Positions 1 through 57,714 of a DNA stretch of 57,714 nt are shown here, piece after piece. This DNA is from a virus (lineage: Duplodnaviria; Caudoviricetes): positions 1-57,714 of IMG/VR virus record IMGVR_UViG_3300044806_000061, one strand, 5' to 3'. The translations under genes were made by a program, and so were the position numbers. The number at the start of each line of letters is the position of its first letter. The first letter of the stretch is position 1. A model generated the notes under the pieces. It ran no database searches, had not been told where the DNA came from, and worked only from the letters and a program-made list of their open reading frames with translations.

Positions 1-246
1 CGCAGGGTCATAGACCAATGAGCCATCTTCCCTGTAGTTCTTCACGATCAGAGAGTAAACCTTGTAGAACTCAGGCAGTACATTCCTAACATCCTTCTCA
101 GGTATGGCGCCGTACCAAAGAAGCTCCGCAAATACTTTGCCGTTGTCGAACCGCCTAACCTTGACATAGCTCTCATCTTTAGCAAGGGCATGCCATTGTG
201 TTTGCGTGATTGGCATCCCTTCCCTGTCGATGTGTTTATTCGCCAT
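1..246 (-). CDS. hypothetical protein, runs off the window edge (MANKHIDREGMP...)
   Basis: ATG at 246 overlapping the end of the upstream gene; frame open to position 1. Confidence 0.55.
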   Translation of the reverse strand, partial: MANKHIDREGMPITQTQWHALAKDESYVKVRRFDNGKVFAELLWYGAIPEKDVRNVLPEFYKVYSLIVKNYREDGSLVYDPA

Positions 247-580
247 TTTTCTTCTTCGCCTCCTGAGCCTGTAGCCAATCTTCGTAGACCGCTTCCATGT
301 AAACCATGTTGTCCACCATCTCCTCAAGAACCTCTGCGTCCAACATGATCTGCATATCGGGGTACGAAGCGAGCTGGAGACAGATTGCAGGCCGCTTGCC
401 GAACTGGGGTCGTATCCGAACATCCATCGTCATGTAGGCTTTTCCGTTTGGCGCCAGAATGTGAAGAGGGTCGGTGATGAAAACATCTTCCATGTACGCC
501 TCTTCTTTCGGTGCCTTCGGATCGCCAACGCCTAGCTTCTTCATCAATCCTTGAAAGACAATCTCACTGGACTTGCTCAT
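236..580 (-). CDS. hypothetical protein (MSKSSEIVFQG...)
   Basis: 3' part of ORF 236..823; ATGA overlap at 577-580 with the upstream gene. Confidence 0.6.
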   Translation of the reverse strand: MSKSSEIVFQGLMKKLGVGDPKAPKEEAYMEDVFITDPLHILAPNGKAYMTMDVRIRPQFGKRPAICLQLASYPDMQIMLDAEVLEEMVDNMVYMEAVYEDWLQAQEAKKKNGE

Positions 581-708
581 ACTAAATGCCAGCCCAACAT
601 GAATAGGACGTAGTACATCTTCATAGTAAATCCGACAACCGCTACTGTTACTGCGGAGAGGACAACTAAGACTGTCCAACCACACGCCTGAGTTAAGAAA
701 TCGTTCAT
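577..708 (-). CDS. small membrane protein, 43 aa (MNDFLTQACGWTVLVVL...)
   Basis: hand translation; hydrophobic; stop overlaps next start. Confidence 0.5.
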   Translation of the reverse strand: MNDFLTQACGWTVLVVLSAVTVAVVGFTMKMYYVLFMLGWHLV

Positions 709-716
709 GATTGTTC

Positions 717-1205
717 CTATGTATTAAGTTCGGGAAGTTTGTATTCAAACCAAGCGGGCGCATCCCTGTTCGTCCACTTGGCGATTGATGCTTTTGCGTT
801 GATGTAGTAAGTCCGATAAGCAATCACTACATCCTCGTTGCGATACTCTTCAGGCATGGCCTGAGCGAACTCCGTCCGACCGATCACGGGAATGCCTGGC
901 GGTAGAGCGTGAAGCTCGCCACGAAGCAATGCTTCCGTCTTGTGCGTCCGCTTGTAGCGGTGGGTGTACTCATCACACAATGCCAATCCATGCTTGAGTA
1001 GCCATGCATAATTCTGTGCTGACTTACTTGCCCAAACAGTGCAAGGGTGATGGGCGTGAGTCGCCTTGTAAGTTGTCGGAACGCCATACGCCTGGAGAAC
1101 TGTCGAGAGCATCTGGGCAGTCTCGAGGATCATCTTCACTACATGAGTATCAGCCAATGATTGCGCTGAAATCACGGGGTTCCGATGGACTACAAAGATG
1201 TTCAT
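717..1205 (-). CDS. pyrimidine dimer DNA glycosylase / endonuclease V-like family protein
   Basis: MNIF...HVVKMILETAQML...HPCTVWA...NYAWL...EYTHRY..H motifs typical of this phage family. Confidence 0.7.
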   Translation of the reverse strand: MNIFVVHRNPVISAQSLADTHVVKMILETAQMLSTVLQAYGVPTTYKATHAHHPCTVWASKSAQNYAWLLKHGLALCDEYTHRYKRTHKTEALLRGELHALPPGIPVIGRTEFAQAMPEEYRNEDVVIAYRTYYINAKASIAKWTNRDAPAWFEYKLPELNT

Positions 1206-1510
1206 GGGCGATTGAGCAGTCGGCGTGCTCGAAGAACGGCATCAGGTGGGTCACACTCCATGCCCTCCTCGTACTCGTTCAGTAGTTGAGCCAGGCAGTC
1301 TTTGAGGGCGTTGTACGAAGCGCCTGTACTGCCATCAATGAACCCAGCCCAACCGACACGATTGCCGTTGGTGTCATGAAGTTGCGGGATCTCGAGAATG
1401 CCTAGCTCCAGATCGCTTGCTACTTCATTCAAGATACCAGCGACTTCATAGCCCAAGTTGTCATCCTCGAACGCCTCGTTCTCACATTCAATATCCACGA
1501 TAAATCTCAT
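1202..1510 (-). CDS. hypothetical protein
   Basis: ORF with RBS, downstream of predicted promoter 1547-1575. Confidence 0.6.
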   Translation of the reverse strand: MRFIVDIECENEAFEDDNLGYEVAGILNEVASDLELGILEIPQLHDTNGNRVGWAGFIDGSTGASYNALKDCLAQLLNEYEEGMECDPPDAVLRARRLLNRP

Positions 1511-1546
1511 ATTCTTCCCCTTTGCAAATAAGTTGCTACTGAGTTA

Positions 1547-1575
1547 AGTGTATAGACCGATTACAGGAATAGCTA
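1547..1575 (-). promoter_or_regulatory. sigma70-type promoter with CCTGTA spacer element
   Basis: TAGCTA-TT-CCTGTA-N9-TACACT, 17-bp spacer. Confidence 0.5.
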
Positions 1576-1986
1576 GTGAACTATCACATTCTCCTTAGCT
1601 TCTTGCAGGAGCTTTAATTTCTGTACTGTGTCCACTTTGACTGCGATATAACCTGTGTCCCTAAGCATGTTGTCCAGCTCTGCCTCGATCTCTTTATCGG
1701 TCAAAGGCAGTGTCTCGATCTTGGAGATTCTACGACCCTGAGCCCTACCGATCAGACCGCCGAAGATCGACAATGCCAAATAACTCACAGTTACGAAGAT
1801 GGACTTGATGAACGGCCAAATGATGTTGGCGGCAAGTATGTAGGGCAGATTCCAGATGGGGGAAACGATACCGACCACTAGGGACTGAATGTAGTTGGGA
1901 TTACGCTCAGATAGAACTAACTCCTTTGGCATCGGTAGCCATACCTTTTCAAAGTCCAAGCGTGTTTTGATTACTTTTATGCTCAT
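1573..1986 (-). CDS. membrane protein, hypothetical
   Basis: ORF with central hydrophobic segments. Confidence 0.55.
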   Translation of the reverse strand: MSIKVIKTRLDFEKVWLPMPKELVLSERNPNYIQSLVVGIVSPIWNLPYILAANIIWPFIKSIFVTVSYLALSIFGGLIGRAQGRRISKIETLPLTDKEIEAELDNMLRDTGYIAVKVDTVQKLKLLQEAKENVIVH

Positions 1987-2561
1987 TGATTCTCCTTAGT
2001 TGTATGATGATCCACTTCATTATAGATTCTGCCTTGCATCCATTCGTTGATCTCATCGACGCTGTAGGGTTTCAAGTCATTCGTATCCGCGCCCACATCC
2101 TTGAGTCGCATACCTTCATGCGGGTGCTTCAGCGTTCCATGACAATGACCATGCAACATCCATGAGCCGTAGTGTGCTTTATTCCAAGTCAGCATCGGGT
2201 AGTGGCACATCACAACGCTTGCCGTGTCCTGACCGACTATCTGAACCTTGATTTCTTTGTAGGCTGTGACCGACTCAAACAAGGCTCGTATCTCATCTTT
2301 ACCCATCAATGCCTTGTCATGGTTGCCCGTGATCCAATGTTTCTTGCCGTTCAGCCGTTTGACGATGGCGACAGTCTTAGCCAGGCCGTAGAACGACAGG
2401 TCGCCAAGAACATAGATCGTATCCTCAGTACTGACTGACTCGTTCCAGCGAGAAATCAGCCCTTCATCCATCTCTTCGACTGATTCGAATGGACGACTGC
2501 AATGCTTCAGAATGCCTCTGTGACCAAAGTGAAGATCGGAGGTGAAAAAGGTTTTACTCAT
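1983..2561 (-). CDS. calcineurin-like metallophosphoesterase
   Basis: SDLHFGH, LGD, GNHD, CHYP, HGHCH motifs; start moved to MSKTFF. Confidence 0.9.
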   Translation of the reverse strand: MSKTFFTSDLHFGHRGILKHCSRPFESVEEMDEGLISRWNESVSTEDTIYVLGDLSFYGLAKTVAIVKRLNGKKHWITGNHDKALMGKDEIRALFESVTAYKEIKVQIVGQDTASVVMCHYPMLTWNKAHYGSWMLHGHCHGTLKHPHEGMRLKDVGADTNDLKPYSVDEINEWMQGRIYNEVDHHTTKENQ

Positions 2562-2685
2562 TGAATGGATTGCCTTGAAAGTGCTTTCGGATGAAGGTGT
2601 ACACATACTCTTTAACCCTGTACCAAACGCCGATGAGAAGCCAGGGGCCGACGCAGACCGCAGTTAGGATGATTAGCTCTTTCAT
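2554..2685 (-). CDS. small membrane protein, 43 aa (MKELIILTAVC...)
   Basis: hand translation; overlaps both neighbours. Confidence 0.5.
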   Translation of the reverse strand: MKELIILTAVCVGPWLLIGVWYRVKEYVYTFIRKHFQGNPFNE

Positions 2686-2936
2686 ATCTTCCTCAAAGGT
2701 GCCATTGGAATCACTGTAAACCCTTTAATCTTTGGCCAACCCTGAAACTTCCACCAGGGAGCCTTCTCTACTTCGTAATGCTCAAGGAAGTTCTTGAAGG
2801 TTAACCATCTGTCACAAACCTTAATTCCCCTACCGCCGTAATTCTCATACGATTTGCTTTTAGGATTAGTGCAACGCTGTATCATTCCTTGCCACCTATT
2901 ATAGGTAGGGTATGTTGTATAGGTGGAAGATCGCAT
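2682..2936 (-). pseudogene. truncated HNH homing endonuclease remnant fused to an unrelated tail
   Basis: WQGMIQRCTNP..YENYGGRGIKVCDRW..F..F matches intact HNH 35668..36300 but the SLDRID..GY...NCRW catalytic part is absent. Confidence 0.65.
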
Positions 2937-3511
2937 TATTTGTAGCAATTCTCGTGTTCGCCAATTTCCTTGCACGAATCTGGCAGTTTGAAAAAGCCAC
3001 GATCTAGCGCCGCAAAGAAACATTGCATAGTTACCGCCACGTCATATTCAGCTCCGTGAGCCTTCGCCTGGTCGTACTCAACGCCTAGACTCCAGCACAG
3101 CTCAGACAGCTTCGGGTACTTGCCATCGGGACATGCCCAGCGTGCATCTTCTTTCGTACAGAAGGAGCTGATGTTTGGTACTTCCAGCCCTGCCCTCATC
3201 AATTCACCAGCGAGGAAGGGACCATCAAAGCCCATGTTGTGAGCGATCAGCAGATCGCCCTGACTCATGTAATCAGCGATAGTCGGCGCCACTTCATCCC
3301 ATTTGGGACAACCCACTAGGTCGTCATAGGCGATGCCGTGAACCGCTTGTGCTTTGGGATCAATCGCTCGTTCGGGGTCGATCCGCTCGATATACATCCC
3401 AATCATCTTCCGTGTATTGAGGTCGTAGGTCAGCATGGCGATCTCGATGATCCTGTGACCGTCTTCCTGTTGAAGACCCGTAGTCTCCAAGTCCAGTCCA
3501 ATCAGTTTCAA
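2936..3511 (-). CDS. DEDDh 3'-5' exonuclease (DnaQ/epsilon-like)
   Basis: LDLETTG, AHNMGFD, AHGAEYD motifs; TTG start after GGAG. Confidence 0.9.
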   Translation of the reverse strand: MKLIGLDLETTGLQQEDGHRIIEIAMLTYDLNTRKMIGMYIERIDPERAIDPKAQAVHGIAYDDLVGCPKWDEVAPTIADYMSQGDLLIAHNMGFDGPFLAGELMRAGLEVPNISSFCTKEDARWACPDGKYPKLSELCWSLGVEYDQAKAHGAEYDVAVTMQCFFAALDRGFFKLPDSCKEIGEHENCYK

Positions 3512-3711
3512 GTGTTCTTCTCCACTTGTTCTTGCGACCACTCAGACTTTGTCCAACCTTCGTTGGAGACGAAGTATTCGCACTCGCCAAATTGATTCAG
3601 AGGCGCTCGGGTGAAGTAAGACTGTCGGTACTCATTTGCCACTGCCGTATAGCGGTGACAGTCAGGAGCACGCTCGCAACCTAAGCCTTTGCACATTGTG
3701 AGATCCGCCAT
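3508..3711 (-). CDS. small Cys-rich hypothetical protein (MADLTMC...)
   Basis: ORF with five Cys. Confidence 0.65.
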   Translation of the reverse strand: MADLTMCKGLGCERAPDCHRYTAVANEYRQSYFTRAPLNQFGECEYFVSNEGWTKSEWSQEQVEKNT

Positions 3712-3741
3712 ATCATCTACCTTTCATTCACTAATGACTTA

Positions 3742-4017
3742 TTATGACGCTCGATTATAGGGGTGACCAGCTTGCACGCAGGGGGATTTCATCGAGCCCT
3801 CGTCAGAAGTCATTTTCAAAGCCTCTTTAGCCCACCGAATATGATCTTCACACTGCCATTTAATTTTGTCGTGGCTCAGTTCGATTCGTTCGTTGGCAAT
3901 GGATTGAATCACCTGTTCATACTTGTCCAATTTAACCTGTTGCTGGCGTATGATTTCTTCTGACTCTTCTCGCCCATCTGCAACCCCTTCTTCATATTCA
4001 CTTAATCCAATTTTCAT
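3742..4017 (-). CDS. cassette-array small protein
   Basis: start lies inside junction repeat 4014-4030. Confidence 0.65.
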   Translation of the reverse strand: MKIGLSEYEEGVADGREESEEIIRQQQVKLDKYEQVIQSIANERIELSHDKIKWQCEDHIRWAKEALKMTSDEGSMKSPCVQAGHPYNRAS

Positions 4018-4427
4018 TTCTCTTGTGCCTCATCCAATAAAAATTTAGCAGTAATTAAACAAACCCAAGATTCTTCGTCATAGTGATATTCCCTACAAGG
4101 GCAACCAATAAATTCTTCTTTGTCTAAATTACAAAATTGCGTTTTTTCAACTTCAATCAAAAGACCTGTTTTTACGGCTAAATCTTGTAATTCATCCCAA
4201 TTACCAATACAATCGTCTCCATGTGCAATTATTGGTTTGACAAATGCTTTCAAGGCTTCATTTTCAGCTTGTAGCTGGCGAAGCATTTCGGCTGCCTCGT
4301 GCGACAAGCGGCCAACTGGATAATGTGTAGAGCTATGCTTTTCTTCGACCCAAAACCTTGCATCTTTTGGCACTCTCTCAAGCAGCTCAACTAAAGGCAC
4401 TTCGTAAACTTGTTGATTTGCGTTCAT
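4014..4427 (-). CDS. cassette-array protein (MNAN...MLRQLQAENEALK...EAQEK)
   Basis: ORF bounded by junction repeats. Confidence 0.75.
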   Translation of the reverse strand: MNANQQVYEVPLVELLERVPKDARFWVEEKHSSTHYPVGRLSHEAAEMLRQLQAENEALKAFVKPIIAHGDDCIGNWDELQDLAVKTGLLIEVEKTQFCNLDKEEFIGCPCREYHYDEESWVCLITAKFLLDEAQEK

Positions 4428-4639
4428 TTCTCACTTGCCTTTCTTAGTTCATCCTTTAGCTGGTTGTTTTCTGTAATGAGTTCTTTTAGCCAAAGTTCCA
4501 TTACATACCAACAATCTCCATCGTAGTTAGGGTCACCATTAAACTCGGTTTTATTTTCTTCTTCGAACTTCTTAACAAGCTGGCAGTATTTTTCGTAGTC
4601 GATGTCATAACAAGCGTATTTATATGCGTAATGTGCCAT
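4424..4639 (-). CDS. cassette-array protein (MAHYAYKY...LRKASEK)
   Basis: ATG at 4639 just after a repeat; ends in repeat. Confidence 0.7.
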   Translation of the reverse strand: MAHYAYKYACYDIDYEKYCQLVKKFEEENKTEFNGDPNYDGDCWYVMELWLKELITENNQLKDELRKASEK

Positions 4640-4658
4640 TATTTCTATTGTGCCTTTC

Positions 4659-4763
4659 TTAGTAACAACTATGAGCAACTGCAATTTTACCGCTAGAAAC
4701 CATTACGATAATGAGTAACATACCCACCATAAAACCAATCCAAAACCAATAGTTTTTATTCAT
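4659..4763 (-). CDS. cassette-array micro-protein, 34 aa, hydrophobic (MNKNYWFWIGFMVGMLLII...)
   Basis: hand translation; starts in one repeat, stops at the TAA of the next. Confidence 0.55.
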   Translation of the reverse strand: MNKNYWFWIGFMVGMLLIIVMVSSGKIAVAHSCY

Positions 4764-4852
4764 TTCTCACTTGCCTTTCTTAACCAACGCCAAATACACC
4801 CAAAACCAAGTCCATCAACAAATCCATTTAAAAATGCTTTTATTCTGTTCAT
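4760..4852 (-). CDS. cassette-array micro-protein, 30 aa (MNRIKAFLNGFVDGLGFGCIWRWLRKASEK)
   Basis: hand translation; exactly spans two repeats. Confidence 0.6.
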   Translation of the reverse strand: MNRIKAFLNGFVDGLGFGCIWRWLRKASEK

Positions 4853-5106
4853 TTCTCACTTGCCTTTCTTAGTATTGCTCTAATCTGCTTTAAACAATGG
4901 TGTGCCTTATAACTATTCCATTCGCTTTTAGGAATCAACAGTTCTTCCAAAATTTCCTCATCTGTTAGTTCTTTTACTGGATGAATATAGAGTGGAATCC
5001 AATCCTTTATTTGCCAATCAGGATAATCGCCTGTGTTCCAAATAAAGTTGTCATCGCAATCGGTCATCTTTACATCAATAATCCACGCTACTGGTTCTTT
5101 TTTCAT
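4849..5106 (-). CDS. cassette-array protein (EPVAW...HPVKELTDEE...ILRKASEK)
   Basis: ORF; paralogous blocks with 5111..5353. Confidence 0.75.
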   Translation of the reverse strand: MKKEPVAWIIDVKMTDCDDNFIWNTGDYPDWQIKDWIPLYIHPVKELTDEEILEELLIPKSEWNSYKAHHCLKQIRAILRKASEK

Positions 5107-5110
5107 TTTT

Positions 5111-5353
5111 TCATTTCTCTTGTGCCTTTCTTAATATTGAATCTGCAAATCGAATCATGTCTGCTCTTAAATCAGGGTTTCTCGCAAGGTTTGTAAATAC
5201 TTCCCACTTTTCCTCATCTGTTAGTTCTACTGGATGGGTATAGAGTTTTGTTCCTACTGGTGGATAGTTATCTACAAGCCATTTCACTCGCAAACTACTA
5301 GCATCGCCTACTGCCATCTGCTCTAAAACTAATTCCGCTACTGGTTTGTTCAT
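5111..5353 (-). CDS. cassette-array protein (KPVAE...HPVELTDEE...ILRKAQEK)
   Basis: ORF; paralogous blocks with 4849..5106. Confidence 0.75.
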   Translation of the reverse strand: MNKPVAELVLEQMAVGDASSLRVKWLVDNYPPVGTKLYTHPVELTDEEKWEVFTNLARNPDLRADMIRFADSILRKAQEK

Positions 5354-5568
5354 TTTTTACTCCATCCGTTTAATGACTCTTTCCATTCTTCCCATTGTTT
5401 TACCTCAGCTTTCAGTGCTTCTATTTGAAGTTCTTGTTGCTTAATAATGCTTTCAGCCAGCCCAAACTGGCGAAGCACGGCTTCAGCATCATTTAATACC
5501 TGACCATCGACCAGCGATAAGAAATATCTAACCAGTTTTAATTTGTCAGCTAGTTCATTTGCGTTCAT
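5350..5568 (-). CDS. cassette-array protein (MNANELAD...QIEALK)
   Basis: ATG within repeat 5565-5587. Confidence 0.7.
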   Translation of the reverse strand: MNANELADKLKLVRYFLSLVDGQVLNDAEAVLRQFGLAESIIKQQELQIEALKAEVKQWEEWKESLNGWSKK

Positions 5569-5584
5569 TTTTCCTGTGCCTTTC

Positions 5585-5746
5585 TTATTTCCAATCAAGT
5601 GCATCTAACTTTCCAATAAGCACCAGCCAAGCGTATTTGATTCTTTTAAAAGACCAAAATAACTTGGGTCTCGCTGGAATCCAAGTTTTTCCATCAACGC
5701 TACTAGATACATCCCAGTTTTTTATTTGTTGTGTTGTATATTTCAT
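5585..5746 (-). CDS. cassette-array small protein, 53 aa (MKYTTQQIKNW...WIPARP...)
   Basis: hand translation; starts in one repeat, stops at the TAA of the next. Confidence 0.65.
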   Translation of the reverse strand: MKYTTQQIKNWDVSSSVDGKTWIPARPKLFWSFKRIKYAWLVLIGKLDALDWK

Positions 5747-5982
5747 TTTTCACTTGCCTTTCTTAATGCAGAATCATTTAACAACTGTTTTAAAGATTCA
5801 ATATGGCTATCTTTATTTGCCATAGCCTTAATGAATTTATAGTTATCGTTTGATAGTCTTTCAATTTCAGCTTGTTGCTGGCGTAGCATGTCGGAGGCTT
5901 GTTCAGCCCAGTCATTTAGGCTTTGTTGTGATGCCTGTACATCAAGGTCATGTAATTCATCAGCTAGTTCATTTGCGTTCAT
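5743..5982 (-). CDS. cassette-array protein (MNANELAD...MLRQQQAEIE...LRKASEK)
   Basis: ORF bounded by repeats. Confidence 0.75.
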   Translation of the reverse strand: MNANELADELHDLDVQASQQSLNDWAEQASDMLRQQQAEIERLSNDNYKFIKAMANKDSHIESLKQLLNDSALRKASEK

Positions 5983-6322
5983 TTTCACTTGCCTTTCTTA
6001 GTATTGCTTCAATGACTTGTACAACATAATTTGCTGGTATATTTTCATACCCCAAATATTCACCATCCATTCCATGATGCTCATGGTAAAACTCACCATC
6101 TTCGCCCATTGCTGGAATGCTTTTAAATGCTTCATTGATAATTGCTTTCAACGCCTCTATTTCAGCTTGTTGCTCGTTCCAGTTAGCTAACCATTCCAAG
6201 TTTTTAGTTGTTAAGCGTTCTATTTCAGCTTGTTGCTGGCGTAGCATGGTGGCGGCTTCTTTGTTTAGCCCCATGATGGGAGCATCAAATTCAATTAAAT
6301 CTGCCAATTCATCTGCGTTCAT
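5969..6322 (-). CDS. cassette-array protein (MNADELAD...MLRQQQAEIE...ILRKASENERK)
   Basis: start moved to MNADEL; a 1-nt-shorter repeat extends the C-terminus. Confidence 0.75.
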   Translation of the reverse strand: MNADELADLIEFDAPIMGLNKEAATMLRQQQAEIERLTTKNLEWLANWNEQQAEIEALKAIINEAFKSIPAMGEDGEFYHEHHGMDGEYLGYENIPANYVVQVIEAILRKASENERK

Positions 6323-6482
6323 ATTGTTCTTTCTCCGTTGGCCTTGCCCCGTATTCAGCATAGTGTTTGGCACATAGGCAACCATAAGCAATAGCGGGCT
6401 CACACTCTCTCGTTTCCGTGTCCCACTCGCAAAAGTAGCCATCGTGTTCGTACTCACATCCACAAGTTAAGATAAATGTCAT
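6309..6482 (-). CDS. small Cys-rich protein, 57 aa (MTFILTCGC...CLCAKH)
   Basis: hand translation; ATGA overlap with upstream stop. Confidence 0.6.
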   Translation of the reverse strand: MTFILTCGCEYEHDGYFCEWDTETRECEPAIAYGCLCAKHYAEYGARPTEKEQYERR

Positions 6483-6697
6483 TGTTCTCTAGCCTTTATT
6501 CTTCCCTGCTCTAGCCAAATACCAATGGCATTGTTGGTCGTTATTGTTTCTGCCTGCTCCCCATCTTTCCAGATAAAGATGATGTTTCTTCCGTCGAAAC
6601 CAATGTGTCCATCGGCTGAGGTTAGGATTGCGTCGTAGTGATCCTGAGCGGAAAGGAAAGCCAGAACTACAGAGTTCAGGATGTCGTACTCTTTCAT
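6479..6697 (-). CDS. hypothetical protein
   Basis: ORF with ATGA overlaps. Confidence 0.6.
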   Translation of the reverse strand: MKEYDILNSVVLAFLSAQDHYDAILTSADGHIGFDGRNIIFIWKDGEQAETITTNNAIGIWLEQGRIKAREQ

Positions 6698-6870
6698 TTC
6701 TCTTGCTCCTCTTTCAACTGGATCAATGCATCAATCAGCATGGGCAGAATCTTCTTGTCCATTGCGATGTGTGTGCCGTGAGGCAATGCCGCAAGATGGA
6801 GTCGAAGCCAGTTATCCTGTATATCGACCCCAGCGTACATATCCCCGTTTGGCTTGTTAATCGAAATCAT
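6694..6870 (-). CDS. hypothetical protein, 58 aa (MISINKPNG...EEQEK)
   Basis: hand translation; ATGA overlaps at both ends. Confidence 0.6.
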   Translation of the reverse strand: MISINKPNGDMYAGVDIQDNWLRLHLAALPHGTHIAMDKKILPMLIDALIQLKEEQEK

Positions 6871-7196
6871 TTCTGATTGGCGTTGTACTGTGCATTGGCG
6901 TTCTGCCTGTTGTAAATGCTATTGGAGTTACCCCCGTTCACAGCATTGTTACAGGCAACATAGCCATAGCAATTCACATCGGCTCGAGGCGGTGTAGTAA
7001 TGTCCTTATAGAACTGATCCCTGGCGATACTTGCACCATAGGTATCCCTTGAACCACCACCGCCACCTCCACGACCTCCCCCTCCTCCGCTGTACGGCAG
7101 AGGATCGGGATCGCCATAGCAATCGCTGTAGCCACACGCTGTCGCCTGACCTGAGATCAGGGTGAGCACAAGGGCGAACGCTGTGATGGCTTTCAT
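6867..7196 (-). CDS. exported Gly-rich protein
   Basis: N-terminal signal-peptide-like segment; poly-Gly tract. Confidence 0.6.
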   Translation of the reverse strand: MKAITAFALVLTLISGQATACGYSDCYGDPDPLPYSGGGGGRGGGGGGSRDTYGASIARDQFYKDITTPPRADVNCYGYVACNNAVNGGNSNSIYNRQNANAQYNANQK

Positions 7197-7705
7197 GCTG
7201 GCACCGCCTCTTTATCCTTTGGCCAGCCCATACTCATGAGGTCAGCAACAAGGTTGGCGATGACAGGAACGGTACGATCCACAGGGGATTCAGCTTCGGG
7301 CAGATACTTCGAGAACTCAGGCAACGCCTTACGAACTTGAACATCCGTCGTGCATGATCGAATTACGCCATTCAGCTTGTCACGGAGATCCCGTCGAGCT
7401 TCGTTCTGAGCCTTCTGAAGTTCCTCGAGCTTGTCAAACTCTGCCTGTGCTTTCGCCGACAACTTGAGTCTTTCCTCATGGATATTAAAAACATACAGGC
7501 TACAAAACTCACGAAGCCAAAAGTGATTCATGTTGAGGTATTGTCTTAGCGTTTTATCTCGTGCGATCTTCTGCAACTTTTCAGGAAGTTGCTGAATGCT
7601 ATCCTCGAGAATCAAAGCATGAGCCTGAGATTCGTAGTCAACCTTTGGAACATCCTCCATAACGGCAAGAACAAACGCCTCTCGGTGGTATTTAGTTAGT
7701 TTCAT
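7193..7705 (-). CDS. conserved phage protein, possibly Nmad5 family
   Basis: MKLTKYHREAFVLAVMEDVPKVDY... and LPEFSKYLP resemble that family; from memory. Confidence 0.5.
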   Translation of the reverse strand: MKLTKYHREAFVLAVMEDVPKVDYESQAHALILEDSIQQLPEKLQKIARDKTLRQYLNMNHFWLREFCSLYVFNIHEERLKLSAKAQAEFDKLEELQKAQNEARRDLRDKLNGVIRSCTTDVQVRKALPEFSKYLPEAESPVDRTVPVIANLVADLMSMGWPKDKEAVPA

Positions 7706-7714
7706 ATTTTTCTC

Positions 7715-7870
7715 CTAATCAATTCGCATAGCGATATAAAAAGCAAAGTAAGCGGCGGCTTGTGGATAGTCTTCATTCCAAAGACACCACAGCGCCCATA
7801 CAATGAGATACAGGCTTGCGATAGCAATGATGAGACTGCCTATCTGTTTTAATAAAGGGCTGATAGTCAT
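7715..7870 (-). CDS. small membrane protein, 51 aa
   Basis: hand translation MTISPLLKQIGSLIIAIASLYLIVWALW... Confidence 0.5.
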   Translation of the reverse strand: MTISPLLKQIGSLIIAIASLYLIVWALWCLWNEDYPQAAAYFAFYIAMRID

Positions 7871-8097
7871 ACTGTCGCCTCCGAAGCCAAGCTGTAACGC
7901 ACATAGCGCACTGAGGCACCGAAGCGATTAACGCCTGTCTTTTTCTCGTGATGGATGATGTGCCCTGCACGCTCCAGCTCACCGATGCGTGCCGACAACT
8001 CGAAACACCCAAGATCCACAACTGCATCGGTTCGGGTGATCGGCTTCTCCTTGAGAAGTGCTAAGACCATTTCGGCCTGAGTCATTCGTTTACTCAT
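7867..8097 (-). CDS. winged helix-turn-helix protein
   Basis: TQ..MVL.LL...PIT..DA...LG..LSARI.EL...GH.I pattern. Confidence 0.7.
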   Translation of the reverse strand: MSKRMTQAEMVLALLKEKPITRTDAVVDLGCFELSARIGELERAGHIIHHEKKTGVNRFGASVRYVRYSLASEATV

Positions 8098-8116
8098 ATT
8101 TACTCTCCCTTATGTA

Positions 8117-8165
8117 AGTCATAACTGACTAAGTACAGAATACAGATCAAATACAGGACATGCAA
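8117..8165 (-). promoter_or_regulatory. promoter (TTGCAT-GT-CCTGTA-N9-TATTCT) with operator AGTCA-TAAC-TGACT downstream
   Basis: promoter 8137-8165, palindrome 8117-8130. Confidence 0.7.
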
Positions 8166-8264
8166 TACATAACGCAGGGGATTAGTGCTGTCCCCATACT
8201 GGTTCGGGCAACTGCTTCGAATCCGTGTCAGGAATCTTGTCCGAAAGCGGTATAAATGGCTTGT

Positions 8265-8546
8265 TCATTCTTCAACTCCAAATCGTTCTTTAATACCGTT
8301 GCCTAATTTTTGGGCTTGTAGGATAGCCCCATGAATAGCCATTTTTTCAGCCAACTCGTCCTCATTGAGTTTAGACAATGTATCTTGATTCTGTAGGATA
8401 GCTTGGTTACAAATTTCAATACATTGCTGAACAATCAACTCGGCGAACTTTTGTTCATCCAACACTTCACGGTCAAACGCAAATCCAGATTCAGCTCCAA
8501 CAATGATAGTAGCTTGTTGTTTAAGTTCTTTAATCCGCTCGTTCAT
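8265..8546 (-). CDS. small phage protein (MNERIKEL...KFAELIV...FGVEE type)
   Basis: ORF; AT-rich relative to flanks. Confidence 0.7.
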   Translation of the reverse strand: MNERIKELKQQATIIVGAESGFAFDREVLDEQKFAELIVQQCIEICNQAILQNQDTLSKLNEDELAEKMAIHGAILQAQKLGNGIKERFGVEE

Positions 8547-8890
8547 TCATCATCCTCTTCATCCTCATATTCATCGTAGGAGTCGATTGGAACTTCCATG
8601 AATTCGAAGTCGCAAGGTTTCTCCGTAATGAAGTATCCAATACGATTGACAAGGTGGTAGCCGTTCCCAATGAAAGTGCCCTCATCGCCATCCATATAAG
8701 TCCAGACGCGATTGGGTTCCGTATTGGCAATCTTCAGCACATACTCCAGCTCAGAGCCAAAGGTTTCGAACATGATTCCTATTCCGTTCTCGTCCTGGAA
8801 CGAGGCATCGGGATCAAGGTGGTTCACATCGGGGTTGTACCTCTCCGCCCAGTCCTCGAACTCCATCGTTCTGAAGTTGTCTTTTGTCAT
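8543..8890 (-). CDS. acidic hypothetical protein
   Basis: ORF with G.H.VNRIGY.IT motif. Confidence 0.7.
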   Translation of the reverse strand: MTKDNFRTMEFEDWAERYNPDVNHLDPDASFQDENGIGIMFETFGSELEYVLKIANTEPNRVWTYMDGDEGTFIGNGYHLVNRIGYFITEKPCDFEFMEVPIDSYDEYEDEEDDE

Positions 8891-9189
8891 TAGATCGATG
8901 TCCGCTTGGTGAAGTCGGAAGGCGAATACACCCGTGTAGAGACGGCGCCTGTTGCGTCAGATTGCCAAACAACGACAACCAATCCGTCACGCATATTCCA
9001 GCAACCCTTGTAGTAAGCACTCTTTCCGTAGCTATACGCCTGAAGCCAGTTTTTGTTCTCTTTGCACACCCGCTCAGTCAGGGTGATTTCGCCCCCTGCT
9101 TCGTTGGCCATTACATAGACATCTGCCAAAGTAGTTGTGCAGATAGTCATGCCCAGTAATAAGGCTAATAATCCTCTTTTCATCTTCAC
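8890..9189 (-). CDS. exported hypothetical protein
   Basis: signal-peptide-like N-terminus; NEAGGEITLT..C...GCW. Confidence 0.65.
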   Translation of the reverse strand: MKMKRGLLALLLGMTICTTTLADVYVMANEAGGEITLTERVCKENKNWLQAYSYGKSAYYKGCWNMRDGLVVVVWQSDATGAVSTRVYSPSDFTKRTSI

Positions 9190-9199
9190 CTCCTCTTTA

Positions 9200-9248
9200 A
9201 GTCAGTATTGACTGAAACCAGTTTACAAGCTCAATACAGGACTAACAA
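9200..9248 (-). promoter_or_regulatory. promoter (TTGTTA-GT-CCTGTA-N9-TAAACT) with operator AGTCA-GTAT-TGACT
   Basis: promoter 9220-9248, palindrome 9200-9213. Confidence 0.7.
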
Positions 9249-9265
9249 CAGACTTGATTGGGGAC

Positions 9266-9517
9266 TTACGCATGAAAGTCATTCCACTTGGTAATCACGA
9301 AGTCCGTATCGGTTCTGCTCTTGAAGCCTGGGGCAATATCCATGAACCCCTCAAGCTCTTCCATGCTTTCAAACCAGTAAAACACTTCATCGTCATCCGT
9401 ATCTTCGGTGTACTGCCCGCCGACTGCACAGACATAGCCATCGAAAGTGGTCTTGTCATCCAGCCAATAGCCACCAATGACTACATAGCGTTCAGGAGGT
9501 GTTGATTTTAAACTCAT
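9266..9517 (-). CDS. acidic hypothetical protein (MSLKSTPPERY...)
   Basis: start moved to TAATG overlap at 9517. Confidence 0.6.
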   Translation of the reverse strand: MSLKSTPPERYVVIGGYWLDDKTTFDGYVCAVGGQYTEDTDDDEVFYWFESMEELEGFMDIAPGFKSRTDTDFVITKWNDFHA

Positions 9518-9714
9518 TAGAAGATACCCTTTTGATTGATGATGCATGAATAGCGGTAACGGATTGGCGATGTCCCGATGATGTCCTTGACCTCTCGGCC
9601 GGCTTTCTCGCACTCCTCGAGCGTCGTATAGCCTGAGTAGTTCTTCGTGGTCATGCTCTCGACTCCTTGAGAGTTAACGCCGAAGAGGAAGAGCATCAAG
9701 ATGTATCCGTTCAT
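9517..9714 (-). CDS. small exported/membrane protein
   Basis: hydrophobic N-terminus, two Cys. Confidence 0.55.
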   Translation of the reverse strand: MNGYILMLFLFGVNSQGVESMTTKNYSGYTTLEECEKAGREVKDIIGTSPIRYRYSCIINQKGIF

Positions 9715-9926
9715 GCTTTCTCCTCTTCGCAGAGTCGTTGAGCTTCGCCGATCATGTGAATGAAGTCCCTATCAGTGACCAGCCCTGATACCGCCATGAA
9801 CAGAGAGTCAATGCCTGTCGAGTATTGAGCAGGCGTGATCTTTCCGTTAGTGACGGACAGGGTCAGCCAGGACAGCGTGTCGAATGCCTTCCTGTTCACT
9901 TCGTCTTGTAGGACTGGGACTGTCAT
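9711..9926 (-). CDS. hypothetical protein
   Basis: ORF with ATGA overlaps. Confidence 0.6.
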   Translation of the reverse strand: MTVPVLQDEVNRKAFDTLSWLTLSVTNGKITPAQYSTGIDSLFMAVSGLVTDRDFIHMIGEAQRLCEEEKA

Positions 9927-10291
9927 TTCTTCTTTTTCTTGAAGGTCACGAAACGGCGTGAGCCATTTACGCTTGATGTCAAGGTGTAGCTGTCAGAGTC
10001 CATGAGCTTATTGAGCCTGCGTCGTAGCGCCTGCATGTATAAGTTGATGTCAGCTTCTTTGGGAACACCCGTATCGCATGACTTAACACCCTTCATGAAC
10101 TGAGCGACTTCCTCAAGCCCGTCGTATGCGGTGCGATTGGATTTGCCACTTTGTAGTTTGCTTGGGTGCTTCTTCTTAGCGATCTTGTTTTCCGCCTCGA
10201 TGACTGTTAAATCGTCGCTTGGTACAGGTGCAACAGGGTTAACAGTAGATTTGCGGAATACTCGGTCTAATAAGTCTTTAAATAATTTCAT
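9923..10291 (-). CDS. basic hypothetical protein
   Basis: GGAG RBS before MKLFKD. Confidence 0.55.
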   Translation of the reverse strand: MKLFKDLLDRVFRKSTVNPVAPVPSDDLTVIEAENKIAKKKHPSKLQSGKSNRTAYDGLEEVAQFMKGVKSCDTGVPKEADINLYMQALRRRLNKLMDSDSYTLTSSVNGSRRFVTFKKKKK

Positions 10292-10327
10292 GGTTTCTCC
10301 AGTTGATAGTGTCATACCGACAATTAA

Positions 10328-10369
10328 ACTTTAAAGCGATAACACAGGGAATACAAGTCACTACTGACA
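10328..10369 (-). promoter_or_regulatory. promoter (TTGTAT-TC-CCTGTG-N9-TAAAGT) with operator abutting the -35
   Basis: promoter 10328-10356, palindrome AGTCA-CTAC-TGACA 10356-10369. Confidence 0.6.
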
Positions 10370-10375
10370 TATTCC

Positions 10376-11008
10376 CTAATGTACGTAACCATTCCCCGTC
10401 TGACGCATCAGCTCCAAATCCTCTTGCGTTTTCACCTTGCAACGATCCACCGCAGACGATAAAGCTGACATACGGCCATCTAAGGTTGTGATGCTTCGAG
10501 GCATGTAGAAATGTAGGGTGTCGAGCTTCTCGTCCACCGTTAAGCCGAAGATGAGCGAGTTCAAGTGTTCGATGTAGGCTCGGTTCATTGCGGCCTTGCC
10601 TGGTGCGTCCTTGAGTTCGATGCCTGGCTGGATCAGCAGGATCATGCCGAAGCGTTTGTTCACGCACTTGTAGCAGTCCAAGACGTACTGGTTCAGGCGG
10701 TCAAAACTCTCTTCAGGCGCTCGATCACCAATCGCATCACCCAAGGTATAGGCGATCATGTCGAGTGGTGTTCGATCAGTAATGAATTGCTCACCTGCGT
10801 ACTTGGCATACTCACGATCCAGACGCTTGAGAATCTCTTCCTGAATACCGAGGCGAGTTACGAAATCGTAAGTGACGGACGGGTCGTAACCCAACTCTCG
10901 GTAGATGGCGCTGACTGAAGTTTCAAGGAACGGAATCTTTGCTTTCTCTGCGTAAGCCCGTGCGAGTGTTGTCTTCCCAGTTCGATGGGATCCGCAAAGT
11001 CCGATCAT
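10376..11008 (-). CDS. P-loop nucleotide kinase-like ATPase (NadR/AAA_28 type)
   Basis: GSHRTGKTT Walker A; ITDRTPLD motif. Confidence 0.75.
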   Translation of the reverse strand: MIGLCGSHRTGKTTLARAYAEKAKIPFLETSVSAIYRELGYDPSVTYDFVTRLGIQEEILKRLDREYAKYAGEQFITDRTPLDMIAYTLGDAIGDRAPEESFDRLNQYVLDCYKCVNKRFGMILLIQPGIELKDAPGKAAMNRAYIEHLNSLIFGLTVDEKLDTLHFYMPRSITTLDGRMSALSSAVDRCKVKTQEDLELMRQTGNGYVH

Positions 11009-11616
11009 TCAGCCTTGCCCTCGAGAATTGCCCGCTCCTTCGCCAGATTGCGTTCGAGTGCGGCTTCAGGGGTGAACTTCTCAGGGTAGCGAGCGGCTAA
11101 CTTGGCGATGTTCGTAACTTGGATGTGTTCGAGCGATGTGTCGCATGAATCTGCGCCTACTGCCGCATACCACTGGACATCACCGATCTCCTCAGCGAAG
11201 TTCACATCGTCAATAGGCTGACCCTCCAGTTGCTTGCGAACGGCAGCCAATAGCTCTCCCGCTTCCGTAAACACACCGATTGCACAATGCAATTTGCGGA
11301 GGTCGAGGTTTTCAGCCTTGATGTTGCGACACTCTTCAGGAAGCGCTTGGTAGAGCGCCTTGTCATGTTTCTGCTCCAGTTGATCGCTCACTTGGAACAT
11401 GAGCTGGGCGTAACCAGCCAGGCTCTCTGCGAGTGCGCGGAACTCTTCCTTATTGAGAGCCTTGCCGTAGAAGGCAGTTTTCTTGACCCGATCCATCATT
11501 TCGGTCATGTGCCCTGCGGCGTTGAGGACAATGTGAAGGCCAACCTCTCCGAAGTTCAGCTCCGTAGGTTTGCTTTCCGTAAGCAGGGCCCGTTCTTGAT
11601 ATGTTTTGTTGTCCAT
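11005..11616 (-). CDS. MazG-like NTP pyrophosphohydrolase
   Basis: TEAGEL...EEIGDVQWY...NIAKLAARYP. Confidence 0.85.
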   Translation of the reverse strand: MDNKTYQERALLTESKPTELNFGEVGLHIVLNAAGHMTEMMDRVKKTAFYGKALNKEEFRALAESLAGYAQLMFQVSDQLEQKHDKALYQALPEECRNIKAENLDLRKLHCAIGVFTEAGELLAAVRKQLEGQPIDDVNFAEEIGDVQWYAAVGADSCDTSLEHIQVTNIAKLAARYPEKFTPEAALERNLAKERAILEGKAE

Positions 11617-11670
11617 GTTTTTCTCCGTAGTAAGTCAGTTATGAATGAGTTTAGCGAATATGGTTAGGGA

Positions 11671-12525
11671 TCAAAGCATTCGGCTTTCGACCTCTTTGCG
11701 GTGCTGGAACCAGCCTTTGAAGTTACCTGAGTAGGTATCAGCGTTCGGCATTGGCGTAGCCTGGTGCTCAACGGGTGACGCATGAATGGGTTTGCTACCC
11801 ACTAGGCGGTCATACAGATCGACATCCTTTTGTACGTCAGGAGTCTTACCATCATGTGTAAGGTATGAAACCCTAGCACAGCGAGCCGCTGAGAGCTTCT
11901 TCAGGATCTCGACGTTGTAGAGATCGCGTTCCTCTGGGGTGACGTAGGGTAAATGCCATTCTTCAGCGAAGCACAGCTTGGGTGTGTAGACATGCATCAG
12001 GCGAGCCATTTCAACAGCCAGTGCATTGATTTCGGGTTGAGCATCAGGATGGGCGCGTAAGGCGAAGAAGTTGTCCCATTCGGTTGCCGTAACGATGACA
12101 TGCATGATCTGAAACGGCTCGAGGATGCGGTTGACGACTTGTTTGTGAGTACCTGTGGCTTCCATCTGCTCCGCAAAGAAAGCTGCCGATTGAGCCGCCC
12201 TCTCCCACTGCCACTGAGCCGCTTCTCGATCTTCTTTCGACAGCTCCTCTTTGGCCTGCATCCCTGGCTGGTTCTTGCCCCAGTGAATCGGGCGTGCGGG
12301 GTTGGTTCGCACTTGCTCGATCATCTTGGCAACGGGAATTGCACGGGACGATGACGCATTACGGGAAAAGACCCGATGTGTCATGAACTCTGCGTGAATG
12401 AATCTGGGGTAGGACAACTGAAAGGTTGTCAGCCGTACATCGGCAAGACTGATTGAATCTTCAATGATCTTGGCGGTAATCTGAGACTGATCCAATGTAT
12501 CAGTAAACAACTGTAATTGCGGCAT
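11671..12525 (-). CDS. thyX: FAD-dependent thymidylate synthase, phage type
   Basis: EFMTHRVFSRNASSSR, FFALR.H.DAQPEI, SAARCARVSY, HASPVEH. Confidence 0.85.
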   Translation of the reverse strand: MPQLQLFTDTLDQSQITAKIIEDSISLADVRLTTFQLSYPRFIHAEFMTHRVFSRNASSSRAIPVAKMIEQVRTNPARPIHWGKNQPGMQAKEELSKEDREAAQWQWERAAQSAAFFAEQMEATGTHKQVVNRILEPFQIMHVIVTATEWDNFFALRAHPDAQPEINALAVEMARLMHVYTPKLCFAEEWHLPYVTPEERDLYNVEILKKLSAARCARVSYLTHDGKTPDVQKDVDLYDRLVGSKPIHASPVEHQATPMPNADTYSGNFKGWFQHRKEVESRML

Positions 12526-12538
12526 TTCTTCTCCTAGA

Positions 12539-12613
12539 TGGTGCCCAGTGAGAGAATCGAACTCCCGATATCCTCATTACAAGTGAGGTGCATTACCACT
12601 CTGCTAACTGGGC
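12539..12613 (-). tRNA. tRNA-Thr(UGU) with encoded CCA
   Basis: GCCCAGT/ACTGGGC acceptor; CCTCA-CTTGTAA-TGAGG anticodon arm; GTTCGATTC T-arm. Confidence 0.93.
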
Positions 12614-12626
12614 ATACTGCAAAACT

Positions 12627-12714
12627 TGGCGGAGAGAGTAGGATTCGAACCTACGGAGCTTTTACACTCGTCTGTTTTCAAGGCAGATGCTTTCGACCAC
12701 TCAGCCATCTCTCC
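12627..12714 (-). tRNA. tRNA-Ser(UGA) with long variable arm and CCA
   Basis: GGAGAGA/TCTCTCC acceptor, discriminator G, loop CTTGAAA, GTTCGAATC. Confidence 0.92.
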
Positions 12715-12782
12715 ATACAAAGGTGCCAGGCTTCTTGTGCTGGTGCCTGGCGACCAGTCGTAACTTCGGGAGAAGTTCAGGA

Positions 12783-12802
12783 CAGTATAGTCACTTCTGA
12801 CT
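12783..12802 (-). promoter_or_regulatory. operator AGTCA-CTTC-TGACT merging into -10 TATACT of the tRNA promoter
   Basis: minus strand AGTCAGAAGTGACTATACT. Confidence 0.65.
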
Positions 12803-13020
12803 TACTTGACCAGTACTCCCATTTCCTGAAGGATCTGACGGGCTTGCTTGCCGTGATCGAACCCCTGCCCCGCATAGAACTTCAGAACGCTCACCAAGGC
12901 TCCAAACATCGCCACAGACTTCGCATTGGAGTCGGTGACAGCGACGGGCTTGGTAATGGCGGGAATCGCTTCCTGCTCGATCTGAGGCGTTTTAGGGCCT
13001 GGGAATTGGATCACGGTCAT
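12802..13020 (-). CDS. hypothetical protein
   Basis: ORF after AGGA RBS. Confidence 0.6.
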   Translation of the reverse strand: MTVIQFPGPKTPQIEQEAIPAITKPVAVTDSNAKSVAMFGALVSVLKFYAGQGFDHGKQARQILQEMGVLVK

Positions 13021-13029
13021 AGCTAGTCC

Positions 13030-15489
13030 TTATTTAGATGCTTCGTTCGTTCCGAAATCAATCGGGCATGCGCCTGTACTGCAATCCACATGCTCTGCAC
13101 CAATGTCCTGCTTGACGTTTTCAGTGTCTTTGATAGCCGCACAGATCATCTCGTACTCGTGGGCGTTCACTGGTTGCTCAGGCTGGTACTCGTAAGCCGA
13201 GGTATCTGCCTGTGGCATCACTGAACAACAACGAATCGTGGACTGACCTTCCATCAAAGTACGCTTGAAGTCCTCAAAACTAACAACTGTCGGGTCGTAT
13301 TTCAGGGTGTAGCTGACTTGGTTGCCACGCTCCTCGAGCGGTGTAACGCCATCTTCTTGCACGCCTGTAATCCAATACTTCTCAAGCAATCGTAGGTACT
13401 GATACTGCTCTTCGGGAGTCGCCTCTGCCGCTGTTACCAGTTTGTCACCCATACCTAGCGCACAAATCTGTGGACGGGTTGGGAAACCGACAATGGTTGT
13501 GCCTGAGTAAGTCTTGAGCATACGAATCGGGTAGCCTAAAGCTCGGTAGTTGTCGATCAATGGATCGTCATTACGGAACTGCACCCAACGTAGATACTCA
13601 CGCATTGATGCTAGGTGAGCGCCTTCAGTCAAGCCGAACAACTTGGAAGTTGTGCCGGCAGGCTTGATGGTTGTGTTGGTATGAGGAACCGCTACGCCTA
13701 CCAACTCCGAGTAGCTTCGTGCCTCTTCCTGAACAGCACGCTTGAATCGAGCCAACATGAGCCAGAAGTCTTTTGACAGCTCCTCATTCACGATGTCTCT
13801 CCAACCGTAGCCGAAGCGGGCCCAAGCGTATTCATGCAGACCTGTGATGCCTACGCCAATACGGTTCGTTCTATGCACTTCCTTGTGGTACATGCTGTCC
13901 ATCAAGTTAGTACGAATCAAGGCACGAGTCGCAGTACGGAATGAATCTTCTGCATCAGCATCCCAAACAGAGTTCAAAGGCTTCTCTTCGCCTGGCTCAT
14001 AGCTTGCGGCATGGAACGGAACAACGTCCGCGATCACGCAGTAGCCACCTAACGCGCCCAACACGATCTCACCGCATGGGTTCGTAATCACCTTGTACTT
14101 GGAGTTCTTCCAGGCGTTAGCGAGGGCTGAAGTCAACTTCAAAGTCTCTCTGTCCAACTTGTAACGGGCAGATTCAGCAAAGTCACCATCCAGCAAGGTT
14201 TCGATGCCGTCGTCTTTCCATGTCAGCTTGTCCACGTTGATGATGCCTGGCTCGCCTGTTTGGTCGTAGTAAGCCGCCTCGGTCAACGCATCGAACACTG
14301 CCTTTGCATGAGCCGCAAGAGTCTCTTTGCCTCGAGGAGCCGCCTCACCCTTGACATAGCCCCAAAATTCATCGTCACAAGTGACTGAATTGTTGGATGA
14401 CCACAAGAAACCGCCTCGCTTAACCTGTACGAAGTCCAAGCAATCTTTATCACGCCAGGTCTTTGTTGCCATACGAGCCGCACGGCGAGCACCGCCTACC
14501 AGCACGCACTCTGCAACATAGTGGTCGGCGTACATGGCAGCACGCCAAGGTGCCATACCAGCATCACGCAACTTCGCTACGTTGGAGATCGCTGTCATCA
14601 AGGGGCCAGGGCCAGAGGCAGGACGACCCTGCATACCAGCGATACCTGTTCCACGAGGGCGAACCTTTGAGAAGTCCAGAATCAATACTGTGTCCCGCTT
14701 ATCGCCTTCGAAAGCCATCAGCTCCATCTTCTCCAGTGCTTTTGCCCAGCCTTCGCGGGAATCTGGCACTTCAAAGACTTCTTGGGTACGACCCGCATAC
14801 AGATGTTTTGCTGTGCGTAAATCTAATGCGCTGATCTCGCCTGACTGAGCATCCTTGTGCATCATGTCGACGACAGGAACTACGATAGGCAAGTTATTCA
14901 AGTCCGCAACGATCATTTCATTGTCATAAGAGCGACCAACGCCTGAACCGTTTAGCAACAGATAGAAAGTCAGGAATGTAGATGCAGATGTGGAGCAGTT
15001 TGTAAACACTTCCATAGGGCGTGAAGGCTGAGTCTCGTCGCCGTGTTGCAAATGACGACCTGACATCAGGATTGAAGCCTGACGGAGGTGGTGATTCATC
15101 TTCTCAAACTCTTGGGCACGATTCTCTGCCGTGACTTCGAATGGCTCATCGCCGAGCTGAGGATGCAATAGTGAGTTACCAAAGGCTACGCGATGGGCTA
15201 CATCTTCCCATTTCTCGATCTCCACGATACCGATGACGTTTAGGGTGATCTTTACGATCAACTCATCGCCATAGTCAACAGCATAGCTTTCGATTACATA
15301 GTTATTGGACTTGCACCACTCGTCCACTTCATGATCCAGAGCCATGTCATCACGGCGAGGCAACTCAATGTGCATGGTGTACGGCTCAACAGCCCGTGTC
15401 ACCTTTCGGTTAATAGTACGATCCGCAACTGCGTCGCCAATTCCTTTGGCGTATTCTCGTGCGGGGGTTTTTGATGATGGAAGGCTCAT
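13030..15489 (-). CDS. nrdJ: class II (adenosylcobalamin-dependent) ribonucleotide reductase
   Basis: FTNC, GSGVG, ASGPGPL, GGARRAA, TNPCGEI, TIKPAGT, C-terminal CSTGACP; no class I beta gene nearby. Confidence 0.88.
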   Translation of the reverse strand: MSLPSSKTPAREYAKGIGDAVADRTINRKVTRAVEPYTMHIELPRRDDMALDHEVDEWCKSNNYVIESYAVDYGDELIVKITLNVIGIVEIEKWEDVAHRVAFGNSLLHPQLGDEPFEVTAENRAQEFEKMNHHLRQASILMSGRHLQHGDETQPSRPMEVFTNCSTSASTFLTFYLLLNGSGVGRSYDNEMIVADLNNLPIVVPVVDMMHKDAQSGEISALDLRTAKHLYAGRTQEVFEVPDSREGWAKALEKMELMAFEGDKRDTVLILDFSKVRPRGTGIAGMQGRPASGPGPLMTAISNVAKLRDAGMAPWRAAMYADHYVAECVLVGGARRAARMATKTWRDKDCLDFVQVKRGGFLWSSNNSVTCDDEFWGYVKGEAAPRGKETLAAHAKAVFDALTEAAYYDQTGEPGIINVDKLTWKDDGIETLLDGDFAESARYKLDRETLKLTSALANAWKNSKYKVITNPCGEIVLGALGGYCVIADVVPFHAASYEPGEEKPLNSVWDADAEDSFRTATRALIRTNLMDSMYHKEVHRTNRIGVGITGLHEYAWARFGYGWRDIVNEELSKDFWLMLARFKRAVQEEARSYSELVGVAVPHTNTTIKPAGTTSKLFGLTEGAHLASMREYLRWVQFRNDDPLIDNYRALGYPIRMLKTYSGTTIVGFPTRPQICALGMGDKLVTAAEATPEEQYQYLRLLEKYWITGVQEDGVTPLEERGNQVSYTLKYDPTVVSFEDFKRTLMEGQSTIRCCSVMPQADTSAYEYQPEQPVNAHEYEMICAAIKDTENVKQDIGAEHVDCSTGACPIDFGTNEASK

Positions 15490-15542
15490 GAATCTCCTTT
15501 TTCTTTTAGGTTAGTGGTTTATGAATTTTTGAAAGGACGGTG

Positions 15543-15571
15543 ATGATACTTCACCGATGACTTAACTGCAA
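15543..15571 (-). promoter_or_regulatory. promoter TTGCAG-N17-TATCAT with operator in the spacer
   Basis: degenerate palindrome 15549-15562. Confidence 0.65.
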
Positions 15572-15580
15572 TATAAGGTT

Positions 15581-16279
15581 TTACCAGGCGTCTACATCAG
15601 AGGTTGCGGGTCGGTCAGGGTCATTTCTTATATAAGGTTCTGGCTCGACTTCTTCTTTTTGAGTATCAGTAGCATTTTTCTTGGCATTGCCCAGTTCGAT
15701 AAACTCTGCTTTTCTTTTTCCATTTGGATACATTGCCGAAAGTTTGCCGTCTGGACAAATGATTGTCGTACAGCCTGCCTCAGCGCCTTTATGTTGACAG
15801 GTTGCGGCGCACCGCAATGAGTCGTCGGAGGCACTCTTCTCTTCCTGGAATTTGAGGTGAAAGCAAGTGCTACAGCCATTCATGTTTTCAGCGACGTATT
15901 CCTGAATTTGTAATCGGACACGGTCGGTCATTTGTGTCTCAGACAATTCGGACAGCATCAAATCCAGAGCGCTCATCCTTATGATTGGAGTGGTGTTGAA
16001 CAAAGTCTTGGGAAGTACGCCGTCACGGACGGCTGAGGCAGACAGTGAGGAGATGGCACTGGTGGCGCCTATTTCTCCGATGCCGATACTTGTAATGCCT
16101 GTGGATAAGTCACTGTGACGAGGAAGCGCTACTGAACCGCCTGGCATGGGGAAACTGGAGCTTGCAATTGCCAGTTCCACCCATTTACGGCCGTCATAGA
16201 CTTCGGTTCTCTCAAGAGTCGTGTTGACCCGCATTTCGCCTGGTAGGGGTTGACTTTCAGGACAAATAGTTATCGCCAC
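15581..16279 (-). CDS. hypothetical protein with Cys-rich C-terminal domain
   Basis: ORF; CxxC and further Cys; ends DVDAW. Confidence 0.65.
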   Translation of the reverse strand: MAITICPESQPLPGEMRVNTTLERTEVYDGRKWVELAIASSSFPMPGGSVALPRHSDLSTGITSIGIGEIGATSAISSLSASAVRDGVLPKTLFNTTPIIRMSALDLMLSELSETQMTDRVRLQIQEYVAENMNGCSTCFHLKFQEEKSASDDSLRCAATCQHKGAEAGCTTIICPDGKLSAMYPNGKRKAEFIELGNAKKNATDTQKEEVEPEPYIRNDPDRPATSDVDAW

Positions 16280-16323
16280 TTGTTTACTCTCTCCAATAAT
16301 TTCTAGCTCTTATATATGTAGCT

Positions 16324-16342
16324 AGTATAGTCACGGGTGACT
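16324..16342 (-). promoter_or_regulatory. operator AGTCA-CGGG-TGACT merging into -10 TATACT
   Basis: palindrome 16329-16342. Confidence 0.65.
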
Positions 16343-16346
16343 TAGA

Positions 16347-16928
16347 TCACGCGACTGATTTCATACTCCGATACATGGCAATCGCTTGTTTGAACTGCTG
16401 TGAATCCAAGCCGGCATTAATCGATGCAACCGCATCGGCCAAGTGCTCGTTAGCGTTGGTCGGAACCATCTTTCCCTTGAGCTTACGCATCCTCCAGGGA
16501 GCGTCAGGGAAGCGATTCATCGCCCAGTCGATCATCTCCCCCTTCGTAGCTGAACGAACGCCAGTAGCCTTCATTTTGACCTCTCCTGGGAACACTTGAA
16601 TGAGAGGTAAGGGACAACTCGCCAGGACACCTGTAACCAGCCCTGAATTGAAGTTTGCCCCTGCGTAACCCGCTGGGTTGCAGAACGGGATCTCGGAGAT
16701 GGCCAGCGATGCTTCGGCACATGCCTCGAGCATGCCTTCTTGAACGATCTTTGCCCTGCGTAAGTCGTCAGATTGCTTGATAACGCCCTTCTTGGACTCG
16801 CTCTCGGTTTCAATCAGGATCAGGTCATCAATTGTGAAGTCAAGAGTATCAACATCTACCGTTGCCTTGCAAATACCCCAATTGCTCATACTTGGATCCA
16901 TCCCAACTACTTTGATTTTCATTACCAT
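16347..16928 (-). CDS. RuvC-like Holliday junction resolvase
   Basis: VVGMDPS..NWG, SE.P, P.EVK, ATK.EM, NEHLADA. Confidence 0.8.
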   Translation of the reverse strand: MVMKIKVVGMDPSMSNWGICKATVDVDTLDFTIDDLILIETESESKKGVIKQSDDLRRAKIVQEGMLEACAEASLAISEIPFCNPAGYAGANFNSGLVTGVLASCPLPLIQVFPGEVKMKATGVRSATKGEMIDWAMNRFPDAPWRMRKLKGKMVPTNANEHLADAVASINAGLDSQQFKQAIAMYRSMKSVA

Positions 16929-17644
16929 GACCCGAACCCCAAATCTTTGTATGTTTCAAACCTGTCAGTCAGGGCGGCTTTTTCTTGCTCCAAAGCGGCT
17001 CGCTTGTGAAAGTCGGATAACTGCTCACGAACACCCCACATGGCTTCCTTGAAGAATTCCTCAAAGCCCATCAGGTGTTGTTTCGCCTGAGCTTCTTCCA
17101 TCTCCATCTCTTCGTAGTCCGCTGTCATGACGGGGCGGAACACAATGATGATCTTGCCCTTCTTGCCCATGTAGGCACGAAGCGGTTTGAAGTCCTCAGA
17201 GCCGATGTGGTTAGACTTTGAGTACCCTTTCGGACGCTTCACAGTTAGAACCATAGGGGCGGTCAGCATGAAGGTTTCCTTGCTGGCTTTAAACTTCTTA
17301 TTAAGCTCTACAAGGACTTCACCAAACTCTTCTTCTATCTGCAATTCAGCCTCTACTTCATCCAGTAGGATAGTTGTTACTTTTTCTGAGGTTGCTTTTG
17401 GCATATCTACGAGCCCTATATCTTTCACTAATGACTTATTATACGGGCTATCAGGGTCGGATAGCGCATCAATAGAAGCCGACAGTGACGACTTCCCTGC
17501 ACGTCTACCCATGACACCAATCGTCATCCTGTCGCTCGTCTTGGCGCCAGGCGTAGATAACAGTCGCTTCCACTCTTCTGCGGCTGAAGCCCTGTTGTAT
17601 TTAACAGGCTCTTGGTTAGCTAGTAGCTCCGCTGACTTTCGCAT
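16922..17644 (-). CDS. hypothetical protein
   Basis: AAGGAGG RBS before MRKSAE; ends GFGSW. Confidence 0.65.
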   Translation of the reverse strand: MRKSAELLANQEPVKYNRASAAEEWKRLLSTPGAKTSDRMTIGVMGRRAGKSSLSASIDALSDPDSPYNKSLVKDIGLVDMPKATSEKVTTILLDEVEAELQIEEEFGEVLVELNKKFKASKETFMLTAPMVLTVKRPKGYSKSNHIGSEDFKPLRAYMGKKGKIIIVFRPVMTADYEEMEMEEAQAKQHLMGFEEFFKEAMWGVREQLSDFHKRAALEQEKAALTDRFETYKDLGFGSW

Positions 17645-19544
17645 AACCGCCCTCCTTCGTAACTGTGATGACTTCATCAATCCAGTCAGACAAACTATTG
17701 TGGCTTATGACCAGTACGGTTCCACGTTCACGAGCTTTCTCGTTCAATACCGTCATCAGGCGCTCGAGCCCGCTTTCATCAAGGGCATGATCGACCTCAT
17801 CGGCAATGAAGATGTTAATCGGCTTAGTAGCTCGACTGGCAACCATGTCTTGCAACGCCATCGCACAAGCAAGACGCACCTTGCGCTTCTCACCGCCTGA
17901 GAGCCCTGCGAACGATTCAGAACCTTTGCTATTGGAAACTTCGATGCTGAACTTCTCCTTCAGCTCGCCCTTCGCATTCGCCGTGAGCGTGTTCCAAGTG
18001 GCACGGATATTCCCATCGGCAAGCGTACTCAGGTAGTGAGCCGTCCGGTCGTTCAGGAACGGTGTCACAGTATCCAAGATGTGCGCTCGAACTCCTGCTG
18101 GCCCAAAGACAGCCTTCACCGACTCTGCGATCTCGACTTCCGTTTCATGTTCTGGAATGCGCTTCTCAAAGTCCTTGACGGTCTCGATTGCCGCTTGGTG
18201 TTCCTTGTGACAATGCTCTTTTATGGAAGTATAAGGATTGTCTTTTTCCAGCAAAAGTTTTGCCGCCGATTTACCTTTTTCCAGTTCCATTGCATTGTGA
18301 GCTAGTTCGTCGTGCAAGTATCGTAGCCTACTGAGCTTTGCGTTCATCTCTTTCTGTGCGCTTGCCAGTTTTGTGGTGTCGGTGAGTGACGCTTCGAACT
18401 TGGTGGCACGCTCTTGCGCTTCGCTTGCTCTCGCTTTCAAGTCACGCAACTCAATCGCTCGGACAGACAGTCCCTTCTTGCGTTGCTCAACCACTTCGGC
18501 AGCCAGACGCTTCGCTTCTTCCATGTCGTGTTCGCAGTACTTCTTGCCACACTCAAAGCATGGTGTACCCACCTTCTTGTCGATATTGGCAAGGTTCTCA
18601 ATCGACTCCTCGTATGCGCCCTTGAAACCTTTGGTGAGAGCGATCTCGGCCGCCAACGACCTGTCGAGGGTGTTAGCTCCACGCTGGAGCTTTGCAAGCT
18701 CGGTTCGTTCCGCCTCTAGCTTCTCGAACTGCTTGGCGATCTCGTCCAGCTCGCCCTTGATTGTTTCTTCGGTACTGTGTTCCGCAATGGTTCGCTTCAA
18801 TTCATCGACTCGTGCCTTATACGGCAGAGCTTTAGACAAAGCCTCCTTCGCTTTCGGTTTGCGTTCAGCTTCGAACACATCGTAGGCGGTGACGGTCTCG
18901 GCGAGCTTGGTCGATGCTTTGAGGATCGCTTCTGCCGCCATCTTGTAGCCGTTCTGTACGACAGAAAGCTCCTTGATCTTAGCGGTTGATCTTGCGTTGG
19001 CGACTGCGTAAGCGTTGGCGAGGATCTCTACGCCTGCCGCCTCTTCAATCATCAGCTTCAGTTGCTTGTCAGTCATGCCAGGCAGGTCGGGCATCTTCTC
19101 CTGCCCTGCGTAGACTGCCGCCTGGAAGACCTCGAGACTGCACCCAACGATAGAGTTGATGACATCCTGAGTCTCACGCTCGGTTGCCTTGTGCAGTGGT
19201 ACTTCCGACTTGTCCAGAATCGTTGTCTGATTCTTCAGAGCGGAGTCCTTGCGGAAGCGAGTGACGTCATAGGTCTCCTCACCATCTTTGAGATAGACAT
19301 TGACCCAGCAGTCCTTCTTCGCTGTCTTGTTCACGACAGCATCGCCTGATACCCCTCGCGCTGTGACTCCATAGAGAGCCCAACAGATTGCATCAGCGAT
19401 GGATGACTTGCCTGCACCGTTCGAATCGGCAGAGGTGTCATCGAGGTTCTTGCCCTGAATCAGAAGCAAGCCCCTGTTCGATAGCTCGACCTCCGCATAG
19501 TCAATCGTCAGAAAGTTCCTGATACCCAGCTTAATAATGTCCAC
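17616..19544 (-). CDS. SbcC/Rad50-like recombination ATPase
   Basis: NGAGKS Walker A, coiled coil, CFEC zinc hook, LSGGE signature, ADE, ISH. Confidence 0.92.
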   Translation of the reverse strand: MDIIKLGIRNFLTIDYAEVELSNRGLLLIQGKNLDDTSADSNGAGKSSIADAICWALYGVTARGVSGDAVVNKTAKKDCWVNVYLKDGEETYDVTRFRKDSALKNQTTILDKSEVPLHKATERETQDVINSIVGCSLEVFQAAVYAGQEKMPDLPGMTDKQLKLMIEEAAGVEILANAYAVANARSTAKIKELSVVQNGYKMAAEAILKASTKLAETVTAYDVFEAERKPKAKEALSKALPYKARVDELKRTIAEHSTEETIKGELDEIAKQFEKLEAERTELAKLQRGANTLDRSLAAEIALTKGFKGAYEESIENLANIDKKVGTPCFECGKKYCEHDMEEAKRLAAEVVEQRKKGLSVRAIELRDLKARASEAQERATKFEASLTDTTKLASAQKEMNAKLSRLRYLHDELAHNAMELEKGKSAAKLLLEKDNPYTSIKEHCHKEHQAAIETVKDFEKRIPEHETEVEIAESVKAVFGPAGVRAHILDTVTPFLNDRTAHYLSTLADGNIRATWNTLTANAKGELKEKFSIEVSNSKGSESFAGLSGGEKRKVRLACAMALQDMVASRATKPINIFIADEVDHALDESGLERLMTVLNEKARERGTVLVISHNSLSDWIDEVITVTKEGGYAKVSGATS

Positions 19545-20588
19545 TTATCTCTCCGTTACTTCTGCGAGAATCTCGCTACAAGCCACCGATACTTGAGGCT
19601 TGTTGTTAAAGTCTTGCGACTTGATGAATTCCTCGACACTGACTTCCATCGATGCACCCGCTTTTACAGTTGACTCCACACGAGTCACACCTGTAGGCGG
19701 CTGGCTAATGATGTTGATACCCTTCGCACCAGCATCCATGAGCATGTTGCGAAACTTCGTGATCTCGGACTCTTTGGCGGTGTAAACCTTTGCCCTAACA
19801 TAGTTGCCATCGACCAGTAGTGCGATGTCATCAGGATCGGTACGCTCGTCTATCTCAATGAAGCTCGGAGCGTGCGTTGAATGCCACTTCACACCTTCGT
19901 CACTGACGATCAGAAAGCCCGCTTTGGTTCCGATGTCAGACCATGTTTGATGGGTCAATGCTCCCACGCTGTACACGCCATCACCCAAGTCTTTGTGGTT
20001 GTGATAGTGGCCAGCGAGGACACGGCGAAAGCCCAGCTTTTGTAGGTAGTCCCTGTCAAGACCGTGACTGGGCAAGCCTGGAATCACGCCATCGATACCT
20101 GCATGGATGATTACGTCAGTGCGCCCGACATGAATGATTCCAGACAGTTGCTTCTTCAGCTCCTCGATCGGCATCCAGGGAATCGTGATGACCATGTTCG
20201 TTTCGTCTAGTCGGTGATGGAGAACTTCGTTACCTACATAGCAACCGACTTCCTGAAGTGCGGTAATGGCACTGCCCAGCTCATTAGCCTCCTTACCCTC
20301 GAGGTCGTGATTGCCCGCATTAATGACAACTTTGATTCCGCTATTCACGATCTTCTTGTAGACAGCCAAGGTCGGATTAAGTACGGATGGTGCGACTGAC
20401 CCTCTTACGTGGAACAAGTCACCCGCATGAAAGAGCGTGTCGCCCCCTGCCCTCTTGACGGCTTCAGCACAGCGAAGTGTCTCGTCCAGAATCCACTTCA
20501 GCCTGGTGTTAACGCCGTCACTGTCTACGGAGCTAAAGGCTGACCAATTATGGTTGTGACTATCTGAAATTACGCCATACGGTCTCAT
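19545..20588 (-). CDS. SbcD/Mre11-like nuclease
   Basis: SDSH, GDLFH, GNHD, GHYH; adjacent to SbcC-like gene. Confidence 0.9.
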   Translation of the reverse strand: MRPYGVISDSHNHNWSAFSSVDSDGVNTRLKWILDETLRCAEAVKRAGGDTLFHAGDLFHVRGSVAPSVLNPTLAVYKKIVNSGIKVVINAGNHDLEGKEANELGSAITALQEVGCYVGNEVLHHRLDETNMVITIPWMPIEELKKQLSGIIHVGRTDVIIHAGIDGVIPGLPSHGLDRDYLQKLGFRRVLAGHYHNHKDLGDGVYSVGALTHQTWSDIGTKAGFLIVSDEGVKWHSTHAPSFIEIDERTDPDDIALLVDGNYVRAKVYTAKESEITKFRNMLMDAGAKGINIISQPPTGVTRVESTVKAGASMEVSVEEFIKSQDFNNKPQVSVACSEILAEVTER

Positions 20589-21097
20589 GCTTTTCCTGTC
20601 ACTTGTGACTTATCTTTAACTTTATAGAAAACATGACTGCCAATAGTCGCAGTCTTCTCACTAAACTTCGTCCAGTACGGCTTGACATTCTTTGCATGGA
20701 ACATCGTCGCACCCTGCGTTACATCGCCGCTCTTGTACTTGAAAGTACGCAATGCATTAATGGCTACAACCTTTGCCCTGTACCATGCTTCTTCATCTTT
20801 AGGCTGTCCCGCTGGTGTCAGTACGAAAAAGCCTTTCTTATCTCTGCCCTGCACAAACTTCGCTGTCCATGAGAACTGATTCTTCTCTGCCACTGTGTCG
20901 CAAACCTTTGCTTGGGACTGGGCTCTATTCAGCGTGACCATAGCCACTGCCGCTTGACCGATCTCTGGCTCTCCTCGAGCTTCATGATAGACATTCAATG
21001 CAAGACACATGAGTGCGCTTGGAATCAACATAATTACCTTTCTTCGTGCTATCTCATGATGATATTTCGCTAACATAGGGTTGTCAGCGCTTCTCAT
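20585..21097 (-). CDS. SleB-like cell wall hydrolase (Hydrolase_2)
   Basis: CLALNVYHEARGE, VTLNR, QFSW, GATMFH, IGSHVFY. Confidence 0.9.
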   Translation of the reverse strand: MRSADNPMLAKYHHEIARRKVIMLIPSALMCLALNVYHEARGEPEIGQAAVAMVTLNRAQSQAKVCDTVAEKNQFSWTAKFVQGRDKKGFFVLTPAGQPKDEEAWYRAKVVAINALRTFKYKSGDVTQGATMFHAKNVKPYWTKFSEKTATIGSHVFYKVKDKSQVTGKA

Positions 21098-21456
21098 CGG
21101 AGACGCATCGAGTTTTCGACATTCTCCCTGTAGTTTGCTGGAGTGATCCTGAAGCGATTAAGCGGTAGGCCGCGTTGCAGGATATTGTCGGGATTAACAA
21201 ATGAATCAGGGCCGAAGAAGTCTTCCACGCTGGTAGCGTAAAGGAGCTTGTTCTTCCCACTCTTCACGGCGATACCGACTGCCGTGAAACCCATACGAAT
21301 TGTGTCTTCCAACGCAATTCGCTCGATGCACCAGGCGTTCCGCTTGTAATACACCTGTGACATCCTACGATGACCGAGGTAGATGCCTCTTCCATCGCTG
21401 AGTTCATACCAAGCCCCTCTATGCTTGAAATTAACTAAATGGGGCTTGACTTTCAC
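21094..21456 (-). CDS. hypothetical protein
   Basis: GTG start after GAGGAG; overlap with next gene. Confidence 0.65.
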   Translation of the reverse strand: MKVKPHLVNFKHRGAWYELSDGRGIYLGHRRMSQVYYKRNAWCIERIALEDTIRMGFTAVGIAVKSGKNKLLYATSVEDFFGPDSFVNPDNILQRGLPLNRFRITPANYRENVENSMRLR

Positions 21457-21650
21457 TTAACTTGTTCTCCTCAATTTTACCACTGTAAACGTCTTCATGG
21501 GGGTAATAATGTGTGGCCCATAAATCCTTCTCAAAACCGCACTTTCTTGCCTGGGTACAACTTCATCCACTTCTTTCCCATCCTGAAGGTATTGAAGTCA
21601 CCATCGACTCCAATAATGGGCGGTATAAAACCAATCACAGGGATGTCCAC
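21457..21650 (-). pseudogene. probable internally deleted gene in two frames
   Basis: MDIPVIGFIPP...FNTFRMG...KVRF stop at 21531; second frame LRRIYGPHI...VKLRRTS stop at 21457. Confidence 0.4.
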
Positions 21651-21701
21651 CGTAATCTACCTATTGAGTTCATCAATAGTATAGATACGGGGACTATTGC
21701 G

Positions 21702-22709
21702 TTACTTAGGCAACATAGCTTTCAACTCATCGTACAAGTTCTCGGAACGGATCTTCTCCGCGAGCGCCTTGACGAAGTATTGCTTACCATCTGTCCAAGT
21801 TACGCGAGGCTTACTGTAAGTAAGCAACTTCTGATCGACCATGTACTCCAAGAGGCTGATAACGACATCGAAACGAGCCGCTCCAAACTCATCGAAGCTC
21901 ATGCGAAGCGAAGTCTCCTGAAAAGGTTTAGTCATCTTTGACTTAACACATTGAATGGAGATGTTCTGCCCTACGAAGGTCTTCTCGCCATCCTGTTGCT
22001 CCATGATCTTCTGACGACCCAAAGCAAGTCGAGCGGTGGCGTAGAACTCCATCGCTTTACCGCCTGGTGTAGTTCTCGGATCACCATAGACAACGCCTGG
22101 CTTCAAGCGCATCTGATTGAGATACAGGAAGGTTGCGTTGAACTCCTCGCAGTGTTGAGCCATTGACTTCAATGTGGTTGAGGTCACTCGAGCCAACGCC
22201 GTCGTATCGTTCATCGTGTACTCGTCGATCTCCTTCTCAGCCTGGCTCTTTGGCAGGGCTGCCGCGATTGAGTCGAATACGAACAGGATCGGGGCTTCGG
22301 GGGCAATGACCTTAGACTCACGGATGAGTTTGCAAGCCTTTGCCGCTTTGACGTTGCCCTCTTCCCAAGTCTTAGGTTTGAAGTACAACCAGTGAGGGCG
22401 CTCGGAGTTCAAACCGAACCCTTCAGCAAGACTCACATCGAAGGAACGCTCCCAGTCGATAAAGCCTGCGACACCGCCCATCTGTTGTGCTTGCACCATC
22501 CATTGCGTAGCGAGTGCCGTCTTACCTGTCGAGGACTCACCGAACATTTCGACCATACGACCCATCGGCAAGCCACCGTCATAGCGGCCTGTGAGGATGT
22601 GGTTGAGTGGCGGAAAGCCCGTGTCAATGAAATTCGATACTTGTTGGCCACTGGCGTTCTCGCCTAGTTCCTTGTCAAGCTCTCTGATTAAATCTGCTAA
22701 TGCTGTCAT
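21702..22709 (-). CDS. recA: RecA/UvsX-like recombinase
   Basis: GGLPMGR.VE.FGESSTGKT, DSIAA, NQMR.KPGVVYGDP.TTPGG.A..FYA. Confidence 0.93.
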   Translation of the reverse strand: MTALADLIRELDKELGENASGQQVSNFIDTGFPPLNHILTGRYDGGLPMGRMVEMFGESSTGKTALATQWMVQAQQMGGVAGFIDWERSFDVSLAEGFGLNSERPHWLYFKPKTWEEGNVKAAKACKLIRESKVIAPEAPILFVFDSIAAALPKSQAEKEIDEYTMNDTTALARVTSTTLKSMAQHCEEFNATFLYLNQMRLKPGVVYGDPRTTPGGKAMEFYATARLALGRQKIMEQQDGEKTFVGQNISIQCVKSKMTKPFQETSLRMSFDEFGAARFDVVISLLEYMVDQKLLTYSKPRVTWTDGKQYFVKALAEKIRSENLYDELKAMLPK

Positions 22710-22711
22710 GT

Positions 22712-23620
22712 CTAACTCCTTTTATTGAACGCATCCGTGAATGTGTCCAGATTCTTTAGAATACTGACGAAGGCATACTCCTCACATACATTCGCAAACG
22801 CTTCCTTGTCGAACTTGCCCAGCTTCATGTCCACTACGCTCTTCTCGGGCTTAGGAACTTTCAGCAGTTGCATCATCTTCAAATTGCGTGCGAACGCCTG
22901 ACGACCTTCTTTGCTGGCTAGACCGATGTGCGCCTTCTTGGTAGGTACAAGCTCACCACTGTCCACCTTTGCCCAGAAGTGTCGAACACTTCCAAACTCA
23001 GCTATGAACTCAGGTGCGCCCTTTGCTCCGATGCCACCTACGCCTGGAATACAGTCGGAGGTATCGCCCTGCAAGCACTTACCCTCAAGAAAAGCCATCG
23101 GATTTGCGTAACCTGTCTTGTCGAAGAAGTTCTTGGAGTTAACAATCTTTGCATCGTCACGCATGTCTCTCCAAGAGACGTTATTGCGTACCAGTTGAAG
23201 CCAGTCACCGTCGCCTGAGATCAATACAATCTCGTTCTCTGGCTTGCGTGACAGCTCCGACACCAAGTAGCCCGCCATGTCATCAGCCTCATGCGTCAGC
23301 ACTCGCATTTGGCGAATACCTAGATGCTCGATGGCTGTCTTGATGATGGGTGTTTGTTCGGTGTAAGCCTCCTTGATTGCGACCTTCTTAGGATCGTTAT
23401 CTCGGTTGCTCTTGTAAGCTGGGGTCAAATCAAATCGCCACTCTGCCCGCCCGTCCCACAGCACCATGAGCGTGTGATCTGGATAAGTAAGGCGCAACTC
23501 ACGCATGGTCTTGATGAAGCCAAAGATTGCTTGCGTTTGCATGCCTCCTGCGGTCAGCTTGGTTGCGTAGTGACACGCATAGCCAATGCTATTGCCGTCT
23601 ATAAGTAGTGTTTTTGCCAT
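22712..23620 (-). CDS. 5'-3' exonuclease / flap endonuclease (PolI N-terminal / RNase H-like)
   Basis: LIDGN, YKSNR, EADD, SGDGD, GDTSDCIPGVGGIG. Confidence 0.92.
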   Translation of the reverse strand: MAKTLLIDGNSIGYACHYATKLTAGGMQTQAIFGFIKTMRELRLTYPDHTLMVLWDGRAEWRFDLTPAYKSNRDNDPKKVAIKEAYTEQTPIIKTAIEHLGIRQMRVLTHEADDMAGYLVSELSRKPENEIVLISGDGDWLQLVRNNVSWRDMRDDAKIVNSKNFFDKTGYANPMAFLEGKCLQGDTSDCIPGVGGIGAKGAPEFIAEFGSVRHFWAKVDSGELVPTKKAHIGLASKEGRQAFARNLKMMQLLKVPKPEKSVVDMKLGKFDKEAFANVCEEYAFVSILKNLDTFTDAFNKRS

Positions 23621-23628
23621 CGTGAACG

Positions 23629-23656
23629 CCCGAACCGAGATCGCTCTCGGAACGGG
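23629..23656 (-). other. intergenic hairpin with GCGA tetraloop
   Basis: CCCG-TT-CCGAGA-GCGA-TCTCGG-TT-CGGG; no U-tract. Confidence 0.5.
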
Positions 23657-23673
23657 GTTTCCTCAGTAGTGAG

Positions 23674-24507
23674 TTAGGCGAGGTCGCCGAGAAGATCGTC
23701 CAACTCTTCTTCAAGAGCGGCAGTCGTCTTACCAGTCGGCTTGCCAGTCGTCTTGGTCGCAGTCTCTTCGGGATGCTCAAAGTCAGCAGAGTCCGAGAAG
23801 TCAGCGGCAGACGACATCGGGATCGCTTTCGGGCGGTCAGCACCAGCGGCCATCGCAATACCAGCAACGCTGGAGATTGCAGACAACGCCTTACGCTTTT
23901 GCTCGTCGCTTTCCATTGCAACATACTCATCCAAGTTGTGCAGTTTTGCAGTCACACCTTTTGGAAGCGCTTGCTTCTTAGGGCTAACTTGTACTGCGTA
24001 CTTGGTGTTCAAGCCTTTGCCCGAACGCTCGACAACGATGATCTGTGAGGACTCTGGATCGAAAATAGTTTCAACCCACTCTTCAACAGCCGTTACCAAG
24101 CCTGAGAATACAGTGGCACGAACTTCGAGAATCTGCGGAGTGGTCGGATCTTCAGAGTCAAGAGCCAACACATTCAGCAAGTAGCTACGTCCAGCTTTCG
24201 CCTTCTTCAGCAACTCGGTTGTCTCGTCATCCGTTGCGGAATGAACAGCTCGGTTCAAGCCTTCACAGATCGGGCAAGGTTTTCCGTAGATCGCTTCATT
24301 ACAAGGGTAGACAGCTTGAATTTCGTCAGCGGCATTCTTGATGTAGTGCTGTCCGAAGTCGTGATACCAAACGTGCTCTTCACCCTTTCTCCAGCCTGGG
24401 AGAAGGACATAACGATTTGAGCCTGGTTGGGGTTTGATGGTTTTGTCTTTCTGCTTCAAAGACGCTTTCTTTTGCTTCATCAATTCCATTAGTTTACTTG
24501 TATCCAT
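23674..24507 (-). CDS. single-stranded DNA-binding protein, gp32-like
   Basis: C...CP.C, G.GLNTKY, acidic tail ELDDLLGDLA; position next to exonuclease/recA. Confidence 0.75.
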   Translation of the reverse strand: MDTSKLMELMKQKKASLKQKDKTIKPQPGSNRYVLLPGWRKGEEHVWYHDFGQHYIKNAADEIQAVYPCNEAIYGKPCPICEGLNRAVHSATDDETTELLKKAKAGRSYLLNVLALDSEDPTTPQILEVRATVFSGLVTAVEEWVETIFDPESSQIIVVERSGKGLNTKYAVQVSPKKQALPKGVTAKLHNLDEYVAMESDEQKRKALSAISSVAGIAMAAGADRPKAIPMSSAADFSDSADFEHPEETATKTTGKPTGKTTAALEEELDDLLGDLA

Positions 24508-24621
24508 TTTGTTGCCTTTTTGGTTAGTTTGATAAGTTGGTTTATGCCTTTAGACTTTCATCGTTCAGCATGGTTATTATAGCTCACTCACTACTTACTG
24601 AGGTAGGGAATGAGTAATAAT

Positions 24622-25452
24622 TTATTGCATGCCCCTGACAGCAGAGGCACCCGCAGACTTGGCTCGAGCACTCATGGATTCACGCTCATCGCGCTCCGCT
24701 AGTACTCTTGCCGCACCTTTGTATTCTTCACGGCGATCCGCACCCAACTGAATCATCATGTCTCGACGATCAGCCAGTGAACCCACCAATGCTTTATTGA
24801 TATTTGCAATGGTTTCGGACTCGATTACGGCGTTCTTACCCTTCAACCAGCGAGGATCGAGCTTGACAGCGTTCTCCACCATCTTCTCAGTGGTTTTCTC
24901 GCCTGATGCCGCGAGTTCTTTGCGGTGATGGTCGTAGAGGCTGGCTTCAAGCACATCGAACTTTGCCTTGAGGCGGTCATGCTGGGCTTCAGCGTTGGCG
25001 GCTTGAGCGCCATACCAGGCTCGCAGACCCGATTGCTCGATCATGCAGTTGTCCAGCGTGGCCTCTGTCAGCTTGGTTTCTTTGTTGAATTCTCGAACAT
25101 CCACGAAGTACTTCAGTCCTGACGGGGAAGCTGAAGTGCTTGGGCGATCTTCCGAGATTGCCGCGTCTTCAGCCGGCTCTTCTGCCATGTCAACCGCTTC
25201 TGTCTCCACAGGTTTATCCACAGGGGTTTCAGCGATTGGTTCGGGTTCGGGTTCTGGCTCAGGTTCGGGCTTGGCCGCTTTGACAGCTTTCGCTTTCACG
25301 GGGGCGGGCTCGGCTACCTTCTCTTCCAGCTCGACTGGTTTGGCTTTAATCTCAGCCTTCTCAGGTTCGAAGCCAGTGGTTTCTGCCTCAAGCTCATTCA
25401 TGAGGGCGGCAATTTCAGCATCGTCAAAATCGATGTTCGGGCTTGATGTCAT
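24622..25452 (-). CDS. putative recombination mediator (UvsY-like C-terminal helical domain, acidic Pro-Glu linker)
   Basis: KTTEKMVENAVKLDP helical motif; context. Confidence 0.45.
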   Translation of the reverse strand: MTSSPNIDFDDAEIAALMNELEAETTGFEPEKAEIKAKPVELEEKVAEPAPVKAKAVKAAKPEPEPEPEPEPIAETPVDKPVETEAVDMAEEPAEDAAISEDRPSTSASPSGLKYFVDVREFNKETKLTEATLDNCMIEQSGLRAWYGAQAANAEAQHDRLKAKFDVLEASLYDHHRKELAASGEKTTEKMVENAVKLDPRWLKGKNAVIESETIANINKALVGSLADRRDMMIQLGADRREEYKGAARVLAERDERESMSARAKSAGASAVRGMQ

Positions 25453-25488
25453 TTTCTACTCTCCTTGATAAATCAATCTATATGTATA

Positions 25489-25530
25489 AGGTTAGTGTCT
25501 TATTACAGGGTTAACAAGTCATTTCTGACT
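25489..25530 (-). promoter_or_regulatory. promoter (TTGTTA-AC-CCTGTA-N9-TAACCT) with operator abutting the -35
   Basis: promoter 25489-25517, palindrome 25517-25530. Confidence 0.7.
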
Positions 25531-26051
25531 TACTTCTCAGGCGAAATTATATTGCGCCAGACTCTATTCTTACGAATATTACAAATTACGGTAGCACTTA
25601 CTTTAAATTCATTGGCCAATTTTCTACCAACTTCACCGATGCCCAATCTTCTCTTAATCTCAAGCACTTGCATCTCGGTAAGTTTCGAAGCGGGATTTCT
25701 TTCGCCTGTAAGTCGCGTTCCATGACTTTTCATATCTTCTCTATTTTCGTCAGGCGTTCCCCATTTGAGATTATGTATTCTATTGTCCTGATTATTTCCA
25801 TTCAAATGTCTGCATACGCAATTCTCAGGCCGCGCTCCGTGAAATGCCTCAGCTACCATTAGGTGAACTTTCCTCCTAAGCCCAATGCCATCTTTAAATA
25901 GTTCAACGCTTAAATAACCCTGTCCATCTGGCGATGCGTCCATTAGCTTATGGCTCCGTCTTGTTACCTTTGGCAGACTCTTTACTCTTCCCAGGCTAGA
26001 TACGAGGTAAACACCCTCGTATCCGACGACATTAACCCATATTTCACTCAT
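25530..26051 (-). CDS. NUMOD4-HNH homing endonuclease
   Basis: EIW..V.GYEG.Y.VSSLGRVKS; VH.MVAEAF; RHLNG..DNR..NL.W. Confidence 0.9.
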   Translation of the reverse strand: MSEIWVNVVGYEGVYLVSSLGRVKSLPKVTRRSHKLMDASPDGQGYLSVELFKDGIGLRRKVHLMVAEAFHGARPENCVCRHLNGNNQDNRIHNLKWGTPDENREDMKSHGTRLTGERNPASKLTEMQVLEIKRRLGIGEVGRKLANEFKVSATVICNIRKNRVWRNIISPEK

Positions 26052-29000
26052 GAAAGAATTTCCGCAACCTGAGCAAATGTTGCGTCCAATACAGTTTGCT
26101 TCTCGGGGTCGAAATTGACTTGTTGTGCGTTGATGCCACAAACAATGGTTGCATCTAGTACAGGGTCATAGAAGGTCTTGCCCGCTAGTTCAGAAGTGTT
26201 GCCCTTCATCCCTGGCAGGAACCGCTTGATGGTTGCGGCGCCCAAAGCCACGATGACTGCCGGCTTGATAAGTTCCAACTCACGATCCAAGAACCGACCA
26301 CAGGCATTGATCGACTCGTTCGTAAGGAACTTGTCCTGTTTCTTAGCCTTCACCAATGTCGTGTAGTAACCCTCTGCAACCATAAGCCCTGCGTTCTTGA
26401 TCGCTTGCTTGACATACTCGGCGGCATCGCCCTCGAGGAGCTTGTCTTTCTTCTCTTCCTGCCATGTCGGGCAGTCCGATACCACCATAAACTTCACAGT
26501 CGTCTTGGCACGAATGGTCGGGTGTGGCTCGTCTTTCAGTGAGCAATCCGAACACTTCTTGTACTCCTGAGCCAGCATGATGACCTTGGTTCGTAGGAAG
26601 CCTTCACTCAAGTCTGTTGTTCGATCTGCCTTGACTGAATCGATGATGAGTCCTGGCATCATCTCCATCTGATCTTTACGGCGATCTGGATGACGGGGCG
26701 GTTTCTCAGTCGGGTCGATATTGGCCAATGCTCCAACGAGTCTTAGATTCTCAACAACTCTGGCATTCACTTTAGAGCCTGGCTGACTTGCTGAGAGAAC
26801 GAATTCCTGAGCTGTCGCAAACCTATTGCTGAATGTCGTGCCCTCCTCCATGCCCCAGACCTCTTCAATCGTGCCGTCACGCTTCTTCTTTTTTCCAGTG
26901 ACTACCCAAGGTCGATTCTTCTCTCTCAGCTCCACAATCCGCAATGCGGTGTTCTCTGAGATTCCTTTGACCGATGAGAATGGCGCAAGAATGTGATTGT
27001 CATCAGGGATCGTGAACCGATGTGCGGATAGGTTGATGTCGGGTGGCAGAACTTCGATACCGCAGTCTCGCGCATCCTTCACCAGCCCTGGGAGCTTCTC
27101 TTCATCCACGATCGACATACAGGCGGCGAAGTACTCTGCTGGGTAGTTCACTCGAACCCAAAGGCACCAATATGAAATGATTGAATACTCCACAGCATGA
27201 CTGCGATTAAATCCATATCCGGCAAATGCTTCAATCTTGTCGAAGATGTCTCCACCGTTACGCTCGTCCATGCCGACGTGGTTCTTACAGCCCTGAACCC
27301 ACTTGTCGCGCATTTCAGCCATCTTGTCTTTGTCTTTCTTGCCCATCGCTTTACGCAAGTGATCGGCTTCTGCTCTCGTGAAGCCTGCAAGATCGACTGC
27401 GACTTGCATGACCTGTTCCTGATACACGATAACTCCATAGGTAGAGCGCAATGCGTTCTCCATGCTGGGGTGATCGTAGGTCGGTGAGCGCAAGCCCTTC
27501 TTGATCGCAACGAAGTCATCCATCAGACCTGAGTCCATCGGGCCTGGACGATACAAAGCGGTTGCCGCCGTGATGTCCTCGAATGTCAACTTCTCTACTG
27601 AGGCAAGGTCACGAAGGAGCTTCTTCATGCCTGGTGATTCGAACTGGAATACGCCCGTCGTGTCTCCACGACCAAACGATTCCATGATGTTGTCTGCCTC
27701 GAAGTCGATGTCTAGGTAATTGATGTTCTTTCCATGACGCTCGAGGATGTACTGACGAGCAATCTCCAAGACATCAAGCGTGGACAGACCGAGAATATCC
27801 ATCTTGACCAAGCCCCAGTCCTCGACTGTTCGCTTGTCCCAGTTAACCACCGGCGATTCTGAGCGTGTTTCGATGACGGCTCGCCCTGCAAGCGGTTCTC
27901 CCGCAACCACAACGCCTGCGGCATGACGAGCAAAGGCACGCATCGCACCTTCCAAGTTCAGTGCGTGACCCCAAATCTCTTCATAGGTGTCCCTGAACCG
28001 TTCTAGTTCGGGAACCATGCGGGCGGCTTCGGTGAGTGAGAATGATTGACCATGCTCTTTAGGAACGAGCTTAGTCGGTGTCAGGTCAAAGCCACTCAAA
28101 CCATACACTCGACCTGTATCACGCAAAGCGCTGGCACTCGCTAGAGTTGAGAAGTTTGAGATCCCTGCTACACGATCTGCACCATACTTTTCAGTCAGGT
28201 ATTCGATAACCATGTGGCGCTTGGAACTCATGAAGTCCAAGTCAGCGTCAGGCAAGTCAAGTCGTTCGGGGTTGATGAACCGCTCGAACAGGAGGTTGAA
28301 TCGAATCGGGTCAACGTCCGTGATACCGACTAGGTAAGCGACCAACGAACCGCCTACAGAACCTCGTCCTGGACCCACGATGATGCCGTTAGACTTAGCC
28401 CAAGTGACCAAGTCTTCCACCAGCAAGAAGTAGCCTGAGAAGCCCATCTTCTTGAGCACAGACATTTCGTAGGCGAGACGTTCCTTATAGATCGGAATCT
28501 GCTCTTCGCTTGGCTTGTAGCCGAGAACCTCGTGGTCGAATCGCTTTCGCCATCCCTCTACGCATTTCTTACCCAATGCAACGAACTCGTTTTCTGCCAT
28601 CTTGGGCAGGGAGACGGGTTGCTTGGAGAATTTGTAGTTACATTTATCCACAAGCAACTGGATGTTCTGCAATCCGCTAAGAAGGTTTCTGACGTTCTTG
28701 GTGCCGTGCCACTTAGCAAGTCGCCTGGCCGTGGCCTTGACTCGCTCTACTAGATGGTCAGGCTCATGAATGTAGAAGTCCTTGACGAACTGAATCGAGC
28801 GATAGCCCGCATCCATCTGAGTGTTCGATGTAATGCACTTCAATACATCAAGACTTTCAGCCTGCCCATCCGACTTGTAGAAGATCGGATAGGTGACGAG
28901 GTTGTAGTAGGCTTGTTCCGTTACATCGTTGTATGCCAATGCTTTGGCGTTCAGCGTGTCAAAGAGTGGCGTGTCGATCGGGACATACTCAACGAATGTT

Positions 29001-29497
29001 TCAAACTTGGCAGCCAAGCGGTCAACGATCTCGTTCGCATCGGGCATGTGCCAAACGCTGAACAGGTCTCCTGTACTAACTGCCACACCCTCAAGCGCAA
29101 GCACATCCTCGAGCCCTACTCGTGAGTGGTAGTAGAAGTACTCTTCTGAGTTCGCTTTGGAGAGTAGCTTCAGTAGTGACTTAACTCCTGAATCGTCTTT
29201 GATGTACACCTTTAGGAAATACATCGGGTTCGGTTTCTCGGTCTCACCGCTTGCCTTTGATGGCTTGTGATAGGTCGGGTCAGCAACCACTCTGATCCTG
29301 CAACCGATGATGGGCTTCATGCCCTCTTTGAGACATCGATTCGTGAAGTCCACCAAAGCATGAATACTCATGGTGTCCATGAGCGTGACTGATTCGTAGC
29401 CCTTCTCTTTTGCAGTGGCGATCAGATCGTCGACTTGGAGCATTGATTCGCCAATGCTGAAGTCAGTCCTTGCGGCTAGAGCGTGGTTCAAATTCAT
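26048..29497 (-). CDS. dnaE: DNA polymerase III alpha-like (family C) with C-terminal UDG-like domain
   Basis: GPGRGSVGGS, FERFINPER.DLPDADLDF, KMDILGL, GVFQFES, YQEQ, FAGYGFNRSH. Confidence 0.95.
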   Translation of the reverse strand: MNLNHALAARTDFSIGESMLQVDDLIATAKEKGYESVTLMDTMSIHALVDFTNRCLKEGMKPIIGCRIRVVADPTYHKPSKASGETEKPNPMYFLKVYIKDDSGVKSLLKLLSKANSEEYFYYHSRVGLEDVLALEGVAVSTGDLFSVWHMPDANEIVDRLAAKFETFVEYVPIDTPLFDTLNAKALAYNDVTEQAYYNLVTYPIFYKSDGQAESLDVLKCITSNTQMDAGYRSIQFVKDFYIHEPDHLVERVKATARRLAKWHGTKNVRNLLSGLQNIQLLVDKCNYKFSKQPVSLPKMAENEFVALGKKCVEGWRKRFDHEVLGYKPSEEQIPIYKERLAYEMSVLKKMGFSGYFLLVEDLVTWAKSNGIIVGPGRGSVGGSLVAYLVGITDVDPIRFNLLFERFINPERLDLPDADLDFMSSKRHMVIEYLTEKYGADRVAGISNFSTLASASALRDTGRVYGLSGFDLTPTKLVPKEHGQSFSLTEAARMVPELERFRDTYEEIWGHALNLEGAMRAFARHAAGVVVAGEPLAGRAVIETRSESPVVNWDKRTVEDWGLVKMDILGLSTLDVLEIARQYILERHGKNINYLDIDFEADNIMESFGRGDTTGVFQFESPGMKKLLRDLASVEKLTFEDITAATALYRPGPMDSGLMDDFVAIKKGLRSPTYDHPSMENALRSTYGVIVYQEQVMQVAVDLAGFTRAEADHLRKAMGKKDKDKMAEMRDKWVQGCKNHVGMDERNGGDIFDKIEAFAGYGFNRSHAVEYSIISYWCLWVRVNYPAEYFAACMSIVDEEKLPGLVKDARDCGIEVLPPDINLSAHRFTIPDDNHILAPFSSVKGISENTALRIVELREKNRPWVVTGKKKKRDGTIEEVWGMEEGTTFSNRFATAQEFVLSASQPGSKVNARVVENLRLVGALANIDPTEKPPRHPDRRKDQMEMMPGLIIDSVKADRTTDLSEGFLRTKVIMLAQEYKKCSDCSLKDEPHPTIRAKTTVKFMVVSDCPTWQEEKKDKLLEGDAAEYVKQAIKNAGLMVAEGYYTTLVKAKKQDKFLTNESINACGRFLDRELELIKPAVIVALGAATIKRFLPGMKGNTSELAGKTFYDPVLDATIVCGINAQQVNFDPEKQTVLDATFAQVAEILS

Positions 29498-29712
29498 AGA
29501 ATGAGTTTCCTCTTCTCGATCATTTCCGCAACACGCTCTCGGGCGGCATCACCCGTCTGTCTCGGGGACATCGGGTATGAATACTTGCCAACACTACCCA
29601 TGTTGACTTGAATACAGCACCATTCGAACAAGAGCCTATTCAGCAGTTGGTTGCGATCTTCCAACTCATCGCAACGAGCCTTTAATTGGTCATAGGTTAT
29701 TTCTTTAATCAT
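29494..29712 (-). CDS. hypothetical protein
   Basis: ORF, likely start MIKEIT. Confidence 0.55.
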   Translation of the reverse strand: MIKEITYDQLKARCDELEDRNQLLNRLLFEWCCIQVNMGSVGKYSYPMSPRQTGDAARERVAEMIEKRKLIL

Positions 29713-29959
29713 CTTCTCTTTCCTCCTCTGGGACATAACGCTCCCAAATAATTAACCAATTATAGTTGTAACTCTCACTAGAACTTGTAATGTAGGGTCG
29801 TCTATTCCCTATGCTGTCACATTCATAATTCATGGTATGAGCTAACATGCTACTCATTTTAATCAGCTCGATCTTGTTTAACCGAAAACCTCGTGACGGC
29901 GGATTTAGAGTGGCCGGCGGTGCGCCTCCGTAATACGTCTCTGTTTTGTATTCATACAT
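29705..29959 (-). CDS. hypothetical protein
   Basis: ORF, likely start MYEYK. Confidence 0.5.
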   Translation of the reverse strand: MYEYKTETYYGGAPPATLNPPSRGFRLNKIELIKMSSMLAHTMNYECDSIGNRRPYITSSSESYNYNWLIIWERYVPEEEREDD

Positions 29960-30647
29960 TATCACCACCAATCTCAGGGCTTACAACAAACCCTGATTCA
30001 TCGCCTGTGATAATCCCAAGTGCTTCAAAGCATTGCACCACAATGCCCACATGAGATACCGCACTACCATTGCTCCATTTGAGCTTGGAGACCATCGCTT
30101 TACGCAGACTCTCTCGTGTGACTGTGCCTTTGAGTAGCTCGTCACAAGTCACGCTCAGAAAATCTGGCTTGCTTACAGAAGCGAATGGTGAGCGCCCCTG
30201 GCGTAGCTCTTCTTTGATGGTAGCTATCAAACCTTTACGAGCGAGCCTGATAGCGAGGTCAGCAGGCTTCTTGTTCATGCCCTGAACGACTGTCTGAAGA
30301 TCGTTCGGAATCTCGAATGCCACTTTCTCGACGGGCGCTTTACGCTCGACTTTGGCATCCGAGTTCTTCGGAGAGGGCATGAACTTGAAGCTGGGCTTGG
30401 TAGTCAATTGGTCGGCCTTCTCAGCGCTGACGCCCCTACGAGCCATCACATGACGGCGAAGGATGTCTGACACATCGATGGTCGATTGAAGTTTCTGAAG
30501 AGTGTCCTGACAAGCGATCATGCAAGTGTCAAAGGCTGGGCATGCCTGGCACACCTTTGAGTCCTGACCGAACACGCTTGGAGCACCGTAACAAGCTGGT
30601 GCCATTGCCGCGATTGCTTTAGCTGATTGCATTTCCATATTCATCAT
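29952..30647 (-). CDS. hypothetical protein with N-terminal Cys cluster and possible C-terminal winged helix
   Basis: PACYG...CQACP....C...C; start moved to MMNMEM. Confidence 0.65.
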   Translation of the reverse strand: MMNMEMQSAKAIAAMAPACYGAPSVFGQDSKVCQACPAFDTCMIACQDTLQKLQSTIDVSDILRRHVMARRGVSAEKADQLTTKPSFKFMPSPKNSDAKVERKAPVEKVAFEIPNDLQTVVQGMNKKPADLAIRLARKGLIATIKEELRQGRSPFASVSKPDFLSVTCDELLKGTVTRESLRKAMVSKLKWSNGSAVSHVGIVVQCFEALGIITGDESGFVVSPEIGGDNV

Positions 30648-30649
30648 CC

Positions 30650-31303
30650 TTATAGGTATCTCTCGGTATCCACTTTTTCTAGTAAAGCAATCTCCTTGAT
30701 TGCTTCGTTTACATGGCTTGGGCAAGCCCCTGCAACCATGACTAGAAACGATCCAACATAACGAGGTGAGAGCGTCGCCATGTTGCATGACGAGATTCCG
30801 ATACTGCGTCCAAACTCAGCGTGGTACTTTGCCATACGGAGCTGTTCAAGTAGCTCAGGTGGCGGAGTCAGCGTCCAGTTGAAAATCAATCCTGCCAATG
30901 GCGAAAGAGTCTTGCTCACATGAATCAGGAACTCTTTGCATTTGTAGTAACTCTCAGGTGACGATGGATCAACCATCATTACATTCTCAACATCCGAGTC
31001 GCCACCAGCCCGATCATCCATCTCCTCGACACTGAGCACGCCATACGTCAAGCGTTCCGAAATCTGCTTTTGCGCCCAGTTGTTAAGTTTGTTAAAAGCC
31101 GCCATGTAGTAATAAGTCGTGAACTTGAAGCCTTTAGATGCATCGAATCCTTCGTAGGCTTTCAAGAACACTATCGACATCTCCTGAAATACATCTTCAT
31201 AATCTAACCCCACCCCCGCTGACTGAAGTCGGGCGTAACCCTTCCTCGAGACAGCGTGGACGAGACCCTTGTTCTTCTCGTAGAACTCGGCGACTGGGAG
31301 CAT
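30650..31303 (-). CDS. sigma-70 family factor-like protein (region 2)
   Basis: N.GLV..V...Y...ED.FQE....FLKA...FD.SKGFKFTTY. Confidence 0.75.
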   Translation of the reverse strand: MLPVAEFYEKNKGLVHAVSRKGYARLQSAGVGLDYEDVFQEMSIVFLKAYEGFDASKGFKFTTYYYMAAFNKLNNWAQKQISERLTYGVLSVEEMDDRAGGDSDVENVMMVDPSSPESYYKCKEFLIHVSKTLSPLAGLIFNWTLTPPPELLEQLRMAKYHAEFGRSIGISSCNMATLSPRYVGSFLVMVAGACPSHVNEAIKEIALLEKVDTERYL

Positions 31304-31306
31304 GAA

Positions 31307-32485
31307 TTAAGCTCCGAAGATTCTTTGAGCAAGTCCGTCCACAACTTCACGATCCACTTTGGATAGCTTGTTGATGAAAGATAAAGTAATACCCTGACGG
31401 AACGATCCACGCTTGACACCGATCTTGGATGCGTAGATCAAAGTACGAGGCGAAATCACATCACTGATTTTTGCTCCGTCGTATGCATCACGCACAAGAG
31501 TGGCGAACTCAACGAGCTTGTCGCTATCCTCTTTAGTCAAACCGACCTGATTCTGGAGAATCTGGGACTCGGCTTGTTTCTTCATGTAGCGCTTATGAAT
31601 CACCATGCCAAAGCGGTCATAGTTGGCGCTGTTCTGAAGATTCGTACCCTGATACAGACCCGTCTCGTCACCTGAGCCGTTGGTATTACCAGTGGCACAG
31701 AAGCGGAAATTCGGATGAGGTTTCACGATACGATTGGCATCGTCAGCCTCCTTAATCATTAGTGACTTACCTTCGAGCACAGCCTGATATACCGAGAGAA
31801 CCGAAGGCAACGAGAAGTCATATTCGTCAGCCACATACATCCAGCCATTTTGCATAGCCATCGGTAGCGGGCCCATTTCGAATACAGTCTCACCGCCCTT
31901 GACAGTCCATTGACCGACAATATGCGACTCTTCCGTATTAACTGTGTGCTGGACACGAATCATCGGGCGATTGGTACGGGCGGCAATCTGTTCGAACAAT
32001 TCAGTCTTACCAGCACCCTTGTGACCCCAGACATAGCAAGGAATATTGAGTTCCAATGCGAGGATGACATTCTTCAATTCATCGATGTCATACACATAGT
32101 TGTCGGAGATTTGCGGAACGAGTTGCTGATGAGCGCCATTAGCGATGACAGTGATTGGAATAGATTCGCCCTTTGAAGACAAGGCGGCTTTGATCTTGCC
32201 CAGTCCGAAAGTCTCGTGAAACGCCTTCTTGAGCATACCGCTCTTGGGTGCGAGCGGCGATGCAGACTCAGAGGTGGCCATTTCGACAGTAGTCTCAGGC
32301 TCAGATGCTTTAGCGGCTTTGCGCTCTGCAATCTTGGCGAGAGCCAGAGCTGACAGCAATGGAGCATCGGGATAAGTATCGACATAATCGTCGAGGCTCA
32401 TCGATGGGTGTTCCTTACTCAGGTGAAGTTGTACAGAGTGAACTTGTGCCCCACAGACCTGACAAGTAATTTTAGATTCAGACAT
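31307..32485 (-). CDS. CobS/MoxR-like AAA+ ATPase with N-terminal zinc finger
   Basis: CQVC..H...H; GHKGAGKT; ADEYD; HPNFR..ATGNT.G.GD; DRF; SPR. Confidence 0.88.
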   Translation of the reverse strand: MSESKITCQVCGAQVHSVQLHLSKEHPSMSLDDYVDTYPDAPLLSALALAKIAERKAAKASEPETTVEMATSESASPLAPKSGMLKKAFHETFGLGKIKAALSSKGESIPITVIANGAHQQLVPQISDNYVYDIDELKNVILALELNIPCYVWGHKGAGKTELFEQIAARTNRPMIRVQHTVNTEESHIVGQWTVKGGETVFEMGPLPMAMQNGWMYVADEYDFSLPSVLSVYQAVLEGKSLMIKEADDANRIVKPHPNFRFCATGNTNGSGDETGLYQGTNLQNSANYDRFGMVIHKRYMKKQAESQILQNQVGLTKEDSDKLVEFATLVRDAYDGAKISDVISPRTLIYASKIGVKRGSFRQGITLSFINKLSKVDREVVDGLAQRIFGA

Positions 32486-32542
32486 ATTTACTCTCCTTAA
32501 TTTGCTGATAATTCAGCGATTCATAAATACTGCAATGATTAA

Positions 32543-32593
32543 ATATTAAACTGGTATTACAGGACAAGCAAGTCACTCCTGACTTATCCTGTA
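32543..32593 (-). promoter_or_regulatory. promoter (TTGCTT-GT-CCTGTA-N9-TAATAT) with operator abutting the -35
   Basis: promoter 32543-32571, palindrome 32571-32584, inverted CCTGTA at 32588-32593. Confidence 0.7.
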
Positions 32594-32603
32594 ACATTGC
32601 CAA

Positions 32604-34622
32604 TCAAACTCCCAACAACAGATGGCGTAGCTCTTTGATAACTGTCGTTGGCAAAGTGCTAATGTCATTCAAAACGATATTCTTCGGATAGTATTCCTGA
32701 ACCGAAGTCGTCTGAATGCCAATACCGACAACTTTCACTCCAGCGCTTTCTACCTCCCGAACGACATGCTTCAAGTGGCACTGAAGATCAGTACGACTTC
32801 CTGCGGCACATGGTTCACCATCCGATAGCACGATCATGATCTTGCCAGCTTCACGGCGAGCCAAGAGGCGACGAGCCGCAATCTCAACGCACTCACCATC
32901 CACGTTATTGCGAAGGATATTAGCGTGCGGTAGCCATGCAAAGCGATCCTTGACATTAGATACCATCCGCTCTTCGTAGCCTTTGAGAATCGGCATGTAC
33001 AAGCCCTCAACCCGTGAGAATCGAACACCCTTGTCTCGCTCTTCCTTATACATTGCTTCTTCCAGTCCACGAATATCTTTGGTGGAGAAGCAAATTACTT
33101 CATTCTTGATATTGAGGCGATCAAGAACTGCGGAGAGTGCGTAAGCGGCTTGTGCGGCAATGGCAATACGGCTACCTGACATCGAACCCGACGCATCCAC
33201 AACCAGCTCCACCGCTACATCCTTACTGGTGGACTCATGCTTGCGAGAGAACACCCTTGTATCGTTGACTGCCAAGCGAGACAGGTTGGCAGAGTGCAAA
33301 CGACCTGAGCGATGTCCATGAGAGCGTGTCGCCAGCGAACGTGCGGCAACCGCCCGCTCGAGGTCTTTCTGGAGTGGGGCAACCATGTGCTCCACAGCAT
33401 CGATGATTCGAGCCGTCATGGTCTTGTCCATACTGCGCCCGACTGGTAGCTTCTCCACGAGGTCATGATCTTTCGTGAAGGGCAGATAGGTCGCATTGCC
33501 AGCAGATTTGGTGGCTGACTTTGAGATGGCATCACTGAGCATCTCGTCGTAACCGCCAAGACCGTCTTTATCGAGTTCATCCCACATTGGACTGGTGAGC
33601 GTTGAATCCGCGTCGGCCGTGCCTGGCTTGGTTTCTGAAGCACTACCCGTCACTTTCGGAACGCCTGGCTCTTCCAGCTCTACCTCGTCTTCATCCTCAG
33701 TGATGACATCGGACACAATATCGTCACCGCCCTCTGAACCTTCTGAGCCCTCAGATTCATCGCTCTCGGCAGAGTCTTTAGATTCGTCTTCCTTGTCGTC
33801 AGGTTTCTCAGCTTCGCCAGGTGTGTCTTCAGTCTCTTCAGACTCCTCGCCAGTCGAGCCTTCAGAGTCACCCGCTTCGCCGGTACTAGTTCCTGCCTTA
33901 CCTTTCGACTCGCCCTTACTCTTGGCACTCTTCGACTTGCTCTTGCTCTCGCCCTCGCCTTCGCTCTCCTCTTCAGAGCGATCTTTGGTAAGGCGCTTCT
34001 TGATTTCTAGCGCAATGTCCAAACAGTCACGAGTGGACGTTGCTGCCTCAAGGCGAGGAGCGAGGTCTTTGATCTTGTCGTATACGGGGGCAACCAGCTT
34101 CCACTTGTCACTCATGAACTCTTGGAAGACAAGCTGACCCGACATCGCACGAATCATTGGAACCATCAGCGTTTGGATGACTGCGTTCGAATCACCCTTT
34201 GCTCGCTCTTCAACAAGACGAGGAACAATAAACTTATCGAGAAAGAACTTGCTAGTCACGGCTAGGTTGTGCTTTGATCCAGCAAAGCGCTCACCCATGC
34301 ATTTTTCAATGCGTGGATCTTCAAGTGCATTAACCATAAAGCCGACTTGCTTGCCGTGCTTCATCGCTTCGCCCATCACCGTAAACTCGGTGAATAGAAT
34401 ATGAGCGACCTCGTGATCCAAGAAGCCTTGAATGGCGGCACAGAGTTCTTCGGTAGCGTTGTCAGGCAGATACGGCAGATTGACAGAAATCGGAGTACCG
34501 TTGGGATCTGACTTAACATAAGCGTTCAGCCCTTGCTGAGTTACTCTGATGCCACGACCCGACAACATCTGGGTAATCTTTACTACTGACTCTCTGAGAA
34601 TAAATACTCTATCGTTTTTCAT
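32604..34622 (-). CDS. CobT-like VWA-domain protein
   Basis: DHEVAH, NALED.RIE, acidic linker, DASGSM MIDAS, LSDGEP, GIGI. Confidence 0.88.
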   Translation of the reverse strand: MKNDRVFILRESVVKITQMLSGRGIRVTQQGLNAYVKSDPNGTPISVNLPYLPDNATEELCAAIQGFLDHEVAHILFTEFTVMGEAMKHGKQVGFMVNALEDPRIEKCMGERFAGSKHNLAVTSKFFLDKFIVPRLVEERAKGDSNAVIQTLMVPMIRAMSGQLVFQEFMSDKWKLVAPVYDKIKDLAPRLEAATSTRDCLDIALEIKKRLTKDRSEEESEGEGESKSKSKSAKSKGESKGKAGTSTGEAGDSEGSTGEESEETEDTPGEAEKPDDKEDESKDSAESDESEGSEGSEGGDDIVSDVITEDEDEVELEEPGVPKVTGSASETKPGTADADSTLTSPMWDELDKDGLGGYDEMLSDAISKSATKSAGNATYLPFTKDHDLVEKLPVGRSMDKTMTARIIDAVEHMVAPLQKDLERAVAARSLATRSHGHRSGRLHSANLSRLAVNDTRVFSRKHESTSKDVAVELVVDASGSMSGSRIAIAAQAAYALSAVLDRLNIKNEVICFSTKDIRGLEEAMYKEERDKGVRFSRVEGLYMPILKGYEERMVSNVKDRFAWLPHANILRNNVDGECVEIAARRLLARREAGKIMIVLSDGEPCAAGSRTDLQCHLKHVVREVESAGVKVVGIGIQTTSVQEYYPKNIVLNDISTLPTTVIKELRHLLLGV

Positions 34623-34635
34623 AACACCTCCGTGA

Positions 34636-34687
34636 AGTCACAATTGACTGATATACAAATCATAAACTGCGAATCTTGGAGTAACAA
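34636..34687 (-). promoter_or_regulatory. promoter TTGTTA-N17-TATGAT with downstream operator AGTCA-CAAT-TGACT
   Basis: promoter 34659-34687, palindrome 34636-34649. Confidence 0.65.
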
Positions 34688-34696
34688 TGCTGGCAA

Positions 34697-34735
34697 GCTC
34701 AAAACCTGCGGGAGATTGTAAGGCAGGTTTTGAGC
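34697..34735. terminator. 13-bp stem-loop, possible terminator
   Basis: GCTCAAAACCTGC / GCAGGTTTTGAGC between gmk-like gene and cobT promoter. Confidence 0.45.
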
Positions 34736-34824
34736 GTACAAAAGGCATCATACTGTTATGCGAGCCGCAAGCCCATTGATTGTATTTACTAGGGTGGGTT
34801 CTCCGAACTTAGGATGATGGCCCA

Positions 34825-35490
34825 TTAGGATTTGAGCCACGCCCAGATCGACTTCTTCCCATTTGCTAAAGCGCAAGTTCCCATGAGACGCAATACGATC
34901 ATGTCGATGTTGGACTCGTCGAAGTGGGATAGGTACAAATGAATGTAGTCCCACGCCGCGAGCTTCCAAGTCGACTCGACTGTCATCATCGTGCCGAGCC
35001 TCGTGCTGTAAGTTGCCAGGGTCTTGGCGCCTTTAATGTAGTCGCCAACCATTGCCGATTCCATGCCTTCTTGTGCAAAGCGTATCAGGAAGCGTTCAGC
35101 GATGACGTTTGGAGGGTTGTCGATGAAGAGGGAGAACAGACCCCACTCATGCTCCTTAGCGTAAGCGTTGATCTGCTTTAGACCTTCAGGCTCAACAACG
35201 ATGACGATGGGCTTGCCTTCTTCTGCGGCCTTCTTGACCTCTTTGGCTGAAGCCCCGTAGTAGTTGCCGTTGAACTCAACAGTCTCGATGAACGCACCCA
35301 GCTCTTTCAGGCGCTTGAACTCTGACTTGCTCACGAAGTAGTACGAGTCTCCATCAACCTCACCCGCTCTCGGTGGTCGAGTGGTCGTGGAGATTATGCT
35401 CACGAAGCCCTCTTGAATGAGGCGCTTTTCTAACGTGGTCTTGCCTGCACAGGATGGCCCTGTAAGTGTGACGATAAATGGCTTAGTCAT
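34825..35490 (-). CDS. gmk: guanylate kinase-like protein
   Basis: GPSCAGKTT; STTTRPPRAGEVDG.SYYFVS; NGNYYG. Confidence 0.85.
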   Translation of the reverse strand: MTKPFIVTLTGPSCAGKTTLEKRLIQEGFVSIISTTTRPPRAGEVDGDSYYFVSKSEFKRLKELGAFIETVEFNGNYYGASAKEVKKAAEEGKPIVIVVEPEGLKQINAYAKEHEWGLFSLFIDNPPNVIAERFLIRFAQEGMESAMVGDYIKGAKTLATYSTRLGTMMTVESTWKLAAWDYIHLYLSHFDESNIDMIVLRLMGTCALANGKKSIWAWLKS

Positions 35491-35671
35491 TCTGAGTTCT
35501 TTCTTTCGCTAGTTGTTCTGTTAGTAATTCGAGTAGCTCCGTCATGGTGAAGATCGGAACCTCATGGCCTTGGTTATCCAAGACCTGTACAAGTCCACCG
35601 AGACCCGTAGAGAGGACTTGCGTCTTCCAGGGAAAGGTGGCTTTGATAGCTTTATATTGTTCGTCAGTCAT
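35483..35671 (-). CDS. hypothetical protein
   Basis: ORF with overlaps. Confidence 0.6.
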   Translation of the reverse strand: MTDEQYKAIKATFPWKTQVLSTGLGGLVQVLDNQGHEVPIFTMTELLELLTEQLAKERTQND

Positions 35672-36300
35672 GACTTACCTCCAATTGGCATCGTAAGAGC
35701 TATCTCAACAGGATGGCGTTGCAATCTTTCGGAGAGCGCAACCTTTGTCACTCCAATTTCTCTCGCCCACTGAGCCACAGAAAGCTTCCGTCCATCGAAT
35801 GTCACAAGGCGATTGTTTCGCTTGTTATTGCATTGCTGTTCCTGGTTCGCCCAGCGACAGTTCTCCCTGTGGTAGCCATCGTTGTTGTCGATGCGATCCA
35901 GCGAATGCTTAGGAGGGCGCGGGCCCATATCGGCAAAAAATTGCTCAAACGTGTCCCACTCCTTGCAGACTGAGATTCCTCGACCTCCGTAGTGAGTCCA
36001 ATTTTTGGAATTGGGATTTCTACATCTTTCGCGCATACTGGTCCAAGTCCTGTACTCGGGCGTATTTCTCATACCGTGTGTCGTCTTGGACTTGCGAAAC
36101 GCGGACGACACGTCCCTTCGCAAACACCCACACGATTTTGTTTCGCCTTTGTTCAAGCGAGTGCTTGTGACATATGCGACCTCTCCACAGTCACATACGC
36201 ACCTCCATGTTGGTTGACGACCGGACCTTGCGTAGCCGTCGCGCTCCTTAACCAACAATCTGCCAAAACGCATTCCAGCGATGTCTTTCATTTTAGTCAT
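35668..36300 (-). CDS. HNH homing endonuclease
   Basis: G.RFGRL, W.C.CDCG, SCGC, YGGRGI.VC.EW, SLDRIDN..GY..ENCRWA. Confidence 0.9.
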   Translation of the reverse strand: MTKMKDIAGMRFGRLLVKERDGYARSGRQPTWRCVCDCGEVAYVTSTRLNKGETKSCGCLRRDVSSAFRKSKTTHGMRNTPEYRTWTSMRERCRNPNSKNWTHYGGRGISVCKEWDTFEQFFADMGPRPPKHSLDRIDNNDGYHRENCRWANQEQQCNNKRNNRLVTFDGRKLSVAQWAREIGVTKVALSERLQRHPVEIALTMPIGGKS

Positions 36301-37595
36301 TAGTTTTTGTCATCCCGAAAGCGTTTGAAGCGTGGATGACGGAGTGAACCATCAGGCGTGATCTCGTGGTATTCGACCTCTATGAGTCTGCCAATGAGTT
36401 CGTCCTTAGCTTCCCAGAACGATGCTCGTTGGCTGTCGCTAAGACCTGATCCGACGTTCACGCGCACTCCGTTGTGGTCGACAACCATTGCACCCAGTTG
36501 CCCCTCGTACTTGTTGGTGCCCTCTTCGACATCAACGATTCGAACATCAACGGACTCTTCGGCTTTGATCTTCATCCAGGCATGGTTACGCCTGCGGTGG
36601 TAGAGCCCGTCGGGGTCTTTGATGATGAGCCCTTCGAGCCCGCGAGCTTGGACATTCTTGTAGAGAAGATCTATCTCCTCCATGCTTGAAACGAGGTAGC
36701 GAGGAATCAGCTTCAGTTGTGGAAACTTGTTCGCAACATGACGAAAGAACGCCATCAGTGCCTCTCTGCGATCTTCATAAGTCTCACCCTCACCCTTCTT
36801 GTCTTCCCGCTTGAAAATGTCGCCATCGAGTATGTCGAACACATGAAACTCAGCATCCGTAGCTTGGGCGTCCTTACGACGAACTTCCGAAACTGTTTTG
36901 TTGAATGAGCCTGAGACGATTTCGCCGTCCAGTACAAAGTCCAGGAATCGATCCGCCTCTTCATTACCCATGCCCAGCTCTTTACGCCGAGAATGAGCGA
37001 CTTTAAGAATTGGCTCCTTTAAGTGTTCGAAGGTTGTGAACTCCTTACCGCTACGGCTACAGAAGTGAACGGTCTCCTCGTTTGTATTAACGAAGGCGAG
37101 TACGCGAACTCCATCTAGTTTTGGTTCTGCTACTTGCGGCCACTTCTTTATGCGCTTGGCGTCCAGTGGGTGAGCCAGCATGCAGTCGAAACTGGCCACG
37201 AGTCCTGGCATCACCTTGTTGACGGTGGACGACGAGAAGCCTGCTCGTAGGTCTTTGGAGATGATTCGCCAGAACAGCTCTTCTGATTGAGGAGTGAGTC
37301 TGCTCATTTCCGCAATGACTACAGCCTTCGCTTGAGCGCCTGAAAGTTCACGACTGGCTAACTTATCAAGGATGTCTCTCGTGTTGTCGTTGAACTGACC
37401 ATCGCCATTGACTGCTGGCTTTGGTCGCTTGGCCATGCCGTAAGTCCTGAACGGGTTGAGTGCCCGCTCGAGGACATCGCAGAACAATTCGGAACCACGC
37501 CCTGAAGCGATTAATGCCTCTTTATTGAGCTTTTCTGGCCTGACGGCGATCTGCTCGATCAGCTTAAATACATCATCGGAATTATTTATCATCAT
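36300..37595 (-). CDS. ATP-dependent DNA ligase
   Basis: EPKLDGVR, LDGE, FDI, EGLIIK, WMKIK, VGSG, LRHP.F. Confidence 0.93.
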   Translation of the reverse strand: MMINNSDDVFKLIEQIAVRPEKLNKEALIASGRGSELFCDVLERALNPFRTYGMAKRPKPAVNGDGQFNDNTRDILDKLASRELSGAQAKAVVIAEMSRLTPQSEELFWRIISKDLRAGFSSSTVNKVMPGLVASFDCMLAHPLDAKRIKKWPQVAEPKLDGVRVLAFVNTNEETVHFCSRSGKEFTTFEHLKEPILKVAHSRRKELGMGNEEADRFLDFVLDGEIVSGSFNKTVSEVRRKDAQATDAEFHVFDILDGDIFKREDKKGEGETYEDRREALMAFFRHVANKFPQLKLIPRYLVSSMEEIDLLYKNVQARGLEGLIIKDPDGLYHRRRNHAWMKIKAEESVDVRIVDVEEGTNKYEGQLGAMVVDHNGVRVNVGSGLSDSQRASFWEAKDELIGRLIEVEYHEITPDGSLRHPRFKRFRDDKN

Positions 37596-37893
37596 CGTTT
37601 TCTAGTAAGGCGAACTCTTGGTATAAGGCATCCACAAAGCCGTCCATCATTCCAACGGATTTCTGAATTGCGTCTTTGACTTCCTCGACTGTCTTGCCAG
37701 TGTCATAGCCTGATGCTGATAATAACTGGACAAAAGTTGTCAATGAAGCTGTAATCAAGGCGCCCATGTGAAAGCCTGTGTCTTTCATTTCCATTGATGT
37801 AAGGTTGTATGCCCTTACCGCATGCTTGATTTGCTCCTGCATGTCGCTGATAAACTTCTCTTGATCTTTGGATGGTAATAATTGTTCACTCAT
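37582..37893 (-). CDS. hypothetical protein
   Basis: ORF with RBS. Confidence 0.6.
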   Translation of the reverse strand: MSEQLLPSKDQEKFISDMQEQIKHAVRAYNLTSMEMKDTGFHMGALITASLTTFVQLLSASGYDTGKTVEEVKDAIQKSVGMMDGFVDALYQEFALLENDDDK

Positions 37894-37896
37894 GAC

Positions 37897-38490
37897 TTAC
37901 TCCTGTGGTTGTGATTTATTGAACTGCTGACGAGCCAAGTCCATAAGACTCGGTGCTTTCTTTTCTACGAGTGTTGATTCCTTAATGGCCGCATTGATAG
38001 CGTCCGCGTAATCGCCTGTACCGCTCATCAAGTCAATCTCAGGCTTTGTTACGCTAGTGATCTTTGCTGTAGCTGGTGCTGGGACTGGTGCTGGCTTAGT
38101 AGATGTGAGCGGAGCTTGATTGAATCGAGGCTTAGGCGCTGGCCGAGCCGGTTGCAGGGCTGAGAGTTGAACCTTGTATCGGCGTTGCATCTCCGCTTGC
38201 AAAAGGTCACGATCTACATAGTGCAAAGCCTTGCCCGCTTTGCGCTCTTCTTCCCGCATTGCGAGTGAAGGGCAAGTCTTATTCAGAATGGCTTTCTCAC
38301 AGCTCTCAAAGCCTGGTACAGACCCGTCACGCTCTACCGCCGCAATCTTGTGCAGACAAATGCAATAGCCAGGGCGCCAACCCACGATCTCGCAATGAAC
38401 GGAATATGCGTTAGTGCCACCCATTGATTTCTCAGGTGGGTAGTCGGGCTGTTGACTTCGAGCGACTTCTTCGGGTGTTAGATGATCCAT
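37897..38490 (-). CDS. hypothetical protein with Cys-rich N-terminus
   Basis: GGAGG RBS; S.GG.NAY...C.....Y..CL motif. Confidence 0.65.
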   Translation of the reverse strand: MDHLTPEEVARSQQPDYPPEKSMGGTNAYSVHCEIVGWRPGYCICLHKIAAVERDGSVPGFESCEKAILNKTCPSLAMREEERKAGKALHYVDRDLLQAEMQRRYKVQLSALQPARPAPKPRFNQAPLTSTKPAPVPAPATAKITSVTKPEIDLMSGTGDYADAINAAIKESTLVEKKAPSLMDLARQQFNKSQPQE

Positions 38491-38560
38491 ACGTCCTCCA
38501 AAATGAATTGCATAAGTGCTTAATTCAGTAATTACTTATTGTATCGAGTGATGCAAGGGA

Positions 38561-39043
38561 TTACCAGCTTCCCCACTCTTCTCCCCTTACAGGTTCAGGC
38601 ACAACTGCGGGCTCTTCCGAAATGATGTCGTCTGCTTCATCCATGACTGCGGTATCCATGTGGGCGCCCATCTCCAATCCCAACTGATGCATGATGCCGG
38701 CAAGTACGGCGTAATTATCAAAATGGCTCTTAAGTGCTTTCTCTATCGTGCTTGGCAAGAAGGTGGTTGCACCAGCATGCAATCCCCAATCAAGTGGAGT
38801 TCTTGCGTATCCGCGCCCTTCCTTCTGATGAATGATCTTGTCTGCGGCGGCACTGCACGCTCTCTGCCCTAGATACGGCTCAATCTTGTGCTCACCTCCG
38901 CCAAATCTTGCAGTGACCTTGCCCCATCGTTTGACAAGGAGAAAGCGATTCTGGTCAGGATGCCAAATCTCCATAACCTCATAGAACTTGGTTCCGCTTT
39001 CGTGCAGATAGTATTTAGGTGTAATGTGAATAGGATCACTCAT
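38561..39043 (-). CDS. WGR-like domain protein
   Basis: KFYE.....RWGK....K..GY pattern; ends EWGSW. Confidence 0.55.
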   Translation of the reverse strand: MSDPIHITPKYYLHESGTKFYEVMEIWHPDQNRFLLVKRWGKVTARFGGGEHKIEPYLGQRACSAAADKIIHQKEGRGYARTPLDWGLHAGATTFLPSTIEKALKSHFDNYAVLAGIMHQLGLEMGAHMDTAVMDEADDIISEEPAVVPEPVRGEEWGSW

Positions 39044-39084
39044 AGTCGTTCTCACTTCATGCATAGATTTGTTTTCATGCTTTC

Positions 39085-39113
39085 ATAATAAGTATTGAAT
39101 ACTGGGCTTACAA
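39085..39113 (-). promoter_or_regulatory. promoter TTGTAA-GC-CCAGTA-N9-TATTAT
   Basis: same architecture as the CCTGTA promoters. Confidence 0.55.
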
Positions 39114-39119
39114 GCAGTC

Positions 39120-40217
39120 CTATGCACATGCCCTGCTCTTGAGCATCTTCAGCCTGGTCGCTATCGCTGGAGTAACAACCTCTGCTTTCCAGAACGCTTC
39201 CCTAACCACGTTAGGCGCAACCTCATTGGGGTCTTTGTCTTTCGGCAGTAAGGCGATGCGAGCCACCAGGCCGATGGATTTGACCATCAGGGCGGCATCT
39301 ACGGCATCTTCGATGGCTCGGTCTTCGCCGTCCCACATGAAAGTGACTTGTTTCAGCCCCGTACTTTTCAGCTCCATCAGCTTTGCAAGTTGGCTCTCTT
39401 GATCGCCTGCTGAGAGGTGCTTTCCAAATGAGCCCACTGGTACAACGTCCCGTAGGTTCATTTCGGCATCCAAAGCGATCTTGATAGCCATCACGTCAAA
39501 CACACCCTCACCGACAACTATCCGTTCAGCGCCAACGGCATTCTGGGCGTTATATAGGATTGACCCCGTAGATGAGAATCCAGGCGGAAACAGGTATTTC
39601 TTGTCTGCCGTACCCGTGATGTCTCGCCCTTGAAAGCTCACAAGCTCACCCTTCAAATCGAAGATCGGAATGATTACTCGGTCTGAGTAATCTTGAAATC
39701 GTTTGTGACCATCCACATCAGTGAACTCGAACTTGCCGTGCTTACTGAACTTTAGATGGAAGTACGTTGCAACGTCAGAAGTAATGTTGCGATTGTCCAA
39801 GTACTTGAGATTGCGACCCTTATACGGCAGGTCGATGGCTTCGGGAATCTTCAGCTCGTCTTTGCCCATGTTCACAGGTATCGCTTCACGTCTGGCTGGT
39901 CGCCAGCCCATCTCTGCGGCCACTTGCTTGACATGCTCTACGGCATCTTTATTCGAAACGCCGCCGAGTGATGCCTTGATAAACTTCCATTTATTGAACT
40001 TCTCTTCGCAATCACCGTGAAAGCAGTTGCCCAATCCTGAGTCGGCATTGATGTAGACCTTCCAGTTGGAGTTGCCACAGCAAGGGCATTCCTTGATGTT
40101 GAGCTGAGTACCTCTAGCGCCTCGAGTGACTTTGTACTTGACGCCTTCTCTGTCAAGCCAGGACTCCATGTCGATTAGCTCTAACGCCTCGCCCAGTTCT
40201 TCATTCTTTTCTCTCAT
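39120..40217 (-). CDS. DNA primase (zinc-binding + TOPRIM)
   Basis: CPCC...CFHGDC; R.I.P....G..V.FQGR; GEGVFD; WDGE; KDPNE. Confidence 0.9.
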   Translation of the reverse strand: MREKNEELGEALELIDMESWLDREGVKYKVTRGARGTQLNIKECPCCGNSNWKVYINADSGLGNCFHGDCEEKFNKWKFIKASLGGVSNKDAVEHVKQVAAEMGWRPARREAIPVNMGKDELKIPEAIDLPYKGRNLKYLDNRNITSDVATYFHLKFSKHGKFEFTDVDGHKRFQDYSDRVIIPIFDLKGELVSFQGRDITGTADKKYLFPPGFSSTGSILYNAQNAVGAERIVVGEGVFDVMAIKIALDAEMNLRDVVPVGSFGKHLSAGDQESQLAKLMELKSTGLKQVTFMWDGEDRAIEDAVDAALMVKSIGLVARIALLPKDKDPNEVAPNVVREAFWKAEVVTPAIATRLKMLKSRACA

Positions 40218-40417
40218 AGCAAATTCGCCCCGATACCCAATAAGTACATCGCTACAGCAACACCCTCCACCAATATGAGTGGCCAGTCTCTAGCGACTAT
40301 CCCTGCGTAAGTCCAACATGCGCTACCGATCATTCCAAACCAAAGATTGATAGGGAAGATGTTCCAACTGGTAAGTGCAATACCAATCAGACAGAGAATA
40401 GTTCCTGTCCACTTCAC
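40214..40417 (-). CDS. small membrane protein
   Basis: three hydrophobic segments. Confidence 0.65.
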   Translation of the reverse strand: MKWTGTILCLIGIALTSWNIFPINLWFGMIGSACWTYAGIVARDWPLILVEGVAVAMYLLGIGANLL

Positions 40418-40626
40418 TCTTTAGGAGCCTCAAGCTCTTCGAGCCGATCTTCTTGTTTGCGGAGCATTTCGATCGCTAGTTTGATGTCGTCATACATCTT
40501 TGGCGCCATAGGGTTGCCGTATCTATCTTCAAGTCTCTGTGCTAGTTCTCTTCCGTTCATTTCTTCTTTCCATTTCCAAAGGTTATTCCAATTAGGTAGG
40601 TGTAGTGGTGGGCATTTCCAAACCAT
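40414..40626 (-). CDS. small protein with MN..ELA / EMLR motif blocks
   Basis: ORF. Confidence 0.55.
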   Translation of the reverse strand: MVWKCPPLHLPNWNNLWKWKEEMNGRELAQRLEDRYGNPMAPKMYDDIKLAIEMLRKQEDRLEELEAPKE

Positions 40627-40627
40627 T

Positions 40628-40798
40628 TCATGCTCTCACCTTTAACTCTGCCTTCAGCTTCTCGTTCTCCGCGTATAGCTCTCTTAGCATTTCAGCCGTA
40701 GCATTGAGGTGCGGTATTAATTCAGAGATTGGGTAAGACTTACGCCGTACATCCTCAACTACTCTTCGTGAATGGTTTGCTAAATCGAGAGCGTTCAT
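40628..40798 (-). CDS. small protein, 56 aa (MNALDLAN...AEMLRELYAENEKLK)
   Basis: hand translation; ATGA overlap. Confidence 0.6.
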   Translation of the reverse strand: MNALDLANHSRRVVEDVRRKSYPISELIPHLNATAEMLRELYAENEKLKAELKVRA

Positions 40799-41028
40799 AG
40801 CTTCCCCGCCTCGATCATTGCGTCTGCAATTCGATATGCCTGGTTTGCTATGCGCCCTATGCCCATTGTTAAAATCTCCGGGTTTGTCAGTAGTGACTGC
40901 ATCGCTTTGGCCGCAAAGTAGTCCCGTAAAGACATGCCTGCGTGGTAGGTCTCTCGAACTCCGATTACGCCAAATTTACCCTTGTTAATTGGCTCTGAGC
41001 AACTGCTGGGGAATGCTTTTGCGTTCAT
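40795..41028 (-). CDS. conserved small phage protein (AFP...GMSLRDYFAAKAMQ...AY..ADAM)
   Basis: widespread phage motif; start moved to MNAKAFP. Confidence 0.75.
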   Translation of the reverse strand: MNAKAFPSSCSEPINKGKFGVIGVRETYHAGMSLRDYFAAKAMQSLLTNPEILTMGIGRIANQAYRIADAMIEAGKL

Positions 41029-41189
41029 ATTCCTATACACCTTTCTATTTGTATTCGCTCAATCACTTTTAACTTCTCAATATCCGTCATCTTTGACCAA
41101 GCGCCGATTTCGTCTCGCGTTCTTTGACAACCCCTACACACATCGAAGAAGTCCAGCGTGCATATTTCTGTACATGGCGATTCAACCAT
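41025..41189 (-). CDS. DUF1289-like Cys-rich protein
   Basis: SPC..IC.L....C.GC.RT.DEI..W. Confidence 0.75.
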   Translation of the reverse strand: MVESPCTEICTLDFFDVCRGCQRTRDEIGAWSKMTDIEKLKVIERIQIERCIGI

Positions 41190-41379
41190 TTGTCTTACCC
41201 TTTCTGAGTAAGTCATCAATGATGTATCTCTCCAAGTCGAAGATTCGCGCCCTTGCTTCAGCCAAAGCCTTTCTGCTTCTCATGAGTTCTTCCTCAAACT
41301 TTCCCGAGCGGGAATATTCGAGAGATTCTGCATAGTTATTAAGCGATTCTTCCCGTTCGGGGTATTTTGTACTCATCAT
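41182..41379 (-). CDS. hypothetical protein
   Basis: ORF with overlaps. Confidence 0.5.
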   Translation of the reverse strand: MMSTKYPEREESLNNYAESLEYSRSGKFEEELMRSRKALAEARARIFDLERYIIDDLLRKGKTNG

Positions 41380-42779
41380 TCAACCCTTAATATTGATTCG
41401 ATAAACTTCATCTTTGAAAGATCCTGTTTGATGAAGATCGTGAAGCCTGACTCCTGGTTTCGTGATGCGGCGAAGTACAACCTTGCCTCACCTCGAGACC
41501 GCTCCTCATCGGTAACGTTAATGGAGATCATCAAGTCAACAGTACGAACTTTGTTGAAGTCCTCTGCGACGTGCTCTGCTTTTGCAACCGTAGCCTTATA
41601 GCCTTCACGATTGGTCTGTGTAGCTGTCAGCATGGCCACGTCTTCTTGAGTAGCGATGGCTCGCAAGTCGACGTAAACCGACTTGGAGTTCTCGATCACA
41701 TCGTTGTAGCGGAAGTTAGGCGCCATGATGTCGGCGTAGTCAACCACTACTAGATCAAACTTGACCCCCTTGCCTCGGTATCGCTCCAGCAATGCCCTAA
41801 GCATGTTGGGCGTAAAGGTTCCGCTTGGGTACTCATGGATCACCAGCTCGCCTGAGCGTTCTTCTAAAGCCTCAACCTTCGCCTTGACATCGTGGATGTG
41901 CTTGCCCAGCTCCTTAATCATCGTGTCCGAGATAGATGCATCAAGACGTTCGGCAATGATTCGTGCCGATACCTCTAGCGTCACATAGAGCGTGTTGTAA
42001 CCCTTCAAGGATGCGGCCTTTGCGAACCCAATGAGTGCGGTGGTCTTACCTGACTTAGCTCCGCCCATGATGCTAACCAGCTCTCGTCTGCCCCAACCTC
42101 GGTGGTAGAGAATCTCGTCCAGCTTGATGTTTCCGCTAGTGACACCTCGAGGCGGTTTAACCCCAGAAGCCTCGTCTAAGCGTTCGCTCGTTCGGCTTGC
42201 GATGTTCTCGAAGTAGTTGTAGGCATCGCCGTCTTCATTGATGCCGATCTCGATAGCGTTCTTGATGTCCTTCTCGATCTTGTCGAACTTCTTTTGGTCG
42301 ATCAGATCAACCGCACGAAGGATGGCCTGGCTGACCGCCTGGTGACGGGCGAACTCTGCAACCTTCTCCTCGATGAACTCTCGATCTCCGATGTTGGCTT
42401 TAATCGCCGCCTTGAAAGCATCCTTGACTAAATCAATGATGTCTTTCCTGATGACCTTGCTTACGATCTGCTCTTTAATAAGCGTTGCGTAGATACCGAT
42501 GTCAGGAACATGCTTGTATTTCTCGTAATACTTGACAGCGATATTGACGAGGCTTGCTTCCCCTGCATTTTCAAAGAATTCAGGCTTGACAAGATGAGCC
42601 GCCCTACGCATGAACTCGTTGTCCCGCAAAGCTAAAGCCGTGATTCGGGACTGGAACTCTGCATCGAACTCGAACTTGGCATCACCCTCTGATGTTGTTT
42701 CAGGGGGTTCGCCTGTGTACGCTTCACCAATCATTGTTGCGACGGTACTCTCCGTCGCTTCTAATAACTTATCTTCCAT
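41376..42779 (-). CDS. DnaB-like replicative helicase
   Basis: GGAKSGKT, TLE, VVDYAD, TATQTNR, AEDF.K. Confidence 0.92.
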   Translation of the reverse strand: MEDKLLEATESTVATMIGEAYTGEPPETTSEGDAKFEFDAEFQSRITALALRDNEFMRRAAHLVKPEFFENAGEASLVNIAVKYYEKYKHVPDIGIYATLIKEQIVSKVIRKDIIDLVKDAFKAAIKANIGDREFIEEKVAEFARHQAVSQAILRAVDLIDQKKFDKIEKDIKNAIEIGINEDGDAYNYFENIASRTSERLDEASGVKPPRGVTSGNIKLDEILYHRGWGRRELVSIMGGAKSGKTTALIGFAKAASLKGYNTLYVTLEVSARIIAERLDASISDTMIKELGKHIHDVKAKVEALEERSGELVIHEYPSGTFTPNMLRALLERYRGKGVKFDLVVVDYADIMAPNFRYNDVIENSKSVYVDLRAIATQEDVAMLTATQTNREGYKATVAKAEHVAEDFNKVRTVDLMISINVTDEERSRGEARLYFAASRNQESGFTIFIKQDLSKMKFIESILRVE

Positions 42780-42782
42780 CGC

Positions 42783-43079
42783 TTACTCCGCAGATGGTTG
42801 ATTTTCAGGAGCCATCCAGAACTTTTTGATTGCGTGTTTGAAGATCACATAAACCTGATAACGCTTTGTTTCCGAGTCAGTGACCTTTAGCGAGATTGTG
42901 TACTTGTCAGAATGCTTGATTGTTCCAATGAGAAGCTCGTCAGTGTCGAGTTCTTGGATCGTAACCACTGAACCAGCAGTTTCAAGGGACTTTAGAAATG
43001 CCTCATGACCCTTTGGTGCGCCTACAGGTTTAGGTGCTGTGCGCTTGTTTATGCTGATGGTTTCTTTAATACCGGACAT
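42783..43079 (-). CDS. Hfq-like (Sm-fold) RNA chaperone
   Basis: FL..L.....V.I......L.G.I...DKYTI.L ... VIFKHAI matches Hfq Sm1 and Sm2 (Y/F)KHAI; GAGGAGG RBS. Confidence 0.75.
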   Translation of the reverse strand: MSGIKETISINKRTAPKPVGAPKGHEAFLKSLETAGSVVTIQELDTDELLIGTIKHSDKYTISLKVTDSETKRYQVYVIFKHAIKKFWMAPENQPSAE

Positions 43080-43124
43080 AGTGTCCTCCTCTTAGTGGTT
43101 GGTGATAAGTTGACCTACATTGTC

Positions 43125-43144
43125 ATTATAGCTCAGTGATGACT
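43125..43144 (-). promoter_or_regulatory. operator (GCTCA-GTGA-TGACT) adjoining -10 TATAAT upstream of the hfq-like gene
   Basis: minus strand AGTCATCACTGAGCTATAAT. Confidence 0.6.
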
Positions 43145-43869
43145 TAATTAGATGCTGAATACTCAAGTGCCCTATCAATGACCCTCGCGTCGAATTGGCG
43201 AATGACCTCCTCAATGCGTACTGCTTCTTCTATGTACAGCGACGCTTGTAACGAGTAATGAGGGTGTTGCCGTGTCTTGATTTGATCGATGATGTATTTT
43301 TCGTAGGCAATCTGATCTACATGACCAAAGAAGTTGGATGTCTTGTATCGGGTGTCTTTGCAGAACTGGATCTTGGCTTTGATCTCCTCTTCCCAGGCAA
43401 GCATGACCGCCACCGTCATTTCATCGTCAGCTCTGAGGTGACTAGGGCGCGGCGGTTGGAGCCAGCCATTGCTGATGCAGTAGTTCATGGCGTGCCGTAG
43501 GTAGAAGTCGTAGCGGATTCCCAGAGAGTCGATATGTTGCCGTAACCTCCAGAATGAGAGTCGCTCTCGAGTCTCCATGAAGTCCATGCCTTTAAAGCCC
43601 TTCATGTACTTGCCCGTCTCGCCATCTTTCATGACTGAGATTGCGTTGCCGTAGGCTTTGTTGTACAGGTGAGCTAATAGATATGTTGCCTTTGTCGGAT
43701 GCATTCTGCGGTAGTCGAACCACCTTTTACTCATCAACTCCGCTTCACTCTTTAAGAGCGAGGAAGGGATGTGCTGAATGGCTAGTCTCTCCGCGTGCAA
43801 GAACTCAAGGTCGTGCCCGTAGAAGTAGCCTAGCCAATCTGCTGGGGATGTTGATGAAAGTAGGGACAT
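43144..43869 (-). CDS. conserved hypothetical replication-region protein
   Basis: 241-aa ORF; WFDYR.MHP..AT motif. Confidence 0.7.
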   Translation of the reverse strand: MSLLSSTSPADWLGYFYGHDLEFLHAERLAIQHIPSSLLKSEAELMSKRWFDYRRMHPTKATYLLAHLYNKAYGNAISVMKDGETGKYMKGFKGMDFMETRERLSFWRLRQHIDSLGIRYDFYLRHAMNYCISNGWLQPPRPSHLRADDEMTVAVMLAWEEEIKAKIQFCKDTRYKTSNFFGHVDQIAYEKYIIDQIKTRQHPHYSLQASLYIEEAVRIEEVIRQFDARVIDRALEYSASN

Positions 43870-43960
43870 TCCGCTCCGATGTTAATAAGTAACTTGTGAA
43901 TTATACAAAACATTAATACTTAATATACGTGGGACGGAATTTCCCCGATGCTTTTCCCAA

Positions 43961-44689
43961 TCAGTGATCTCGGATCTCGTTTTCGTATCGACACAGCCAC
44001 CCTTTATGATATTTCCTTCTTCCACATGCCATTCCCGACATGTGGCCCTGTGAGAGGTTGTTCTCGCGGCAGAACTTTGACATATTTCTAACTCGCAATT
44101 CTTCACCGTCAGGCGTGGTGACGATGTACCAAGTTTTTGCTCTGGCGTCTGCCGCTTTGAAATAATAATCAGGGTCTAGCAAGCGAGCTTCAAAAAGATT
44201 CTTAATACTGTTCTCATGTACCGGCGCCGCCTTATGACTTTCACTCATCTTTTTTCTAGTCTCTTCAGATGCCCTGCGTCCTGTTATTTTCTGAGCATGA
44301 AGTTCCGCCCTTCTCCTCTTTTCATCCTCCGACAATGCCGCATATTTTGATTTGGTATTTTGCCCGATCTTTTGCTTTACGTCCTCTGGCATTACAAAGC
44401 CTTGTGCGGAGCGAGCTTTTCTCAAAATATTGTAATAGGGTCTTGTAGCATCCATCCAGAACTGTTCTCTATCTTCCAGGCTTTCAGGCGTGCATTCTTC
44501 TAAAACATGAAAGCTGAAGTCTAACTCGCCGTATTTGTTCCATGATCGCTGAAGTTTAGAGTTGTGGTGGGAGCCATTTTTCAAATTCCAAAAGTGCGAC
44601 CTTTTTCTGGCGATAAGTGATTTGGCACTACCGACGTAGTGCCTGCCACTTGATAAATGAAGTATGTAGTATATGCCTGAGTTGTTCAC
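43961..44689 (-). CDS. GIY-YIG homing endonuclease with NUMOD3-like repeats
   Basis: SGIY...YVGS...R...H...L....H.N..LQ; YN; SEETRKKMS. Confidence 0.9.
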   Translation of the reverse strand: MNNSGIYYILHLSSGRHYVGSAKSLIARKRSHFWNLKNGSHHNSKLQRSWNKYGELDFSFHVLEECTPESLEDREQFWMDATRPYYNILRKARSAQGFVMPEDVKQKIGQNTKSKYAALSEDEKRRRAELHAQKITGRRASEETRKKMSESHKAAPVHENSIKNLFEARLLDPDYYFKAADARAKTWYIVTTPDGEELRVRNMSKFCRENNLSQGHMSGMACGRRKYHKGWLCRYENEIRDH

Positions 44690-44707
44690 CCATACATTAT
44701 ACTAACT

Positions 44708-45484
44708 TCAATCTTGCTTTATCGGATTCTCATAGGCGGTTACGATTTCCTGAACCAGACCTGAGCGGACGATGTCGGCTCGCTCGAACCTGACGTGCTT
44801 GACGCTCGGAATCCAGGTCAGCCGCGCGACGGCATCTTCCAGACCCGACTCGCCTCGGATGTCCTTCTGGCTCATGTCACCGTTGACGATGACTTTACAG
44901 TCGTTGCCGATGCGGGTGAGGAACATTTTCATCTGGGTGGGTGTCGTGTTCTGACCCTCATCGAGGATCACATAGGAGTTCTTGAACGTTCTGCCGCGCA
45001 TGTAAGCCAGTGGCGAGGCTTCGATTCGACCCATCTTGATGAGGTACTCCACGAACTTGGTGCCGAGACGCTCGTTGAGGACTTCGCGGAATGGTGTGAG
45101 GTATGGATCGAACTTCTCTTCCAGCTCGCCAGGTAGGAATCCTAAATGCTCACCTGCCTCAACTGCGGGGCGCGTGATGATGATCTTATCGATCTCACCG
45201 CTATCTAAAGCCTTGGCTGCGAGGGCTCCACACAACCATGTTTTGCCTGTGCCTGCGGGCCCAGTAGCTAGGGTGAGACTGAAGTTGCGAATGGCGCTGA
45301 TGTAGCGACGTTGGGATTCGTTTAAAGGTTCAATCGGCGTGCGATCTACCTTCTCGAGGATGCGAGATGCGTTGCTCTGCTCGTATTCATCTTTGGAACT
45401 TCTTGCGGGGTCTGTTTTGTTGCTGGTTCTTGTGGCTCGTCTTACTTTAGGTTTTGATGGTGCGGGGGCTTTGCGTGGAGCCAT
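44708..45484 (-). CDS. phoH: PhoH-like ATPase
   Basis: GPAGTGKT, TRPAVE..E.LGFLPG, YMRGRT, DEGQN, GD..Q.D. Confidence 0.95.
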   Translation of the reverse strand: MAPRKAPAPSKPKVRRATRTSNKTDPARSSKDEYEQSNASRILEKVDRTPIEPLNESQRRYISAIRNFSLTLATGPAGTGKTWLCGALAAKALDSGEIDKIIITRPAVEAGEHLGFLPGELEEKFDPYLTPFREVLNERLGTKFVEYLIKMGRIEASPLAYMRGRTFKNSYVILDEGQNTTPTQMKMFLTRIGNDCKVIVNGDMSQKDIRGESGLEDAVARLTWIPSVKHVRFERADIVRSGLVQEIVTAYENPIKQD

Positions 45485-45522
45485 TCAAGTGTCCTCTATC
45501 AAAAGAATTATCAACAAAGGAC

Positions 45523-45551
45523 ACTATAACTCACTGGTGACTGTTACTCAA
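45523..45551 (-). promoter_or_regulatory. promoter TTGAGT-N17-TATAGT with operator in the spacer
   Basis: palindrome ACTCA-CTGG-TGACT 45529-45542. Confidence 0.65.
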
Positions 45552-45558
45552 TATAAGG

Positions 45559-46848
45559 TTAGTATTTAATGAGCTTGACAGATGCATCATCCTTCTCATC
45601 TTCTTCACGATAATACCAATGACCACCCGATACAGCAAAGTCTGTAATAGGAATGTAATCGAAGTTTGTTGCTTTCGTATGCGTGTCGATGTTGATGAGT
45701 GCAAAGCCGTTGTGCCAGCGTTCGCCTTCACAGTAGGTTGCGCTTCTCTTGTGACCGCCACCGAGCTGATGCCATTCGTAACCGCCGAAGAACGGGCTGA
45801 ACTGCGACCACACCTGATGGCGATGATGGTGGCCATTCACGCCTGGCATGCCCATGTCTCGAGCGTGCGGAAAGTGATGGCAAAGAACGGTGTTGAAGTA
45901 AATCTTGTAGTTGTTCGCCAGCTCTTTCTTGAAGTCCTTGTTCGTGAACGCTCCAAGGTCGGCTTTGGCGATGTAGTTGATCTCGAACTGCTCGAGCCCC
46001 AGTAACTTACCTACCGTAAACCCGTGCAGATCGGACAGTACCGCTCTAAGGGCGGGAGTGGCATCCGCGAGCTGTCGAAGCAGCCGTGCCTCATGGTTGC
46101 CCTCAATGAAGTCGATCTGCGTGTCAGGGCATGCCATACGCAGTGGGCCGAGAATGTTCTCGTGGGCGAACTTAATGCGGCCTACGACATCCCACTCGCG
46201 TGGATCTACGCCGTATTTGCCAAACTCAGGCAGGTCAAAAATATCGCCTACGAGAACAATTACGTCTGGTTGGACTCTGCGAGCCGTGTCGATTAGCACT
46301 CGTAGGTAGAAGAGGTCGATTTCAATATCGTGAAGGTCGGAGCAAACAAGCATCGTCTTGAAGCGATTGCCGTTCTCACGGATGTACTTGCCTTCCCAGT
46401 CTTGGCGCTCCACGTTCATCGCTCGGTAGTGATCTACAGAGGCGTGTCGTGCGATTGCTCTTTCATGAGCGTGCTGTTGACGGGTTAACTTGACCCCCGC
46501 CTGGCGCTTGAACTCTTCGAACGTACCGAAATAGCCTGACCATACCGATTCGGCAAACAAGCCGTTGACACGGTAGTAGTTCCTGCTGATGGCGATCTCT
46601 GGGTTGCGTATAGCGATGCCACGAAGGTCATCTACGCATTGCTCTCGTGTACCTTGCTTTGATTTGGGAATGAGCGTCTCGGACAGAGGCGCTTCTGTAT
46701 GAACGAATCCGTGATGAGGGACTTTGATCTTCTCTGGTTTCGATTCTTTTGGCTTAACTTGAGCTTGACTCTTAGCTTTTGGAGGTCTACCCCTCCCTTT
46801 CGCACTCTTAGCCGCCACAGAAGGCTTCTTTGATGGTTTTGCCGACAT
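45559..46848 (-). CDS. metallophosphoesterase with basic N-terminal extension
   Basis: SDLH, GDIFD, GNHE, GHHH; GAGGAG RBS before MSAKPS. Confidence 0.85.
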   Translation of the reverse strand: MSAKPSKKPSVAAKSAKGRGRPPKAKSQAQVKPKESKPEKIKVPHHGFVHTEAPLSETLIPKSKQGTREQCVDDLRGIAIRNPEIAISRNYYRVNGLFAESVWSGYFGTFEEFKRQAGVKLTRQQHAHERAIARHASVDHYRAMNVERQDWEGKYIRENGNRFKTMLVCSDLHDIEIDLFYLRVLIDTARRVQPDVIVLVGDIFDLPEFGKYGVDPREWDVVGRIKFAHENILGPLRMACPDTQIDFIEGNHEARLLRQLADATPALRAVLSDLHGFTVGKLLGLEQFEINYIAKADLGAFTNKDFKKELANNYKIYFNTVLCHHFPHARDMGMPGVNGHHHRHQVWSQFSPFFGGYEWHQLGGGHKRSATYCEGERWHNGFALINIDTHTKATNFDYIPITDFAVSGGHWYYREEDEKDDASVKLIKY

Positions 46849-46909
46849 ACATTCTCCTCGTAAGACCCTTACGAACATTCTGCTTAGGTCATTCATTACT
46901 GACTGATCT

Positions 46910-47578
46910 TTATCCTTGTGAAAAGACCTTCAATCCTGCTTGAAACAAACTTCTGCGTTCAGCCAATCCGTGTTCTCCACCGTTGACCTTCTTGCTTATA
47001 GCGTCAATTGATTGGGCGTCTGCTAAAACGTTCAGGCGGTTTATGTCCCAAAACCAACCAGCCGACATTGCGGCATAAGGTTTTGTAAGCAGTAAATCTG
47101 GATTTCCAATTAAATCAATATTCAATCCCTTACCGCAGGCTTGATAGTTATTTTTGCCCGTAAGCTGAATGAGTCCTCTGCCTCGGTACTTGTAGCCCTC
47201 ACCTGTCGGTATAGGGCCGTTGCCAAGTCTACCGCCGTAGCTGAGGTTGGCGATGTCGGCAGGACGACCGCCGTAGAAGCTGGCGTTGTACTTACCATCT
47301 GAGAATTGAGGAATGTCAAGGCCCTCACCAGCGAAGGGCTTGCGATAGCGGTTAGGCCAAACGCGAACCAGTGTGTCAGCTCGGTAATTGAGGTTCTCCT
47401 CCACTGCTGTCAGGCGTGCAGATTCAACACCTACTTGAGCGAGAAAGGCAGCCACTCGAGCGGGGCTTGTGATGCTGTAGCGTTCAATAGCATTTTGAAG
47501 AGGCGTAACCCACTGCGATGCTTGTAGGTTTGTGGCGCCCGTCGCAGTTGCTATCGACGATGCGTTCAGGAGGATCAT
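46910..47578 (-). CDS. GH19 (chitinase-like) endolysin
   Basis: AAFLAQ..ES...EENLNY, G.KYRGRGLIQLTGK.NY, SAGWFW, NGG.HGL.ER. Confidence 0.9.
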   Translation of the reverse strand: MILLNASSIATATGATNLQASQWVTPLQNAIERYSITSPARVAAFLAQVGVESARLTAVEENLNYRADTLVRVWPNRYRKPFAGEGLDIPQFSDGKYNASFYGGRPADIANLSYGGRLGNGPIPTGEGYKYRGRGLIQLTGKNNYQACGKGLNIDLIGNPDLLLTKPYAAMSAGWFWDINRLNVLADAQSIDAISKKVNGGEHGLAERRSLFQAGLKVFSQG

Positions 47579-47913
47579 TATTTTGCGGTGGTAACGATTA
47601 AGTAGATTGCGTGACCAATACCGTAGAGAATTCCGCTTCCTAATACAGTCCATGCGACTGAGATTGATTTAGCGGCAGTGTCTTGTCTTGCTTTAGCCGT
47701 AGCGACCGCAAGCTCTAATGCCGTTTGGCGACGATCCATGACTTCGATTCGGTCAAGAATCTTAATCATCGTTGTTGAGATAGTCTGATGCTTCTCCTCA
47801 AGAACAGCAATCTTCGTAAGCGCCTCGGCGATCTTAGACATGCTGGACTTCATGTCGGCGATGTCTGTTTGTATCCGTTCGAAGTTTTGTTCAATCATCT
47901 TTTCGCCTGACAT
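47578..47913 (-). CDS. holin-like protein (coiled coil + C-terminal TM)
   Basis: topology; coupled to endolysin. Confidence 0.55.
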   Translation of the reverse strand: MSGEKMIEQNFERIQTDIADMKSSMSKIAEALTKIAVLEEKHQTISTTMIKILDRIEVMDRRQTALELAVATAKARQDTAAKSISVAWTVLGSGILYGIGHAIYLIVTTAK

Positions 47914-48016
47914 GAGAGGTACTTTCTATCAATAGGAATTTGCCTCGATAATACACTACATTTAGTCATTAGTGAAGTATCAAGGCAAACTATTTATAAT
48001 CCTTATATAAGGTTTA

Positions 48017-48268
48017 CTAGCTCATTTTTTCATCTTTAACCTTATCGTCGTCCGGCTTCTCTTCCTTGCCCATATCAGGGGCTTGCGGTGGCGTGGGTTG
48101 ATGAGCCTGAAGCTGTTGGACGATCTGCCCTTCCAGCTTGTTCATAACCACTCGAGACGCCTTTGCAGGCAGCTCATTGAGAGCGTTCATGATCGCTTCG
48201 ACCTCTTGCCCCGTCAGTGAATGAAATCCAAACGTAACTTCCTGTTGTGCTTGTTGTTGCTGTTCCAT
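48017..48268 (-). CDS. hypothetical protein
   Basis: AGGAG RBS; L.ELP motif often seen after fibre genes. Confidence 0.6.
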   Translation of the reverse strand: MEQQQQAQQEVTFGFHSLTGQEVEAIMNALNELPAKASRVVMNKLEGQIVQQLQAHQPTPPQAPDMGKEEKPDDDKVKDEKMS

Positions 48269-48283
48269 GCTTTTCTCCTGATA

Positions 48284-48297
48284 AGTCATTAATGACT
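48284..48297. promoter_or_regulatory. operator AGTCA-TTAA-TGACT
   Basis: perfect palindrome, intergenic, downstream of TATAAT. Confidence 0.65.
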
Positions 48298-48324
48298 GTG
48301 TATTATAGCGGGATCTTTCTTGGG

Positions 48325-48624
48325 TTATTTGCTCAGGCTTGCCTTCATTTCAGCGATCTCGTGATAATCCACTGGTTCATTCTCGACGGCTGGATTCTTC
48401 AAGGCGCCCGATTCGATGTCTCTAGTGATCCAGGTTGTTAAGTTTTCGAGCGTCTTGAGCTGAAGTTCTTCAGTGAACTCCATTCCCAAGTCTGCAAGTA
48501 AACGCCGTGAACCAGGAATCACCAGCTTCAAGTTATAGTCGGATTCATGAACGACGTCCAGGTGCGAAAACCTGATTCTTGCGTCGCCAGTTTCAACATT
48601 GTGGCTTAAGATTTCTACATTCAT
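48325..48624 (-). CDS. hypothetical protein, possible fibre assembly factor
   Basis: coupled to fibre gene. Confidence 0.55.
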   Translation of the reverse strand: MNVEILSHNVETGDARIRFSHLDVVHESDYNLKLVIPGSRRLLADLGMEFTEELQLKTLENLTTWITRDIESGALKNPAVENEPVDYHEIAEMKASLSK

Positions 48625-51059
48625 TTTACTAATCCCTTAATAATTGCTTCGAGTTGAATAATTCTCTCTTCGAGTTGAGCTACTTTATCATCCGTCATTT
48701 TAGACGCAACCGCTAGAACCGCAGTTGTTTCGCCGTAATCCACTGACAATGTGCCTGTACCTGTAGCTAGTTTAAATGCATCGTCTTGGGCTTCTTGAAC
48801 AAACTCATCACAGCCACCCTCTTTCAAGTACTGAGCGCCGTAACCGATTCTGGTGCGACCATCACGTTCATACTTAATGGCTGATTTAGCCAAGGTGTCT
48901 CGACGCTGTATTGGGTTATCAATCTCACGTACATTGTCTTTTAGGCGTAAGTCGGAATATGCAGTGACGTTTCCAGCAAATGTCACGTTGCCTGATAAAT
49001 CAGACTGGGTCATCCAGACGCCACTGGCGGCGTTGTAGTGGCCCCAAGTACTGCCGTTAGACATCCAAATACAGTTGTTTGAATTGTTAATACTCCAGCC
49101 TGTCCAACCGTTTAAGCCTGTTCCATAAACGGTGTTGTTACCATACGAGACGGAGCCATCTGCGGGCCAAATACCACGACCATAGGTTGCGTAGTAAAGA
49201 CCACTCTGTCCCGAGGAGCGGAACCAGCCATCAGAACCATTCGTTGCCGCAGGGCCAGTTAAGTAGCCTGCGGAAGTTGCAGAGCCGGCGCTACCAGCAT
49301 AGTTAACGGATTGACTGCCGATGTTGTTGGAGTTGATGTATGTAACCCAACCGCTCCATGTACCACCAGTAACGTTTCTAGTTTTTAAGACGTTGGCGTT
49401 ATCTTCCCAACCCCAAGCGATCTGAGTACCCCAGTAGTTACTGGTGTTTGTGTGTCGGAGGTTTTGATAGAACCACCAGCTACCGCCAGGCCCGTTAGTG
49501 GCCCCTGCTGTGTCACCTGTGTAGCGGAAACTTCCCGCTGGCGTGTTATTGAAATCAGTATTCACATTGCCAGAAGAGGTTGCATTACTGATGTAGTTGC
49601 TTGAATTCAATGCTGTAGCTGTGCCGCCGTTTGCCGGGGCAGAACCAGCTGTGCTGGCGTAGGCAGAATTGCCACTAATACTGATACCCCAGGTTCCACT
49701 AGCTCCTGAGCCTGTTGCATTTGGAGGTGTGAAGCCTAACGCCGTCGTAACGTCGGATGAAGTTAATGTGATTGCGCCTGTGCGAGTATTGAACGAAGCT
49801 ACCCCACCACCTGAGCCACTAGCGGCGGCAGTAACACGACCCTGTGCGTCTACTGTGATGTTGGCGTTGGTGTAAGAGCCTGCTGATACGGCTGTGTTTG
49901 CTAGGGCAATTGTGCCTGAGCCAGTGATCGTTCCGCCAGACAGCCCCGTACCAGCAACGATGCTCGTTACTGTTCCCGTATTAGTTGTATAGCCCGATGG
50001 GTTTGTGGCGAGGTAGAAAGCGCTGGCATGGCTTCCATCAAGCGTATCTGCGTCTAGCCCTGTCCCGGCTCCATCGACGGTCTTGATCGCGTCTAAGAGG
50101 TTCTGAGCCGTTACAACGCCCGTATAGCTTCCAACGCTGTCTACTGCTCCTGATGTGATGTAAACGTAAGCTGAGCCACTCCAGCGATAAGTCTTGTTCG
50201 TGTCTAGGGCGACGTAAATCTTTCCAGTCTCACCTGTTCCTGGGAAGCCTGCTAGGTTGGCGTACTCGAGTACGTCATCGACGTAACTAGGCAACCTGGC
50301 GGCATCAAAGACGCCACTGGTAATCTTAGAAGCGTCCAGTGCTGGGATGTCAGTTGAAGCTAGAGTGGCGCCTACTGTAGCTCTACCCTTAGCGTCTACT
50401 GTTAGTTTGGTGTATGTACCAGCAGTCACTCCTGAGTTAGCGAGCGTGACGGCAATAGCTGTTGAACCTGAGCCGGAGGCGTCACCCGACAGTGTGACGG
50501 TCTGGTTTGCGGTCAAGTAGGACGCGGTGTCGAGCGACCATGTGTTTGCGGCGGTTTTTCTTAATAGCCCTGTAGTGCCTGCTAATGCCGCAATAGCGGT
50601 CAAGTCGGCATCGATGGGTTGATAGGTCGAAGCCGCAGTCGTTGTTTTGAGATAACCTTGCCCGATTACATAGGCTGTTGTGGCAACCTGAGTGGTGTTG
50701 GTATCCGCTGCCGCTGTAGGAGCCGCCGGGGTGCCTGTAAAGGTCGGTGAGGCTAAGTTTGCCTTGAGGTTAAGTGCGGTCTGCTGTGCGGTTGATACGG
50801 GCTTGCTTGCGTCGGATGTATTGTCGACGTTTCCTAAACCAACATCGCCTTTGACGAGAGTTACGACGCCCGTCTTACCAGCGACACTTTGTACGGCTCC
50901 GGCTGCGCTTGAACCTACGACAATGACCGTTCCACCAGCGTCCTTGGTGTAGAGTTTCTGGTCTGCGAGATTTACCGCTAACTCGCCAACAACCAAGTCG
51001 GTCGCCAGTGGGGTTTTAGCCGCAACTGACGACTTCTTGAGAATGATCTTATTTGCCAT
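48621..51059 (-). CDS. tail fibre protein with C-terminal intramolecular chaperone (peptidase S74-like)
   Basis: G/T/S-rich; GELAVN..D.KLY; TVDAKGR repeats; GLDADTLDG; AYSDLRLKDN. Confidence 0.85.
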   Translation of the reverse strand: MANKIILKKSSVAAKTPLATDLVVGELAVNLADQKLYTKDAGGTVIVVGSSAAGAVQSVAGKTGVVTLVKGDVGLGNVDNTSDASKPVSTAQQTALNLKANLASPTFTGTPAAPTAAADTNTTQVATTAYVIGQGYLKTTTAASTYQPIDADLTAIAALAGTTGLLRKTAANTWSLDTASYLTANQTVTLSGDASGSGSTAIAVTLANSGVTAGTYTKLTVDAKGRATVGATLASTDIPALDASKITSGVFDAARLPSYVDDVLEYANLAGFPGTGETGKIYVALDTNKTYRWSGSAYVYITSGAVDSVGSYTGVVTAQNLLDAIKTVDGAGTGLDADTLDGSHASAFYLATNPSGYTTNTGTVTSIVAGTGLSGGTITGSGTIALANTAVSAGSYTNANITVDAQGRVTAAASGSGGGVASFNTRTGAITLTSSDVTTALGFTPPNATGSGASGTWGISISGNSAYASTAGSAPANGGTATALNSSNYISNATSSGNVNTDFNNTPAGSFRYTGDTAGATNGPGGSWWFYQNLRHTNTSNYWGTQIAWGWEDNANVLKTRNVTGGTWSGWVTYINSNNIGSQSVNYAGSAGSATSAGYLTGPAATNGSDGWFRSSGQSGLYYATYGRGIWPADGSVSYGNNTVYGTGLNGWTGWSINNSNNCIWMSNGSTWGHYNAASGVWMTQSDLSGNVTFAGNVTAYSDLRLKDNVREIDNPIQRRDTLAKSAIKYERDGRTRIGYGAQYLKEGGCDEFVQEAQDDAFKLATGTGTLSVDYGETTAVLAVASKMTDDKVAQLEERIIQLEAIIKGLVK

Positions 51060-51076
51060 AGGTATAGACCCAGTTT

Positions 51077-51096
51077 AGCCCTATATGTATAGGGCT
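51077..51096. other. near-perfect palindrome between fibre genes
   Basis: AGCCCTATA-TG-TATAGGGCT. Confidence 0.45.
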
Positions 51097-51103
51097 TTAG
51101 TTA

Positions 51104-52972
51104 TTAGAATGTTCCGCCGTCGATAGTGATTCCATCAAAGGTTGTGAGGTTGGTGATCGAGCCGCCTGTAACCGCAACGTTACTTGCCGCTTGTGTCGCC
51201 ATTGTGTCTAAGCCCAATGTTGCACGAGCCGTCGCCGCATCTGCGTCATCCAACAATGTTCTTGCGAACGATGTGAATGTGGCTACTGCGAATACGTCTG
51301 CACCAGTAGCGTAGATCAAGCGATCAGCCGCAGTTGTTACACCAGCCAAGGCTGTCAATGTCGCATCAAGAGGCTGTGCATCAGTGATGCCATAGCCAGA
51401 CAATGTGGTCGGGTTTGAACCAGCCGTTACACGACCATAGGTATCGACCGTTACCGACTTGTATGTGCCGGCCGAAACGATGCCTGATGCCAAGTCAATG
51501 CTGTCAGCGTTAGCTACGATACGACCCGCTGTTCCAACTACATCGATTGTGTTGCCAGTCTTTGTTAAACCAGCTCCAGCGGAAATCTGACCAGCGCCAG
51601 AGAATTGTTGGAAAGCGATTGGTGTTGTGCCTAATGTGCCGCCTGCTTCAACGGTACACACGAAGCCCATGTCGGCGTTGACCGTACCGGCTTCCGCAAA
51701 TACGTAAGCGCCTGGCAATTCAGCCCAACTATCCGCGTCGAGCGAGCGTGACCATGCACCAGCCGCTACAACGTAGATACCGTTGGCGGTTGTGGTTGTT
51801 TGGTCTTTAACGAGAACGCGATCGCCAGCCACCAGTGCAACGCCGTCGATTGTCATTGTTCCTGACAAAGAGGCGACGTTGGCTACGGTAGCTGCCTTAA
51901 CGGACTGCTTAGGATCGAGACCTTGAACTGTGAGGTCAACGTAGTTCTTAGTGGCCGCATCTTGAGCGTTGACTGGATCAGCCAAGCCTGTGAGGTTTTG
52001 GCTGTTCATGCTGACCGACGCTGTAGGCGCGGCCATCTGGTCTAAACGGCTTGTGCGAACTTGTATGTCGAAGTCAGAAATCTTGGCCGCTGTGAGCGTT
52101 GGGATGTCTGATGCAGATAAAGTTGTTCCAGCAGTTACGCGACCTTTTGCGTCAGTAGTGACTTTGGTGTATGTGCCGGCAGTACCGACAGAAGCCAATG
52201 TGGTGCTAATCGCAGTTGTGCCTGAGCCAGATACGTCACCAGAAACAGTGATGCTCTGGTTTTGAGTAATGTATCCTTGGGCCTTAACAAACGCTGTGGT
52301 GGCAATTGTTGTGCTGTTATCAGTAGTGATTGCTGTTGGCGCCGCTGGAGTACCTGTAAAGGTAGGAGAAGCCAGAGGAGCGCGTGTGGTATCAGTTGCG
52401 TGAACGTGGTCGGCTCGAGCGTACTTGAGCGATGTTCCAATAGCTACAGCACCGTTCATTAACGGGTTGGTAGCGGACGCTTGACCTGTTACGAAGGCAG
52501 TTGTAGCGAGCTGTGTTGTGACCGTATCAGCGGCGGCTGTTGGAGCCGCTGGTGTACCAGTGAACGTAGGCGACGCTACAGCGGCGCGACTTGTATCTGT
52601 GCCGTGAACGTGGTCTGCACGGGCATACTTCAAAGATGAACCGATAGCGGCTGTGCCGTTAACGATAGGTGTTGTTGAGGAAGCCTGACCTAATACATAA
52701 GCGGTTGTCGCCAACTGAGTTGTACTGGTATCTGCTGACGCTGTTGGCGCTGTTGGAGTGCCAGTTAGAGCTGGGCTGGCTAAAGGAGCGTATGTTCCAG
52801 GACCCGCAATAGCGATGACAGTCGTAGCTGAACCACCAGCACCACCAGTTCCTTTACCAATGTAAAGGGTATCGTCTTGTTCGTTGTACGCTAATTCTGC
52901 GTTCTGTAGCGAGGCGGGGGCGCCTGCGGCTCCACCTGCGGCACGGCGTTTGATTCGTAAAGTATTGCTCAT
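51104..52972 (-). CDS. tail fibre protein
   Basis: three ASP.(F/L)TGTP.APTA....T..ATTA(F/Y)V repeats; DAATKNYVD; GDRVLVKDQ....NGIY; ends IDGGTF. Confidence 0.85.
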   Translation of the reverse strand: MSNTLRIKRRAAGGAAGAPASLQNAELAYNEQDDTLYIGKGTGGAGGSATTVIAIAGPGTYAPLASPALTGTPTAPTASADTSTTQLATTAYVLGQASSTTPIVNGTAAIGSSLKYARADHVHGTDTSRAAVASPTFTGTPAAPTAAADTVTTQLATTAFVTGQASATNPLMNGAVAIGTSLKYARADHVHATDTTRAPLASPTFTGTPAAPTAITTDNSTTIATTAFVKAQGYITQNQSITVSGDVSGSGTTAISTTLASVGTAGTYTKVTTDAKGRVTAGTTLSASDIPTLTAAKISDFDIQVRTSRLDQMAAPTASVSMNSQNLTGLADPVNAQDAATKNYVDLTVQGLDPKQSVKAATVANVASLSGTMTIDGVALVAGDRVLVKDQTTTTANGIYVVAAGAWSRSLDADSWAELPGAYVFAEAGTVNADMGFVCTVEAGGTLGTTPIAFQQFSGAGQISAGAGLTKTGNTIDVVGTAGRIVANADSIDLASGIVSAGTYKSVTVDTYGRVTAGSNPTTLSGYGITDAQPLDATLTALAGVTTAADRLIYATGADVFAVATFTSFARTLLDDADAATARATLGLDTMATQAASNVAVTGGSITNLTTFDGITIDGGTF

Positions 52973-52988
52973 GTTTTAACTCCTTTAA

Positions 52989-53414
52989 CTATGTCCACGA
53001 TTTGTTTCTAAGTACCGAACTAATCATTACTTGTGAAACATTAAATTTTTCTGCAATTTCTGCTTGTGATGCTGTTCTTTCTAAACTTCTGATTTCTGCT
53101 ACTTTTTCTTCACTTAACTTTACGCATTTGCGATTTCTCGATTGCGTCAATGCGGATGCCCAACGACAATTGCTTGGCTCATAATTTCCAGCCGAATCGA
53201 TTCTATCGATTGAGTCCTCTAGCTTTGGCAAACCCATGTCGCTTAAAAACGTTTCAAACCTTTCCCAACTTTTGCAAATTTTCACAGAAGCGTAATTTGC
53301 CTCACCTTTTTCTAGTCTGGGACTTCTAATTCGCCTGCGCATTCCAACCCATGTTTCATACGCCTTTGCTGTTTCCGCGCCAAACTCGTAATATAGGCGT
53401 TGCTTCCTGTTCAT
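52989..53414 (-). CDS. HNH homing endonuclease with C-terminal HTH
   Basis: W.RFE.FL.DMG; SIDRID..GNYEP.NCRWA...Q..N. Confidence 0.85.
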   Translation of the reverse strand: MNRKQRLYYEFGAETAKAYETWVGMRRRIRSPRLEKGEANYASVKICKSWERFETFLSDMGLPKLEDSIDRIDSAGNYEPSNCRWASALTQSRNRKCVKLSEEKVAEIRSLERTASQAEIAEKFNVSQVMISSVLRNKSWT

Positions 53415-53623
53415 CAGAAATTTCCACCATCAGTCAGTTGTGTTTGCGGTTTATTTACCCAGGTTCCGTTCTTAACCGCCAATACATCATCGTCTCCGAT
53501 GTTGCTGACAACTACGCCGAAACCTCCAATAGTGCTAGGGCCAGGTGGCCCCTGCGTCGATTCGGATAAAACTTCCGTAACAACGACTTCCTCCAGGATG
53601 ATTTCTGTATCGCACGTGGCCAT
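53414..53623 (-). CDS. small virion-associated protein
   Basis: QGPPGP; ends DGGNF. Confidence 0.65.
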   Translation of the reverse strand: MATCDTEIILEEVVVTEVLSESTQGPPGPSTIGGFGVVVSNIGDDDVLAVKNGTWVNKPQTQLTDGGNF

Positions 53624-53625
53624 GA

Positions 53626-53970
53626 TTAATCCTTCGTTACGGCTGGAGAGACCATTAACTTCCCTTGTGCCAGGCGAATATCTGTGCCGTCTGGCGCTGT
53701 TAAAACGATGTCATAGACACCGCCTTTCAAACTTGCTGTGTCGTTCGAAGAAATATTCAGCTCGATCACCCCAGCAGTAGATAAGCTCATTCTGCCGTTT
53801 ACTGTAGATAATTCGTACAGTACAGTATTGCTTGTATAGGTTTCGCGGATTTGCATCTTTCCCGTGTAACCGCCTAAGTTAATAACTCGACGGTTCTTAT
53901 CCCGCCAAATCAGGCGCTTTCTGTACGTCGCTTCTTGTTCGACTGTGAGATTTAGCTTTGCGGCGGGCAT
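53626..53970 (-). CDS. tail-associated protein
   Basis: NL..EQ.AT, NL.GYT..MQIR, VYD, G...VSP.VT. Confidence 0.7.
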   Translation of the reverse strand: MPAAKLNLTVEQEATYRKRLIWRDKNRRVINLGGYTGKMQIRETYTSNTVLYELSTVNGRMSLSTAGVIELNISSNDTASLKGGVYDIVLTAPDGTDIRLAQGKLMVSPAVTKD

Positions 53971-54014
53971 GGGTTCCTCAAATTTATCGGCAATTTTATT
54001 GTACATACTCCTAT

Positions 54015-54043
54015 ATTGTCAAGTCATTACTGACTTATTGCAA
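54015..54043 (-). promoter_or_regulatory. promoter TTGCAA-N17-GACAAT with perfect operator in the spacer
   Basis: AAGTCA-TTAC-TGACTT, core 54022-54035. Confidence 0.65.
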
Positions 54044-54053
54044 TGATAACATT

Positions 54054-54377
54054 TTAAACCCAAGGTGGCACAGTTTTAACAAAACTCTGTTCGAGAAGAA
54101 CTTTATCCAACCACTGCTTGATAGCTTCCAGTTGCAGAGATCCCAAGGCTTCTTCAACCCATGTGGCAAGCTGGTCATGCGTCAGATCAGCAAATGCCGT
54201 GAATGTCTCTGATGTAGGGTCTTGTAATCGGACTTTATGTACCTGTTCTGCTGTACCACCTAGTCCGTCAGTTGCGTGGAGCTGACATACCGCTCGCCGA
54301 ACAACATCCGTAAATCCGAGGCATGACGGGTCGACATCCAGCTCTGAGAACGTCCAAGTGTATGTGTTCATTGTCAT
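54054..54377 (-). CDS. putative tail fibre assembly-type protein
   Basis: TYTW....DVV....F..F.DLT......WV...LG...PPW. Confidence 0.6.
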   Translation of the reverse strand: MTMNTYTWTFSELDVDPSCLGFTDVVRRAVCQLHATDGLGGTAEQVHKVRLQDPTSETFTAFADLTHDQLATWVEEALGSLQLEAIKQWLDKVLLEQSFVKTVPPWV

Positions 54378-54418
54378 CGCTCCAAAGGGAGAACTACGGG
54401 GATTTTGTCAGTTGTGGC

Positions 54419-54784
54419 TTACATCAAGCGTCTAAGCAAGAACAGGGTCGACAAGTGCAAGCTAACGATCTCGTCAATGATGTTCTGAAGGGCCGTATCG
54501 CGCTGTGGGGCCACCATGTAGCGATTGGCTTCAATCCACTCTAATGAGCCTTGCAAGAAGTCAATGATTTCTTCTTCAGGGCTTGCCCAAGACATCTGAA
54601 TTTCATCGATGTCGCCAAAGCGACCGATATAGGCTTCTGAGAAGGAATCAGCCAGCTCAACAATGCCTTCATAGAACTTCTGAAGAGCATCATGACGTGA
54701 GAACATGCTCGTAGTCAGGTGATTGGCGTGAGCCACTGAACGTTCAAAGAACATTAAACCTACGAATTCGCCTGCTGTAGCCAT
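54419..54784 (-). CDS. Dps/ferritin-like four-helix protein (DUF5856-like)
   Basis: H..H.....H.AL..FY.....D...E...G; LQNIIDE. Confidence 0.75.
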   Translation of the reverse strand: MATAGEFVGLMFFERSVAHANHLTTSMFSRHDALQKFYEGIVELADSFSEAYIGRFGDIDEIQMSWASPEEEIIDFLQGSLEWIEANRYMVAPQRDTALQNIIDEIVSLHLSTLFLLRRLM

Positions 54785-54846
54785 ATCATTATTCCTTATC
54801 GAAGTTCGACATATTACTCTATTTTGCTCTATTTGGCAATCAAAAC

Positions 54847-55410
54847 CTACTTACCCTGCCCAATACCGGCCACCGCTTTTGCCATTGCTTCGGTTTTGTC
54901 TGAGCTACCCTTGGATGAGCCAAAGAAGTAACCGACCACCTGTTGCGCGTTCGAGGCTACATAACCGAGAACTGTTCCTACCAAGCCGAATACTACAGCC
55001 ACAATGGATGGGTCTTTAATGGTCATTCCGCCCAGGAGCATAGAGTGAGCCGTCCACATGACTGCACCCATGATGAGTGAGAATGTAATAAGAATTGCGA
55101 TACCTAGCCAAAACACTCTTGCGTCGCTCGAGTGAGCGTGGCGAGCGTCCTGCACGTCACTGATATAGGCTTCCTCGAGTTTGATGTCCAGTTGCTTGAT
55201 CTGTACCGCGTAGTCCTGATCGGCCTTCTTGAGGGCTAGAAGCTGTTCTGGAGTGGCGTTCTTGACCGCTTCTGCGATCTGGGCCTCAGTACCATCGTCT
55301 TTACCTAAGAATACTTCAGAGAGAACTCTGACGGCTGTGCCGGCCAGTGGTGAGCCTAGCGCTGTCGCAACTGTCGGGGCTACTGTTCTTACTATGTCTT
55401 TCCAATCCAT
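54847..55410 (-). CDS. holin-like membrane protein
   Basis: APT.ATALG.PLAG, D.QDAR, TM segments, YFFGSS.GS..K. Confidence 0.7.
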   Translation of the reverse strand: MDWKDIVRTVAPTVATALGSPLAGTAVRVLSEVFLGKDDGTEAQIAEAVKNATPEQLLALKKADQDYAVQIKQLDIKLEEAYISDVQDARHAHSSDARVFWLGIAILITFSLIMGAVMWTAHSMLLGGMTIKDPSIVAVVFGLVGTVLGYVASNAQQVVGYFFGSSKGSSDKTEAMAKAVAGIGQGK

Positions 55411-55472
55411 ATTAAACCCCGAGCTGTTCGTCTGTTAATGGGAGTTGTGGTTTATCGGCCATAATCAAGTTC

Positions 55473-55658
55473 TCAGCTTAGGTTACGTAATTTGTAAAGC
55501 GTAGATAAATAAGTTTCCACAGCCGTATCAATTAGATTCTGAATAGGTGTGTCGGACTTCTCAACCGCAGTATAGCGAAGCTTCTCCACCATACCAAGAT
55601 GTTTTTCAAGAATATCTGCAAGTAATGCAGTGGCATTGTTTTTAAACAGGGCAGACAT
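55473..55658 (-). pseudogene. chimeric ORF: short N-terminus fused to the C-terminal part of a Dps-like protein
   Basis: RY......DT.IQNLID.....LSTLY.LR.L aligns with the end of 54419..54784. Confidence 0.6.
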
Positions 55659-55807
55659 GTGTATCTCCTAATGTGCTGATTTTATAGGGTATTTGGGTAT
55701 TATGCAAGAGACTTATGGTTCTACTCAAGCAGCGCTTAATGGATTTTTTGCAAAGACAGCCATGATCTCTCCATTACTCGGTTAATAGAGAATGGATCTC
55801 CACTCAC

Positions 55808-55957
55808 CTATGGATCGTATCTTGTCTTTTGAGCACCAAGAACGGTAGTAACGGAAGGTAACTTTGTACCATCAGGTAAAGTATAATATCTTTTACCATC
55901 AGGAAAGGTTTGAGATTTTAGGTCAGTAAGGACTTTGGGAGGACAAAAATTAAACAT
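55808..55957 (-). pseudogene. N-terminal fragment (49 aa) of a phage PD-(D/E)XK-type exonuclease
   Basis: hand translation: DGKRYYTLPDG.KLPSVTTVLG then early stop. Confidence 0.6.
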
Positions 55958-55989
55958 TCACACTTTCATTATATAAACATCATTATATA

Positions 55990-56490
55990 CTATTTAATTC
56001 CTATTACAAAACAATCTGTAGTAGCTACAACTTGAACAGTTGGTGAATGTACACCAACAATATATGGTCCTGTAATTGCAACACCATTGAGTAGTGCTTC
56101 ACCTTTGGCAACTAAAATACATTTTTTGTTTTCCAAAGTAACTGATTCTCCTGCAATCATTTTTAATTCTTCACGGATTATCAATGATCTCATTTTAGAA
56201 AAACAAACATGTTCAGTTTCTTCAGCACCGACCTTAAATGTATACACACCCCGTTCATATGTCATTGGAAAAGTATCATCTGTAGTTCCTTCGATCCAAG
56301 AAGCAACTAATGCATCATTCGGATCATACAATTTTGCAGATCCTCGCAGAATAATGCCGTAATGATCCAAATTTGTACTAGTCACTTGAGATTCCACAAC
56401 AATAGGAACAATCGTATGTGGTGGAGTTATTAAAGTAAGCGCTATCACGTCACCATAAATTTCTTGGCTGGATATATTCATTAAACTCAT
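55990..56490 (-). CDS. hypothetical protein (AT-rich block)
   Basis: ORF, coupled to upstream gene. Confidence 0.65.
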   Translation of the reverse strand: MSLMNISSQEIYGDVIALTLITPPHTIVPIVVESQVTSTNLDHYGIILRGSAKLYDPNDALVASWIEGTTDDTFPMTYERGVYTFKVGAEETEHVCFSKMRSLIIREELKMIAGESVTLENKKCILVAKGEALLNGVAITGPYIVGVHSPTVQVVATTDCFVIGIK

Positions 56491-56831
56491 ACAGAAATCT
56501 TTCCAAATTTGAAACCATTAATTCCTGGAGCAGATGTGATAGTTGTCTGATCGGAAGGAGCATTATCATGAACTTTTTGTAAACCTTCCAATAACTTATC
56601 TTGTCCATTAAACTGAGAGAAAGCCCATTCGATAATTTGTTCATTGGTTATATTGGAAAAGTCTGTAAAATTAGGAATATTAGATGTGTCAAATTTACCA
56701 ATTACCATATGTTTGGTCGTTTTTGATTCGTCTGATATTTCCACCTCCACATAGGCTTCTGCTATCGCATTGGTGTGTTGATCGTTGTTTATCAACTTCA
56801 AAGATGTTAATTTAATTGTAATATCACTCAT
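56487..56831 (-). CDS. putative tail fibre assembly-type protein, distant paralog of 54054..54377
   Basis: F.DF..IT.EQI.EW motif. Confidence 0.55.
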   Translation of the reverse strand: MSDITIKLTSLKLINNDQHTNAIAEAYVEVEISDESKTTKHMVIGKFDTSNIPNFTDFSNITNEQIIEWAFSQFNGQDKLLEGLQKVHDNAPSDQTTITSAPGINGFKFGKISV

Positions 56832-57277
56832 GTTTTTCTTCCTCCGTAAAATTGATTAAGACTAATTTGTCCGCTGCCAGGTATTCCCGTATTGACTGTT
56901 TCATAGGCCGTGTAGTAAGAATTTCGAGCGATTGCATATTCATCGAGACTCAATTTATCATCGTGGGCAACATAATAAGACCTATAATATAGATATCCCC
57001 CGATAGATATCGAGTAAGTCCCTGCTGGAATATTATCAGCTACACTGCCGCCTCCCCACTGGGCGCTATTGCCTGTTTCGCCGCCGTTATACCAAGTGAG
57101 CCAGGAAGTTGCGCCTTGAGTGTAATACGGTCCCTCAGTTGCAGTAGCCGTATATGGAATAGATGCAGGTACTAAAGCTCCACCACGATAGTATTCACTC
57201 ATGGAATATGGAGGACTATCACCGAACTCAGCCGCCAAGTTGGCAAGGCTAATCGCACCGGAACCTTGTAATGACAT
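56828..57277 (-). CDS. putative fibre-tip adhesin/accessory protein
   Basis: SGAISL....EFG...SMSEYYRGG ... P.SG.IS...FYG, typical of genes directly after fibres. Confidence 0.6.
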   Translation of the reverse strand: MSLQGSGAISLANLAAEFGDSPPYSMSEYYRGGALVPASIPYTATATEGPYYTQGATSWLTWYNGGETGNSAQWGGGSVADNIPAGTYSISIGGYLYYRSYYVAHDDKLSLDEYAIARNSYYTAYETVNTGIPGSGQISLNQFYGGRKT

Positions 57278-57319
57278 TTAGTTTTTATCTTTCTTAAAAA
57301 TATTCTTTACCGTTTTTCA

Positions 57320-57714
57320 TTATGGTGTACCGTAAGCAGTTATGTTTGATGCCGCAGTTAAATTACCAGTAGAAGACATTGACATTACTACAGTTGATCC
57401 GTATTTAAACTGAAGAACCCCACCTGCTTCAACAACAGTAAAGTTAGAAGTTACTAAAGAAGTAGCTGTACTTGCGTTTCCAGTGACATTTCCAGTGACA
57501 TTGCCGGTTAAATTACCAGTGACATTGCCGGTTAAATTACCAGTGACATTGCCGGTTAAATTACCAGTGACATTGCCGGTTAAATTACCAGTGACATCGC
57601 CAGTGACATCGCCGATAATTGAGATTGCCCATGTTCCGCTTGGCGTAACGGTCGATGCCGCTGTTACGCGACCTTTCGCGTCTACAGTGATTGACGGAAT
57701 GGAGTTATTCCCAC
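57320..57714 (-). CDS. tail fibre protein, C-terminal part (5' end outside window)
   Basis: hand translation ITVDAKGRVT...(GNLTGNVT)n...NITAYGTP stop. Confidence 0.8.
   Translation of the reverse strand, partial: GNNSIPSITVDAKGRVTAASTVTPSGTWAISIIGDVTGDVTGNLTGNVTGNLTGNVTGNLTGNVTGNLTGNVTGNVTGNASTATSLVTSNFTVVEAGGVLQFKYGSTVVMSMSSTGNLTAASNITAYGTP
57480..57611. repeat. tandem repeat CCAGTGACATTGCCGGTTAAATTA x4 plus three 12-bp half units
   Basis: perfect 24-mers at 57492-57587; encodes GNLTGNVT. Confidence 0.95.

Follow-up and report, generated by a model that had tools for sequence, protein, structure and literature searches.

The viral window analysed here (the whole stretch of 57,714 nucleotides) contains a series of small genes in which neighbours are joined by a short repeat that holds the end of one gene and the start of the next. 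Since this repeat joins small genes in many environmental phages and homology often ends at it, it resembles a standard connector for the swapping of genes. On balance we judge it probable that it couples the translation of adjacent genes and serves at the same time as a short-homology linker for recombination.

A low-GC array and its junction repeat

All the genes between 3742 and 6870 lie on the minus strand, as 14 closely spaced ORFs (30-137 aa) that mostly meet in ATGA stop/start overlaps, just as the original prediction described them. GC content and the joints found in relatives delimit a strain-variable low-GC cassette array within this block (3938..6230, minus strand). Its GC is 0.372 and that of the whole window 0.487, in line with the claim that the block is more AT-rich than the core genes, and a 37%-GC array in a 49%-GC phage looks like an import from the freshwater-type phage pool. 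The operator-like motif AGTCA-N4-TGACTTA has 25 matches genome-wide (0.32 expected) and none of them falls between 3742 and 8114, also as claimed.

Read in the sense of the genes, the repeat is TAAGAAAGGCA-NNN-GAGAAATGA, 23 bases in which NNN is AGT or CAA. Its frames contain the stops TAA and TGA and, in the AGT form, a third TGA, and its start ATG overlaps a stop (ATGA). Scanning the window with up to 3 mismatches gave 7 matches, against 0 expected from 100 shuffles; together with one copy with a 1-nt deletion and another diverged at its 5' side they make up the nine boundaries predicted to carry it. The copies are confined to 4014-6000, at spacings of 89-454 nt.

Copy 1 (4014..4036; this and all the following features are on the minus strand) is exact in its 3' 17 nt and diverged in its 5' part (repeat family D13). 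It ends the 137-aa ORF (4014..4427), which has the tail ...DEAQEK-stop and no family in a Pfam/PHROG search, and provides the ATG of the 91-aa ORF (3742..4017), whose portion 3' of 3937 is retained in relatives. Copies 2 (4424..4446), 4 (4760..4782) and 5 (4849..4871) are exact and of the AGT form; the ORFs of 71 aa (4424..4639) and 30 aa (a micro-ORF, 4760..4852) have the C-terminus ...LRKASEK. Copy 3 (4639..4661) has 2 mismatches and a shifted start (ATAATG), and its TAA is the stop of a 34-aa hydrophobic micro-ORF (4659..4763), membrane-like by eye only. Copy 7 (5565..5587; 1 mismatch) likewise supplies the TAA stop of the 53-aa ORF (5585..5746; phrog_21988, unknown function), so that both predicted uses of the motif as a stop, at 4659 and 5585, are real. 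Copy 6 (5111..5133), exact and of the CAA form, has an ATG that opens a mini-ORF of 3 codons (MKK-stop). The stop of this mini-ORF overlaps the start of the 85-aa ORF (ATG; 4849..5106; LTDEE ... ILRKASEK), a member of a large modular family. The 80-aa ORF (5111..5353; LYTHP, LTDEE ... ILRKAQEK) had a Pfam family in none of its 68 metagenome relatives. Next to it lies a coiled-coil-like ORF of 72 aa (5350..5568; MNANELA...), whose 3' boundary at 5350-5353 is an ATGA overlap from which the repeat is absent. Copy 8 (5743..5765) has 1 mismatch, and the 79-aa ORF (5743..5982) reads MNANELA ... MLRQQQAEIE ... LRKASEK. Copy 9, originally placed at 5966-5988, lies at 5979..6000, and because of its 1-nt deletion the ORF upstream runs on to ...LRKASENERK-stop. 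The N-terminal part (6231-6322) of the 117-aa ORF (5969..6322) is retained in relatives, as is the DNA of three ORFs of 57, 72 and 58 aa outside the variable array (6309..6870). The weaker versions predicted at their boundaries 6479 and 6694 are present, but as the 3' part only (at 6694, a 12-mer in common with the motif) and in this retained DNA. The sequence between repeats had been called largely unrelated, which is only partly right: four MNA(N/D)... N-termini, four MLRQQQAE segments and two LTDEE segments recur.

One of these modules is an intragenic linker repeat (family D7) with copies at 3926..3957 (..IRQQQ..), 4258..4289, 5861..5892 and 6219..6250 (MLRQQQAE). Close relatives lack the low-GC array: position 3937 is joined straight to 6231 in contigs from runs X8 and X12, and 4273 to 6235 in one from X15, the flanks aligning at 90% likeness or more. 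The first D7 copy is an endpoint of the 3937/6231 joint, the second of the 4273/6235 joint and the fourth of both. Array indels in the nearest relatives end in this intragenic repeat and not at the junction.

No terminator-like site was found in 3400-7800, and the 4 promoter-like sites of this region (8.4 expected) never coincide with a junction copy. Eight junctions with 30-nt flanks gave no stable or common RNA fold (z -1.86 to +1.67), and 3400-7300 had no Rfam match with an E of 1 or less. The Shine-Dalgarno stretch of the junction, AGAAAGG, is located ~10 nt upstream of the start and is complementary to the last 7 nt of the 16S gene of a Polynucleobacter isolate (3' end ...CACCTCCTTTCT); other genes of the surveyed loci have a G-rich stretch at -11 to -8. 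The pairing of the CAA form (-7.9 kcal/mol) is average, 26% of the other genes doing as well, and translation strength thus does not account for the conservation of the spacer.

Distribution and nucleotide conservation

The motif is widespread in viral contigs, with exact matches in at least 120 contigs of IMG/VR. In loci selected by such exact matches, with crude gene calls (longest ORFs), relaxing the pattern brought 302 copies from 122 sources (1.108 Mb), and 3 for the reversed pattern. All copies were on the same strand in 120 of the 122 sources. The ATG was present in 290 copies, 285 of them opening an ORF of 25 aa or more. The stop of the upstream ORF was the TGA in 241 copies, the TAA in 22 and the inner TGA in 3; for the other 36 no upstream ORF of 25 aa was found. 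The carriers include phages with quite different replication modules. One copy lies within an integrase-flanked prophage of the Polynucleobacter isolate, a link to the suggested sharing among phages of one host that comes from this single isolate.

The nucleotides are conserved beyond what the peptide alone would demand. When KA[QS]EK-stop tails were collected blind to codons, one identical 18-mer made up 195 of 249, against an expected share of ~0.8% (product of background codon frequencies), far beyond codon bias. The tails used AAG in 92% (background 41%), GCA in 90% (34%) and GAG in 95% (36%), and serine was AGT in 38 of 38 (18%). Furthermore, copies left untranslated after the TAA were exact in 14 of 22 cases, and translated ones in 153 of 241; frameshifted tails are found at copy 9 of the window and in P0032, P0057 and P0064. 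With 12 residues trimmed off, the 241 proteins that have the tail fell into 58 clusters, including hydrophobic micro-peptides and Cys-rich proteins. One single-linkage family, with a C-terminal helix ending ...FARAILRKAQEK, contains 164 of the 241, and given its size ordinary protein constraint may be part of the cause of conservation. Counted by distinct haplotype, 52 motif changes fell at the four third-codon positions and 25 at the eight first and second positions, an enrichment that was alike in the large family and in the remaining clusters. Since the residual variation is mostly at third positions the peptide is also constrained, and the periodicity indicates that selection also acts on the peptide, or else on which tRNAs are used. 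Conservation decays gradually over ~20 nt upstream, into ...FARAIL..., and positions -20 to -1 did not show the third-position relaxation. Some motif haplotypes are lineage-specific, e.g. ...AAAGCGAGTGAGAAATGA with 19 copies. The intragenic LRQQQAE segment, which has no start function, was represented by one 21-mer at 24 of 38 sites, a synonymous conservation equal to that of the junction. Conservation may hence come from rapid recombinational spread instead of selection on junction function.

Breakpoints and portable cassettes

Homology between relatives often stops at the motif. Among matches of at least 85% identity and 200 bp, 19.8% of the internal ends fell at the motif, against 1.4% of random places. 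Motif junctions showed 104 breaks and 30 read-throughs, and the remaining gene junctions in these loci 182 and 408, giving break rates of 78% and 31%. For junction pairs (which are not independent of one another) with the same downstream flank, the upstream flank was common in 16 of 62 at the motif versus 160 of 285 elsewhere. Long blocks of similarity start precisely at motif base 0 or -1, reaching 9.0 kb (95%), 4.4 kb (99.2%) and 4.0 kb (93%).

Cassette content does vary among close relatives, as anticipated. One example is L060 versus L111, in which flanks 99.3% and 99.2% alike enclose unrelated cassettes of 376 and 557 nt, while L091 has one gene where L101 has six. One breakpoint is exactly at the repeat in L060/L111, in L091 and L027 versus L101, and in L022/L033; the second one, in the clean pairs, falls on conserved stretches inside genes (EPVAW, MLRQQQAE). 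Given such breakpoints, and the intragenic ends of the array indels in the nearest relatives, the junction is one of several linkers. Homologous units running from junction to junction in different loci had both outer flanks unrelated in 15 of 23 cases, corresponding to 7 distinct cassettes that recur between two junctions in unrelated surroundings. Gene order and content are not fixed, then, breakpoints are not random and conservation is not limited to amino acids, so that none of the three outcomes named by the original prediction as fatal to it came about. Its reading of the repeat as a plug-in junction is partly supported, by the breakpoints and the portable cassettes; recombination itself is deduced from the breakpoints, and other linkers and peptide constraint coexist with it.

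Near the arrays of 123 sources, candidate enzymes include a Sak-like annealing protein (19 loci), exonuclease families (16, 10 and 9 loci) and an Endonuclease VII/HNH-like family (10 loci). For no large protein family did co-occurrence with the motif exceed 20 of the 123 sources, although these loci are short. The tyrosine recombinase domain PF00589 had no match in the whole 57.7-kb record (55% complete), while all 14 control genomes matched, so an IntI-type integrase was not detected there; attC sites were not recognised either, the eight junctions having no common fold and 3400-7300 no Rfam match. The likeness to an integron drawn by the original prediction holds as an analogy, for the promoterless cassettes in one orientation (minus strand), and does not extend to an integrase or an attC-like structure.

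Explanations and known systems

We propose a hyperplastic array of small, co-transcribed genes of early type, whose neighbours are joined by a standard junction of 17-23 nt. This ends the upstream gene, offers a Shine-Dalgarno of ordinary strength and starts the next gene via ATGA. Because a large pool of freshwater-type phages uses the same junction, it would also act as a patch of homology at which recombination could swap, insert or delete whole genes, keeping them translatable. The enzymes would probably be single-strand-annealing proteins of phages together with exonucleases, at work during co-infection or in encounters with prophages. The junction would be the commonest of several nucleotide-conserved linkers, of which the intragenic MLRQQQAE, EPVAW and LTDEE may reassort protein modules.

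The repeat could instead be the 3' end of a paralogous family (...ILRKAQEK), an ordinary protein motif after which the following gene happens to begin at an ATGA overlap, with breakpoints there since only recombinants at gene ends survive and not through guidance by the repeat. The family with 164 of the 241 carriers, the concentration of changes at third positions and the conservation into ...FARAIL... favour this, but we find it unlikely in view of the tail on 57 further clusters of unrelated proteins, the 18-mer in 195 of 249 tails (~0.8% expected), the 22 copies untranslated after a TAA stop (14 exact), the lack of third-position relaxation at -20 to -1 and the breaks at 78% of motif junctions versus 31% of others. 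It is more doubtful that the motif binds a trans-acting factor, e.g. a translational repressor or RNA-binding protein of the phage timing early genes, with shuffling as a by-product. RegA and RegB act in a comparable way on T4 early ribosome sites, and such a factor would fit the spacer between Shine-Dalgarno and ATG, conserved though 16S pairing has no need of it, the restriction of the motif to one early-type block of the window and lineage-specific haplotypes such as ...AAAGCGAGTGAGAAATGA. Against it are the lack of any large protein family that goes with the motif in over 20 of the 123 (short) loci, the quite different replication modules of the carriers and the equal conservation of intragenic MLRQQQAE without a start site.

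Neutral hitch-hiking, in which the linkers are simply what has diverged least in a gene set that expanded recently, with no role of their own in translation or recombination, could explain the similar synonymous conservation of other short segments and the gradual upstream decay. However, the 17-23 nt often stay exact between flanks that are unrelated on either side, which needs repeated exchange at the motif, similarity changes there in sharp steps, and 285 of the 290 motif ATGs open an ORF, so that we regard it as very unlikely. Least probable is a true site-specific, integron-like system with an unrecognised recombinase or nuclease cutting at the junction. The promoterless cassettes in one orientation, the breakpoints exact at base 0 or -1 and the Endonuclease VII/HNH-like family in 10 loci would suit it; opposed to this are the lack of a tyrosine recombinase in the 57.7-kb record (55% complete) and of a hairpin or attC-like fold at the junctions, the second breakpoints in other repeats and the lack of a protein family universally tied to the motif.

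The recombination-linker junction that we prefer is best read as a variant of phage boundary sequences and of the PeSLs (promoter-early stem-loops) of T4-type phages, on which there is reportedly also a study by Comeau et al. 2014 (PMC4122927). Our repeats, too, border ORFans of a hyperplastic region and coincide with endpoints of indels and replacements between close relatives, although in the nearest relatives of the window the endpoints are at another, intragenic repeat. In the passages on PeSLs of Arbiol et al. 2010 (PMC2839356) these are ~100 bp long and act on transcription, as they hold a sigma-70-type promoter and a terminator hairpin. Their copies flank small ORFans in hyperplastic regions where indels and replacements between close relatives map, recombination between them was proposed to move genes with their own expression signal, and mini-circles were demonstrated (PMC2839356). 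Compared with that description the junction has only 17-23 nt, neither a sigma-70-like promoter nor a stem-loop terminator was found within it, and it is common to phages with different replication modules; it would act on translation (stop, Shine-Dalgarno, start), and it lies partly within coding sequence and appends a tail to the peptide.

The SAS (Start-Associated Sequence) of Cluster K mycobacteriophages, according to the passages on it in Pope et al. 2011 (PMC3203893), is an asymmetric sequence of 13 bp, 3-7 bp upstream of the starts of non-structural genes of different families, in one orientation and one phage cluster. It has a Shine-Dalgarno core, is conserved beyond the needs of 16S pairing and sometimes contains the upstream stop (PMC3203893). 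The junction is similarly asymmetric, conserved at starts (ATG in 290 of 302 copies) and in one orientation, and it shares with SAS the Shine-Dalgarno core, the conservation beyond 16S pairing, the enclosed upstream stop and the association with several gene families. It differs from the SAS consensus in sequence (PMC3203893), has its only host link in the Polynucleobacter prophage, takes in the start codon as well as two or three stops, and is a place of exchange in many contigs; those passages of PMC3203893 do not mention a link of SAS to mosaic breakpoints.

For lambdoid phages, short boundary (linker) sequences were proposed to allow modular exchange by general recombination, in the part of PMC3029335 that deals with them. 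As in that proposal, the junctions are short homologous patches at module limits with unrelated DNA beyond, but here it is one defined sequence, present in hundreds of copies, that is the translation signal as well. With integron arrays the window shares promoterless cassettes in one orientation whose content varies between relatives, whereas each cassette here has its own ribosome site and the exchange appears homology-driven.

The array and its junction in the window

The window record is linear (57,714 bases, with an estimated completeness of 55%) and encodes, on the minus strand nearly throughout, a PolIII-alpha-type polymerase, a ribonucleotide reductase, and SbcC-like, ligase, DnaB-like and tail-fibre proteins. 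Between 3742 and 6870 it contains 14 tightly packed minus-strand ORFs of 30-137 aa, joined by a junction repeat that reads TAAGAAAGGCA-(AGT/CAA)-GAGAAATGA in the sense of the genes. Seven copies were found in the window with no more than 3 mismatches (0 expected); a copy with a 1-nt deletion is located at 5979-6000, and in the one at 4014-4036 the 3' 17 nt are exact. No copy was found in the rest of the record. The upstream ORF stops at the TGA within the terminal ATGA, giving a tail ...RKA(S/Q)EK, or, in two copies, at the leading TAA of the repeat instead. The original prediction had described this arrangement accurately except for the location of one copy (5979-6000), and its statements that the array is more AT-rich and devoid of the operator motif of the genome were also borne out. 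The GC content is 0.372 at 3938-6230 versus 0.487 in the entire window, and the operator-like motif AGTCA-N4-TGACTTA, with 25 matches over both strands of the window versus 0.32 expected, has none in 3742-8114 and hence none in the cassette array. This motif is palindromic, is found at about 17 intergenic sites (for example 3726-3741, 8115-8132, 12789-12804, 16329-16344 and 54020-54037), and probably serves this phage as a promoter or operator.

Some minor features deserve mention. A three-codon mini-ORF (MKK-stop, 5103-5114) between the sixth junction copy and an 85-aa ORF creates two ATGA overlaps in a row within a run of A, and may be a slip in this run or a deliberate reinitiation relay. 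Immediately upstream of the array, a 109-aa ORF (6867-7196, minus strand) begins like a signal peptide, has a Cys following ...GQATA and contains an extended run of Gly; as judged by eye only, it resembles a lipoprotein. Genes for tRNA-Thr(TGT) and tRNA-Ser(TGA) lie at 12539-12714 on the minus strand. At the low-GC end of the window, beside tail-fibre-like genes, a 12-nt unit (24-nt super-unit) is repeated about ten times head to tail at 57453-57621, probably coding for a repetitive fibre or collagen-like stretch.

Distribution and conservation of the junction

As had been anticipated, the motif is widespread beyond the window. An exact scan found it in at least 120 IMG/VR contigs; among the matches listed there were 175 exact copies (161 with CAA, 13 with AGT and 1 with AAT), and the loci compared below were chosen from those listed matches by the exact motif. 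A relaxed scan, in which as many as 4 of the 20 fixed positions could differ, gave 302 copies in 122 sources totalling 1.108 Mb, versus 3 for the reversed pattern. The other loci have a median GC of 0.41, falling to 0.38 near the motif, and none of them reaches the value of the window core, so that the array of the window looks imported. In the GenBank phage collection the array had a single short match (MW202753.1, 5% of the query), 20 kb of core had none, and no annotated close relative of the phage was found. The runs containing the window's array are labelled as freshwater, wastewater and groundwater metagenomes.

In a collection of species-representative genomes, the CAA/AGT form appeared chiefly in MAG bins labelled Bacteroidetes, cyanobacterium, Micrarchaeota, Nitrosotalea and beta-proteobacteria among others; these labels were excluded as host evidence because the binning of phage contigs is unreliable. 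The one isolate was Polynucleobacter sp. JS-Safj-400b-B2, in which the copy is located two genes from a tyrosine integrase and flanked by ORFs ending in ...FLRKASEK and ...GIKASEK. Four more exact matches in this collection, with GAA, GTA, ATT and CAT centres, look unrelated. Since this isolate was the only one of 151 Polynucleobacter genomes with a true copy, the motif could be ruled out as a host feature; the 10 further matches with 2 mismatches (2 in the control) seem to be chance occurrences or to belong to a host gene. The link to a host is thus based on one prophage.

The repeat might be a protein motif of ordinary paralogs, in which case only the amino acids should be conserved. When KA[QS]EK-stop was sought at the peptide level, whatever the codons, 249 tails were retrieved, of which 195 were encoded by a single 18-mer versus about 0.8% expected from the product of background codon frequencies, and after subtracting, for each of 120 loci, the one copy by which it was ascertained, the same 18-mer was still found in roughly 75 of 129. 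Serine was encoded by AGT in 38 of 38 cases. The tail was carried by 58 clusters of trimmed proteins, one modular family accounting for 164 of 241 and the remaining 57 clusters including hydrophobic micro-peptides and Cys-rich proteins. Furthermore, 14 of 22 untranslated copies preceded by TAA were exact, frameshifted tails exist (window copy 9 and proteins of the pool), and positions -20 to -1 upstream of the motif were 62-88% conserved without relaxation at third positions, conservation falling immediately past the ATGA. Counted by haplotype, however, the 4 third-position sites had 52 changes and the 8 sites at first or second positions had 25, with a similar bias within and beyond the large family, a pattern that could not be explained unless the tail peptide or the tRNAs decoding it are constrained to some degree. 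The expectation of conserved nucleotides was therefore correct and the peptide is constrained as well, the nucleotide signal being far above what codon bias predicts. Five loci (L056, L082, L121, L036 and L115) have a lineage-specific haplotype, ...AAAGCGAGTGAGAAATGA (found 19 times by the peptide scan), at all their junctions instead of the common form, which points to junctions evolving in concert within a lineage.

Breakpoints and variation among relatives

When the loci were compared with each other (at least 85% identity over at least 200 bp), 19.8% of 257 unique internal match ends fell at the motif, versus 1.4% for random places. Using junctions defined by crude longest-ORF picks, motif junctions had 104 breaks and 30 read-throughs and other same-strand junctions 182 and 408; counted by junction, breaks affected 65 of 72 versus 139 of 421. 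Where downstream flanks were related, the upstream flank was also common in 16 of 62 motif pairs versus 160 of 285 other pairs (cluster-based Fisher test, 16/63 versus 160/285, odds ratio 0.27, nominal p ~1e-5, the pairs being non-independent). Long matches between loci included 9.0 kb at 95% starting at base 0 of the motif (L091/L027 with L101), 4.4 kb at 99.2% (L060 with L111) and 4.0 kb at 93% (L022 with L033). L060 and L111 agree at 99.3% and 99.2% in their two flanks, which enclose unrelated middles of 376 and 557 nt with three junctions each, and L091 carries one gene where L101 carries six. The original prediction that relatives would differ in content with breakpoints at the repeat holds for one side of these replacements; the upstream breakpoint in both pairs is a conserved coding segment, ...EPVA(W), and not a junction. 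The large family to which these four loci contribute (proteins P0002-P0068) is modular, with MNNEPVAW..., ...LYTHP..LTDEE..., an MLRQQQAEIE coiled coil and ...FARAILRKAQEK recombining in many combinations and intragenic breakpoints at EPVAW.

The same cassettes do occur in unrelated settings, as had been proposed. Among 23 homologous junction-to-junction units in different loci, both outer flanks were unrelated in 15 (7 distinct cassettes), both related in 7 and mixed in 1; for instance, a 31-aa hydrophobic peptide precedes different genes in L101 and L033. Clustering the loci by shared large proteins gave one component of 118, without delimiting lineages.

Relatives of the window phage itself were sought by comparing contigs (not reads) from four runs of four studies with positions 1500-9000. 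In one (X5) much of the array was nearly unchanged, with two pieces over 4419-5765 differing by one letter each, and the contigs of this run terminated at copies of the junction. A single contig in X8 and another in X12 joined 3937 directly to 6231, and in X15 a contig joined 4273 to 6235 (side 255). The variation in array content foreseen for close relatives was thus found, although these joints fall at an intragenic repeat and not at the junction: their endpoints are copies 1, 2 and 4 (3926-3957, 4258-4289 and 6219-6250) of another repeat, one that codes for (M)LRQQQAE and reads CAGCTTGTTGCTGGCGTAGCAT on the plus strand, and both joints were calculated to be in frame. Synonymous sites of this segment are conserved across the pool as well: with 5 mismatches allowed it was matched 53 times, in 36 of the 122 sources (0 in the control), and one 21-mer encoded 24 of 38 LRQQQAE sites versus about 0.08% expected from the product of codon frequencies. 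This makes the array a strain-variable insertion or deletion and the junction one linker among several. Many short-sided joints (22-31 nt) also fell on motif copies but were left out of the count, since joints of this kind often stem from other organisms or repeats; among the 24 of 167 loose contig ends listed, 10 of 21 in the array lay inside a junction copy or no more than 6 nt away, which is a hint only. Some runs left parts of the array uncovered. At ~2781-2788, contigs from X8, X12 and X15 matching both sides carry about 413 bases more than the window, a second indel among these close relatives.

Expression and a possible exchange system

No terminator-like sites were found in the array and promoter-like sites were fewer than in shuffles, so it is likely transcribed as a single transcript. 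ATGA overlaps are compatible with termination-reinitiation coupling, by which the translation of successive cassettes would be linked. In the Polynucleobacter isolate the 16S gene ends with 7 nt complementary to the AGAAAGG of the motif. This AGAAAGG is placed slightly upstream of the position of the G-rich stretch in other genes of these loci. Extended pairing with 16S was rejected as the cause of the conservation, because the 5' AGAA is the least conserved part, G-to-A changes would break the pairing and the duplex energy is only average. No RNA structure was found at the junction. Ten array ORFs gave only sub-threshold Pfam matches and three matches to PHROGs of unknown function; for the 137-aa ORF the ESM Atlas had nothing at 0.9 or above and Ead_Ea22 at 0.82, a lead only. 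Recombination genes are common near arrays: among 123 sources, 19 loci encode a Sak-like annealing protein, and exonucleases occur in 16, 10 and 9 loci. Proteins of this kind recombine short, diverged homologies, and they may act at the junction.

Tentatively, and with less than even confidence, we propose that freshwater phages of unrelated lineages exchange cassettes without an integrase, with adaptors whose identity at synonymous sites would be maintained by their role as the shared interface through which a pool of micro-genes is recombined and expressed. This pan-phage pool would use a standard stop/SD/start adaptor and a few intragenic ones, and any gene placed behind an adaptor would be expressed and portable alike. 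Short conserved linkers between modules have long been proposed to drive modular phage evolution (PMC3029335). As far as the parts consulted describe them, the closest systems are the T4-type PeSLs (PMC2839356), the Cluster K start-associated sequences (PMC3203893) and these boundary sequences; the junction has a logic in common with all three and, unlike them, acts at the level of translation, overlaps coding sequence and is common to phages with different replication modules. Among the full texts searched, neither the motif nor the tail peptide was described, the one match being unrelated.

Here one defined linker of 17-23 nt, with hundreds of copies, doubles as a translation signal and coincides with exchange points in near-identical phages, so that the linker hypothesis can be put to a direct test in a gene pool found in nature. 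The junction also provides a simple marker for hypervariable accessory-gene arrays in metagenomes. Gene flow between phages differing in GC content and lifestyle is also revealed by this linker, whose carriers range from a large lytic phage (49% GC, PolIII-alpha-type polymerase) through many phages with a GC content near 41% to a temperate prophage of Polynucleobacter.
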